Positions 1 to 64,000 are shown, counted from the stretch's first letter. The stretch is DNA of 64,000 bases from Leidyana gryllorum EB-2025a (GCA_048772705.1 JBLWGC010000104.1:682001-746000), one strand, 5' to 3'. A program made the numbers and translations. The notes: generated by a model not told the origin, from the sequence alone.

Positions 1-2087
1 TCGTCCAAAACCACTCGTCGCCAACGAATTTGGAACAGAGGACTTCGCGGATTTGAGCTCTCCGACAAAACGGTGCCATATGTTGTCAGAACGATATCGG
101 CCGTGTTACAGAGGTACGACAATGATTTGGAACGCTCAGTCGAGTAATAGTGATGCACCTTGAGATCGAGTCTGCAAAAAACAAAGGTGTTCAGATCTCT
201 GCCAAGAGAGCACAAACTCACTTTGCGTTACAATTGAAGTGACGCTCAATTTCAGACGCCCACTGTGCTATGAGACTAAGAGGCATTACGATTACTGTCC
301 CGCCGTTCCACTGATGATTCTGTTGGGAACTTCGCCTCCAGGCTCTACCCATAGTCTTGGCGTCAAAGTCCCGGGATATAACACTGAGCATTTCCACCGT
401 CTTGCCTAAGCCCATCTCATCAGCCAGAATTCCGCCAAAGCAGTCACTCTTCGCTTCTGGCGCGTCGAGTTGTAACTCGCCCGACATGTGATTCACAAAC
501 AAAGCGCGACTGGAGTCTGGGATCGTAAACTCGTCCCACATGGGATGGATTACTTCTTCGTGCCGCGGGGTACCGACGTCAGCCCAGATGTCTTCCTCTC
601 GTTTTTGCATCCAATTGAAGGCAATCAATTGATATCGCCTCAAAGATGTCCGGAATACCCGCGCGTCGGGTGACAACGGACAGTCTGTCGTCCCATCCTC
701 CATGGTGCCCGTGCCGAATACTTCGTTATTCTTTCTCTGCATCTCGTCCGCATCCAATTGTGCGTCGTCCGCCTCAGCCGGTTCTGGCAGATTTGACCCA
801 TTCGCGTTCTCGGAGTCCGGGTCATTGGCCAATTCGATCTCTTCTGGTGCGCCATCGGCCCCGCCGCCAGTCAATGACCATAAAACTGAGGCTTTCGTTG
901 GCTTCCATTTGAGCACCCGGCTGAACAGACCCATAATGGCATTGCGAAGGACAGCCTGTGCTTCTCCAATCAACAACTCGACAAACAGATGCTGTTGCAG
1001 AGCGAATGGACTCAGCCAAACATCTACCTGCAGCTTGAACTGACCACCCAGTTCCAGCCCCAGAGGAGGCGAATCCGTCAACTTGAAACTTATATGTGCC
1101 AACCGCAGGGCCAGCAACACCGATATAGTATTCGACACGTCCGCCTCAACCTTACCCAAGTCTCGACCTTTGTACATCACCCGAACAAACGCATTGCCCG
1201 AGAACGATCCAAAGGAGGAATTGCCAACAAACTCTGACTTTTTAACAGCGCCCCCAACGGCAAACCGCTTCGACGGTGCGATCAGTAGGAGAACACACGA
1301 CATGAGATCTTCGGGACGGTTGGAAACCAGTTGAGTAGCCACATAGCTTTCAAATGTGAGGCCCTTCAAGCCCCCAGTGCCATCTTCCAAGACTACCGCT
1401 CCTTTCTTCTCAACCGCACCTTTCTTAGGCGAGGCCGCTGTCCCCGTACTGAGGCGTCTCAAGCGGTCTGCGCAACGCTTCAACAAGTCCTTAGCCTCCA
1501 CTCCAATGAGAGGTTCAGGCTTCTCGGAGTCCAGCGTCACCCGCAGTAATGTACCCGTGGTGATGGCCGATCGCCCATTGATGCGCAAACTGCGTTTTGA
1601 CAGGAAACGGGGATAACTGATACTCATGTCGCACTCGAGTTGCTCCTACACGCCACAGTGACCACCCACCAAACGTAGACACACACGCGTTACCACTCAC
1701 CCCAGCCTGCCATGTCTGGACTCCTCGTGTGTTCGAGGCACATTCTAACTGTGATCGTCCCAAATAGAGCCACGATGTTAATATGGGGGCAGCCGCCACA
1801 TAAGTCTTGGATATCGGCTCTTCTGTTACTGGTAGCGGATGTGAAGGATTGAGTACTTTCGGCTGTTGTTTTGCTGGCTCAACACACCCCACATTTTCCA
1901 AAGCATCTGGCAGCAGTATACTCCATGGGGTTTCGCGATATATCTGTTCTATTATGTTTCATCCATCAACTATCACCGACCCACTGACCTCTGCCAAAGA
2001 GCGCCCAGTGCTACTCGCCAGCTGTTCCAAATGGGCCAGTATCACTGGGTCCAAAGTTCCTGCCCCCTCGCGATGTCGCTTGCCCAT
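1..2087 (-). CDS. RAD5: RAD5/HLTF-like SNF2-family helicase (5' part; continues off the left edge)
   Basis: ORF 218-1627 has LRRYQLIAF.WM, HPMWDEF and GGILADEMGLGKT (SNF2 motif I) and GGTVIVMPLSLIAQW.SEI (motif Ia). Splicing across ~172-221 gives DIVLTTYG. A HIRAN-like region lies upstream. Short upstream exons splice back to ATG 2087. Confidence 0.85.
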
Positions 2088-2351
2088 TCTTATTACATAA
2101 AAGAGTCAACCTGATTTTGGAAGATTCCAGCTACTTGGAGCCATAGCCATAGTCTGTCTGGTGTTTGACAAATCATCAGCAACAAACACGCAATTGACCA
2201 CTGCTTGAGCACTCTTGAAGTGCAAAGACCGCAATTGAGCTGGGCTCCATTGCGAGGAGCCTTTTGGGTCTCCCCGTGTCCCAACGTGTCCCAAAACCTT
2301 GAAGCTTTTGGGATTAACCTTTTGGGCTTTTGAAGTGAAAAAAATATTACC

Positions 2352-5300
2352 ATGTCAAGCTGGATTTGGGCTGAAGACGATAGCAACTTTGGACCCATTT
2401 TTGTCAACATACTAATCGGCTTAATCCCAGGAGCCTTTATTTTGCTGGTGGCGGCATGTGGTCGTCTCATCTGGAGGTCTCGATGGAGAGATCCACTCCC
2501 TGCCTTGGAAGAAGTTTATGGCGAGATGGGCCCAGTCAGACGGGTTCATGTGACTAATTGGATCACATGGCAAGAAGTGGTCACTGTGGTCTTTGCGCTT
2601 ACGACAGTACTGACCTTTCTGGTAACCATGCTATTGCTGCAGGTCGAGGGCCGCGAGGCTCCGACCGCGGACCGATGGCAATCACTTGGGGCTCTGCTGC
2701 TTTGTTTCGATGCGTGTCTCTTAATTGCATTCCACCGATCTTCGGTAAGCTTCTTCTATCTTCTTGGGGGTCAACTCGTATGTCTTCAGCGAATGTGTCC
2801 AAAACGAGGTGATAGCCGCAAGGTCGCGCTGCGGATTCTTCAGTTATTCTGGCTGTTGGTCATTGGAACGTCGGTCGTACGGCTGGTATGGGGAATCCGA
2901 GAGATCGATGTGCGGCCGTACAGTCGCTTCTGGTCGTCTCTCTGGAATACGATCTGGATTTTCGAGCCCTGTCTCCACATTCTTTGCGGAATAGTCGGTC
3001 TGATCATTTTCGGTCAGAGCAACTTTTCGAGGGACGATGTGTGGGGCACTTTGCGAGACACCTTCTTGGCTCCGGACATTCCTCGTCGGCCTGGCGAGGA
3101 TGACATTGAGGCCGTGAAACGACTGACAACGGCGGAGCCGCGGAAAGAGACTCCCGAGTTCTCCGCTGGTCTCTGGAAGACTTTGTCTTTCCAATGGCTG
3201 AACCCGCTGATCCGTCTCGGGAACAAACGTTTATTCGAGTACGACGACTTCTTTGATTGTATGCCGAACGAGCATCCGGCAATTCTGTTTGCCCGATTTG
3301 ACAAACTGTGGCGCGATCGAGTCAATAGTGGGAAGCCAATCAAACGGTGGAGTTTGGCAAATGTGGTGTACAAGTTCACTCTGCCTGAAACCAATTTCAG
3401 TGCGTTGTACAAGTTCACCTATGACACTCTTCTAATGATCGCTCCCCTGTTTTTGGATTTGGTCGTCACCTACCTCACCGACCGAGCAGAGGGGGAGCCT
3501 TTGGCCACCAGATGGCGTGGTCTCATTTATGTGGCTCTGATGGCCCTCAACGGGGTACTGCAGACTATTTTGCTGCACCAATACTTTCACAATCAATACC
3601 AATTGGGACTCCAAATTCGATCTGCTCTCTCTACAGCTGTGTATGAAAAGAGTTTGCGATTAGACAGAAGTGAGTTTCAAAGTTCCATCGTCTCTCTCGA
3701 CATTCAATTCTCTCTCATCAGCTAAAGCGGGTGCGACCACAGAGAATGACTTCTCCTCTGGAAAGGTTGTGAACCTGATGGCTGTTGATGCACAGAGATT
3801 GTCCGACTTGATGGCTTACATTCACATTTTCTGGAGCGCTCCCTATCAGATCATTGTGACCTGTGCTCTGTTGTGGTTCCAAATCCGCTGGGCGGCCTTC
3901 GCGGGCTTGGGTGTGATGCTCGTCAGTCTCCCGATCACCAAAATGATCATCGGCCGGGTTCGCCGACACTATGCGTCTCTCTTGCAAGAGAAGGATAAGC
4001 GTGTCAAGAAGACTACCGAGACGCTCAATGGTATCCGGGCGGTCAAATACTATGTTTGGGAGGAGGCTCGACTCAACACCATTAACGCCATCCGCGACGT
4101 CGAACTCGGTATCCTGAAACGAGTGCAGTCTATCAACATCATCAACAGAACATTGATGTACGGGATTCCCTCTTTGGTCGCCATTGCTTCGTTCGCTGTC
4201 TATGCTCTCGCCATGGGCGAACCTTTGACTCCCGCGACTGCCTTCACGGCATTGGCCCTTTTCAATAATCTAAGGTTTCCGTTGGTGGTTTTGCCAAACA
4301 TTGTCAATTCCATCACAGAGTCTGCCGTCACGGTGGAACGTATGCAGAGCTTTTTGCTCCTCCCCAGTCTACCACCCCAAGAGTTCACTCCCTACAAACC
4401 CGGCGAGCCCGCTTTGGATATCAAAGACTTGACGGTCCAAATTACTCCTTCCTCTCGGCTAATAGACAAACTCAACATCGCCGTCGACAAGAAAGAGCTC
4501 GTTGTCATCGTGGGACGTACCGGTGTCGGAAAGACGGCGTTCATTTCGACCCTCCTCGGCGACCTCGCGCCCGGCGACGGAGACATAAAGATCCGAGGCA
4601 CAATGTCTTACTGCTCTCAGACTGCGTGGATTCAGACCGGAACCGTTCAGGACAATATCATCTTTGGATCTCTCTTCGAAGAGGCAAAGTATAACCGCGT
4701 GGTGAAGGCCTGCGCTCTGGAATCAGATTTCCAGATCTTCCCGGACGGCGATCAGACTGAGATCGGAGAGCGCGGAATCAATCTGTCGGGCGGTCAGAAA
4801 CAGCGAATCGCGTTGGCGAGAGCAGTGTACCGCGACTCTGACATTTACATCTTCGACGACGTTCTCAGCGCCGTCGATACCCACGTCGCAGAGCACATTG
4901 TGCAGAACGTCTTTCTGGGACTCCTCAAAGACAAAGCCATTCTCCTCATTACTCACCGCTTCGAAGTGCTCGACCACGCCACCACCATTGTCTTCCTCCA
5001 CGACCGCATCGCTGAGCAGTTCAAGTCAGTCGCCGAGGCCTCTGCGAGCCCTCTCTTCAATGACTTGGCTGCCGAGAGTCTCCGGAAAATTGAGGAGGCG
5101 GTTGAAGCGGAGGCAGAAGAGCACGAACAACTGAGCCCCCGGCAAGAGAGGTCGGCCAGCAAAGACGCGAGCCCCACTTCCCGTACCCCAATGTCCCGCG
5201 GAAGTCATATGGATGGCAGTCCCGTTATGGGCAATCCTGTCGCGAACGCCCCTCGTACCGAACCCGGTATCCCGCCGGATCTGGTGGGATCCAGTTCGTT

Positions 5301-7411
5301 TCTCGACACTCGCAACATTGCGGGGGCGGCAGAAATTGATGAGGTCAGCGACGATGAGGGAATGGAGTCTCGGGGTCGCTCGGCCAGTAGAGCTCTGTCT
5401 GTGGCACGATCGCTTTCAGCTATCAGCAAGCGCACTCTGTCTCGTCGGAGATCCAAGGGATCGAGTGTGCAGGCCTCGCCGGTCGCTGTTGCCGAGACGG
5501 TCGTCGAAGAGGCACCAAAACGGAATCGGGTGGTTCTGATTGAAGACGAGAAGATGGCCATTGGCAAAGTGGGTCGGACGATCTATGCCAATTACTTTAG
5601 AGCGTGGGGTGGCGGGACTTGGTGGATGACCATTTGGGTTCTGCTCACTCTCGTGGTGTCTCAGACCGTCCAAGTCGGGAGCAACTTTTGGCTGTCTTTC
5701 TGGTCGGGTCGAAGTGATCCAGATGCTGAAGGGACTTACATCAGCAGTGGTTGGGGTGTTGGAGGATACACAATCTTCAACGCCATCAGTGTCTGCTTTG
5801 TGGCCCTGACAGGATGGCTACTGTTGATAGGAACCCTCCGAGCCTCGCGTCAGTTCCACTCGCGACTTCTCAACAGGACGATGAGAGCCAAACTCTTCTT
5901 TTTTGACTCCACTCCGGTCGGACGAATGCTCAGTCGCTTCGCCAAGGATATCAACAGTATCGATGATGCCCTACCGCAGACGTTGTACCAATACATGAAC
6001 AACTTGGTACAGATCATCGCTGTCATTGTGGTCATCGCTGTGGTGCTCCCCTGGATGATCATTGCCATTGTGCCTATGATCGGTCTATATCTCTTCATTC
6101 AGCGGTTCTACGTCAATGTCGTTCGACAATTCCGCCGCATAGAGAGTACTCTCCGAGCTCCCGTGATCAGCAACTTTAGCGAGAGCTTCGAGGGGGCAAC
6201 CGTTATCCGAGCCTTCCGAGAGATTGGCAGCTTCCGACTCCAACACATGGACAAACTCAACGCCAATCTGGTCTCTATCTACATCAGTAACGCAGCCAAC
6301 CGATGGCTGGCCGTTAGGCTCGAGAGTTTGGGTACTCTGCTCGTCGTCTGCACAGCTTTGGTTGCCGTTCTGACAGCTGGAACCCTTTCAGCCGCTTTGG
6401 GAGGTTTGGCACTAAGCTACGCTATCAGTTGTACCAACGGTCTCAACTGGCTGGTACGAATGTCAGGTGACCGTGAAGCCAATATTGTCGCTGTTGAGAG
6501 GCTGATGGAGTACGACCGAGATGACCACTGCCCACAGGAACAGTACGAAAGTCTTCTGCCTCCAGACACTGTGGAAACGGATCCGGGCCGCTTGGAGTTC
6601 CGCGGCATCTGTCTGCAGTACCGTCCTGGATTGCCCTACGCACTCAAGGATGTGTCTTTCGTCGTCAAGCCGGGCGAAAAGGTGAGCACACAATCACAAT
6701 CACATTCATTCATCCCATATCTTTTCTTTAGGTCGGCGTCGTCGGTCGCACAGGTGCCGGAAAGTCGAGTCTGTTGGTTGCTTTGTTACGGCTAACGACT
6801 CCGCAGGACGGCAACATCTTCCTCAACGGCGTGGAGACCACTCCAATGTCGGTATCTGAGCTACGTTCAAAGATTTCTATCATTCCTCAAGAATCGACTC
6901 TCTTCTCGGGAACTTTGCGGGATAATCTCGACCCGTTCAGTGAGAAGACTGACGCGCAGCTCTGGGAGACCTTACGACGAGCTTGCTTGCAAGAGTGGGC
7001 TAGCGGACTTGAGGAGGGTCTTCAGTACCCGATTGCCGAGAATGGCAGCAACTTGAGTAACGGTCAGAAACAGCTGCTGTGCTTGGCTCGAGTCCTCCTC
7101 AAGGATAACCGTTTCTTGCTACTGGATGAAGCGACGAGTGCAGTGGATCCTCAGACCGACGCACTCATTCAAACCACCATCCGAACAGAGTTTAGTCAAT
7201 GTACTATCTTGACTATAGCTCACCGGATCCGAACTGTTATCGATTACGATAAGGTAAGCGGACCGTTTCCACGCGCGGGCGTCTCATTCATTTGCGTTCC
7301 TTACAGATCATCGTTATGGCGGATGGCCGAGTGGCGGAGTTTGCCAGTCCTGCTGAACTCTTGGCTAACCCCGAATCGATCTTTGCCAGCATGGTGAAGG
7401 CTGCTGAGTGA
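2352..7411 (+). CDS. ABCC/MRP-type ABC transporter (N-terminal TM region, TMD1-NBD1-TMD2-NBD2)
   Basis: NBD1 has [16 protein letters not shown] and [11 protein letters not shown]2 has [12 protein letters not shown]2 has GRTGAGKS (after splicing), [15 protein letters not shown] and IAHR. Introns at ~2745-2789, 3670-3721, 6682-6731 and 7254-7307; stop TGA 7409-7411. Confidence 0.95.
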
Positions 7412-7874
7412 ATAAGCTGCTGAGCAGATCTTTATCAAGTCGAAGCCTTCATTCTACGAAGCACACCACTCCCTCCGAAGGGGGAGACCAGAGGACTGTG
7501 CCCCCAAGTCTACTCAAATGTATGTGACGCAGGGGAAAACCAAGCTGTCCGTATTGCTTTGCATTGTGTCTTCCAGTTGTAGAATGAACGAACTCTCGCT
7601 CACTTGGGTTGGACAAGAGCTCTGGCGACGCTTCAATGGAGCTCGCCGGCCACAGACCTATGACCGAATAGCAGCTGCGTCCCCCAGATCCCCTCGAAAC
7701 GAATCTCAGCACCCGTTCCTAGGAGCAGCAGTAGCTTCATCAAGCGCAGTCCCAGCGACGACGCGTCGTCGCGATCCCAAGAAATCTGTATGAATAAACT
7801 TTCGCCTCCGTCTATGCGCTTTGGGATATATACACAAATAGTTTGGGATCTCGCTTTTTCATTGCTTATGATGT

Positions 7875-9653
7875 TTATTCACGCTTCGCTGCTTTGACTA
7901 ACGGGTACTGTCGCCTGATTGCTTTTATCGAGCTACACAAAGATTGAAAGAGACTTAGCCACTCCAGCTCCAATTCAGCTTGGATCTCCGCCAACGTCCT
8001 TTGACTGTTGTACCATTCAACACTCTCTAATCGAAACCTCCGCTTCTCAGTAATTCTAATGTCCGTGAGTTGCGCACAACTCTTCTGCCACTGTATTAAC
8101 GATTCGCTACAAGTCGCATCGGGCCTTTTTCGACCCCCTTCCGCCTTCGCCCGTTGAAATGAGGCGTCACCAGTAGCTGACTTCATCTCCGCCTTGTCCA
8201 AAACTTCGCTGGGCAGATGACGGGCAATGCTCAACAAGAGCCACAACCGCCGTCTCTGCACCGGGGTCTCCTTTTGCAGACGTTTCAATACTTCACTGTA
8301 CTTTGGCCACATTATGGGATTCACGGGACTCAATGCCCAGGGGACTCGTTCTGCACCAATCGCCGTGACCTCAGCATCTGGGTACAAACACTCTCGCCTC
8401 AGCAGCCCCCGACTGATTGCCAAGTCAATGGACACTGTGTCTCGGACCCTTTGAAATGCGGGGGCGGGATCCTCCACAGAGATCTCTCGGATCGAAGAGT
8501 CACTCCCCAACAGATCCATCACCGCTGCCAACACTTGTCGACCCAATCCAGTCCGTTGACGGTGAGGGAAGATGAAGAACTGAGATATTCGTGCTCGATC
8601 CTTCGGGAGAGCGAAGAACTGAAAGTGTAGCGATGAAAAGTCGCCCATAGCCCCGCAGCGTTCGATTCAGCTTACCTGAAAGACGGTCACGAGTCCCAGA
8701 ATCTCGAAGGGCTGCTTTCCGGTCTGCAAAACAACCTCGAGAGCTTGAGAGGAGACCAAGTTGTTCTCGTCCTGGTGTTCAGCCAAGGCAGTCTGGAACG
8801 CTTCAATGGTCTCGGCATTCACTGCCGGCCATTGATCCAGTAACCGTTGGGCAGCAGCAGTTAGCTGAGACCCTCCAGGGGAGTCCCCATTACTTCGTCC
8901 CTGCTCTTTGGCCCGCAGCTGTTCGCTCTCGGTACTGATGATGGCCAACGGGTCGGGTTCGACAAAAAAGCGGATGGGGACGAACAGACGCCAACGCGGT
9001 TCGAGCTGTATACTACTCATCGCATCAATATAGAAATGCAGGAACCATTCGATTCGTCGATGAACGTATCCGAAGCTCCGCGAATCTTTGGGAGTCTTCT
9101 CCGATGTGATGTATTCAGCGGGCGTCCCAGCAGCCTCCACGAGCCAAAACAAATCAGGTCCAGGGACTGATTGTGCAGGTCCTGCCGCAGACTTGAAGTC
9201 GTGCTCGACACGTGCGACCACCTTGCCAGCAATCTTGATGCCTTCGGGCTCGGAGGCATCAACTTGATTAGTCGCCGCTTTCAGTCGTTTCTGCGGCGGT
9301 TCTTCCGCCTCTCCTGAGGACAACTTGTAGGCTCTGATGAGATTGCGAAATTGACCCTCATTCTTAACAAAGCCCCCGGGGAAGGTTTCCATCTTTTCCA
9401 AGGCTTCAAGTACATTCTTCCGGGTTTCTGACGCATCCCAATCGCCTATGGTGCCGTTGATAGTGATGAATGTGTCGAAAGAGATTGGGACAAAGTTGAT
9501 ATGGCACTCAAAGTCATCAGAACACGCGAGTTTGGCGGGGTCAGGAAAGAAGTGATGGATATATTGGGCAGGCGAACCCAAACTGCCTTTCGTGACCACA
9601 TCCTTCTCCGTCAGACAGGCGTGGAACCGGAAGCGGGATGCTGGTGTTGTCAT
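7875..9653 (-). CDS. HAT1: Histone acetyltransferase type B catalytic subunit (HAT1-like), with insertions
   Basis: HRRIEWFLHFYIDA, RARISQFFIFPHRQRTGLG (acetyl-CoA motif A) and ISVEDPAPAFQRVRD. Two ORFs are joined by one short intron at ~8620-8676. Confidence 0.85.
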
Positions 9654-9672
9654 TCGGAAATATTTACTTCAT

Positions 9673-10986
9673 ATGAGTAGCCGAGTGATTCCTCTACTAC
9701 CTCCAGCGTCTCCGAGTCGACGTCTGACCGCGTTGCCGCACCGTAATACGGTGTGGCCGCAAGCGGGGACCGGAGCAACGCCTGAAGTACAGTTCCCATT
9801 TGTAACACATGCAGCATCTAAAGGGCAAACTAGGATAGTATACTTATCGTCACCAGCAGCAGCCCCTCCTGTGGCACGAAATGGAGGCCAATGGACACCG
9901 CGTGGGGATCTCCCACCACTACAATCAGCTCGAGTTCAAGACCTCTACACCAATCGGCAATCCCCGCGCCCATCTACTGCTTATCGTGTGAATTCAGTGC
10001 CCGTAGAACTGCCGCGGGCAACAATATCACCTCCTCCGCAGTCTCCCCCGCCTCTGGTCAGTTCACCTTTTTCGTTGGGCCCAACGGTGGCTACATCGGG
10101 AGAATCTCCAGTCCTGCAACCCCAAGCCGCTCCTATAACCCCGCCGAGGCAGACATTCACTGGGTGGAGCCGTATTCACTCCACCTCGCAACACAAGGTC
10201 CCTGTGCCTCCCCCCCTCAAGGCTCCCACCAGTGCAGGGGGTGCTAACTCCACGGTACAGGTTGGGAGGGCCGCTTCCCACACGCCTGTGCGGTACCCCA
10301 GCAGCGCGGCTACATCTCGGCATCGGTATGATTTCAGTTTCGCAGCGCCCGGGGCGGGCCGACAAGTGACGGCGAGTCACAGCAACACCTCTTCGCCTCC
10401 CCCGACTGCAAGCATGGCCCCCCTCAAGCCTACACCCCCGCCGCCGGTAGTGGATAACAACCCCAAAGTACTGGAGCAGGCACCCTCGTTAGTGCCCACT
10501 GTATCATCACGGCCGACAAAAATCCGAGGCCGAGGTCTATTGAGGTCAGCGAAGAAGAGGGGCGTTAAGCGGCTCGAAGCTAAATTAGACATTTTGGATA
10601 AGAGAACAAGATCAATCGTGGCAGCTCTAGATCGTATTGAGGTGAGACTCCACGTTCAAGGTGCTGCCGCGGACCAGTTTTACGTCTGTCAGGGTGCGCT
10701 TCAATCGCCAACGACGAGCGGAAAGCAGCTTGCATCAGGAGATGCAGGTCGTCAGCCACCGTCAGACCCGTTGGAGTTTTCGTTGGTTGGCGCTGAGGAC
10801 ATAATCGCGACATCAGAAGGTTGTGATAATAGTCGCGATCTGTTGGATGAACTATCATTGAGCCATTTGGCTTTGGAATCTACGACTCCGAGGTTACCAC
10901 GGAAAGCGGAGATCATGACAGTACTTCATTGGTTGGAGCAGATGCAAGATATGGTGCGGAAGTTGGACACCTCCATCATAGAGTAG
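9673..10986 (+). CDS. Pro/Ser-rich hypothetical protein with short coiled coil
   Basis: Open 438-codon frame from ATG 9673, low complexity, with coiled-coil-like RLEAKLDILDKRTRSIVAALDRIE. Confidence 0.6.
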   Translation: MSSRVIPLLPPASPSRRLTALPHRNTVWPQAGTGATPEVQFPFVTHAASKGQTRIVYLSSPAAAPPVARNGGQWTPRGDLPPLQSARVQDLYTNRQSPRPSTAYRVNSVPVELPRATISPPPQSPPPLVSSPFSLGPTVATSGESPVLQPQAAPITPPRQTFTGWSRIHSTSQHKVPVPPPLKAPTSAGGANSTVQVGRAASHTPVRYPSSAATSRHRYDFSFAAPGAGRQVTASHSNTSSPPPTASMAPLKPTPPPPVVDNNPKVLEQAPSLVPTVSSRPTKIRGRGLLRSAKKRGVKRLEAKLDILDKRTRSIVAALDRIEVRLHVQGAAADQFYVCQGALQSPTTSGKQLASGDAGRQPPSDPLEFSLVGAEDIIATSEGCDNSRDLLDELSLSHLALESTTPRLPRKAEIMTVLHWLEQMQDMVRKLDTSIIE

Positions 10987-11040
10987 TGCTCGACGTATTT
11001 TTGCGAGCAGAAGAGGCAAAAAAAACCTCAAATCGAGTCT

Positions 11041-13022
11041 GTGACAAGCTGCCATATAGATGACCCTAAGGGTTCCACGTTCGAGTCGTGTCCCTCGGGG
11101 GGTGGACGCAGCACTGTATGTCTTGTTGGGGTTCAAGTATGACTTCCACGGGCCCGTGGATATGCGAGAGCTGTCGTTGCACCAGACTCCTTCCCCCGCC
11201 AAGTACCCTCCTGCGCCCCATGGAGCTAACTACCCCAATGTACCCCAACCATGGGTTCAGCAGCTCATTGCGGACAAGACGCACAAGCCCAAGTGGCAAT
11301 TGGTGAGCAAGAAGTTGGTCAAAAAGCTCGACAAGGCTTTCGGAGACATCGATGTTGCCAAACACGAAAGACAGGATGTGCATCGATTAAGAGCTGTTAC
11401 CAGGCGATCGACATTGATTTTGGGTTCATTAGTCAAGTTACTGAATGAAGTTTACCGAAAGAGTGCTTCTTGGCTACTCGCGGAATCAGAGGCGACTCTC
11501 GTCCACAAGGCGATGATGACTTCAATTGCAAAATATATCGACCCGAGTACAAGTGATGGGATAATGCGCTACTGTTACTCCCCATCGGCCGCTCAGGTCC
11601 CACTGGATCTACGGACGACGCTCGGAGAGTTTGTTCAAAAGTTGCGAGAGGGCTCCACCACTGCGGGGACTCATATACCCAACCAAACATTCGTTGATAG
11701 CTTTAATCTCTTTCGAAGTGCTAAAGAAACTATGGGTTCTCTTGGGGTCAGTCCTTGGTACAACCCGCCTACCTTCGGAAAGCCGTCCACCAATCCCTAC
11801 GGGTCCCGAGTTGAATCGACTGCGGACGCTGTGCAAATAGTTAGGGATATGCGAAAAGTTGCCCGAGAGAAGGTGTCATCAGCCAAAGACTCCAAGGCCC
11901 GCTCCAAGTACATTATTTCCAAAGCTTTTTCCAGCTCAGCGATCAAAAAGCTCGTCAAGGCAACGGCGACCGCGGAGGAAGTTAAGGTGACAGCTGCCTC
12001 CGATATGTTGTCCTCAATCACCGCTCTTCGCGGAGTCTGGAACGCCATCGCCGAGATCAAACCGGAAGATGCGGCATGGAAGGGTGTACCAGCCAACGTC
12101 GTGAGATTTTACAAATCACTGATTCTCACTAACCTCGGGATCCGTTTGTACGAGATTAACCCCTCGACAGCTCTATCGGAGTTCACGACGCTCGCAGGAG
12201 GGCACGCAAACCAACTCAACCCATACTACCGACCACTTGGCAAGCATACTCAAAAGTCATACGACTTCTTGAGGTGCTTCTTAACTGCCAAACATTTCAA
12301 GTCGGTGGCACGCACATTCTACCGCGTTCAGTTGAAAACTGCTGCCTCCAATTTGCAGCCGCTGACACCCAGCCAGATAGGATGGCGATGGAGCTTAGAT
12401 CCCTCAGAGCGTCACTTTTTACTCGAGAAACCCGATGGAGGATTGGCCTGGATGCAGCCGTCGCAGAAGGACCACGGTGTGACATATGATGACGTTGACT
12501 ATCCGGTCTCCTTCGCTTCCTGGAAGGGTAAGGATTTACAGGATGCAGCCAATGAAAGCGAATGGGGCGATGATGCCACCCTTAATTCAAGAACCAGTGA
12601 AGAAGACTCCAGTCATTACTCGTCAGATCCTAATGGATGGGGGCGATGAGGAAACACAGGAGCCGCACTGTTGACTAAGTGGATTATTACAGTGATGTTG
12701 CACTGCACCTAACACGGTTAGAAAGAGAGATACGGTAGTGCCGATAGTAACCAGCAAACAACAGCACAAACAGAACGAGTCTTCGTATAAGGCAATTTAA
12801 ATTGTATATCCAATACACACTTAGACAACTAATGACACCACACTATTATATGATATCATATTCAATAGCCAATAGATATACGAGAATCTGAAATATCAGT
12901 ATCACACAGTCAATCGTAGGAGAGAGATTGTTTGTCAGGCTGTAAGCCCCAAGAAATTGCGATACGCAGAGCGCGTAACGACGGGAAGTGGTTCGTCAGT
13001 TTTCAATTTGGCAACTAGTCAC
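11041..13022. mobile_element. Candidate inserted cassette (endogenous viral segment or TIR element)
   Basis: 11041-11060 GTGACAAGCTGCCATATAGA versus the reverse complement of 13003-13022, GTGACTAGTTGCCAAATTGA (16/20 identical). The ORF starts at nt 20 and is followed by a ~370-nt AT-rich tail. No target-site duplication seen. Confidence 0.35.
11060..12649 (+). CDS. Orphan intronless 529-aa basic, helical protein with acidic C-tail (possible virus-derived nucleocapsid-like protein)
   Basis: Long uninterrupted ORF with no recognised host-family motif, lying inside an inverted-repeat-bounded ~2 kb segment. The viral origin is inference only. Confidence 0.6.
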   Translation: MTLRVPRSSRVPRGVDAALYVLLGFKYDFHGPVDMRELSLHQTPSPAKYPPAPHGANYPNVPQPWVQQLIADKTHKPKWQLVSKKLVKKLDKAFGDIDVAKHERQDVHRLRAVTRRSTLILGSLVKLLNEVYRKSASWLLAESEATLVHKAMMTSIAKYIDPSTSDGIMRYCYSPSAAQVPLDLRTTLGEFVQKLREGSTTAGTHIPNQTFVDSFNLFRSAKETMGSLGVSPWYNPPTFGKPSTNPYGSRVESTADAVQIVRDMRKVAREKVSSAKDSKARSKYIISKAFSSSAIKKLVKATATAEEVKVTAASDMLSSITALRGVWNAIAEIKPEDAAWKGVPANVVRFYKSLILTNLGIRLYEINPSTALSEFTTLAGGHANQLNPYYRPLGKHTQKSYDFLRCFLTAKHFKSVARTFYRVQLKTAASNLQPLTPSQIGWRWSLDPSERHFLLEKPDGGLAWMQPSQKDHGVTYDDVDYPVSFASWKGKDLQDAANESEWGDDATLNSRTSEEDSSHYSSDPNGWGR

Positions 13023-13105
13023 TCGTCCGCTGAGCGTCATTGACATGACTAATGCCCCTGAGCAAGGATAGTTTTTTCAGGAAAGAAAGCACGGGGGTAT
13101 CTCAA

Positions 13106-13175
13106 AGTCCCAAGATCTCACACACCCCCCCTTCGGGCGCATTGGTCCTTCGGAGTCCCAAGATCTCACACACCC
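13106..13175. repeat. Perfect 22-bp direct repeat AGTCCCAAGATCTCACACACCC (2 copies, 48-bp period)
   Basis: Copies at 13106-13127 and 13154-13175; the spacer contains two CTTCGG motifs. Confidence 0.9.
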
Positions 13176-13211
13176 TTTTCCTCCCCACTCGGGAGGCGGG
13201 CTCTAAACCCT

Positions 13212-14696
13212 CTATTCAGCTTTGGGAGGAGCTCTACCTTCGAATGTGTCTACAGCATCTGCTATCCGCTCGCTAGTCGGATGCCTGGGACCGGTCGGTG
13301 GAGCGGTCAGAGGAGCATCTGCAGCCCTAGGCTGTTCTTGTACTGGACCCGCATATGGCTGCATTTGTGGCTGATGGTATCCGGGCGATGGTTGCGGGGG
13401 TGGGTACTGAGTCTGCGGATATGGCGGAGGTTGCTGATATCCGTAAGGAGGCGCCTGTTGATAACCTTGGGGAGGGGGGTGCTGATAGCCTTGTGGGGGC
13501 GGCTGCTGATATCCTTGGGGAGGCGCCTGTTGATATCCCTGGGGAGGGGGCTGTTGATAGCCTTGCGGGGGGGGCTGGTGATAGCCGTGCGGGTATTGGT
13601 AACCTTGCTGAGGAGAGGGGGGAGGTTGGTATGCAGGCTGCTGTGGCGGGTAACCCTGCGGCGGGTAGCCCGGAGATGGTGGAGGATAGCCAGCGTTGTA
13701 AGTGGGCGGCGGATAGGGAGAAGGGTACGGTTGGCCAGCAGCGGGATAGGCTGCATATCCTGGATCAGGATACTGGGGTGGTATGTGTCCCCCCGGAGGA
13801 GGCTGTTGGGAGGGGTACGCAGGGGGCGGAGCCGGGCTCGCAGTACCACTCGGCGGCGGTGGTTGCCACGGGGCAGCCACCCAACCAGCATCTCCATTGT
13901 ATTGATATTGCTGCTCGGGGACTGGTTGCTGGACAAAGATGATGGATGGATCAGTAGGATCAACGAAAGCGGCAGCACCGCCCCCAATCAGCCGGTCAGC
14001 CTCCGCTTCGGCTGCCTCGTCGCTCCTTTTCGCCGCCAGATGCAGCTTGTAAAATACCTTCACGAACTGAGAACACCCGCCTGCAGACACATCCAGGAAG
14101 ACTCTAGAATCATGTCGCCTCACCTTCTTTGAAGGTGAAGGTCCAAGTTGCTGCCGTGCCGAAATCGTTCGCAGCGTTCTTGGCCTGGATGACAAGTATT
14201 TCCACCCTAGTCCAAGGCGGTAAAACTCACAGGAGGCGACACTCCTTCAAGATAGTTGGCTCCGAAGGTAGGCTGCACGAACCCGGGCGGCTGACCTGAT
14301 TTCTCGCCGCTGTACATTTGTCCCTGTATATAGGTCGGGAGTGAACAGTAGCACTCTGCCTTTCGTACCAATGGGAATTCAGCTGATGACCATCCTTTAT
14401 GTGACGTGAGCTTCCCTTCCTTCAGAAACACACATCGCTTCGTGGTGAGAAACAAGAAGCCTTTGCCTGAATACTTTCTGCGGCACGTCTGGATGCTGAA
14501 GTGTCATACCAGGGCACTCACTTGCCAGCCAATTTCATGTCCAAGGCAATCCCCTTCCGTTTCAACACCAGTTTCTCAGGCGCATATGTCAGCGGTACGA
14601 GGTCCAGTTCTGGTTGATGTTGTGTTTCATGCCATCATTTGAGTGCTTCACAGTACCATTTGCAGATGTCCTTGCCAGTACTGGATTGAAGGCCAT
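13212..14696 (-). CDS. WBP2/PAWP-like protein (GRAM/PH domain + Pro-Tyr-Gln-rich tail)
   Basis: Spliced N-terminus MAFNP..., G.LFLTTKRCVF, SAEFPL and FVQPTFGANYLEG. The tail has PPxY motifs and GYQQPPPQ repeats. Confidence 0.8.
13420..13590 (-). repeat. Coding tandem repeat, 24-bp unit (GYQQPPPQ-like octapeptide, ~7 copies)
   Basis: Visible in translation as GYHQPPPQ GYQQPPPQ GYQQAPPQ GYQQPPPQ GYQHPPPQ GYQQAPPY GYQQPPPY. Confidence 0.9.
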
Positions 14697-14775
14697 TCCA
14701 AATTCTCGATGATGATTTTTGGCATCTGAGTTGTGGGTGGTGAATGCCCCTACTTTGTCAAAGAGGAAACAGTCA

Positions 14776-17618
14776 ATGACCTATCTACAGCAAAGTACTG
14801 GAGAGGGGCGTTCTGCTCCATCGGTCCCCAAGATCAGCGGGCAGCCTGTTGGCACGACAGTTCAAGGCTTGTTGCAAACCTTGGCTCCTAACAAAGTCCC
14901 CAACGGAACCATTGCGGAGAATGTGTGTTCAAGCACACACAGCTTATGCGCGATGGATTTACGCACCGTTCAGTCAGCTGCTGAGTGCAGGCCATCCGAG
15001 CGAGGTCCAATACCCCCCGCTGACCACCATTGTAGCGTTGGGGATTTGCTGATGCGGCGGAAGTACAGCCGACGACTACGAGTTTCCAAAGACGAATATT
15101 TGACCAACTTCCGCTCACCCATCCATGCCGCTTACATTATCAAGGCTAAGATTGGGAGCGGAAGCTGGGGCGCGGTCCATCTGGCAGTGGAACGATCATC
15201 TGGTTATCTGCGAGCTATAAAGAAGATTCCGAAGAAGCCTTCTTTGGATCTAAAACGCTTCCGACAAGAAATGACTATCCTCAAAGGATTTGACCACCCA
15301 CGAATCATCCATCTCTATGAAACCTATGAAGACTTTGCTCATTTGTATATGGTCATGGAATACTGTCGTGGGGGTGAATTGTTCGACCGAATGGTCGAAG
15401 AAGGTCCCATGCCAGAAGCTATTGCTGCATACCTAATGAAACAAGTACTTTCCTCACTTGCATACTGCCATGCGAAGGGAATCGTTCATCGGGACCTCAA
15501 ACCTGAGAATTTCCTCTTCATGGAGAAGGATATCAGGTCGCCACTGAAACTGGTCGATTTTGGGCTCGCCAAGCGAGTGGAGCCAGACACCATTGTAAGT
15601 TTTCGTGATGCGCTACCTACCCATCGCCCTCTCCAAAGATGACTTCTGCTGTCGGTACTGTGTATTATTTGGCTCCTGAGCTACTAACTGGGCGATACAA
15701 CTACAAAGTGGACTCCTGGAGCGCTGGAACAGTTATGTATACCATTCTGTATGGCACGCCTCCGTTTCAGGCAGAGACGGAAACTGGAGTTTTACGAGCG
15801 GTGAGCCGTATGTTCCAGCTCGTTTTATATTGTGCGATGTCAGATCCGCGATGGAAACATCGATTACGGGAAGCGTCCGGTTTCCAATGCAGCAAAAGAC
15901 CTGCTTCGAGGTCTATGCTGCCGAGACCCACAGCGACGGTTGACTCCGTCGGAAGCCCTAAAACACCCTTGGTTCAAATCTCAATGGCCAAGTCCAATAT
16001 TACATCTATCTACACTCATCAGTATGGCAACGAGATCATATCCAAATTTAGCCGCCTCTAATGACGAAACCATCGCGAGTCCGGGCGCAACCACCTGTGC
16101 CAGTATGCCTGTTCTCCCCCCTACCGGTTCTTCCTTCGATGAATATTGTTGCGACTTCGCGGAGCTGTCGCACATTCACGCCAAAAAATGCCCCAAAGCG
16201 ACAAATCGCACGCTCTCCCCTCCTATGAATACTCGATATTGCGGTTCCCCAAGTCGTCAAGATCTAGAAGATCTGGAACCGTGCTTGAGTACAGCCATGT
16301 CCCACTTACGAAAGCTCGGCTTGCAGCATCCAGAAGAGACTGCACAACTGGCCGAACGTCTCATGGCAAAATGGCGGCATTACGCTACTCTCAGCCCTCT
16401 CAAAAGAGCGGTCCTATCGCTTTGTGCTCAACAAGTCGAGCATGCGCGCGAGCTCGCGTACATTCGCTCAATATTCGACCTCTTCGACACTGATGGGGAT
16501 GGTGTCTTATCATTTGATGAGATCATTGCTGCATTGACACGATTGCGGTCGTCCAATGATTATGCTGGAAGGGATGACGGTTCGTCGTCTTCATCCTGCA
16601 TCATAGATCCCCAGCTAACTGCTGAAATTACAGAACTTGCGTCTTACGTGGATTTGGATGGAAATGGCTTAGTTGAATACTCAGAATTCGCTGCAGCATG
16701 CTTGGATCCAAGCACATATCAACAACCTGCCGCCGGGAGAGCTATCTTTCGTCTGCTGGATCGTGATGGAGACGGCAGAATAGGTCCCGGGGAATTGAAG
16801 GCTGCACTTGGCTGGAACAAGTACGGACCCCCTCTTCAGCTCACTGGAAACGGGCTTACGACGACGGATTATATTTTCCATTCGCCACCACCGTCTAATA
16901 CGCTTCGCTGCACGGGAGGGAGCCTGAAAGAGACTCCAGAGTCACCACGTTGGCATCCTGCGGAGACTGTGCGGAATCAGGAATCGGTCAAACCCACGCC
17001 GGCCAAAGAGAGTTCCTCCACGGCTGATGGTATGGGATTGGCGAGTACCGCCACATCTGACCATGACTTTGTCAAGCACCTTTTCGAGGAAGCCGATTTA
17101 GATAACGACGGTTTCATTGGGTTCGAGGTGAGTAATAAGGTTGTGTGCTCCATGCTGGCATGAGCAAAAGTGTTCCGCTCAACATGTCATTCGATGCTGT
17201 GTGGTGTTCCAAATGACTGTGAGACCGATTGATTGTGTTTGTTCTCGATCTGCTCTGACACTTTCCATACTTGATGTTTCAACAGGATCTCGAGGCACTT
17301 CTGTGTGCGCCAGACATGAATGAGTGCTGCTGCCGTTTGTATGATGCGGCTGAGATGGCTCCACCTGCCTTCTATGAGGAAATCTATGGAGGAGCCTCCA
17401 AGGACCGATTTGACTTCGCTGCTATTACTCGGCGGCACAGCAGTCGTCTGAGTGTTGAGGACAAGGCGACTGCGAGCTTAACAAATTCGAGAACGCCTGC
17501 TTGGACGGGCGTGCAGCATCATGGGGGTGGTTTCACAGCGGAAGCAATGCAGGAATTACAACAGATGACGCTGGACGCCCAAAGGCGACAATTAGCGCGA
17601 GACCGGCATCTAGGGTAG
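14776..17618 (+). CDS. Calcium-dependent protein kinase (kinase + 4 EF-hands)
   Basis: Kinase motifs [20 protein letters not shown] and APE. EF loops [36 protein letters not shown] and [12 protein letters not shown]. Introns ~15595-15638, 15801-15843 and 17128-17285. Confidence 0.92.
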
Positions 17619-17746
17619 CAGTACCTTTCTTTGGATGAGAGTTATGCATATATATATACATAAGAAAAGGAGTGTATGGAACACAGAAATGTTGAGGGAA
17701 CCTCCTTCACAGTAGGATGCATTGAAGATAAAAATTCCTTGTAACA

Positions 17747-20700
17747 ATGCTGGAGGAGGAGAGGCTTTGCCGGGTAAGAGGAGCGAGCAGAGACGTGTAA
17801 ACATGTGATATGGAGTACAGATATGCCGACAGACTGAGAGCGAGGGGATTCTATATAACCCATGCAGGTGTACAGGTTCTATCAAATATGTGCATCAGGA
17901 ATGTCTACAGTGAGCTAACCATTGAATTGTGGTTCTGTATCTTGCCATATATCTGTATGATAGTCGGTGGCTTGACCATAAGCAAATTGAGCGTTGTGAG
18001 CTATGCGGTGCTTCCTTCAAGTATAGAACGGTATTTGTTGAGGGCGCGCCTTCACGGTTACCCGTCAAGGACTACTTCCCGGGTAAGTGCGTGTGCGACT
18101 TGCGGTCGCTTGTGGTGAACCCTCTACGAGCCGTTGGTGATCTCCATGCTGAATGCGTGCATGAGTGTCTAAACTGACGCAACTGTTGTTCATCCTCAGC
18201 TGTTTGGGATTATTACCGGAGCGGCCGGGCACGAGCTCCACGACTGCTGTTTGTGATGACATTGTGGTTGGTGGCATTGCCATTGGCAGTGTTGGCGGCG
18301 AGTCGGTTCCTCCTCTATGGTCCATACAGTCCTCGGCCGCTAATTGATAGTTTTGGTGAAGTGCCTAGAACGCTGTTGACGGGCATATTGTTGGCTCTGG
18401 GGGGGATTGGAGTTTTGGCGATGGAATCGTTCGTGGACTCGGCGATCTCCGACTTTGTTCGCTTCTTCACATGGTGGAGACGTCGGACAGCGATAACGAA
18501 TTCGGCGCGTGGAACACGAAGTCTGGAGAGGTCCCCGCCCCCCACTGAGGAGGGACGAGGATATGCTCGCAACCCGGTTGCGAGTAACGCTCCCCCTGGC
18601 CAAGTCCAGACGAATAGCCCTGCAGAACAGGGTCAATCGCCTGCGTCTCAGGAGGCTTCCTCCAGTGCGCGTTTTTCTCCAATGCGAGACCGGTTACAGG
18701 GGACTCGGAGACCATCGGCGGAAGCGAGCCACTTACAATTGATCAATGACCCAATCTATGTGGGGAGAATCGCGGCCGTCCCAAAGCTGCGTGGAGAAGA
18801 ACATTGGGGGATTCTGCCAGACGTTTTGTTGGAGGAGCGCTTGGCAACACTGGAAAGCTGGCAGGCGACGCCGTCACGGGAACGTCGACACTCGAGGCCA
18901 TTCGAGGTGCCTCCGGACGCAATACACAGCTCCCGTGGTCTGAGCTGGCCGCCAAAGATATTAGGCCGTCGGGGGAGGTGGGAGAGCCCTTACGATGGTG
19001 TGCCAATACAGAGGGCGGTGGCCAGCCGAGAAGGGCACTTGGCATCAGCTGTAGAAGAGTATGATCAAGTTGGAGTGCTAGCACTTCCTCGTGTTGGACG
19101 GTCACTCTCGGCTCCACCAGAAGCTTATTTCGAGGATGTTGAAGTCTCAGGATCTCTTGAGCAAGTTGGTGGGCCTACCGGTTCCGTAAACGAGGACAGC
19201 CAACAAGTATTGGTAACACCATTTGGAACCTACGTTACGGCGCTGTATGGGACTGCACGTCCCGCTGGTGCCGCAGACAACTCGGCGGAGGCCACAGCTG
19301 CTGCTGATGTGGGACATTTGGGCGAAAACTTGAGAGTCACTGTCGATGCTGCCAATCCCAACCCTCCTGAAATGGATGGAAGTCTTGGAGGAGCCGAAGC
19401 TGAAGATGCCGCAGTTGGAAATAGCCGAGAGGTCGAGTTCACACCACAAAGCCCTCGCAGTGCACAGGTAGGGGCTGAACCACTTGCTGTTCGTGACGTA
19501 ACCGCGACTATGAACCGCGTGGAGGATTCTGAAGCGGCCGCAACTGTGAACCGCGTGGAGGATTCTGAAGCGGCCCCTTTGTTCCCCGGTGACCCGATCG
19601 GCGATGACGTCAGTAGTTCGATTGTCAACCAGACGGTGGAGGGGGCAGAACCACACAATGCGACGGAGGGCGAAGGTCGTACTCAAGGAGAGGTACCGGA
19701 TGGTGGAGTGGCTCTCGAAAGTGGTCGAGGTGGGTCAACTACAACACAAAATCCTACGCCCCAGGCATTGACTGAAGACGAGGAAGCCGAATTGTGGACA
19801 TGGGCTGGGTTGCGTGGGCCTCTCTATAAGACATTTGCGTGTGCGACAATGCTATGGGCAGCTTCCATCATTTTCATTGTGCTCATGGGCTTCCTGCTCC
19901 ATGGCAGCGGGAAAATGACCCTTCGAAGAGCGTTGGAGTACGAGTTGCGTCACCAAATGACCAATCACATGCCGGGGTTGATCGTTCCTGCGTTGCAGCA
20001 GGTGACTCGTGAATTGCCGCGTTACCCCTTACAAGGCGTCACCTGCGACAACTGGGGGCGACAGATGATGGATCAGCCTTTGGAAGAAGCTTTCAGCAAC
20101 ATCACCGGACTGCTGAGAACCTCAGAGGAACGAGGGTTTGAGAGTGGCTGTAATCTGGAATTGGCGGTTCGAGCCTATCGCGAGCCACTCTTCTATCTGG
20201 CCAGTGGCCGATCTCTTCGAGCCTGGTACCCCTTCGTGATGAATTTTGTTGTTGATCTCTTTAGCTGGCTGAGAGACATGTGGAAGCCCCGTAAGTTACC
20301 GGTGGTGGAAGTGTGGAAGTCGTCTGTGCGACTGGACCTCTCCAGCTTCTTGGACGAATGGTCGGGGATTATCGACGGGGCTTATGAGTCGGTGAAGAGC
20401 AATGGAGGCTCGCGGCGGATGCAACCGACTAAACTGTTCGAGACAGCATTTAGTCCAAGCTCTGTTCCAAGAAAGATCGCGAATGCAGCGGTGGGGAGTG
20501 TCCAGCAGCTGCCCTCAGTTGGATTCGAGCTGGCGGATGCGGTAACCATCAAAGCAGCAGATATGGTTGTGAGACTCTACGGACTTATATACTCGCTTCT
20601 TCAGCGACAGCAGGGTTTCTCGCGCGAGAACCGGCACAGCACTCGAATGTTGATCGAGATTTTCGCTCAGCTTCCGGACACCGGGCCGCCCGCACTCGAG

Positions 20701-23700
20701 TTGACCTCCCCCGCAGCAGACATGTATTGGAAGATGCCCAAAGAGACGATTCTGAGACCTTGGCGTCTTCCACTTCTCGAAACCGCCCCAGATCATGCTC
20801 CCTCAGCCACGATTTCGGGACAACGTATAGCTCTGCGTCCTGCAATTGATTCTCCAGTGTCGATTTTGGGTCAAAGCCATCTTGAGCTCAAGGTCCTCGG
20901 AATTGAATGTGGATTCCGCGTTCCATTCACCGTTCTGGGCCGCTTTGTTCTGGAACCTGACAACTCACCTCCTGCCGCCATTCTTGCAGCGCTTCAATCT
21001 TTGGACCGGAGCCAGGACACCACCTTCTTTCCGAAACGTTTTGGCACAAACGGCGGGGTTCCATCTTCACCTGGAGCCCGATTCGGGCCACTAAGGCTCA
21101 CATATGAGATTCGGCCGATTCTTCATCCTCTGCCTTTCAGTGGAGGGAAGAAGCGGTGGATTATACTCTGCTGGGTTCTGGGCCTGCGAAATTACATTCT
21201 CGGGATGTCGGCCTGTATGCAGGTGCTGATAACTGCTGGGATCGTGGCGTTCTTTGTCTGGCCCTCAAGTCTTCACACTGGTACCTTGTCAAGCTCTGAC
21301 GATCATTCTTGGATCCCCAGACGCATAAGGGGTGCTTTGCGAGTTTTGGTGGACTTGGCACATTTTGCGGTTTCCCTATTTGACATCGGCTATCGCTGGA
21401 CCCTCCGGTGGACATGCAAGGTACTTCTGCCTGTACTACTTGGCCGTTTCGTGATGCGCGTGGGCGCACACACGTTATGGCTGCAGATCCCTGCTGCAAT
21501 TTCGGCTTATCATCTTGATCGTAATTCCATCGTGATAGGGATCGCAAGCCACTTGATCGGGACGTTTATAACGTTCTTCATCGCCACCGCGTCCCTAAGA
21601 GTCTTGGAAGTACTCCAGGCTCGACATGCGGAAACCACCATACTGTACAACAAGTACACATTGGCTTACTTTGTGTTCAGCTATGCTGTCCTGAGCAGCC
21701 TGACTGATATTCCGGGAGTCGAGGGGTCAATCACGCCTGGCCGTGAAACAGCGGGTAATTCATCGACACTGCCTTCCGGTCGACACGCTGGCGATATCGT
21801 GCGGCTGTTACCAGCGGCGGGGGCGAGGGTTGAGGCTGCAGAACAAGACACTGCCGGACAAGGGAGCGGCAGAGAAGAAGATATGATACCGGCACCGGAC
21901 CGCGTTGTGGATGGGAGTGGATTGTCTTCAGAATTGCATCATCATCAACTGCGGATACTGAGTGCTGCCGCTCGAGCTGATTCAACGACACCATTTCTGC
22001 TCCATGAACAGCCGCTCGACGGGGCACCCAGTCTATTGGCGATGGCTCGCATAGTTCAAGCCTACTTTACGACTGCAACGTGGGCTGAGTTGTTTGAGTC
22101 ATTGCTATTCTACGGACTGTTATTGACCGCTATGGTAGCTCTGGCACTGTACATTAGCGCTCAGATGGTCAGTTTGATAACGCCCTGGCTGCTGCCTCTG
22201 CGTTTGTTCCCGACTGCGTTGACAGTGCAAGCAGCTCGAAGACCTTGGACGGCGATGCTTCTGGAGTTCTTCCTGTTTGTTGGGAATATGATAGGAGGTG
22301 TGGGTCCAACTAACGAGATGATTTCGACCTCGAGATGGATATATCGCGGTGTCATGATGTTGGGAGGGGTGGTTCTCTATGCCAAAACTTCTTTCACGTG
22401 GCAATCAGCTCCCAAGATGCGAAGCTTGACGTCGGTTGCGGTATGGACGCTGAAACTTGCCGGTTTTTCGAAGTGCCTGCGGTCGGCATATGTTCCGGCT
22501 CCAGCTAGCCTTGACGCTTCGAACACTGTCAGTGGGTCATCACAACAGTCAGCGGTTGCTGCATGGCGATCGTACTTGTCTCAATTATCGCGACTCCGAG
22601 TGCTTTCTTTCCTGTCTCCGAATCCTGTTAGGAACGACATAAGTTGGCTCCACACGGATTCTGCGGCGGCCCCTTGCGGACGAAACACGATGAGTTGTGA
22701 GACAGTTCATTGTCTGTTGAACGCTCGACCACACCACCACACTATTGCTAACTCGGATAGTTCGACAAGTCCAATGGGGGGCCGGCAGTCCGAGGCCGGC
22801 AGAACAACAATGTTTGTTCGGCGGTCGGCTCGATTGTTCGATATGCCTCGAGGATGGCACGTACATGAGATCGCTTTGGTGATCACTAGCGACATTGAGC
22901 GACTTTATATTGCTGAGGACCGTTTTTATGGGGTTGATTTCCGACGTAAGAATGGTAGAATCGGGGAGTACCGGCTTCAAAGAGTTCCAAGAAACGACTT
23001 TGTGATGGCCGGAGTGTTTGTTGCCTCTATCACGACCATCGATGAACATGGACTTGAGGACCCGTCCAGCACCAAAGCGGATGTGATGTTCCACGTCTAT
23101 ATGCCAAACTGCGAAGTTCCCAACACTGACCCCAACAACATCCGGTTCGCAGGCAGTCGAGTGTTTGTTGTCAGTCAGGACGTCACTCGTTGTCGCGATC
23201 TGGTGTTCCGCCCGACGAGGACGCAGCGTCCAGTGGGTACTGCTGGCCCGTCTGGCAACACCACCAAACATTCCGTGACTTCATCCTCGAGAGGAACGTC
23301 CTCTGAGAGGTCCATTGATTCATCAGCGATCCCGGCGACTGCTTCGTCCACGGTGGAATCCCTTGCGAAACTTCCCGGAGACCCTCTGACATCAAACTTG
23401 AGTCGGATATCGCAAGCCCCGGCGAGATCGTATTGTCCGAGTCTGAGGGGTTTGGAGAGAGACAGTGGGGGACGGTCGTTCAGTCTGCCCTGCTGTGCCC
23501 GGGGATTCTTTATGACTGTAGACGAAGACGCCCAAACTGGTGCCTCCCACCACCACAACAACAGGGATTTGAGCTCACGGTTGCAGGGTCGAACAATTGG
23601 GACTGATGAGCCCCAATATACGTTCAGATATGTTGTCGCATCTGCACCTTCGTCCATTCAGGAGGCCACAACGAGCTGGTGGAGCGTTTTGGTTAATGGG

Positions 23701-24860
23701 ACCGACCGCGCGTGTCCGGCGGTGGTAGCCGTGATTATGTTTGGAGCAATGGTGATTGCTTGCACGTTCTCGATTGCGCTGCCAATTGGAGTGGGACGGC
23801 AGGCCATCAGTTTGGGCGCATACTTCCTAAGTGGAGGACAGAGTTCGATGGGCTTTTGGAGAGCTCTGTTGGATCCGTTCGCTATTGAGCAGATAAGTCG
23901 GCCGCAGCTACAAACACTGGCTGAGTTGGCCCAGCAAGACTTGAGTTTGGACCATACTGTTCAGAATATTCCTGAGGACATACTCCATCTTGGAATACCA
24001 ACGGCACGAATTCCCGATCTGACTACATATGCAGCAGGCCTAATTCTGATGACGATTGCAGGATGGAGTATATCCACCCTTGTTTCATCCCGGAGGAGTT
24101 ACTTGGCGTGGTGGACATTCAGCGCACCGTGGCTGGTGATCTTCCAAAGAGCCGCACGATTACTGGCATTCGGTATTGGACTACTTATTATTTTCGTTGG
24201 AATGCCAATCGCCTCTGGCTGTTGGATCGATCTTGCTCTGATACGTCCCAATATCACAGCATTGGATCTAAGATTTTACCGCTTTGTTCAATGGGGTCTG
24301 ATCGGTCTCGCCCCCTTCTGGTTGTGGGTGACGTCTCTGTATGGGACGGGTTTCAGTGTGTGGGTCCACCCTCTCTTTGTGCTGGGCGGGCCTTCGAGTG
24401 ACGTTGGCCCTCTGCAGGAGGTGAGTTTGATGGAACAGTCGGTCGGTCACATTTGCTTTCCTCAGATTGGATACACTGTGGTGATGGAACCAACTTCTGC
24501 GTTGCGGGCAGTAATGTCTCAAGGGAGGAAGGTGAAGCTGCTTTACCTTGGGATTCTGGTTCCAATCTTCTTTGACTACGCGGAGCCGTTATTCATTCCA
24601 TTGTTTACACACTTGATGTATCGGCTGCTGTGGGGCCCTGCGGGGTCTCTGTGGCCGTTTATGAGTCACCCAGTGCTCTACTACTGTGTGTCGCGCGGGG
24701 GAGGTGCTTTGGTGAAGATGGAGATTGTGTAAGTGATGACGGTTTGTAGTGTTCAGTATCAGAGTATTTTTGGTGTAGGGGGTTACGCGAGATTTATCAG
24801 AAGATGTGGAGCGACCGATACGTATTACGGCAAGTGTTGTGCAATATAGGGGAGGATTAG
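17747..24860 (+). CDS. DOA10/MARCH6-type RING-CH multi-pass ERAD E3 ubiquitin ligase, greatly expanded
   Basis: Spliced 5' exons give CRICR...[22 protein letters not shown]...[14 protein letters not shown]...PSRLP (RINGv). The large exon 18253-~24690 has many TM segments. The last exon gives [18 protein letters not shown], like the MARCH6 C-terminal element. Confidence 0.85.
19511..19575 (+). repeat. In-frame 36-bp tandem duplication (NRVEDSEAA x2)
   Basis: TGAACCGCGTGGAGGATTCTGAAGCGGCC at 19511-19539 and 19547-19575. Confidence 0.9.
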
Positions 24861-24887
24861 ATTGTCCTTTTTTTACCTATTTTCCTG

Positions 24888-25646
24888 ATGCCTGGAGCTG
24901 CTGACGAGACGCCGCGTCCGATAGCTAGTATGAATGGGGCTTTATCCGAGGGAATAGCGGCTTACGAGGACGACAGTGTGCAGTTCGAGGATCTATGCAA
25001 ATTTATCGGCTTGTCAGATCGAGACTTTCAAAGCCTCAGGGAGAATGAGACTGTTCTGCACACCATCGTCGATGCCATTTCCCCCCAAGTCTACAAGCAT
25101 TTGCTATCATTCCCGCACACCAAGCGAGGTCTGCGCAGTCGGCGACAGGGGAATGAGTCAATGAGCGCCCTTCTGCCTGAGCGCGTGAAGAAGTTTGCCA
25201 TATATCTGAAGCAGTTGACGTCATGGCCCAGCCATGATCTCCCGGGACTCCAAAAGCTGATGAACGGAATGGGAATGTTACACCACAAATACGTGGAGGT
25301 CTCCCTCAGCCATCTGGTGCTCTCCCTGGGTGCTGCACAAAACATGATTTTGTCAGCAGTCGCGAGCGACGATATGATCAAGCAGAAAGCCGAGCTTTTG
25401 AATGCTCTTTCCAAACTTCTGTGGCTGCAGGCTGACTCATTCGTCACCACCTATCACACATTCCACAACTTCTCTCCCAAGAAACCTACTTCACAGCACA
25501 AAAATGCCGCACCCATCCCGGAAACCTCAGACAAGAACACCGCGACGGAAGACGATGAGGATGACGACGAGGAAAAGCCAACCACTGCCACGTCTCCCAA
25601 GAACGTCAACGGCACACCACCACCCAAGAACACCAGTCGTATGTAA
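24888..25646 (+). CDS. Single-domain protoglobin/sensor-globin-like protein with acidic tail
   Basis: LCKFIGLSDRD (pre-A/A helix), VYKHLLSF (B/C), YLKQL (E), MGMLH (candidate proximal His) and ALSKLLWLQADSF (H helix) match the protoglobin/fungal sensor-globin pattern. Confidence 0.75.
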   Translation: MPGAADETPRPIASMNGALSEGIAAYEDDSVQFEDLCKFIGLSDRDFQSLRENETVLHTIVDAISPQVYKHLLSFPHTKRGLRSRRQGNESMSALLPERVKKFAIYLKQLTSWPSHDLPGLQKLMNGMGMLHHKYVEVSLSHLVLSLGAAQNMILSAVASDDMIKQKAELLNALSKLLWLQADSFVTTYHTFHNFSPKKPTSQHKNAAPIPETSDKNTATEDDEDDDEEKPTTATSPKNVNGTPPPKNTSRM

Positions 25647-25719
25647 ACAAACTTTCTTTGACCAAAAGTAGTCAGTCTCCTGTCCTCGACAACCACCCAA
25701 CAACAACATGTAAGAAGAC

Positions 25720-28700
25720 TCAAAAGCATAGTGAGAAACCAGCCATCGGCCTGCGACAATATGGACACCCTTTGGGCAAAGCTCGCTCGTAGCACTTTTG
25801 ACACAGAATCTTCGAGCAGCACGCCGTCTTGGCCATTGACTCTTCACAACAGATCTCACAGATTGTCTCCTCAAAGGTCGCCGCACTCGTTGTCACCTCA
25901 GCTTCCTGCAGAGGCGGTGATCTCCCTTTCACCGGTCGCTTGATGGGTCGCACAGGTCGAAGCCAAGCCGCCGGCGGTGGGGGGTCGACTACAGGTGTTG
26001 GAGTCGGTGTCCCGTCACTCATCATCGAACTCGCGCTCTCGGTACCGATGCCTCTCATACCGAATCGACTCTCATTGTTCAGAGCTGCACGCACCCGGCG
26101 AACATTCAGTTTTGATTGGACGCGTCCGGCCAACTTGGCGCTGGCATCACTCTGCTGGGACGAGTTTGTGGCTGCAAAGAAGTCTGTCACCCGTAACCCT
26201 TTCTTGGGCTCATTTTTCACTTCCCTCAACACCTCTGCTGCCTTCTCGCTCTTCCGTAACACTTTCTGATTCGCCAACACAGCCTTTGTCAGTTGACTCT
26301 CACTCTTCGTCGGCTCAGCCTCGTCTTGGGACTCCAAGTCTGCCGCCCACGACTCGTCGGGAGACGCCATTGACGTGGCCGAAGTCGTGGAAGGCTTCGG
26401 CCGTGGCGGCGGAGGGGGGGGAGGAGGTAGCGGTTGCGCAGCTGTTACTTGGGCCGCAGCAGACGCACTTCTACGCTCAAAGAAGCCCTCCAGCTTCTTT
26501 GATATCATTTCCCACGGCTGCGCTGTCTGCATCTGGCTCGAGTACAGCCGTTTCACAATCCATCCAGATAGATCGTGAAGACGATCTTTGCTCCCATACC
26601 GGGGATCCACAAACAGTATGGCTCCGTAGTCATGTCGATGCCGAACCACTCGGCCAGCCGCTTGATTCACCGCCATACTGAGAAGAAGGGCTCAGTGTGG
26701 GGCAGAGAGAGAGATATTCCGATATTCCACTCACCTCGCTTGTTTGGCGTACCAGGACTGACCATCGACTCGAGCGTTCTTACTGCTCAGAGGATTGGCA
26801 TTGAAGATTTGCTTTTTGATGGCAATTCTGCGATGGGACCATTGTGTGTCAGAGTGAAACTGGAAGGGTCGATAAGTGGGTGGGTGGGTCGGTGAGTCGG
26901 TGAGTTGATTGCTGGGCCCTTCTCCTCACCTCAAGTCGCCAACGGCTGGAAAGGGGATTCCAATGACTATAACGAGTCGACAAAGCTCGTCGGAGAGTGA
27001 GAGACCCTCAGACAAGCGGCCTCGGCAGACCCCAAAGAAGACGGCACCCGAGGTTCCATGTCCCACATATTGATTCTTGATACTCCTTCGTTTCCCCTTG
27101 TTGCGACCATAGCCACTCTCGATGACGGTTTTGTAATCCTCAATCATCGCGGCCGCTTGGTGAGCGTCTGAAGAAGGGCTAAAGTGTGGAGGGGGCAGAG
27201 AGTTGCTGACCTGGAGGTTCGACGAATACTTCTTTGTACGAGTTGATACTCTGCCAGATGGTGCCTCGTGACCAGCTGTTGAGCGGGAGATGTAGTCATT
27301 GGCCTCGCAACAGAGACGCCGAACACTCACGTCTCTACTGAACGGTTCATCTGAGCATAGGAAGGGAAGAAGACGAGAATTCCGTCCCTTCTGACGGTTC
27401 TGCAGGCGTCAACAATGATCTGTCCCAACTCGTCGAAGATGCCCTTATTGTTCTTAAGAGACTGAGAATGGATCATTGATTGTGGCAGCGGGACAACGGA
27501 CTCACGTCGTATGTCATAAGCATTCTGGAACCTCGGGGTCCCGTGCCGACGATTGCAGTGAATAATTGATCGTCATCGATAACGTGCTGATTCTCGAGCT
27601 GAATAGGAAATTTGATGTGAGTATCGCCCAATTGTAGTTCCTGCGCATCCAATGGCTTCAGTGTGCCCGAGGTGACGATGAGACTGTGGCAGGGATCGGT
27701 GTGCTCGTGCGGGTTTTCGAAGAATGGCAATAGAGCCACATGTGCGGCGAAGGACCAGAAACACAATTTGCGGGGGGAATTGGCCGCTTGGGCCCATCTG
27801 TCCCCAATGAGTGACGCCCGTTTGGGCAGATCGACGGAAGATTGGCCGCCGTCTGTGATGACAGCTCTAAATTTCTTGGAACACTGCGCGACTTCAGGGG
27901 ACCACAGAACGCCCAGAGCGTGATGGATATTCTCCACGCGGACCGATAACCCTTGACAGGTCTGAGCGTCTGCATCATTGTCTTCGGCTTCAAACGCGAA
28001 GGATTCTAATGCTAATCCAAGCCGTCGCAAGAGGCCTTGGAGGGTGAGATTGGCTGCACGATCTAATGCGAAGCCGTTCAATGTCTTGAGAAACTCTTCC
28101 AGTGTCTGAACCATAACGAGTTCATCTTTGTTCACTGGAGAGGGTCGCAAATCAACAGATATTAAATAGTCTAACAACTTGCTGAAGACCGGTGTGTACT
28201 CCTTCAGATTCACGGCGTCCGCCGCAGAGAGCTTCTCTGATAAGTAACACACACACGCACGCTTTTGCGCTGATCCCGAGATCAGATCACTCACCATCTC
28301 CGCTCTTCTCCTCTTTCCCGCCTCCGGACTCTTCATTCACTCTAACGACTTGGGGAGCCCATTCAATGGCGCGAATGACTCCGATTATGTCGTGCACACT
28401 GAGCTCGAACGAGGTGGCCTCTTCAGCCGTTCTTTGGTAAAAGTTTGAGAAAGTCCAAAGAAAGGGTCACTTACGACTCCAGATTGTGGGCCTCGTCCAC
28501 AATAATGACGTCTCCGCCCATTGTCAGTCCCAATCGATCCCGCATTCCAGAGTTGACCAGATAGTTGTAAGGTACAAAGATGACCGAAGCCGTCTTCTGG
28601 ACCTCTCGGGCTGCGTAGAAGGGACAGAATGGTCGAGGCGCGTGGATTGGCTGCGAGTGATATGAGTCAGCGAGGGTGGCGACGATCGCGATCTTACGTG

Positions 28701-29861
28701 ACCCATTTGAGCAACTTGGCGCAATCCCTCGACGTCGTATGCACACGAGCCGAATAGATCTCCCTTCTTCAAGGCCGAGTCACAGCCAGAATGCCATAGA
28801 CACTGTTTCTTTGAGGTCTGTTTCTTACACCACGTGTTCAACTGGCTCCCCTTCAGATTGTTGTTGGCCATGACCTCGGGATGTATGCAGTAGTGATCCC
28901 GAGACGCCAAACAGACGCTGCGGAGTTTGTAGAGATCCTCAATGTCTGGAGCCCCTTTGCTCTGTCCGGGAGCCTTGTTTTCCTGACGCTCTTCAGTCGA
29001 CGGCGGAGTGACCGACGCGTGGCTGATCCCAACTCCATAATAAGGAGTCTTCTTCATTTCCTGTACCACCTGAGTCAGCTGGGAGTGGGTTCTGCGATGT
29101 GAGGAGCAATGCGGAGACGAAGAGTTCGAAGTGGCTCACCTGGAGGCATAGAATATACGTGGCAGATGTTCCGGGAGCACTTTGCTCCCGGGTGTCGGGA
29201 CCGGAACGGGTTTTTGTTCGGCAAAGGCGGCCAAATGATCCTCGAGATCATCGAATCCGGCGGTGATGCACTCTGATCCCTTCTTCCCAGCAGCTTTAGA
29301 TCTGGAGGTCATCACTGCTGTGGTGAAGGATTTGGCCTCTGACACTTTGGGGTTGGGCAGTTTGCCCTGACTGATCGCATATTGCCATGCCAAGACAACA
29401 CTGAGGAGACACATTGTTTTCCCGGTGCCCGTAGGGCTTTCGAGCAAAGCATTCTGCTTATTCATGAGAGCATTAGCGACATTAGCCATATAGGCCTGTT
29501 GACATGGATAGGGCTGATAGGGAAAGGCGACTTCCAGATCGCCAAACTTGAGAAGTTGACATTGATCAAACTTGACAACGGGAGGTTCTGCCACACTTTT
29601 AACGCTGTTTGGGAGTTGACGGAAGAACGCTTTGTTGGTGTTCGATTTACTGTGCAGACTGGTCTGCACGTACTCAGATGCGCTGTTCTTGTTGAAGACT
29701 TCGTGCACCCGAGACGCAGGCTTGGATCTGGAATTGGAGGTAGCTCCAGCTCCAGCAACAGAAGCAGAAGTGTTCTTCTTGCCCTTAACCGTCTGAATCC
29801 AGCTACGGGTCCCCCCGCCTCGTTGTACCACAGCTATGGACTTGCGGGTGGCACTGACCAT
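25720..29861 (-). CDS. RTEL1: RTEL1/FANCJ-like Fe-S DEAH helicase with C-terminal RING finger
   Basis: FPYQPYPCQ (Q motif), [49 protein letters not shown] and [13 protein letters not shown]-terminal CEICC...[10 protein letters not shown]...CPYC. Multiple short introns. Confidence 0.88.
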
Positions 29862-29919
29862 TGTTGGCTGGCGGTTGTGTGTTGGAGGAGACTGACTACC
29901 AGATACATATTGATGGTGG

Positions 29920-29982
29920 AGAGCGAGCGAGCGATCGAGCGAGAGAGAGAGAGTCAGACTTAGAGTTCGTTCGTTCGTTCGT
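29920..29982. repeat. Mixed microsatellite (GAGC)n/(GA)n/(GTTC)n between PGM stop and RTEL1 start
   Basis: gagcgagcgagcgatcgagcgagagagagagag...gttcgttcgttcgttcgt. Confidence 0.8.
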
Positions 29983-30061
29983 AGAGACGAGGAATTGATT
30001 ATATAAAGGAAAGAGCACACCTTAGACACAGGCGGGTTCGATGGTCAATTTAGGAAAAGGT

Positions 30062-31780
30062 CTAAGTGATAACAGTGGGGTGATTGCGAGAGGTGAACTT
30101 GGGGATGCGGCTCATATCGACGGCAACGGCGACGAGTTCCTCCATGGCTTCGGCGGTGGGCATTCCGAGCTTATCTGCGGCGTGTTCTGCCTTCTCCAGG
30201 TAGAGACGGATAGTGGCGCCGGCAGAACCCGTTCCGGAAAGTCTCAGAACAAAGCGCGAGCCGTCCACGAAATGGACTCGGACGCCTTGGTTAGGGGAGA
30301 AGGACTTGTCGATGGGGTCGGTGTAGGCGAAAATATCGACGTTGGCGACGGGGTGGTTGCGGAGGTATTCCCGAGAGCTCTCGGAGAGTTCCGAATCGTT
30401 CGCGGCGTTTGCGGGTTCGATCTTGGAAACGTGTTCCATAACTCTGTTTGCGGCCTCGGGGTCGACATTTTCGTAATCGTAGCGGGTGTAGTAGTTCCTT
30501 CCGTATTCTGCCCAGAATTCCTCGTTGATTTGCTGTACAGAGACGAAAGGGCCACCCTCGGAGTTACGGTATGCGAGAATAGACATCCACGCCAAGACAG
30601 CCCACAAGCCGTCCTTCTCTCGGACGTGATCACTTCCGGTCCCGAAACTCTCCTCACCGCAAATACTCAATTTTCCAGCATCCATCAAGTTACCAAAGAA
30701 CTTCCAGCCTGTGGGCACTTCATAATGTTCCACACCAATCTTTTCCGCCACTGATTTCAGACTCATCGACGTGGGCATTGATCGTGCGACACCTTTGAGT
30801 CCATCCTTGAAGTACGGAATACACTTCTGGGCGTAGGCAGCAATAATAGCAACACTGTCGGACGGAGTGACAAACCAACCGCGACCGAGAATCATATTAC
30901 GATCGTTGTCCCCGTCGCCAGCCGCGCCAAACATCGGCGTAGACGCATCCACAGCTTCTGGAGTTTTCACCTTGAGCAGTTCCACCAGTCCTTTGGCATA
31001 TGTCAGATTGGGATCCGGATGACAGCCACCAAAATCGGGCAACGGGTCGCACTGAAGCAGCGACTTGGCTGAAGCGCCCAACTCGTCCACGAACACCGCT
31101 TTAGCATAAGGACCAGCGATACCGTTGAGGCCGTCGTACACGAACGAAAAGTTCTCATTCGCCACCAGACGTTTCAACAACTCAAAGTCAAACACGTTTC
31201 TCATCAGCTTGAGCCAGTCTTCGACCGGATCAATCACCTCAACCACGAAACCCGGCGCCGGTTCAGTTCTGCCCAATTTGGTCAGATCAATCTCAGGAAG
31301 AGGCACGCGATGATATTCAGAGATGCTCTGAGTATGTTCGTAGATTTTGTTCGTCAACGACTCCAATGCCGGACCTCCATGACCGCAGTTATATTTGACT
31401 CCAAAATCTTCTGTCGGTCCGCCCGGATTGTGCGATGCAGTCAGAAGAATTCCACCCGCACAACAGCCACCCTCACGTTCACGAATGATAGCAGAGCCCG
31501 CAGGAGTAGACACCCAACCATTTTTTCCGATCCACACGCGACCAACGCCGTTACCCGCTGCGATTTCCGCGATTATTTGGATCGCCTTGTCGTTCCAGTA
31601 ACGTCCATCACCGCTAACCAAGAGTGTCTTTCCAGTGTATTCCTCCTTGGGTAGAGCGTTAAACAAGGATTGAATGAAGTTGGCTAAATAATTATCTTGT
31701 TGGAATACCAACACCTTCTTCCTTAGACCAGAAGTGCCAGGCTTCTGACCTGCATAAGGCGTAGTCTTTATGGTTTCCAT
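30062..31780 (-). CDS. PGM: Phosphoglucomutase (PGM1/parafusin family), intronless
   Basis: QKPGTSGLRK, TASHNPGG (catalytic Ser), DGDNDR (metal binding), CGEESFG and RLSGTGS. Confidence 0.97.
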   Translation of the reverse strand: METIKTTPYAGQKPGTSGLRKKVLVFQQDNYLANFIQSLFNALPKEEYTGKTLLVSGDGRYWNDKAIQIIAEIAAGNGVGRVWIGKNGWVSTPAGSAIIREREGGCCAGGILLTASHNPGGPTEDFGVKYNCGHGGPALESLTNKIYEHTQSISEYHRVPLPEIDLTKLGRTEPAPGFVVEVIDPVEDWLKLMRNVFDFELLKRLVANENFSFVYDGLNGIAGPYAKAVFVDELGASAKSLLQCDPLPDFGGCHPDPNLTYAKGLVELLKVKTPEAVDASTPMFGAAGDGDNDRNMILGRGWFVTPSDSVAIIAAYAQKCIPYFKDGLKGVARSMPTSMSLKSVAEKIGVEHYEVPTGWKFFGNLMDAGKLSICGEESFGTGSDHVREKDGLWAVLAWMSILAYRNSEGGPFVSVQQINEEFWAEYGRNYYTRYDYENVDPEAANRVMEHVSKIEPANAANDSELSESSREYLRNHPVANVDIFAYTDPIDKSFSPNQGVRVHFVDGSRFVLRLSGTGSAGATIRLYLEKAEHAADKLGMPTAEAMEELVAVAVDMSRIPKFTSRNHPTVIT

Positions 31781-31957
31781 CTCCAACACAAAAATTGAAT
31801 CACTATTTACTCTTCACTCAGATTTATATGCAACACCGTACACTGTGTGCGAAACCTACAGATCACCCAATCCAGCCCCTCCACTATCCCTATACACTGA
31901 CATACACATCGTCGCGTCTTTGTGTCTGTGTCTATGCGTATGTCTCACACCTTTCTA

Positions 31958-34378
31958 TCAAAACACCTGTGGGCCCCCGGCAGGGTGCTTCGCGCGAGCG
32001 CGTAGATCTTCCAACGTGTTCTCAAAGAACGAAAGGGCACCCCGATGTGTGTGCAACTGTGAGACACACCATACAGATCATTACTCGATAGCGTTCAAAC
32101 TTACATTTTGACTCAGAGGTGCAGACACAATCTGACCTGTGCTCCCTCCCAGAACAATCCCTTTGCCTTCCATCACGAATTCGACGCTCGTCAAAGCGGC
32201 TCGAGAGATCACTTCTTGCCGAACCACTGGTTGATACCAAGACTTGTTCAGATTATACAGACTGACTGCCCCGGCCGCATCTGCGCACGCAAACACGCAC
32301 GGGTGAGATGGCGACCACTTGGTAGCCATTATATAGTCATGAGCAGGCTCGAACGAATGTAAAGGAGTCTTCCCTCCGTCCCAAAGTTTCACAGTCCAGT
32401 CCAGCGAGCTGGTCAAAACCAGATCTGCGCAAGTGAAAGGTATTGTCGGCAGGTTACAGTCAGCAGCTGTGCTCACCGCCTCCGATAATTTCCTCTGTGA
32501 CAATGTCTGGCCGGATCGACACTGATGTGATCGGACTTTTGTGCCAACGGTTGTCATTCGTCTCCACAGGCGGGGAAACGAGCTGCTGAGCTATAACTTC
32601 TCCAGTTTGCACACTGGCATGATAGACAGATCCGTCTTCACAACCGGCCACCACTCTGTTGTGCTTGACATCCGAGGATAGAGCCAAAACCTTCCGAACG
32701 CCCGCAGTCTCAGGAGCTATGCCGGGTCGCTGAGCGACACCACTTGGGTTTTCAGACACTTTGAACTTGAGATCGAAATGATTCGTCAGGGTCATGTTCA
32801 GTGCCACTGCCCACAAACAGGCTCTGTTCTCTGCAACCGACACAGTCACCGATCACAATTCAAAGCCGAGTCAGATTCGCACCTTGATCGATCGTGAGAA
32901 GTTGTGGGCTGTGAGCAGACCCAACCATTTGTACCGTTTGCACTTGGCAGTGGTGCCCTTCCTTTACCAATCGTGTCTTTTGGACTGGCCGTTGCTGTTC
33001 GGGGCAAAGGGAGATCTCCTCCGCAACGACAGCTCACTCACCGAGACTCTAACATCCCATAACAATACTGAACCAGCACTGGTACCCCCAATAACAACGT
33101 GAGGATTGTAAGGGTTAAAATCGGCGCAGGTCACAGGCGAGTGACTAACCATAACATGCTCGGGCCGAGTGTTGCTCTCGAGGGACCAAATCAAACAGGT
33201 GCCATCTGCTTCGCTGATTCCAGCATCCCGTCGGCGTCCATAGGTGGCCAGGAACACATTTTGAAACTATAGAATGAGATATAGACGGAATCCTCTTTGC
33301 CGATGCTCCGATCCCACCTTCGGACTGCTGCGTATGGCATTGACCGGTCTGTGAGCAGAGAATCGCAATTCTTCGAATACACGCAAATCTCCCAACTTCT
33401 CTAATGCTTGGCTGTCAAACAGTCAGTCCCCGTATTTCAATCAAGAACGACGTCAATACCCACCTACCCTTCGCCAGCAGCAGTTTGAACCCCCGTATAA
33501 TCTCGAAATACATTGACGATCTTGTCTTGATTCAATACTTTCTCCAGTGTCAACGTTGTGCGCTCAATAAAACTTCTAAATTCGTCCGACTCCAATATCG
33601 ACTGTCTTTCCTCCTCCGTCAGGTCTGAGAAGACGAGAGCGAAACATATCTTCATCACAACGCATCCTTCTCACCAACAGGGCTCGGGGCTTCCGTCTCG
33701 ACTTCAACTGGGGCCACCCCCTTCTCTGTCGAGTCAGCAGCCATCTCCGGAGCTGGCTGAGTCTGATCGACAGCAGCTACGGCAGGAACTTGGCCCTCCA
33801 CAGTGGGTGGCTGTCAAAAGCGATCGTCCAGATGCAAAACCCCTCTTACCGAGACTTCGGCTGCAACCGTCACACTATCTACAAAATCAGAGCGTTTGAT
33901 CTCTCCTTGCTCGGTCTGAGACGACTTCTCCAGCATGGTGACATGTTGTGCAGCCGGAAGGGCAGTGTCCAATAAAGGAGCCTGACGTTCCGCCGGCTTG
34001 GCAGCTGCTTGAGCCCTGCAAATAGAACACCACCCATTAATATAGGCGTCGTCTAGCAAAGACATTACTCAGTCTCGCTGCCTTTTGGAGATGGTTCTAG
34101 ATCGACCACCGGCAACTGGCCTGCGACCTCCCTCTTCGCTTGCTCAGCCAAAGCCAAAGCCTCCTTCAGATAAGATGAAGTGTCTCTCGGTTGCTCTGCC
34201 AGAGGCGCATGCTCTCCCAATTGTGCTCGCAACCTCTCCAGTAGCTGACGTCTCTGTGCCACCTCCCTCTGACGATCCTCGATGGTTTTCAGCAGATCCG
34301 CCCTCTGGGAATCATCCAGACGCCTGCCCGGCTGCAACAAGTGTTCAACTCATCACAATCACTCACTTGTTGTGTCAT
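31958..34378 (-). CDS. Cytoplasmic dynein intermediate chain (WD40)
   Basis: N-terminal coiled coil, EERQSILESDEFRSFIERTT..LEKVL, DGTCLIWSL...PEHV, GGTSAGSVLLWD, LTSSLDWTVKLW and WSPSHPCVFA. Many short introns; start ATG ACA CAA CAA|gtgag. Confidence 0.85.
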
Positions 34379-34427
34379 CCCAAAAAACTTCACGACTGTT
34401 TGTATCTCGACCTCTCATGAAGATTTG

Positions 34428-35120
34428 ATGACCATGTTGGTTGGTCTCCTACTGGTCGTTACCCAACTGTTGGGAATTCTTTCACAATCCCTGACTGTGG
34501 TCTTTGACGAGTGTGCGGCCGCGTATCCGGCCTGCCAGCGTGTAACGAGTACTAATACCTTTCTCGAGTGCCGAGAGGTCGTCTTCGAAGACCAAGTTTG
34601 CGAATTCGCTGTGGTCAACGCTACCGTACTACTACACGAACGCCAGTTATGCTATACTCCGGATTACGGAAACGAGGCCATATTTTCGTTATCAGTCTTT
34701 GAGGGTCTTGTGATCACAGATGAAATCAACGTTTATCCCGACTTTGGCGCTGATGATGGATGCAACGATTATCCCCGCCAGCTTAAAATGGTGCGCCAGG
34801 TCACTGACAATGTGCAATGTAATACTGAACGATTTGACACACCGTATGTCAATTCCTGCCAACAAAACGTGATCACTATACACGTGAAAGGAATGCGCGT
34901 TGACAGCGTGTCACATTTTTCTGTGGACGTGGGGAATGGGTTGCTGGCCCCCATCGTCGTTACGTTGGCTTCACCCTCACTTCCTGTCCGATCAAGCTCC
35001 TCCACGAGACCTGCTAGTGGCGGGGCCATCAGTCCACCACCCCTTTCCGCATCGAATGTGGCAGGAACATACCTGACTCCCTGGCTGATGCTGTTGCTAC
35101 CTCTATTGGCCATATTCTAA
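34428..35120 (+). CDS. Cys-containing secreted, probably GPI-anchored surface protein
   Basis: Signal peptide MLVGLLLVVTQLLGILSQS, 8 Cys, a Ser/Pro stalk and a hydrophobic C-terminus WLMLLLPLLAIF. Confidence 0.7.
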   Translation: MTMLVGLLLVVTQLLGILSQSLTVVFDECAAAYPACQRVTSTNTFLECREVVFEDQVCEFAVVNATVLLHERQLCYTPDYGNEAIFSLSVFEGLVITDEINVYPDFGADDGCNDYPRQLKMVRQVTDNVQCNTERFDTPYVNSCQQNVITIHVKGMRVDSVSHFSVDVGNGLLAPIVVTLASPSLPVRSSSSTRPASGGAISPPPLSASNVAGTYLTPWLMLLLPLLAIF

Positions 35121-36154
35121 AGCTCGATGTACCACCCAACGAATGATGTCGGCTTCACCAAAATTATAGTATAAACAATGGCTAGTGTCTCTGTACAGGC
35201 TGCGATTTTGGTGCCGCCACAGGATGCACCTCCTGGCACGGCAAACTGTGAGGCGGCGGCGGTAACTGCTCAACGAACTCAGTGTCCCCCTCAGCTGCCT
35301 CACATTCCTCCGCCTGCCGTTCACATGACCTTTCAACTGACGGATGACCGGAGGTCAAAGCTTACCTGACCAGCCACATGCTCGGCATGATGGAGAGCTT
35401 CCAGTTTCTGCGCTTCCACCTTCGCTAAGCTCTCGGCATCGCCTCGTTCCAGCGCTGCCAGTCGCTCGGCCTCCACGCTTTCCACCTCCTGTAATTCCTT
35501 TTCTTCCTTCATTTGGTCCTCTGCGACGACTCTTTCGATGCAAACGCCAACGGGGATGGGACAGCGACTTACCTGCGAGAGCTTCTGCATTTTCATTTTC
35601 TTTCGTCTTGAGAACCCGCATATCCTCGTCCAAGTCCTGTTCGCGCTGCCGGATGGCCTGAGACAGATGTCGTTACCCAAGTTGTACAGCGTACCATCTC
35701 CTCTTTATGTATGGCGTCTCGCAGATGCCGCTCTGCAATGATTCATGAAGATTTCTACCTGACACAGGCTACCTTTGTTATGGAAGTCCGTTCTCTCCTC
35801 CTGTCGCAAATGACGTCACAATCACGTTTCCTACTCTACTCACCATTGCTTGTTCCTCGACTTTTTGCTGTTCAGCGTCGGCTTTGACTTGCTCATTTTC
35901 TTTCAAGTCCTCGATCTGTTAAGTTCAAGACTCGCATACGGTGAAGCTCCCCGACAGTCTCCTCACCAAGGCCAGTTTCGCCTCCGCTGCTTTGGCATGT
36001 TCCTCCTGATCTTGGACAAATTCGCTGCGCTCATGATGCTCGACCGATCAATCGTTCTAACCTGGTTCGTTCCTCGCTTTGGCTTCCGGCCGCCAGTAAC
36101 TGATTACTGACTGCATTATATCGCACTAAGTACTCACCTCCTGCGCCCGCCCAT
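35103..36154 (-). CDS. Multi-exon Glu-rich coiled-coil hypothetical protein
   Basis: GT..AG-bounded exons join as EEHAKAAEAKLAL / IEDLKENEQVK / AIRQREQDLDED / EEKELQEVESVEAERLAALE. Both ends are uncertain. Confidence 0.45.
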
Positions 36155-36484
36155 GTTCGTCTTGGTGATCCGATTGCGCTTCTTGAGCACTCTCAATCAT
36201 GTGCGCCAACGGGCCAATCACGTCCTCAGCATGTTCCACTCCGCGAGCTGACTTCGTCCCACCCACAATGTTGATGATTGGACCTTAAGAAGGAAGATAC
36301 GTTGAGAGAAGTTGGGCTGCCTACCATTGCCCGGGTCAATCATCGGGCCCTTTTCGACTTCCGTGAATGATGGTGACAAAGCATTCCGCACCCATCGGGC
36401 GCCGTCTGCACGTCCGATGCTCAGAATGATTAATGTCAAACACCTTTTCGTCATGAAGTGATATTCGCACACGCGTGCGAAAGT

Positions 36485-37735
36485 ATGACCACCGAAGTTA
36501 TTACCCGGACCCAATGCCTGACCGCCCTACAATCCCTCAACGTCATCAAGAACGCTGTTCGGAGCGCCTTCTCTAGCATTGGTGAGAAATTGAATCTGTG
36601 TCAAAGACGATCTGCAGCATATTTACGTAACTTGTTCGAAGAAGATGCATTCGAAGATAAAACAATTGGTGACCTGCAGCTGAAGTTACTAAGGCCGCAC
36701 GGGCCCGAGGCTGCATTGGTACTGAGTTGGTTTGAACGAGGTAAGCGAGTAAATGCACGATCAAGAAGTCCTTTTGTACGCAGGTGTTTTCGACGCTTTG
36801 GAGAAACAGTATCTTCGCTTGCTTGCTTTTGGAATTCATAGTTGCAGCGACGAGTTGTTGGAGGTAAGTGATCTGTAGCACTGGATGATACTACAGGGGT
36901 GGAAAGTGTTATCATTTCAGATTTACGTACGATGAAGATGGAACGAGTATGAACGTGACTAGGAAGAATGGTGTGTCCGACGCAACTTCGGCCGCTAAAA
37001 TTGTTCCACGTGACCAAGCGCGCGACCAGACTCTATCCCTCATCAAATCTGTAAGTTTGTGCACTAATATTGTTCTCAGTATTCCGTTAGCTTATTGTAT
37101 TGACTCAATCCTTAACTCCCCTCCCTCCAATGCATCATTTGTCCCTCAAACTATGGTATTATGATGAGAGGGTTCCAGATGATTATGAGCCCGAGTTTTT
37201 TCGTCCCACTGATCCAGAGCACCAACTACGCTTTGGCACACTACCGCAGGTATGTTAGTACATGCACTGGTAGAAAACTCGTGTGATCAGGATTGTGATA
37301 TAGGAGAATTGAACACTGGCATCCATGGTATCGCCGTGAGGATCAAAACCGTTGCAGAAGCTGAGGAGTCAATCGCTGAGGACGAGGAAAATATCTCAGA
37401 GCGCTTTAGCACCTCCACTACTGCTTCCGAAAATAAGGAAGACGAGACGGTGCTGTCGCGATGGCTGTCCGATCATGAGACCTTCAGCAAGAGCGACCTC
37501 ATAGCGGCGTTCGAACTGGATGATCGCAGTGCGGCCGCAACTATCCAGCGCTTACAGCGCTCGGGTATCATCGGACGGTAAGTTGAGTTTGATCTGGTTC
37601 GATCACTATGGGTCAAACAACAGGTACGACAGACGGACCAAGTGCTACACGGTTCAGGGCAAGAGTAGCAGAAATTGCTACAAGGCCTTGGACGATCTCT
37701 CCACCCCTCCCCTCAAGAGAGCGCGAGTAGCTTAA
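36485..37735 (+). CDS. HOP1: HORMA-domain meiotic axis protein (Hop1/HORMAD-like)
   Basis: Spliced: SSIAYLRNLFEEDAF, W.ERGVFDALEKQYLR, LLESYHFRFTY, LTQSLTPLP and KLWYYDERVPDDYEPEFF. Confidence 0.88.
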
Positions 37736-37751
37736 AAATTTATCGTTTGGT

Positions 37752-38243
37752 ATGCGATGGATTCCAAGGATCCGAGAAGGTTATGCCCCTGGTTCCATCA
37801 TTAGTCAAGCCTTATATGGACTAGCTGTACAGTCAAGCTTGGTAGCCTCGGAAAGGAACTTGGAAGGATTGGTATTGCAGCCGGGCAATGACGATTCCAA
37901 TAGAGGCTCACTCGCTGTCATGCGACTTGAAGCTACTTTGGTTGACACTTTGGATCAATTACATGGGCTTATCGGCGAGATGCGTGGCAACTCATTGGGG
38001 ATGAAGGCGGTTTTACCGCATGATAATGTTCCCAAATCGAGAAGTTCGAGATTGCGCACATGGGATTCTGAGTTGAAAAGCCCATTTCGGAGATGTCCCC
38101 CGATCGACGAGTCCGCGCTTGTAGGATTTGGGTCAGCAGCCGCTCTCGAAGCGCTGTATGAACGGAAGACTGATAAGTCGCTGACCCAAATCCACACGCG
38201 TCTCGGTCGTCGAACAGCCGACACATCGGCGAACGGTGCTTGA
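37752..38243 (+). CDS. Hypothetical protein (163 aa)
   Basis: ATG-initiated ORF filling the gap between HOP1 and the convergent GAS2-like gene; no motif recognised. Confidence 0.45.
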   Translation: MRWIPRIREGYAPGSIISQALYGLAVQSSLVASERNLEGLVLQPGNDDSNRGSLAVMRLEATLVDTLDQLHGLIGEMRGNSLGMKAVLPHDNVPKSRSSRLRTWDSELKSPFRRCPPIDESALVGFGSAAALEALYERKTDKSLTQIHTRLGRRTADTSANGA

Positions 38244-38344
38244 CTGCGCCCATAGGGAGCATCGGATATTTTATATATACGTCGAATTCCACACCAGACA
38301 AACAAACACACACACACAATGACTTCGAGGCTTTCTCTCCTCAA

Positions 38345-40815
38345 TCAACGACGCAAAAAGAGAGAGGCAGGTTTGTATGCAGGAATTGTTGGGTAAGACG
38401 GTCTCTGTTGGGGGTTGGAGGAAAGTCCAGTGCTGGGGAGGCCTGTGGATGGTACTCCGGTTGACGTGGTGGAGAGGCTTTGAGGTTCGATCGAACGAGT
38501 AGGGAAAGGGAGAGGGTCTCTGGGGAGCAGCTTGGCTGCGAAGTTGGGGGTATCCGCCCTATGTGGAAAAGGTGGCATCTCGAGTGGCGGTGGAGAATGG
38601 TTCAGCGATAGAACTTTACGATCGGGCAGGCGTCGCGGGCCCTCGCTGAGAGCACTTCTCGCCACGGGTGAATACGAAGAGGCCTTGAGTTGTGGGGGGC
38701 TTCTGCCTCTTGCGTCGATGAATGCGGCGCCGGTGGTGGGGGAACGTGGTTTGAGAGGGAGAGGGGATTTGTGATTAGAGCGTGCCAGGAGTGGCGGCGA
38801 CGGCTGACGATTCATAGCGGCTGCGCTCGTGGCGTTGGACGTTTGCATCTGGTAGATATGTTCAGCCTCCTCGAAGAGGGAGACGAACTTCTTGAGTGAG
38901 TACTTTTTACCATCGTGGAAGACCAGTGGGGTCTTGGATGTTTGGGAGAGACCAATTCGAATCTTTAGATGACCGAAGGTGTAGGCACCTGGTCGCACCC
39001 GAATGCAGAACACTTTACTTGTCCTGCGTGAGTGTAGGTAGCGAAAGTTTGAGAGTTTGTGTGCCTAACCTTAGATTGAAGAACGCTGCAACCGCTTGGT
39101 CAATAGGGTCCCCCGGGACGGGAACGTATTCGGGTCCGACATGGAGGACCTGACCAGGAGCAGCGAAAGGCGACGACGACGAGTTCTCTTGCGGGGGGGT
39201 ATGATTATCGGTTTGACTTTGTGTCAACATCATCCTAGCGGGGCTGCCAGCGCCTGTGGGGGGTCGGCGCGCTTTGTTACTGGTGGGCGACTGAGTCGCT
39301 ATTGTGTCGAGGCTGCGCAGGGCTCTTTCGATATCACTATCAGCGATTCCGCACACTTCGAACGCCGCAGAAGCAAGATGCTTGCGAGTGAGAGTTGCTT
39401 CCGATCGCAAGGATCGTAAGCACATTGATTGACTTCTGAGTTTGAGACTCAGATCACTAATTGTGTCGGCTACCAGGTGGGCCTGGGCGCGAGAGCAGTA
39501 AGTATGTGGGTGCCGATAGACTCACTTACCGGCGGTCCCGAGCCCGGCTTAGTGCTAGCTAAGCGATCCTCCAAGGAAACTATGCGAGCCGACTGAAGGG
39601 GGGGGCTTATGACGCATTTACCGAGAGACTTACCAAATCGGAGATCGTGCGAAGCGCTCCGTCAAGCTGAACCGCTTTGCATTTCGCGGCAGTCTGATAG
39701 AGAGGAGGCGGCATTGGGATTGAGCGTTGGTAGAGAGAGGGTCGTTGCGTACCTGCGTGCGTAAAGCTTCCTTTGTGCGGACGCTGAGGACCTGAACCAT
39801 TGCTCGCAACTCGGAAGGTGACATGCTCATGATCGCTGTACGGGGGAGGGTGCGTGAGACGCCTAAAATCTGAGTAACTCTTACTGGCAGGGTCGAACGA
39901 TGCCTGAGAAGCTTCTTGGGCAGCTCGGCTGACCAGGGGTCCTGATGTCCAGCCGGCGACATCAAGACCCAATCGCATTCCCAAAACCTTTACCAACGCC
40001 TCGAGCTTCAACCTTTGAAACCTTTCGACTGTGAGCTGATGGTGAGAAGATTCTGGAACCGGTGTGGGTGGAGATTGAGACTCACTTCTGTTTGTAGAGC
40101 GTCCACCACGGAGGCTGTTTGGGGTCCATCCGTTGGGGCTGAGTAACTGGTTTCGGCGAGCGTTGCAGTCTGCGGGGAGCGTGTCGGGGTGAGACTTGTG
40201 GAGGCCGGCCCTTGTTGGCGGCCCTCAAGTTGTTGGAGTCTCTGCGAGACGGACTGTAAAGTGGTGAGTATATGGGCTTGGATTGCCGCTGAGGGCGCAG
40301 CACTATCTGTGCAGTTTCAGTGGTGTCTTGAACACATATCGGAGCGACCCACCGGTCTGTGAGACTGCATCTTCATCAAAAGCGAAAGAAGTGTCTTTGT
40401 TCGGCGGTTGGAGATCAGGCGGAGGGGGACTGGCCCCAGAGACGAAACGTGTTCGTCTCGAAGCGATCGCCTGTTTAAGCTGTAATAAACCGTCTTGTAG
40501 GGCTCGCACTGCAGGAGTATTTCAAGTTGCCCGGCCTCGCTTACACTCTGAACGGAGGGCTTGACTGGGGGGAGCCTGTTGCCGTCGAGGCAGATTGTCA
40601 GTGGTTGCAGGAGCAACTTTGAATCGCGATTGGGTGGGCGATGAGGTCAACGTTGAAGGAGTTGTGAGGCTCCCTGCTGCTGCTAGATCGTGTGTGTGGG
40701 GTCGCGAGGCCTGTACCAATGCCCGCTTGAGGTCGGCCAGTGAGGTGTCGGCCTGCGGCTCCTGCATTCCTCGCGGCACCATTTTTTTTACCTTGGTCCA
40801 GTACCTATAGAACAT
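38345..40815 (-). CDS. Multi-exon coiled-coil/low-complexity protein with GAS2(GAR)-like microtubule-binding domain
   Basis: YVPVPGDPIDQAVAAFFN...RVRPGAYTFG..KI resembles alveolate GAS2-like domains. The upstream exon structure is approximate. Confidence 0.55.
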
Positions 40816-40908
40816 TGAGGGTCTAATTAGAGATCCCGCAAGCCCTTCACTACTATCACTCGCGTACAGAGGATCTAATTGATGACAAGAGGTTGGAACA
40901 AATTCAAA

Positions 40909-41394
40909 CTAACAACATAGGAAGTGCTTGCGCACACGTTTCTGGCGACGACCTCCTTGGGGCACTCGCTGGCCTTTGGTCGGTAAGGGATTCACTGGAG
41001 GAACCGCTGCCGGATTGAGAATTCCGTAAGGATCCATAAAAGGTACACCGGATCCGGGAGTCATCATGTATGTGGCTCCTAAGGGCAGGTATTGAATGCC
41101 CCTGAAGTAGTCCAGATCAGGAGTATCGCCTTCGTAAAGCTCCTTGGCGCCCTCGTCTTCTCCGGCGGGTTCCCATTCAGCAGGGAGACTCGCCACAACA
41201 GGTCCGGGCAACCGACGAGCTGCTTCCTCGGGATTGCTGGGGTCAATGGGGATCGTCTTGCCGTCTGGCAGCTGATAATAGGCGTGCGTCTGCATCTCTC
41301 CCACCGCCTGGGGCGGAGGGTTCGGGGTACGGATGCCCGTCGGACTTGCTTGATTAGAAGGCCCTTCCATCGTGTGCATGCGGCGCTGTTGCAT
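40909..41394 (-). CDS. Small Pro-rich protein with polybasic + CC C-terminus (predicted lipidated)
   Basis: Ends GRRQKRVRKHFLCC*. Confidence 0.6.
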   Translation of the reverse strand: MQQRRMHTMEGPSNQASPTGIRTPNPPPQAVGEMQTHAYYQLPDGKTIPIDPSNPEEAARRLPGPVVASLPAEWEPAGEDEGAKELYEGDTPDLDYFRGIQYLPLGATYMMTPGSGVPFMDPYGILNPAAVPPVNPLPTKGQRVPQGGRRQKRVRKHFLCC

Positions 41395-41400
41395 GTACTG

Positions 41401-42500
41401 ATGGTGGACCTACGGCGGGCGTTCACCGAATCGGCTTCCAGCTCGGAAGATGAAGGCAGAGACGCTGCCGTATCTCAGGCCAACTTGGTAAGACTCAACT
41501 TTGTCTCTCCTCATACCGACTCAACAGACCGCTGTGCAACGTACAGAAGGTCCACGACTGGCTGTCAGCTCCGAAGTGCCAGGTGCCATAGATCGAAACT
41601 TTGTTCCACCCAAATTCGCCAAAACGGACGACCAGATGGAACGCATATCCGCGATAGTTAAGAAGTCCTTCATGTTTCAGGTGAGCCGATTGAGTGTCTC
41701 CGTGTGTGCATATTCCAACACGCACTCAGGCTTTGGACGAGACCGATTTCCAAATTGTGCTCGACGCCTTTGAGGAGAAACCCTTCAAAAAGGGGGACGA
41801 GATGATCAAACAGGGAGCCGAAGGCGACTGCTTGTACCTGGTGGAGTCAGGAAAGTTCAGTGTCTGGAAACAGGGAGCCAACGAAGACCAACCTCGTCGG
41901 GTAAATGAGATGGGTGCGGGTCAGGTTATTGGGGAACTCGCATTGCTGTATTCTGCACCGCGAGCTGCAACTGTCATTGCGGAGGAAGACGCCACTGTGT
42001 GGAGATTGGATCGGAGCACTTTCAGCAATGTGGTGCGAGTGTCTGCCATGAAGAAGAGAGAGAAGTATGCCGGGTTTTTACGGAAAGTTGAGATATTGAA
42101 GGATTTGGACGACTACGATATTATGGAGCTCTGCGACGCTGTCCACGTTACCGAGCCTTATGATGAGGGCGACAACGTTGTGATCCAGGGCGACAGTGAC
42201 AACGTCAACCACTTTTACATTTTGGGTGAGTGATCATCAATCTATGGCAATGGACGGTGACTTCCCGTGGCTACAGAGAGTGGAGAAGCGGAGGCAATCA
42301 AAGACGGTCAAGTTGTTATGAAATATAAACCGGGAGACTACTTTGGTGAGTTGGCCTTACTGCGTCCTGTGCCCCGCCAAGCTACTGTCCGAATTACTAA
42401 AACTCCGGCTCGATGTTTATATCTCGGGCGTGATGCCTTCAACAGGCTTCTGGGGCCCCTGGAGGACTTACTCAACAAGCGCACTACGCAATATGAGTAG
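41401..42500 (+). CDS. PKAR: cAMP-dependent protein kinase regulatory subunit
   Basis: Inhibitor-site-like PRLAVSSE and two cNMP cassettes, GELALLYSAPRAAT and FGELALLRPVPRQAT. Introns ~41488-41528, 41681-41729 and 42226-42275. Confidence 0.92.
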
Positions 42501-42737
42501 AGGAGTGAGGGGATGAATCGAGAAGAAGGCTGTGATAGAACCAGCGACCTATTTTCATCCATGTCTCAGTGAAGACTGTTATGCGAGAGCCTATTAACGG
42601 GTGAAGGAGTGATACGATATACGTCGTTTTGTGATTCTCCAACAAGCTTTGCGTAATTATGTCGGTTGGGACTCGCGCCCCGCGGGTGGCTGGCCGGATC
42701 GAACACGGTGTAGGAAAATAGAGAGCGCAGGTGCGGA

Positions 42738-43181
42738 ATGAGGCCTCATTTCATTGTATTGCTGTTGACAGCCGTATGGTTAGTCGCAGCCAAGTTATCT
42801 GAGCCTACCAAGGCGCGAAACCTGCTGGACGATCGTTTCGATGAGTTTGGACGCGAGTATGATGAAAGAGAGGAGTTGACTGGAATCAGTTGCGCGTTGA
42901 TCACTGGAGATTGCAGCGCCTGTGCAACGACCCCCGGATGTGGATATTGTGCGTCAGCCGGTAGGTGGTGGTGACGGGTGCAAAATAATACTGTAATAAA
43001 CCCAGGTGTATGTATGGACGAGAGAGGCCCCTGTGCCGAGAGTCGACCAGTGACATGGCATTGGCATTGTCCTGATCATGTCCGATGGTGGGTCGTTTTG
43101 TTGATCATCTTGGCCATCTTGGTGTGTTTGGGAGCATTGATGGGGTGCGCATTGCGGTTCGTATGCTGTTGTTGCGTGTGA
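42738..43181 (+). CDS. Small type-I membrane protein with PSI-like Cys domain (PTTG1IP-like architecture)
   Basis: Signal peptide, CSAC..TPGCGYC...GVC...C...WHC, a TM helix and a CCC tail. One intron at ~42961-43005. Confidence 0.6.
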
Positions 43182-43204
43182 GTAACAAACCTTTTTTTGG
43201 ACTC

Positions 43205-43987
43205 ATGGCCAACCCAACGAGCACTGCCCGAAGCTTCCAGCTTGAAGGCTGGGAGCAATCGGACTTTCCTATCGTATGCGAAACCTGTTTGGGAGATAAC
43301 CCGCAAGTTCGAATGCAAAAGGCCCCTTGCGACAAGGAGTGCAAGATATGCAATAGACCCTATACTGTGTTCAGGTGGCAGCCAGGTCGTCATGCGCGCT
43401 ACAAGAACACAATAATATGTCAAATGTGCGCCAGACAGAAGAACGTCTGTCAAGTCTGCCTCTATGACCTGCAATGGGGGCTACCAGTCCAAATTCGGGA
43501 CCACTTCCTGGAAGGCGGGGGCGGCGGTCAGCTACAGCAGACCAGCAATGTACTGGACGTTCCATCGTCTCGTGTAAATCGCGATTATGCAGTCCATCGA
43601 CAGGAACATATGCCAGTGCCAGATGCAGGGTTCGACAAAGTCCAGCATCATCCCATCCTTCAGAAACTCCAGAGGACAGCCCCGTACTATGCCCGAAACC
43701 AAGAGAGAGTTTGCTCTTTCTGGCGTAAAGGGAACTGTACTCGAGGAGAAAGATGTCCCTATCGGCATGAGGAAGACCATCACGACCCAGCCCTCTCTAA
43801 CCAAAAGATTAAAGATCGATATTTCGGTGTCAATGACCCTGTTGCTAGTAAGCTAATGAAGAAACACGAAGAAGAGGAACAGAAGCGCGCTGCAAACGCA
43901 AACACCAACAACAATAGTGTCGCCCAACAACCACAGCCCCCACCGCCACAGCAGCAACAACAACAACAGTCGCAGCCGCCGTCTTGA
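43205..43987 (+). CDS. RBM22: Pre-mRNA splicing factor RBM22/Slt11-like (zinc-binding + CCCH), no RRM
   Basis: WEQSDFPIVCETCLGDNP.VRM.K, CKIC.RP.TVFRW, KNVCQVCL.DL, CSFW.KG.C.RGERCPYRHE and DRY.G.NDPVA.KL. Confidence 0.93.
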   Translation: MANPTSTARSFQLEGWEQSDFPIVCETCLGDNPQVRMQKAPCDKECKICNRPYTVFRWQPGRHARYKNTIICQMCARQKNVCQVCLYDLQWGLPVQIRDHFLEGGGGGQLQQTSNVLDVPSSRVNRDYAVHRQEHMPVPDAGFDKVQHHPILQKLQRTAPYYARNQERVCSFWRKGNCTRGERCPYRHEEDHHDPALSNQKIKDRYFGVNDPVASKLMKKHEEEEQKRAANANTNNNSVAQQPQPPPPQQQQQQQSQPPS

Positions 43988-44036
43988 AACAAATCCAATC
44001 CCCTTTTTCAGTAGATACCATCAAAACTTTACATAT

Positions 44037-44596
44037 ATGCCAACCTCTCTAGTCCCCTTCATTGGCCCGTTGAGGTGAGACAGACGCAACCCCATCCCTG
44101 CAATCTCCTCCTATTCCCACAACAGCTTTGCTCTCCAAGTCGTGTGGCCCTTTGTTGTCACCGTTGGAGTAGCCAGTGACCCCAAGGGCCAATCGCCCCA
44201 TGCCATCATACAATGGACACTTTATTGGATGATCTATGCCATCTGGTCCTTGCTCGAGGGTTCAGTCCTATACTGGCTGGTTGAATAGTAAGTCATGTAT
44301 AAACAGACTCCCCACATATATACATCTATCACATCCTCAGCCTGCCCCTTTATATGGAAGTCAAAGCGGTCTTCTTCTTCTGGCTCGTTAGCCCAGTTTT
44401 CCAGGGCGCAGGCTACCTCTGGTACCGCGTACTCAACGAGTACTGCGCCCAACACATCAACCGCCTCCGACAGTGGTATGAACTGCGGGCTCCACCTGCT
44501 CTTCTCAGCCATGTGCCTGTCACCCAAACCAAGTCCGCGCCGTGGAACAACAATCAGCAAGCAACCCCCTCCACATCAAACGAGGCGCGAATGTAG
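44037..44596 (+). CDS. HVA22/TB2/DP1 (REEP/Yop1) family ER-shaping protein
   Basis: Spliced QWTLYWMIYAIWSLLE...LPLYMEVKAVFFFWLVSPVFQGAGYLW, with two short introns. Confidence 0.85.
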
Positions 44597-44605
44597 CCAA
44601 CTGTT

Positions 44606-45126
44606 CTATGCTTGTCTTTTGCCCGTACCTCCACCGCCTGACACGCGCTTCAAGAATGCTGCCAATGGGTCGTTTTCTTCAATACCACTGCCCCCCTTCG
44701 ATGTTTGGAGAGGCGCTTTCTTGGGTGGAGGACCGGGTTGTACAACCGCATCTTTCAGCAACTGCCGCATCATAGCCAAACTGGCAAACCACGTCTGACT
44801 TAGAGCTGCAAAGTACCCTTTATCGAGTAAACAACGCTTTATTTCCCTGGCGGCGTCCTCTATAGCACTCAAAGTGAGGCTGCTGGACTTGACTAAGTCA
44901 TCTTTGTTGCTGGCTGATTTATCTGTGGCACCTTTCAACAGCTCAAGATGCCGACGCGCGCACTTTATGGCGTGGCGAACACGCAATATATATGGTTGTC
45001 GCCGATGTGCATGACGTGCCTGCATGACGTTCCAATGTACACCGTTACATTCATCAAAGGTCTGCTTACCGCGAAGATATTGAGGGCCAGTAACTCAGTT
45101 TCAAAACGGAACCGTTGGCAGTCCAT
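44606..45126 (-). CDS. Possible RNase MRP subunit RMP1/NEPRO-like protein
   Basis: E...L......HAHRRQPY..RVRHA.K and LL.KGYFAALS..WFASLAM loosely resemble RMP1/NEPRO motifs. One intron at ~45020-45069. Confidence 0.4.
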
Positions 45127-45140
45127 TACAAAAACCTATT

Positions 45141-46152
45141 TTAGGTTGTGTCAGACTTTTCAGCCGCCCAATGTTTGATCAGTGGGATCGGTAGGGCAGT
45201 AGGCTCCAGGACTGCCGTCCGTGGGGTGTCGGACACGCTGCTAAAACTCCTGGATGGGCCGCGTGTGGTGGGAAAACCAGCTACCTCGAATTTGGGCAGC
45301 GGGCGGAATCTGTGGCTGGACGTGCTGGTCAAACTGCTATGGGAATGCAGGCGGGGAATACTGGTAGCCCTAAAGATGTGGTCCGAATCAGAATTGTCGC
45401 GAACAAATAGTGGCCCAGGTGAAGCAGGGCTGGCTGGCGACTGGCAATGCAGACGTGAAAGATCGCTGAAGGATCGATGCTTTATACAGCTCAAAGCGGC
45501 GGCCAGTTCCTGCCTTGTGGTGCTGAGAGCTGAAAGAGTGCCTGAACTGCTAACGAAGCTCTCTGCGTATCCGTCTTCGTCGTCTGAGAAAGCGGAGATA
45601 TCAGCACTAGCTGTTGAGATGAGACAATGTTTGGGATGGCGGATCCCGAATTCCGCTGTCCGCGGTGAGCCTAGGGTGGGAGGAGAGAAGGGGCGTGTAT
45701 GTTTCCTCCGCCTCGGTTTCCTTGGTTTGGGTGGAACTCGCGCGTACGCGTGATTGTTGAAGACCTTCAGTTTCCGGGTGCGGAGACAGAAGCCCACTCG
45801 TAGTGGAGCTTTGATGACGACCGTAGGACAGCTTGTCAAAGCCCTGCGGTAAACAGATGGTCCCCGTTTGGCCGGAAATGGTGTCGGAATGACAATGTCA
45901 CAGAGCGACCGAGCCTGGCGCCGGTCGAGGTCTGGAGTAGCATGATAGTGTATGGTTCCGGATTTGTTTACCTGGAGTGATCTTTTGTTGACAAAATTGC
46001 GACCAGCTTTCTTCTTTGATGACCTCTAAGCGTTCCCGCTCAGCTGTCATAAGCTTTTCCATTGGGTCTCCGGAGCACGTTTGATGGTTCGACGGTACCG
46101 AGTAGTGTCGTACCCCCGCTAGTAGAACAGAGTCCATTTGAGCGAGATCCAT
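45141..46152 (-). CDS. Ser/Arg-rich hypothetical protein
   Basis: ORFs 45898-46191 and 45141-45839 are joinable by GT..AG intron(s); no motif recognised. Confidence 0.45.
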
Positions 46153-46187
46153 GACGTGTTCGATATATGATGCACCTTTCAACAAAA

Positions 46188-47248
46188 TCAATCAAGACGT
46201 TTGCGAGGCTTGTTGGGTTCTCCTTTTCCAGCGACTTCTTCTTTCTCTTGCAGGGGTGAAGTGGTATCGGTCTTCTTGTGGTCGGCAGCCGATGTCATGA
46301 AGCGCTGCGTGTTGGTCCAGTAGTATATGATCTGGGCGAGGACACATCCGTTCACACACATGGCAGTGGTGTGGCTTGCCTACGCAATTGAGCGAAGAGA
46401 ATGAACGCAGCGAGCGCGTTATGTCGCTTACCAAGACAAAGGGATCCTTGACCTGAATCATTGTGCTGGTGACACGCGCAGTGTTGCCCGCAACCTGCAT
46501 TATCAGGGAGGCCAGCGCTAATTGACCCGTATGCTTCTGACGGAAGTTTCGGGTAATTTGAGGCAAGCGAGATGCCACGACTGCAGTGGGAAAAAGATAG
46601 ATTAGTGGGGCGCCCACCCGGTTGGCTACTCACTCATCGGCATCGGTGCGATGCCAAATAGATAGAGCACAGGTGCTGGAAGCCGTCCTGCAAAGTGAAG
46701 ATCGAGTGAGTGCGTGGTGAGCATGTCTCCTTACCAGTGACTGTGAGAGTAAAGAAGAATAGCCAAATACCGGCAACAACCACTCTAAATCTCTTCTGTT
46801 GGGACGTAGCCTCACTCAGAGACCAGATGAGGGCTACGATGACCAAATATTCGCAACCTAAAACCGACAGTGTCTATACAACATTGCTGACAGCCATCGC
46901 GTTACCTGCGAAAAAACTGTCGCCCCAAGTCATGAAAGGATAGCCTTGCGTATAATTGAAGGACAGGTACATAAAGGAGCTGGCAGACTGTGAGGAAGTC
47001 GTTACTGTACTCCGCTCTCACACATTTACCTGCATCAGCCAACTCGCTTCCGATAGTCCCGCCACAGATTTGTTCTTGAGAATCTTATAGATCTGCGGCA
47101 GTTGGACCACCAACCCTCCAGAAAGGAGCAACAGGTTGAGGGCGAACATGGCTACCTGTGTGTGGCCGCATGAGTGATACGTGGTGCCGCCGACCGATAG
47201 ACTTACATTGCCAAAGATTCCCCCAGAAGAGGTAAGGTGTGGCGACAT
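46188..47248 (-). CDS. MPDU1: PQ-loop protein, MPDU1/Lec35-like
   Basis: QLPQIYKILKNKSVAGLS, GYPFMTWGD, SRLPQI..NFRQKHTGQL, GNTARV..T.IQVKDP and LAQIIYYW. Confidence 0.85.
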
Positions 47249-47346
47249 GGAGAGGCAATTAAATTTTCACCTTTCGTTCTTGTTGGTTTGTACCTTTTTC
47301 ACTCTGAATTATGTTGGGAGCAGCGCATTTCAAGGGGATTGCCCCC

Positions 47347-49435
47347 ATGAATCGATTCGATGAGACACCTGCCCAAACTCTGGCCCCTCCGCCAACTCTA
47401 AAGTCCTCGATCGCGGGCCGGAGGCCACAGATCCTGGTGCTGAAAGTCGGTACCAGTACACTCATGAAAGCTGGCGGACACTCATTCTCACTGGCTAACC
47501 TTGGGAAGTTTGTAGATGCGGTTTGCGACTTGAAAGAACGAGGCTATCATGTGAGCGTCATCCCCCCTTCTGTTGACAATGAGGCCACAGGTGGTCATGA
47601 TTTCCAGTGGAGCAGTAGGCTCAGGCTGCGTACACATGCACATATTCAATCGGCCCAAAGAAATGGTCGAGAAACAAGCTGTCTCGGCCGTCGGGCAATG
47701 TCGTTTGGTCCGATTGTGGGAGGATATATTTGCCATCCGAGAGACGAAAGTCGCTCAACTTCTGGTTACACGGTAACCTAAGCCCCAAACAGCTCACAGA
47801 CAATCCGCTCGTTCCAACACGGCAGAACGGACCTTATATACCGTCCAAGATTCGTCAACTTTCGGAACACTCTGCTGCAACTCCTAAATATGGATGTTAT
47901 ACCTATCATCAACGAGAACGATGCCCTCGCCACTGAGGGGCTCAAATTCGGAGTAGGCCAGCTCAGCGACCGTGTCGAATCCCCCCCTCTCTGCCCGCCG
48001 CTCCCACCCCTTCACCCCAGTCCTACTTCACACATAGTTGTCGATATATCTATACGATGCTGCACTTGTTAGGATAATGACACGTTGGGGGCTTACGTGT
48101 CCGTTTCTATTGGAGCAAATTGGTATTTCATGCTCACTGATGTTGACTGCTTGTTCACGGCTAACCCGCGGCATCATGCTGACGCGAAACCCGTAGCATA
48201 TGTTGGAAAAATAGACCGAATCTCGACAATTCTGGATGCTGATGAGAGTGAGTCGTCTCTCCCACCCTTAACATTGGGATTTATTCCAGACGAGGGTACC
48301 GAGTGGGGGTCTGGCGGCATGAGGACCAAAATCATTGCCGCGAAGTTGTGCTGCGCCACGGGAATACACACGGCGCTGTGCCATGGAGCCTTCCCAGAGT
48401 GCGTCAACCTTTATTTTAGCGACAATCTTCTTCCAGGCGCATTTTGGATATCGTCGGGTTCGCTGAGGCGAAAGCGCCTTGCCGAAAGGTTCCCAGCACA
48501 AGCACCATTGCTACTCCCGCAGGCAACGGATGCGAGGTGTCAATGTCCGGCTCGCCGGAGTATCCAGCGCAGCCGTTGACAAGTAACTTCGTGGCGGGAC
48601 TCAAAAGAGCCGCTACAAGTGTAGCACGTGTGGAGGGACAGCAACCTAGTTCGAGCGGCCGCGTGGACTCGGAATCGGACCTGTCGGACTCTCCGCACGA
48701 CAAAGATCGAAAGCTGGCGTTCATCACCTTCCCAAGCATCGAGGCCATGCCCTATGTTGGCACCATATTCGCAGGCCAGCCGTGTACGCAGTCCCTCAGG
48801 GACCAACGACGGTGGATTCTTTCGCTCCCCGTGCGTGGGCGAATCTACCTTGATGATGCTACCTGCCGCGCGGTGATTGAGAAGCGCAAGAGTCTGTATG
48901 CCTTGGGCGTAGTCGCCATCAAAGTGAGTTTTATACCTCCAGCACAAGCGCTATGCCTGCACACGTGTCTCACTCGACTGCCTTATCACTTATTAACCCT
49001 GTGTTCAGGATGATTTTTATCCTGGAGAAGCTGTTGCCCTATTACAAGCCACTGGATCAGTAAACAGTGGAGAAGAAAGAGAAGAAAATGAATTGGCACG
49101 ATGCTTAGTTAACTTTAGTTCCCAAGAACTACAAAAGATCAAAGGAAAGAAGAGCTGCGACTTCCAGCGCATCTTGGGCTATTACTGTGCGCACGAAGTT
49201 GCCCACAAGAGTGACATTATATTTGTAAGGCACCCCGTATGCCACTTGCTCAAATATACCGTGTGTGTTTGCCTGCTGACAGGTTAATCCCGGGCCCGTA
49301 TACGAGAAATATCATGTAAAGATAACCCGTGAGATGGTTGAATCATCCGATGAGGAGGAGCAGGCGGTCGAGTTAGAGCAACCAGCCTTTTCGCCCGTAC
49401 CGGTTCCGGCCGAGGGCGAAACTCAATTTGCTTGA
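47347..49435 (+). CDS. proB: Glutamate 5-kinase with C-terminal PUA domain
   Basis: VLKVGTS, ISSGAVG.G, KQA.SAVGQ, IPIINENDA, KFGDND, LTDVD.L..ANP and WGSGGM.TKI.AA, then PUA G.IYLDD...KSL and ARCLVNFSS.EL.KI.GKKS. Confidence 0.92.
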
Positions 49436-49509
49436 AGACAAATCTATTTTCCCTTTCATTGTGCGACAGGTAGCCTGACAGACATACACCTCTCTGTTCA
49501 TCACTTCCA

Positions 49510-50310
49510 ATGGACCACGCTGCCAAGCATACTGACCTTTCAGGCCGTCAGTGGCTTCGCGGTCTTATTCCTTCATCTCGCGCTCGCGTTAGAGCTCCGC
49601 ATCGTCGCCCTTTTGGGATTGTCAGTGGCACTGCCCTCAGCTTCTGGAGTGTTCTGGAAGAGCCTGTAGTAGAGAAATGTGCATCATTGCGTCCACCATT
49701 CATCGTCTTCCCAAGGCATTGCTTCGATGAGATTTGCAGAAGTCCTGCTCGATTGCGATCATCATCTCGTAAGCCTGACCTTTCACGTTTCTGACCAATG
49801 CCATTGTCCGCAGCTCTTGATGTTCAGAATGTGCGGACCCCTCAAGGCGTGCGGGTCGCGCCCACAGATTTAGAGTGCCCAGGTGCTCCTTTGCGAGGAG
49901 GCCACCGGCTCGACCGCGACTGGAGCCCCCTGTGGAACGCCGAATATCGGCAGGCCGCATGTGAACCTGACTTCACCGCTCACGCGCCGATGTTTCCAGA
50001 GTTCATGGACACGCCTGTGCCCGTGCCGATCCCACTGCCCCCAAAGCGACGTTACAGCTATACTTCAAATAGACGTCAGTGGCGATTGCTGCTGAATTCC
50101 GACTTTCCTTCACAGTCGAGCCGTCACCAGCCTTTGAGTGCCACGAGCGCTCGAGGAGCGTTCGTTGAGGTAAGATTAGAACCATACACACGTGTTTCGA
50201 CACCACCCGTCCCAGTCTTACATCGCCGAAAATCCTCCTCACGGCCGGAAGGGCCTGATTTGGGACCTTACTGTCCACGTATTCATTGCGCCCAAATTCA
50301 AAGTTCCTAG
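49510..50310 (+). CDS. Hypothetical protein (2 exons)
   Basis: ORFs 49510-49794 and 49798-50310 are joinable by an intron gtaag..ccgcag at ~49769-49813. Confidence 0.4.
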
Positions 50311-50498
50311 CTTAGCCCGTCGGTCACAGAAGTTTCGAGTGTACCGCTAATTTTAATTGAATTACCAACAATAATAATGTATATTTGAGTGTAGATTTCC
50401 AACTTCATTGGCTCAGGGTGCAATCAACCGGCGGTTGCCGGCTTTGCGTGTGTGTGCACGTGGTGCAGGAGGCTGTGGGTGAGCATGTGAGTTGCGGA

Positions 50499-50862
50499 AT
50501 GGTAAGTGACAGCTGTCAGCGATTGTGCAAGCGCTGCGCAGGCATCGACCAGTGCTCGTCGTATGTTGAACAATCCAGCGGATGCTATGAACGATGGCGA
50601 TACTATGAGCGAAGTTGGTCTAACTAAACTGCGGCGCAAACGGCCCTTGACTCGCTCGATTCCTTTCTCTCGCAAACTGACTCGCATAGCTGATCCGGCG
50701 GAGGCGGCCCCTAAGGCTTCCGATCCACCCAAGAAAAGTCCGCCATTTCCAGTACTCGAAACCATCATGGAAGAGGACGACGCCTCCTCCGTAGCGTCTT
50801 CCGATCTCCTGGTTGATACTCCCTCCACATTGCCTCCCGAAAATGCACCGCATGGGGACTAG
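50499..50862 (+). CDS. Small hypothetical protein
   Basis: ATG|gtaagt..cgcag followed by an open frame to TAG 50862. Confidence 0.35.
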
Positions 50863-52283
50863 TTCGCACCATACACCTTGGGCGTGCCCTCCAGAGGATC
50901 AATCCCGTGGACTTCGTTCGCAAGTTTACAGTCCATCGTCACGTGCCCACGGTCCCCACATATCGCGCATCGCTATACCAATCATTTTCGAGATCGCATC
51001 CGTAACAATGTCACTTACCACTTCAGCCCTCTTGTATGTGTCGAACTGCGTCTCAGGACACTCGAATCCGAAGTGCCCCAATTGACCACAAACCGTACAG
51101 CGGGAGTCGGCTTTGGTCAAAAATCCGCCAGTTCCGTTCACGAGGGCGAGCTGCTCCAGACCTTTCTTCTTGTACTCCTCATGAATTGGATGATTAGGGT
51201 CCAACAGCGGCTCAATCAGGGCCACAGCGCGCTGCAAGGATACACAAGTTTCGAACGGTCCTCAATAGGAGATGCATTGTCAGCACGCACGGCCACTCAG
51301 ACAACCTCCCGCACACGCACAACCAGCACATGATAAGCTTCACAATGACAGATGATGTCAAATTACACTCATGGTGAACTTTTATGAACAAACTCGCCAA
51401 ATTACAGACCAACGCGGCTTGATCTTAAGCCTTGAACCTCATAGCCAGAACCAATCATGCACAGAAACGTATTAGCAGCAATTAGCCGTAGTGTCAGGCG
51501 AACAAAGCGGTGTAATGATTCCCTTACCTCAAGCTTTTCCTCCGATTCAGCGGCAATGTGTACATGCTGAGGCATCGCCGCCTCCTCATCTGTTTGATGA
51601 TCACTTCGTTTCCCTTCTTTCTGCGTTCCCCTCCCTCGTATCGATATCTGCGCCCCTGATTCTGCCTCAAGCCGCTTGTGGTTACAGCCTCGCGGCCCAA
51701 TGATCAATCCCATAAAGTTATAGTCGGGGAACTCTTCTTGCGGAATTAAGATACGCCGTGTTCGCTTCATTGGTTTGAAGTCTGCAGGGGGCGCATAGGA
51801 AGGAACAGTTGCGACCATGTGTTCAATCAAGCGCTGTTGTTCCGCAACCATCGCCGCCTTTATCCGTATATCCCTTCTATTCGTCCGATTACCATCCTTA
51901 TCGTATATCGGCACAGGTGAGGGAGGCCGGATGTCAGGGTCCCCCATCTCGTACTCCCCCATCATGAGTTTTCGATTCAGTTCCTCCAACCGTTGCTCAC
52001 GCAGGAACTGGTCGACCTGTTCAAGGGACATCAACGGGGGAAAATCCAGGAAGGGGGGGGGCAAATAGGGTTTGTTGTCAGGATGGCCCCATCGGCTCTG
52101 TTTCGCAGACCCTCGAGCACCTGCTTCAATTGGCTCGGACAATGTATGACCCGATGCTGATATAAGCAGCGTTCTTGGCAAACGTTCCCATCGACTGCGT
52201 CTACCACTAGAGTACTTGCCAATATTGGCCCTTTCGATGGGCACTAATGCCGTGGAAATAACATCGGCCCCCACGAGCGCCAT
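50859..52283 (-). CDS. SF1: Splicing factor 1 / branchpoint-binding protein (KH-QUA2 + 2 zinc knuckles)
   Basis: RRSRW (ULM), RPPSPVPIYDKDG.RTN, YNFMGLIIGPRG...KRLEAESGA.ISIRGRG, CTVCGQLGH..FEC and CAICGDRGH..MDC. Confidence 0.93.
51232..51527 (-). other. Unusually long (296 bp) intron in SF1
   Basis: GAG|GTAAGG ... TTGCAG|CGC restores the KH-QUA2 frame. Confidence 0.8.
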
Positions 52284-52432
52284 TGACTCTATTTTTTTCT
52301 TTACGCATAGCTACTGGGCAGGAGGGTGCACGGATGGGAAAGTTTGGGAAAGTGAGTCCTGCAGAGGTGCGCGGGTGCGCGTGTTGCATGAATTAATGAA
52401 GAGTTGAATGTGCGTTCCGTGGAGACACACAG

Positions 52433-55400
52433 ATGGAAGCCAAGAACAATGTACCTCAGAAACGGCAGTTTTCGGAGGTTCAGAGCTCCAGCAGTCCTCA
52501 GCAGGTGCCTCAACGTCGTCGGCTTGAGTTACTAGTCCGGCACCTGAGCCCGAACACCGATGAGCGGGCGTTGGCGTCTGCTTTTGCTCATTATGGCGAC
52601 ATAGCTGACGTGTTTGTTCCGGTGGACAGCAAAGGGAAGTCGAAAGGACTGGGGTACATAACATTTATCCATACGAGCGACGCTTTGCGTGCAGTTCAGC
52701 AAGCTCAGCGTGTGATCAATGACCACATGACATTCGTGACCTTAGTACGAAACCGCCAGCCACACAAACACCAACTGACGTTTGCGCAGCGGATGCAAGT
52801 GAAAGCCGCAGCCGAGCGCAGCAAAACGCCATTGAAACGTCGTACTCGTTCTGGTCACCCAGTGATTGGATCGAACTTAATGGAGCAGGTGGATCCACCC
52901 CCAGCACCCACAGTGTCGTCAGCAGCTGGACGGCGTGCCCCTGCAACAGCTCCGGTATCTCGAACGCTGTTCTTCAGTGTGCCACAGACGACTCGTTTGG
53001 GTATGTTGCACATATTGATTGGTCAGTCACTTCGTTGTCAGCCTCAGCCTGAATTCGTTTATTTGGCGTCGGGAAAATTCTTCCTGTTCAATGAGGAGGT
53101 GATGGAGGATTTGTCCGATGGAGCATCGACAGCGGCGTGTTTCGATACGTGCCGCGCCAATCGCCAGCACCCACGACTGCCATTGCCAGTTCGGGCGGGT
53201 GAAGAAGCGATCGAGCGTTACCTCAAGACCGTCAAGTTCAACAGCTACATGTCGGCTGCCAACCGCTCTTCAAAACAACCGAAACGAAGGAGGGATCTCG
53301 CGTCCTGTCGCGCTGAAGAGAAGAAGACCATTCCTGATCTTCCTGTCAAACTATTCCGCATCAATTCACCCCGAAAACAGGATGTAGCTAGTCCCGCCGT
53401 CGCGCCGCCCACTCGGACATCTTCTCAGGTACACACCGCTGTAAAATCTCCAAGCGCCGTAACTGTGCCGAGATCGCCATCGGCACCGAATAAGAGGAAT
53501 AAGAAGTCTACTACTACAAACCGTAACGCTAATGTGTCAGCAGCCGTTCCACGTCCTTCTTCCACACCTGCTTCCGTGCAGTGCCCTTCCAAACACCAAC
53601 CTCAGCCTCAACCTCCACCTCCACCCGCACATCATCAATATCACCAGTATCGTCCAAGGGCGGCAACAACAACGACAACGACGACGAGCATTCCTCCCAC
53701 CATGGTTATGGCTTCTTTGAGCCCGAAGGTTACATCTTCACCTCAAACTACAACAGCTCGTACTGTTGTCGCAGCGGTTACGCCGAGTCCTTTGACGACG
53801 GCTCATCCAACAGCGAGAACAGTAGCTACTCCAGTCACATCTCGTACTTTGGCCACGGCGCGCATTATGACACCAATGTCCGCTGCAGCACCGACGTCCA
53901 CAACTGTTTTGCGACCTCGTTCGCCTCCCGTGACCTCTTCACCGCCAATGATCCCCTCACCGACGGTAGCCAATTCACCATCGTCAATGGTTCCCTTGTC
54001 TACAACGGTGGCTTCGCCTTCGAGTGCAAGCAACCGGCCGCTTGGAGAGTCTCGGCTCCCGCAGAGATACTCTCCTCCCCCAGAACCATCACCACCGGTA
54101 CGGCCGGCGACTGTGGAGTCACCGAGTTGGCGCTCGCAGCCTCAAATATCCTATACCGCAGGAGTGGAACCACCTGTGTCACCACCATCCGTATGGCGGC
54201 CTCAGGTGCAACCTCTGGGTCCATTGCAACATCAACAGCCCGTTGTAAAGTCAAGTGCTGCACCGATTGTCTCGCGTCCACAGCCACCACCGGCAGCTGC
54301 TGAGTGGCGATCGAATGAGTGGCGATCGCATCTGTTGCCGCCAACATTTGCTGCGACACCTGTGGTGTTTTCGCCAGAACAGCCGCAAATCCGGCTAACG
54401 ATGATGAGTGAGCGTGTTGACCGTCGGCCGGAGAGCCGCGTGACCGAGTGCAATAGCAACAATAGCAGCAGTGTGTCCACCAGCCGGCGTTCGCCGGTGG
54501 TGAAGGGAAGGCAATGGCGACGGGCGGATGAGCAGCAGGTTGAAATTGCTCGTCCCCGTCAAGGACTCGAGCTTGATGAAGCTGACATTAGTCGAATCCT
54601 GCGCGAGCGTCGTTTGATGGAGGAAAGATATGAATTACAACGAATGGAAGAGCTCAAGCTTCGAGAAGAACGTCGTGTGCTGGAACAAAGATTGGCCGAG
54701 ACCACACGATTGTTGGAACACGAATTACGGCGACCTTCTCCTCATCTCTACGAAGAGGAAATTCGTCATCAAAGATTGGGTGGTGGAGATTCTTCGAGTT
54801 GGGAACCAATGAGGAGACCGTCTCCCCCCATGACGCCATCACCCCTCCACACACCAGCATCGGCCCCGCGCTGCTTTAGATTGTCACCCCTAGTAGAAGT
54901 GCCACCAGCGTCACATGCGCGAGTGGCATCCCAACCGGCTGCATTGCCCACCTACGATATGTTTCGTCCTGCTTACGTAACAGACTCGTCCACCACTACA
55001 CTGACTTCGGAAGAAGCAGAAGCGACAGCAGCAGACGAGGCAATGCCGCATCCATTCCCACCGTTAGAGACCACTTCCACTTCGGTGGACCTGCGTCAGT
55101 ACTTGTCCACTCACGACCATCTTTTCGCCAAGTTACCCAAAGAAGCCCAGGAAGACGAATCGGAGAGGATCACGCCGGTAGGGCACGCTCGTGTCCACAG
55201 TGCTGATTCTATCAGTCGGCGGAGACTGGTCAGAAGAACTGCATCTCCGGACCAACAACAGCCCATATTGGGCCCCAATACCAACCGAAACCCCTCTGGT
55301 GCAACGTCTTCGACCACTCTGTTTCTCGAAAGACTTCGTCCGACCGGTGCCCGTCGCCGTCTGCGCCCGCCGCCTATGAGTGCTGCAAAGGATGAAATCG

Positions 55401-58400
55401 TTCTAACCCACACTCTCGCCCAAGGCCTCGAACCGCAAGCATTCGTGGTCAAAGACGTCGGTATCCAAAGTAAGACGATCAGGTCGGACGCCGATATATA
55501 CTCACTCCCCCCTGAACTCTCAGCAGCAGCAGCGGATTGGAACACGACGGCTAAACTCGACAATGCCCCTCAGAATGATAACACGGCGACGCCGCCTCGT
55601 CACCTACATTACCGTCTTACCCAAGACAGTATTGGAGCCCTCTCAGGTGACTCATCGCACGACTCTCTTCGGGAGTATGAACGTGAAGGTGGCCTCCTCG
55701 GGAGAGCTCACAGTTCAGCCACTCCCGATGATGAAACAACATCACGCTCCACAGTATCACCCGTCGAAACCCCTCTGCCACAAACGCCAGCAACTACGTC
55801 TACCTTTATTGAGAGTCCACCACCAACCGGACACAGCACAGTTCCCGACACACCTGGCTACCGCCAGTTCGAAGTGCCAGTTACTCCCACTCCCACCCCG
55901 ACAACTCCTCCTTCACCTACTCAACAGTCATCGACGAGCACCCGCTCTGTCGTTCCTCCTCTCAAACTACCAGCACGGCCACCAACTGACTACGTCGTTG
56001 TTGCCGCACCCTCCACCTTCGAAACTGAAGACGAAGGACGAACGGTCGATTCACTGCCATCACCTAGAATCTCGGCAGTATCTCCTCCTGTTCCTGATCA
56101 CGACCCTCAACGACTGCCTCGTACAGTGCAGGTCAAAGTTCTGCCCGAAGATCTCGTCATAGAGAGCCTTCATCCCGACAGCTCCAACTTTGAGAGTCTC
56201 GTTGTGCAAAGCAGCCAATCTGAGCAGGGTGGCAAAGAGGCGGAGCCTGGATGTGAATTCGAGAGCGAGCACACACTTAATAGTGGCAAGTTGGTTGATG
56301 TCCCTTTGATAGAAGAGAGCATAGACTCGCGATCAGTCCACACGGATGAAGTTAACCGGCATGCTGATACTTCAGTATTGCAGCTCTATGACACCCCCCG
56401 ATCAGTACGCACTCCACGGGCGGCTGCTCGAGTCCTCGCTCGCGGTCAGAATGGCTCGGAAGCAGAAGACGAATCTGCCGTTTCCCCGAATGAGGGCGAA
56501 ATCAGCTCAGTCAAACCTGTGGTCGATACAGAGGAAACTGTTGTAGTCGACGTCCATCCCAATATGGCCCTGGAGCGACTCTTAATGGAGGCCGAGAAAA
56601 TCAGACCACTACCTGCTGATGTGGGAGTGGCGCTGACCGGAGGCGAGCAGGCCGTCACTGCGGCTGAGGAGGGCGTGACCCGTCAGGTGACCCGTCCGCA
56701 ACCCTCCAAGGGTGGTGATCAATTAGCGGCTGCCCACGTTATTTTGTTGGATGCCGATGACACACTGATTCCAACCTCTGAACTGTGTGAAGAGAAATAC
56801 CTTGGTGAGTTCTGTGGTCTCGACAGCTCTGGAGGCCTCAGCGGACGTTCTCAAATGAGAATAGCCGGGAACTCACGGGGCAGACTCACTCGATCAATCC
56901 ACACTTGTTCTTCTTATGCTAGATCGAGAGCTCAACGACCTCCCAGAAGAATTCCGGGAACAATTGGAACTCTTGGATGTACAACTGACCTGCTTATTCG
57001 AACAACTGCACTCAATGGTGGTTTTGGAGAACATAGGTAAGGAATGATGAGGATAGGCAATTCTCCACCAACCTCTTGATTGTATTATTGCAGGTGAACA
57101 GAGTGCGAACTATGTTTTGTCGGTTGTCATCATCACAAATGCAACCCTCTCTCACATCCAGACGACATTCGAGAAGTTTTTGCCTCAATTGACAACGTTC
57201 TTCCGCAGTCGCAATATCAAAATCGATGAGCTCGTGTGCAGTGCGCGAGATATCTGGTCGGATGAATTTCCGTTCGAACACTTTTATGAGTTCTGGAAAG
57301 CTTGGACTCTGGAAGACATCTTGCGCGAGCTTAAAAGCGACGGAGTGCCCAATGTGACTGTAAGTCCGTGGTCCCTCGTGTGCTTGTGTGCTCGTGTCTC
57401 AATGCATCTGTGTAGAAACTGTGTGTGCCGGTTGTCTGACCGGACGGTGTAATCCATTTGGCTTGGTTTCCGATGGCCTTTGTTATTGACGGTTGGCATC
57501 TTTCAGGTTTTGACGATTGGAGACGATGAGCCTGAGCGCAAAGCTGCAGCTTATGTGGAGGTCGAGATGGAGGGTTTTGTGCAGGCAGTGAAGGTGGTGA
57601 AGATGGTGGGCCAGCCGAAGATCAGAGATCTGATTACTCAGTTGGAGCACATCAATGCCAATGTTCGTCGATACGTTACCGAAGACTCCGCATTCGATCT
57701 GCGGTATGAGTTGGGCGGCTTGACGCCCTCCAAGCGTCAGGCAGCCAAGGAGGCGCCGACAGTGAGCGAGGTTGCGCAAGTCCAGCCGCCTGAAATCCCT
57801 GACCGCATTGAAGCCCTGTTCATCCAATTCGAATTGAAATATGAGATCTTGTTTGACGCGTTCCGCACCATGGCTCAGGAAGACGTATTGCGGTTCGCCA
57901 ATGCATTGAAGGGGCTCGAAGCGCGTCAAGCGAATGAATTGGCTGCGTTTATAGCTGAGTGTCGGAGTTTCTTGTCTTTGTACAAGGGAATCGTGAACGA
58001 GCTCGAGCCGCCACCACTGAAGACCATTGTGTCCAATTTTCCGGCGGAGTCGCCTCTGGCGAAAAATGGCACGGACTCCGAGTCCTCGACTACCCCCTTC
58101 CACGATTCGGCTAGCATTCTGAATGCGCTGCAGAACGTTGTCAGGTTCTTGCTGCAGTATCCAAACCTGGTATCTACCTTGCCTAGCTTTGGCTGGCAGC
58201 TGTCCAGCAATGCGGATCTGATTGTTTCAGCGGTGCACCTGTTTCTAGCCTCTGTTGAGACCAGCGGAGCAGAACAGCAGCAGCAGCAACAACAACTACA
58301 GCAGCCATCCCCTCAGCAGCCTCCCCAGCAGGAAAAGCAATCGCAAGTGGATAGTGCCAATGACATCACCGCTCCTTCTACTGAACAGCAGCAGCAGGAG

Positions 58401-58412
58401 GATGATTCTTAG
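52433..58412 (+). CDS. Large RRM + low-complexity linker + HAD-like phosphatase domain protein
   Basis: N-terminal RRM (LLVRHLS / KGLGYITF). C-terminal ILLDADDTLIPT, VIITNA, SAR...WK, TIGD..PER.A and KVVKM...P. Introns ~56804-56922, 57037-57093 and 57360-57506. Confidence 0.75.
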
Positions 58413-58508
58413 CTATGTTTCCTTTTTCGTCGCTTCTACTTCTTCTGAACCGACCAAAAGCTCTTCTCCCCCCAATGGGCAGGAAGGAGTACGTTTTTTT
58501 GGGGTCCA

Positions 58509-59587
58509 ATGAGCAGCAGCAGGAAGCCAGAGGGGGCCCAGCCGCCCGAGCTGGTGAGTACTTGTGCTCTTTGAGATGGCCAAATCGTAATCATTGCAGC
58601 ACTACGATGCCGAGGAGGCTGAACTATACACTAAGCGCTCCCGTGTTGTCCAAGTCCAACAGGAGATGACCTCACGATGCATTGAGTTGCTGGAATTGCC
58701 AGAGGACGACACTTCTCGTTTCCTGTTGGATATCGGCTGCGGCAGCGGACTGTCTGGTGACGTTATAAGCGAAGAGGGGCACCAGTGGATCGGCGTCGAT
58801 GTGGCCCCGGCCATGTTGGAGTTGGCCCAGGAGAACGAGGTGGAAGGCGATTTGATTTTGGGCGATATCGGGCAAAGTGAGTTCAGAGCTGCTATCGGGC
58901 GACGGTATCATTCTGTTTCGCCGTCATCAGGAGGGTGTTGGCGCCCAGGGGTCTTTGATGGCGCAGTGTCTGTGTCCGTGATACAGTGGCTGTGCCACGC
59001 CTTCACGAGTCAGCAAGATCCCCGTCGTCGTCTCAAGACATTCTTCCAATGGCTGTATAACAGTCTGACAAAGGGGGCGAGAGCGGTAGGGAGGCCTGAA
59101 TGTTGCCGAAAACAACACAGAATCTCTGTAGGCGTTGCAGTTCTATCCCAGCCACGACCAACAGACTGAGATGATCGGACGGGCGGCTAAAGAAGCCGGA
59201 TTCGTCACGGGTTTCGTAGTTGACAACCCAGACAGTGAGAAGAAGAAAAAGTACGTTGTGTGGTCGTGTCAGCTACTGGTCCTTCTCTACTGCAGGGTGT
59301 ATCTGTTGCTGTCAGTTGGGGTCCCACTCGCACCGGGTGGAGCGCCAACTAACTTTGGAGGACAACACGGGACTGCTGGCGACGACGCCCAGCAGCAGCA
59401 GGTGATGTATGGGAAGATGCGTACCTACGGGACGTACGAGAGAAAGGGAGGACGTACCACGGGGAAGCGGACGAGCATCAAACAACGGGATTGGGTGTTA
59501 CAGAAGAAGGAGCAACAACGACAGAGGCAGATGGACGTACGACCTGACACCAAGTACACTGGTCGCAAGAGGAAGGATGGGTTCTGA
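58509..59587 (+). CDS. BUD23: 18S rRNA guanine-N7 methyltransferase
   Basis: PE...PPEL.Y...EA..YT, Q.EMT.RC.ELL, LLDIGCGSGLSG, SVIQWLC.A, QFYP, W..KKE..R and RPDTKYTGRKRK. Confidence 0.95.
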
Positions 59588-59717
59588 TAGAGGTTATCGA
59601 GCCGATGGACCGAGGGAGGACTCGACCAATTGCGAGGGACAGAACGATTTCATCGAAAAATTTGGAACGCTAAAGTTAATTCGCCTGAGGCTTTGGCGGT
59701 GAGGTCCAACACTCAAG

Positions 59718-60221
59718 ATGGTAAGATGATCAGATTTTTGAACGCCTGTATACTCACAATGCTCCTTGCAGACTGACGCAGCAGCTCAACCAAAGAAAAG
59801 GACCTTCAAGACCTTCTCTTACAGGGGTATCCCCCTTGAGAAGTTGATGGACATGAAGTTTGAGGAGGTGGTCGAGCTCTTGCCCGCCCGTCACCGCCGC
59901 AAATTCCTGCGTGGTGTCCATAAGTACCGCATGAAGTCTTTCCTGTCCAAGTTGGTCAAGGCCAAGAAGGAGACTCCTTATGGTCAGAAGCCCAAAACCA
60001 TAAAGACCCACTACAGAAACATGACTGTGACCCCCGAGATGATCGGATCTGTCGTCGGTGTCTACAACGGAAAGACTTTCATTGAGGTCGAAATCAAGCC
60101 TGAGATGATCGGACACTATCTTGGCGAGTTCTCTATCACCTACAAGCCCGTGAAACACGGCAAGTACGGTGCCACCACCGCCAAGGTCAACAACTCCAAG
60201 TTCTACCAGGTCAACTACTAG
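59718..60221 (+). CDS. RPS15: 40S ribosomal protein S15 (uS19)
   Basis: [27 protein letters not shown] and [17 protein letters not shown]. The ATG is followed by intron 59721-59771. Confidence 0.97.
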
Positions 60222-60553
60222 ACGTGATCGAGCTTTTTGTTGTTACGCCTTCCAACTTGAACCCTCTTTGGTGAACACACGAGCAGTCTACTCAGCTTCT
60301 CATCGCCGTCAGTCCTCTGGATACGCTCCGCCCCTCAGCCAGCCGCCTCACACTCTCTCCACTGTCCGTAGCCGAGTCTTGACTGGACGAAAGTGGGGGC
60401 CGTTGTACTCTCTGTCTCTCCCCAATAGCCCCACTCGGCCTGACTGCAGCGACATACTCGAGTTTCTTACACTTCAACGCTCTATGAGGTTCAATGTTTA
60501 ACGCACCCAGTGTGGGCGTGCGAAAGAGTAATTCATGTATTTGTTTGTCCAGA

Positions 60554-62083
60554 TCACATCAGGCGCAACACTTGTAGTGGAGCGTTAGTCTGAAGATGGA
60601 AACCGGTGACGGTCAAGACGCCACAGCGATTGACATCAAAAACGACTTTGAGTATGGGTTGATGGTCATCCGTGGCAGTCGGGCCGTTCACTCGATATAC
60701 CGCTGAGAGATTGTTCTCTCTGATTGCCGCGTTCTCGCCCTCTGATATCTGAAGTGTGATTCCCGGTTGCTGCTTGAGCATTGTACAGTATGTTCTGACG
60801 GACTGCGCTGGTAAGGGATCGTTATGAGCAAAGAGAACACAAGTCTGTGTGGGCGGGTTCTCGAATCCGAGTGAATAAGAGACCACGTCTCTGACAGAGA
60901 CGTCGTGGAATTTGGCGCCTTTCACACTGACGGTGTGAGCTGCGAATATTGCGGCTCCCACAGGTACAACATCAGATAAGTGAGGCGGTGTGTAGAGACG
61001 TTTGCCTCTAAAGAAGCTCTCCAAAAGTTGTCGTATCTTTGGAGTCTGAGAGGCACCGCCAAGGAGGACGATCTCGTCCACTTCGTCACCTTTGATCCGG
61101 CCGTCATACAGCACCTTCTCGATCATCTTGATGTATTTGTTAAAGTGTTCTGCGTTGAACTGATTGTACGTCGCCCGGGTGATGATGGTAGAAAAGTCGA
61201 TCTCCCCCTCTGTGAATTGGATTGTGCACCGCGTACTTGTGGACAGTTCCTTCTTGGCTTCCTCACACTCGTGACGCAAGCGAGCGTACGCCACAGGGTT
61301 GATTCGGATGTCAACTTGATTCTCTTCCAAATACTCATCAACGCAGTAGTCGACCAACCGATTAGTAAAGTCCTCTCCCCCGATGCCCGAGTCCCCTCCG
61401 ACGGCTCGCACTTCGACCTTTGAGTCCACCATATGCATCAGAGAAACAGCCGAGCTTCCTGCCCCAATATTGACGACCAATACCTTCTTGGGCTGGATAC
61501 GATTGCTCTTGTTCATCTGATATGCCAAACCTCCGGCCGTGGTATCGTTGATCAATCTCACATCTCGGAGCCCAGACAATCGACTGATGTTGATGGTGGC
61601 CTGTCGCTGGGCCTGGTTGAAGAAGGTGGGCACCACCAGCACCGACGCGTGTAACTTGTGCCCCAAAAACGCCTCTGCAGCGTCTCGAAGACGCTTCAAG
61701 ATCAAGGCTGAGAGAGTGACGGGATGAAAAGAGGTCAACTTGCCCTGAGCGACCGCCTGCACCAAGTTTTCACCATTGACCCCCATTCGGGTCTTGAAGG
61801 GTACCCGACTTCGATACTCCTTGGCAACCGGGTCAGTGAAACGACGTCCCAGTAGCCGTTTGAAGCAATATATAGTATTATCCGGGTCAGATGTCAGCCC
61901 CTCTTCGCCCAGCGCCCCCACGGTGTGCTGCTTGCCAACGAACCCCACCACAGATGGTAGCTCAAAGACGCCCTCATCCAGCGGGACGCGCTGAGCGACG
62001 CCATTCTTCACCACCGAAACCGACGAGAATCGGAGGCCAAGATCAAAAGCCGCAATCGTCTTACCCATAATCGTCTTACCCAT
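60554..62083 (-). CDS. Divergent Hsp70-family protein lacking lid/EEVD
   Basis: FDLG, PSVVGF, NTIYCFKRLLGR, VP.FFN.AQRQAT, GGEDF, CEEAK..LS and VLLGG...PKI. It ends after a partial substrate-binding beta domain. Confidence 0.88.
   Translation of the reverse strand: MGKTIMGKTIAAFDLGLRFSSVSVVKNGVAQRVPLDEGVFELPSVVGFVGKQHTVGALGEEGLTSDPDNTIYCFKRLLGRRFTDPVAKEYRSRVPFKTRMGVNGENLVQAVAQGKLTSFHPVTLSALILKRLRDAAEAFLGHKLHASVLVVPTFFNQAQRQATINISRLSGLRDVRLINDTTAGGLAYQMNKSNRIQPKKVLVVNIGAGSSAVSLMHMVDSKVEVRAVGGDSGIGGEDFTNRLVDYCVDEYLEENQVDIRINPVAYARLRHECEEAKKELSTSTRCTIQFTEGEIDFSTIITRATYNQFNAEHFNKYIKMIEKVLYDGRIKGDEVDEIVLLGGASQTPKIRQLLESFFRGKRLYTPPHLSDVVPVGAAIFAAHTVSVKGAKFHDVSVRDVVSYSLGFENPPTQTCVLFAHNDPLPAQSVRTYCTMLKQQPGITLQISEGENAAIRENNLSAVYRVNGPTATDDHQPILKVVFDVNRCGVLTVTGFHLQTNAPLQVLRLM
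62054..62083 (-). repeat. 15-bp tandem duplication of the start region (MGKTI MGKTI)
   Basis: AATCGTCTTACCCAT at 62054-62068 and 62069-62083. Confidence 0.9.
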
Positions 62084-62309
62084 AGTGCATGCCGATTAAT
62101 GTGTAATGTGGACCTCATCCAGATGCTTACTTTCCACACTCCTTCGCTCTGGATCCAATCCCTCCCTCTTCGCTCTACTGAGCCGCTGCTCTCCACTCAC
62201 ACACGCCAAAGGGACATTAGTGTCTCGGTGCCACACGAACAACCGGTCAGGAGAAGGGTTACACAGATCAGATCACAGCAAATGATAAATGTGTGTGTCA
62301 AAACACCGC

Positions 62310-63098
62310 TCAAAGGCTGCTGTCTTTGTGGGCAATCCAGGCTTCAAACAAGAATCCACGGAACCAATCGTAATAACGGGTGAATCCAGCATCTCTGAGC
62401 CTCTTCTCGTGGGTGATGATAGTGTCAGGTAGGAGCACCCCTTCCAAAGCCCGTTCTTTCAGCGCTATCTCCTCCTCCGAGTATCCATTGAGTGCCTTGA
62501 AGTTGTGATAGAGTTCGCGCAAATACGCCTGATCAGTCTCGTTCTCGGCTTTGCACTTCTCAGCCAGGATCAGTATGCCGCCAGGAAGCAGAACATCGTA
62601 TATGTGCGCGATCAAGGCGTCGCGACTTGAGGGGTCCAGGAACTGCAGAGTGAACGTACACAATACCATGTGACAGGGCTTCAGCCGCATCTTGGTGATG
62701 TCTCCGAGTATCACCTCGGTCTCGGCGTTGGTAACTTGGGCCTGCAAATACTTGGTGGCTGCTTGAACCATCGGTTCAGACGAGTCGATGGCAACGATCT
62801 GAGACCCCGCATTAATGGGGAGGCCTTTGCTGGCGGCGATGGCGGCGTGTCCCCAAGCAGCTCCCAAATCATATATCAGCAGCTTCTCCTCGGGTTGGAC
62901 TTGGAGGGTGCGGGTAATGGCAGTAATTCCGTCCAAGAGCAGTTCGTAGCCCGGAATCGAGCGCCTGATCATGTCATCAAAAACCTCGGAGACTGTAGCC
63001 CCAAACTCGAATGGGAAGGGGGGCTCAACGCCCTTGAAGACCTCATCTTTCTGTCGGAGGGGGAGAGAACCTGCGTCAGATGCGAGAGGTTTAGTCAT
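62310..63098 (-). CDS. cmoA: Bacterial-type carboxy-SAM synthase (CmoA) homolog, intronless
   Basis: F...V..VFDDMIRRSIPGY, YDLG, IAID.S..M, GDI, FTLQFL, IY..L.PGG.L.L.EK, H.FK..NGYS..EI..K...LE.V and H..RL..AGF are colinear with bacterial CmoA. Confidence 0.88.
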   Translation of the reverse strand: MTKPLASDAGSLPLRQKDEVFKGVEPPFPFEFGATVSEVFDDMIRRSIPGYELLLDGITAITRTLQVQPEEKLLIYDLGAAWGHAAIAASKGLPINAGSQIVAIDSSEPMVQAATKYLQAQVTNAETEVILGDITKMRLKPCHMVLCTFTLQFLDPSSRDALIAHIYDVLLPGGILILAEKCKAENETDQAYLRELYHNFKALNGYSEEEIALKERALEGVLLPDTIITHEKRLRDAGFTRYYDWFRGFLFEAWIAHKDSSL

Positions 63099-63135
63099 GA
63101 GGAATCTTTTCTACTCTGCCCAGTCGCGGTCGCCC

Positions 63136-63859
63136 TCAATTGGCGTGTTGAAGCCCGTCGAATGATTTACAGGGTTTGACTGGCTGGAGGTTGAGGAAAA
63201 AATACGGAGTCTCCAATCGGAAATGGCTCAACATGAGATAACAAGACACATAACTACAGAAAAATAGCCTCAAATACAGCTTAAGCATAAGCATTAGCGA
63301 GTATGTCATAAAGAAACATACTCGTGATGGGGTCTCCGGTGCCACACGTCACACAGAGTACGCCCAAGAGTTCGCTCAGATGAGACTGTATCATCTATTT
63401 GGGTTGCTATTTGCATGTCGTCGGCCGACAGCGGTTGGGAGAGTGTTCTCGTATCATTCAATTTCAGACACACTTTCCCTTCAAAGCCCAGTAGAGATAC
63501 AATCATGATGAGATGGAGTTCCAGCACGGGATCTGTTCCGAAGGGCCAGCGAAATACAGCTAATCCCTCCTCCTCATGTAGTCAGGCAGTTAATGCGCTC
63601 GTCAATAGGAGACTTCAATGACATCTTCGTCTAGTCCGATAACAGGATAGGCATGACACGTTTGCAGCAGTGATATCTCGAGGTCGGACGGACGACCCCA
63701 AGGCCCGTATTTGTGCCCTGCGGACTCATTCACATGATCTTCCACCTGGAGTCGCACCAGGTTGGCAACAGCTTCCACCTCCCTAAAATACTGAGGGAGT
63801 GACCTCGTTTGGGAGCTTTCCAGACATGATTCCTTAGTACGAACGGGGGAGCACGCCAT
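63136..63859 (-). other. Fragmented ORFs; possible spliced hypothetical gene or pseudogene
   Basis: Three short same-strand ORFs (63602-63859, 63306-63527, 63136-63345); no motif or clean splice model found. Confidence 0.25.
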
Positions 63860-64000
63860 CAGAATTTGTAGCGATCAAATCTAAAGTCTAACGCAGAGAT
63901 TGGGGTTTTCAAGATTCAGATTCTTTTGGGTTAAAGACGTGTCAGGTGTGTCTTGCGCCATCTGATCTTCACATTGCCTAACTAACTATCGATCTAAACG

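Follow-up and report, generated by a model that had tools for sequence, protein, structure and literature searches.

The Cx-SAM synthase CmoA has long been known as a bacterial enzyme. Byrne et al. found CmoA homologues in bacteria only and regarded Arg199 as the mark of Cx-SAM-binding proteins (PMC3663124), and Herbert et al. described CmoA as bacterial as well (PMC7496830). More recently, CmoA also became known from phages (PMC12783734), where SpCmoA of Synechococcus phage S-B43 is a biochemically validated Cx-SAM synthase supplying the DNA carboxymethyltransferase CmoX. CysG and BelI, which turned up as the nearest structural relatives outside of CmoA, are SAM- and Ca2+-dependent carboxyl O-methyltransferases acting on alkylmalates (PMC11408123). 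A full-text literature search, with incomplete coverage, yielded no report of a eukaryotic CmoA, nor of CmoA among the gene transfers into protists.

The window analyzed here is a stretch of 64,000 nucleotides from the assembly of the protist Leidyana gryllorum EB-2025a (C104:682001-746000). It carries a CmoA-family coding sequence, the features of which are compiled in Table 1. Aligned over the full length with the CmoA proteins of E. coli and H. influenzae (4GEK, 4IWN, 1IM8), the protist protein showed 38-40% identity and the same Rossmann-plus-lid fold. It differed from them by the exchanges C65A, S66A, N132T and R199E (E. coli numbering), by an Arg at position 200 and by approximately 13 extra N-terminal residues, and the gene resides in a eukaryote in whose assembly cmoB, trhP, trhO and a shikimate pathway were not found. 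New here are the host domain of a known enzyme family and the orphan context, not a new chemistry.

Table 1. Features of the CmoA-family locus, with positions counted from the first nucleotide of the window.
Feature	Position	Strand	Basis
CmoA-family coding sequence, intact, intronless, 262 aa	62310..63098 (stop codon included)	(-)	ORF listing, TIGR00740, PDB, AlphaFold2
In-frame TAG, 15 nt 5' of the ATG	63111..63113	(-)	direct sequence reading, alignment
Codons G79-A80-A81, corresponding to E. coli G64-C65-S66, motif I	62856..62864	(-)	alignments
Codon T148, corresponding to E. coli N132 (cofactor methionine contact), now Thr	62655..62657	(-)	alignments
Codons K214-E215-R216, corresponding to E. 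coli K198-R199-S200	62451..62459	(-)	alignments; model secondary structure

An earlier note on this DNA, made from the sequence alone, had described a full-length CmoA-like open reading frame, and this was borne out. The frame is uninterrupted, and the in-frame TAG upstream of the ATG fixes the start codon and with it the N-terminal extension compared to bacterial CmoA. The NCBIfam CmoA equivalog model TIGR00740 matched the whole length of the protein (model positions 15-239 of 239) with 187.5 bits at a cut-off of 193.3. Using HMMER, the solved CmoA/YecO structures 1IM8 (E = 2.7e-45), 4GEK (E = 5.9e-44) and 4IWN were all found, in a range of E values from 1e-43 to 1e-45. The score slightly below the TIGR00740 cut-off would not be a sign of lost function. 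The validated SpCmoA (115.6 bits) and the cmoB-coupled family member P0117 (163.7 bits) score lower than the protist protein and likewise stay below the cut-off, which can therefore not be taken as a functional boundary. An AlphaFold2 model of high confidence was obtained (pLDDT 94.1, pTM 0.91), showing the class I Rossmann methyltransferase core together with the CmoA-specific helical lid. In a structure search with this model the top six PDB matches were all CmoA/YecO chains (target-normalised TM 0.91-0.94, rmsd 2.1-2.6 A), with 4GEK as the best one (target-normalised TM 0.93, rmsd 2.1 A). Integrity, family membership and fold of the gene product were established by these results, and the gene is present as a single copy in the protist genome. 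The lack of introns had been pointed out as a peculiarity among spliced genes. The gene indeed contains no intron; this is not unusual at the locus, however, as the Hsp70-like gene and the MFS transporter gene nearby likewise consist of one open reading frame each.

The active site was inspected by aligning the protein to E. coli CmoA with HMMER. The relevant segments read YDLGCSLGAA versus YDLGAAWGHA, VVLNFTLQF versus VLCTFTLQF, and EISQKRSMLEN versus EIALKERALEG (E. coli first). The equivalences for Arg199, N132 and GCS64-66 given in the earlier note were thereby confirmed residue by residue. The canonical residue forming the salt bridge to the Cx-SAM carboxylate is not present: Glu (E215, codon 62454-62456) takes the place of the carboxylate-binding Arg, and the next residue, position 200, is an Arg located inside helix 208-218 of the model. 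In motif I, the double exchange C65A and S66A removes the Ser which forms hydrogen bonds to the ribose. In order to judge these changes against the background of the family, 116 family members were aligned, and 53 alignment columns with at least 80% conservation were obtained. The protist protein keeps 49 of the 53, the departures being exactly the four exchanges mentioned above; the median number of departures in the family is also four. Among the cofactor contacts seen in the crystal, Y39, D62, G64, D89, D117 and F137 are kept, as is E164, while Ala and Thr stand at the positions of S66 and N132, respectively. Three of the four departures are on the crystallographic list of cofactor contacts (Byrne et al., PMC3663124), with a hypergeometric p-value of 0.013. 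K214 (the invariant K198), R46 (the invariant R34) and all remaining CmoA-specific conserved residues of the lid are retained. By these alignments, the description as a targeted change of the pocket on an otherwise intact enzyme is correct, and the claim of the earlier note that the rest of the fold is intact around the changed pocket held up in the 49 conserved columns.

All approaches to the ancestry of the gene led to bacteria. A word search returned 84 matches with 27-50% identity, in which all named ones were bacterial CmoA proteins and none came from eukaryote-specific sources, although the same database contains such sources. The neighbour clusters in the Atlas were all bacterial CmoA, mostly of Pseudomonadota. 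When 1.84 billion representatives were searched exhaustively, only P0001 (51%) and P0085 (46%) exceeded approximately 45% identity. When an alignment of the protist protein and P0001 was scanned against GTDB species genomes, JGI metagenomes and IMG/VR, none of the matches was more than 38% identical and none was viral. Every relative that could be placed is bacterial or phage. A maximum-likelihood tree of 88 sequences placed P0001 as the sister of the protist protein (99% SH-aLRT), with the pair nested inside bacterial CmoA on a shared stem branch of 0.73 changes per site, compared to a median internal branch of 0.11. The nearest tree neighbour of the pair, and the nearest named one, was the CmoA cluster of Cardiobacterium (Cardiobacterium valvarum), with 79% support.

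P0001, an uncharacterised CmoA-like protein, shares all four pocket substitutions with the protist protein, and both also have AEKC instead of SEK, EEE instead of ELE and LLF instead of FNF. It differs from the protist protein by four further departures from the family consensus and by its location on a compact bacterial contig. This metagenomic contig (Logan ERR10900103_10977, 1-6113) encodes a bacterial-type ProRS scoring above its equivalog cut-off and a PlsB-like acyltransferase, with the stop codon of the latter abutting the start codon of P0001. The 366 bp 3' of P0001 cover the first 97 aa of a gene without a family match and do not include cmoB. No known protein exceeds 48% identity to the ProRS, its named best matches are nearly all from Gammaproteobacteria, and no match to the editing domain PF04073 is on record for it. 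P0001 is bacterial, judged from its genomic surroundings. The low identity of the ProRS argues for a deep-branching and essentially unsampled lineage on the donor side, which is known from one 8 kb contig and for which ProRS gives a coarse placement only. This bacterium could belong to an uncultured lineage associated with protists. Profile searches and phylogeny lend good support to a horizontal transfer between bacteria and the protist, as had been proposed in the earlier note, and no direction other than from bacteria to protist is reasonable; the transfer is genuine and looks ancient. As the bacterial sister carries all four substitutions, the pocket changes predate the transfer, and the idea that they represent a eukaryotic innovation is not supported.

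Similar pockets were found elsewhere in the family. Arg199 is missing from approximately 12% of the 233 family members and representatives examined, including the validated enzyme of phage S-B43. Where it is lost, an Arg at the following position is 14-fold enriched (p = 7e-5), and the same state is coupled to the loss of N132 (p = 2e-5). This is the pattern that a recurrent, compensated alternative architecture would leave behind. SpCmoA of phage S-B43 has Leu at position 132 and shows K-E-K at positions 198-200, where the protist protein shows K-E-R; the helices of the two align here without insertion or deletion. The related protein of phage S-CRM01 has K-E-K and Ile at 132. SpCmoA further resembles the protist protein in the "EEI" start of the helix and in having no CmoB partner. 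It differs in being only approximately 30% identical and not close within the family, in keeping GCS in motif I, and in having its partners CmoX and CmoY encoded next door, while the protist is without a CmoX-type enzyme. Among cellular bacteria, the CmoA of Cardiobacterium combines S66A with N132T, and CmoB is encoded elsewhere in the same genome (356 bits). The CmoA of Candidatus Riesia, a reduced genome of 0.57 Mb, combines S66A with K-E-R and lies directly 5' of cmoB. Neither of the two has all four exchanges, and unlike the protist both genomes keep CmoB. For both P0117 (K-H-R, Tyr132) and P0159 (K-A-R, His132), the next gene is a cmoB that overlaps the stop codon. For P0203 (K-E-A) and P0227 (K-E-T), no adjoining cmoB was seen in the contexts examined. 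An alternative pocket, in which position 199 is occupied by Glu or a small residue, position 200 is basic and Asn132 is missing, recurs independently.

As SpCmoA is validated, the combination of Glu199, a basic residue at 200 and a position 132 other than Asn is the pocket of a proven Cx-SAM synthase. Together with the approximately 12% of the family lacking Arg199, this means that Arg199 cannot define Cx-SAM activity. The assumption of Arg199 as a hallmark is corrected by these data, and annotation rules for CmoA as well as enzyme engineering should allow for the alternative pocket. The equation of a rewired pocket with a new chemistry, as suggested in the earlier note, found no support in this comparison, each of the changes being found in bacteria retaining CmoB or in the validated SpCmoA. 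No single characterised CmoA has all four substitutions together.

The known Cx-SAM pathways are CmoA/CmoB, leading to cmo5U in tRNA, TglE/TglF, and CmoA/CmoX in phages. For the metabolic context in the protist, the entire 15.5 Mb assembly was searched in all six frames. The same searches matched 7 to 14 of 14 control genomes, and other searches of the assembly found intron-split genes, indicating that the method works on this genome. The absence of cmoB from the window, already stated in the earlier note, was found to extend to the whole assembly: no CmoB or TglF-type enzyme was detected in either, and the best match to TIGR00452 reached 43.5 bits at a cut-off of 275. Two weak matches to PF08003 were rejected as CmoB candidates, one showing PRMT-type motifs and the other being a generic small methyltransferase. 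The search for trhP, trhO and chorismate mutase proposed in the same note gave no match to any of them in the assembly, neither to TrhP (peptidase U32) and TrhO (UPF0176_N), the suppliers of ho5U, nor to the AroQ-type (CM_2) chorismate mutase, and chorismate synthase and EPSP synthase were not matched either. With no shikimate-pathway enzymes detected, no endogenous prephenate is expected. As an aside, a protist that appears to be without this pathway should depend on external aromatic amino acids.

CmoX and the engineered M.MpeI N374K owe their selectivity for Cx-SAM to a basic residue in motif X, which is an Arg in CmoX. Two paralogues of the Dnmt2/TRDMT1 type are encoded on the same contig as the CmoA-family gene (C104:802602-803690 and C104:465524-466700), the latter being more divergent and split into several ORF pieces. 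Both possess the motifs PPCQ, ENV and (C/T)FT..GYG and an ordinary motif X "LIGNS". They were rejected as CmoX-like partners, as both keep the Asn of motif X instead of the Arg of CmoX. Overall, the protist appears to be without an endogenous source of prephenate and without a known user of Cx-SAM, for which the CmoB, TglF and CmoX types were searched. The ordinary methyltransferases COMT and CNMT are able to use Cx-SAM with low efficiency (PMC7496830), which makes an unrecognised acceptor conceivable. The real puzzle of this locus is consequently the missing partner enzyme and the missing co-substrate pathway, rather than the unusual residues of the active site.

Our favoured explanation is that the open reading frame encodes a horizontally acquired bacterial member of the CmoA family, now resident in the protist chromosome. 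The source would be a rare, deep-branching gammaproteobacterium-like lineage, or an ancestor shared with it, represented so far only by P0001 and already equipped with the four pocket substitutions. The enzyme would most likely still convert SAM and prephenate to carboxy-SAM and phenylpyruvate, with the positive charge for the carboxylate supplied either by Arg216, which directly follows the canonical position of Arg199, or by the invariant Lys214. In the protist it would be an orphan. Its product would have to feed a carboxymethyl acceptor yet to be recognised, and the cell would have to obtain the co-substrate chorismate or prephenate externally, for instance from bacteria that it ingests or lives beside. 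That the protist protein is still a Cx-SAM synthase with an inherited pocket variant is in our view the most likely of the readings, at about even odds. The expression of the protist gene, its maintenance by purifying selection, its continued activity as a Cx-SAM synthase and any physiological role are inferred. An intact, constrained-looking CmoA in a eukaryote without the co-substrate pathway raises the question of whether carboxy-SAM occurs in eukaryotic cells, and which enzyme uses it. A eukaryotic Cx-SAM reaction with an acceptor outside the CmoB, TglF, MccB and CmoX types, or a protist/P0001 clade making or using a different SAM derivative, we regard as unlikely. If true, either case would represent the first Cx-SAM-type chemistry in a eukaryote, with the co-substrate taken from bacteria.

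The most serious competitor is a change of function in the clade of the protist protein and P0001, which would have kept the CmoA scaffold and lid, would bind SAM instead of Cx-SAM, and would act as an ordinary methyltransferase or perform another SAM chemistry, with a small carboxylate-bearing substrate held by Arg216. We consider this plausible but less likely. It is consistent with the position of the only four altered conserved residues in or beside the cofactor site, three of them crystal contacts with the p-value given above, with the long stem branch of the clade and with the lack of cmoB in the short segment 3' of P0001. It would also explain how the gene persists in the protist without CmoB or prephenate. 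Some further support comes from CysG and BelI (9FCD, 9FCE), the next-best structural relatives of the model (target-normalised TM 0.85-0.88, identity 21-22%), the residue numbering of which was set via mutant chains. They are the nearest structures outside of CmoA, and their residues at positions 65, 199 and 200 match those of the protist protein: in CysG, R184-E185-R186 stands in place of K-E-R, motif I contains GAG, and the position of N132 is occupied by Ala. In BelI the equivalent Arg187 binds the C4-carboxylate of the substrate according to docking (PMC11408123). However, the protist protein has no counterpart of the His-His-Asp metal motif that is essential for CysG and BelI: H121, H122 and D190 of CysG, the ligands of the catalytic divalent metal, align with its Q152, F153 and G220. 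Moreover, each of the four substitutions occurs in CmoA proteins accompanied by CmoB or in proven Cx-SAM synthases, and the conservation of the CmoA lid and of the invariant K198 and R34 would be unexpected for an enzyme with an altered second substrate.

Distinctly less probable, in our view, is a functionless passenger, a transferred gene for which the pathway context was never present in the new host and which is intact by chance, under very weak selection, or unexpressed. The lack of a partner enzyme, of a substrate pathway and of any orthologue in other eukaryotes in the databases searched would agree with such a fate. It does not fit well with a full-length reading frame which keeps 49 of 53 conserved positions, and so departs from them no more often than the family median, despite only 51% identity to the closest relative. 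The codon usage, which was among the best host fits of the genes tested (-1.14 log-likelihood per codon versus the local protist genes), also speaks against it. Long neutral drift in particular is argued against by the combination of both, as a drift reshaping the codon usage should also damage conserved sites.

The favoured reading of an acquired and resident gene is in line with its genomic surroundings. The gene lies approximately 744 kb into a contig of 1.27 Mb, with the nearest genes at a distance of 226 bp on one side and approximately 1 kb on the other. The GC content is flat across the window, the codon usage is closer to that of the protist genes than to that of the P0001 bacterium, and the flanks contain no repeats and no mobile-element remnants. 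An MFS transporter gene and a histone H2A gene split by a short intron are found within a few kb upstream. Integration into a eukaryotic chromosome is supported by these observations, and a bacterial contamination or an assembly chimera, for which the purely bacterial nature of the closest relatives could be quoted, is hardly credible in view of this mid-contig position, the close flanking genes, the uniform GC content, the host-like codon usage and the clean flanks, and matches no known contaminant, 51% being the highest identity reached by any database sequence.

Some minor observations concern the neighbourhood of the gene. A co-transfer with the adjoining Hsp70-like gene was considered and found unsupported, as the score of the latter is far below all DnaK and HscA cut-offs; its best matches (at most 36% identity) are a mix of eukaryotes and bacteria. 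The match of the Hsp70-like gene to PF00012 is confined to profile positions 4-489 of 599, and a perfect 15-nt tandem duplication at the start of its reading frame (62054-62083) leads to the N-terminus MGKTIMGKTI. A Blastocystis-type TGTTTGTT signal was found with 8 matches versus 2.3 expected; the matches were clustered and not located at gene ends, and the signal was not relied on. The histone H2A gene (C104:747814-748424), just past the end of the window, is divergent and split by an intron of approximately 40 nt; the N-terminus of its product is unusual and the C-terminal tail is acidic.
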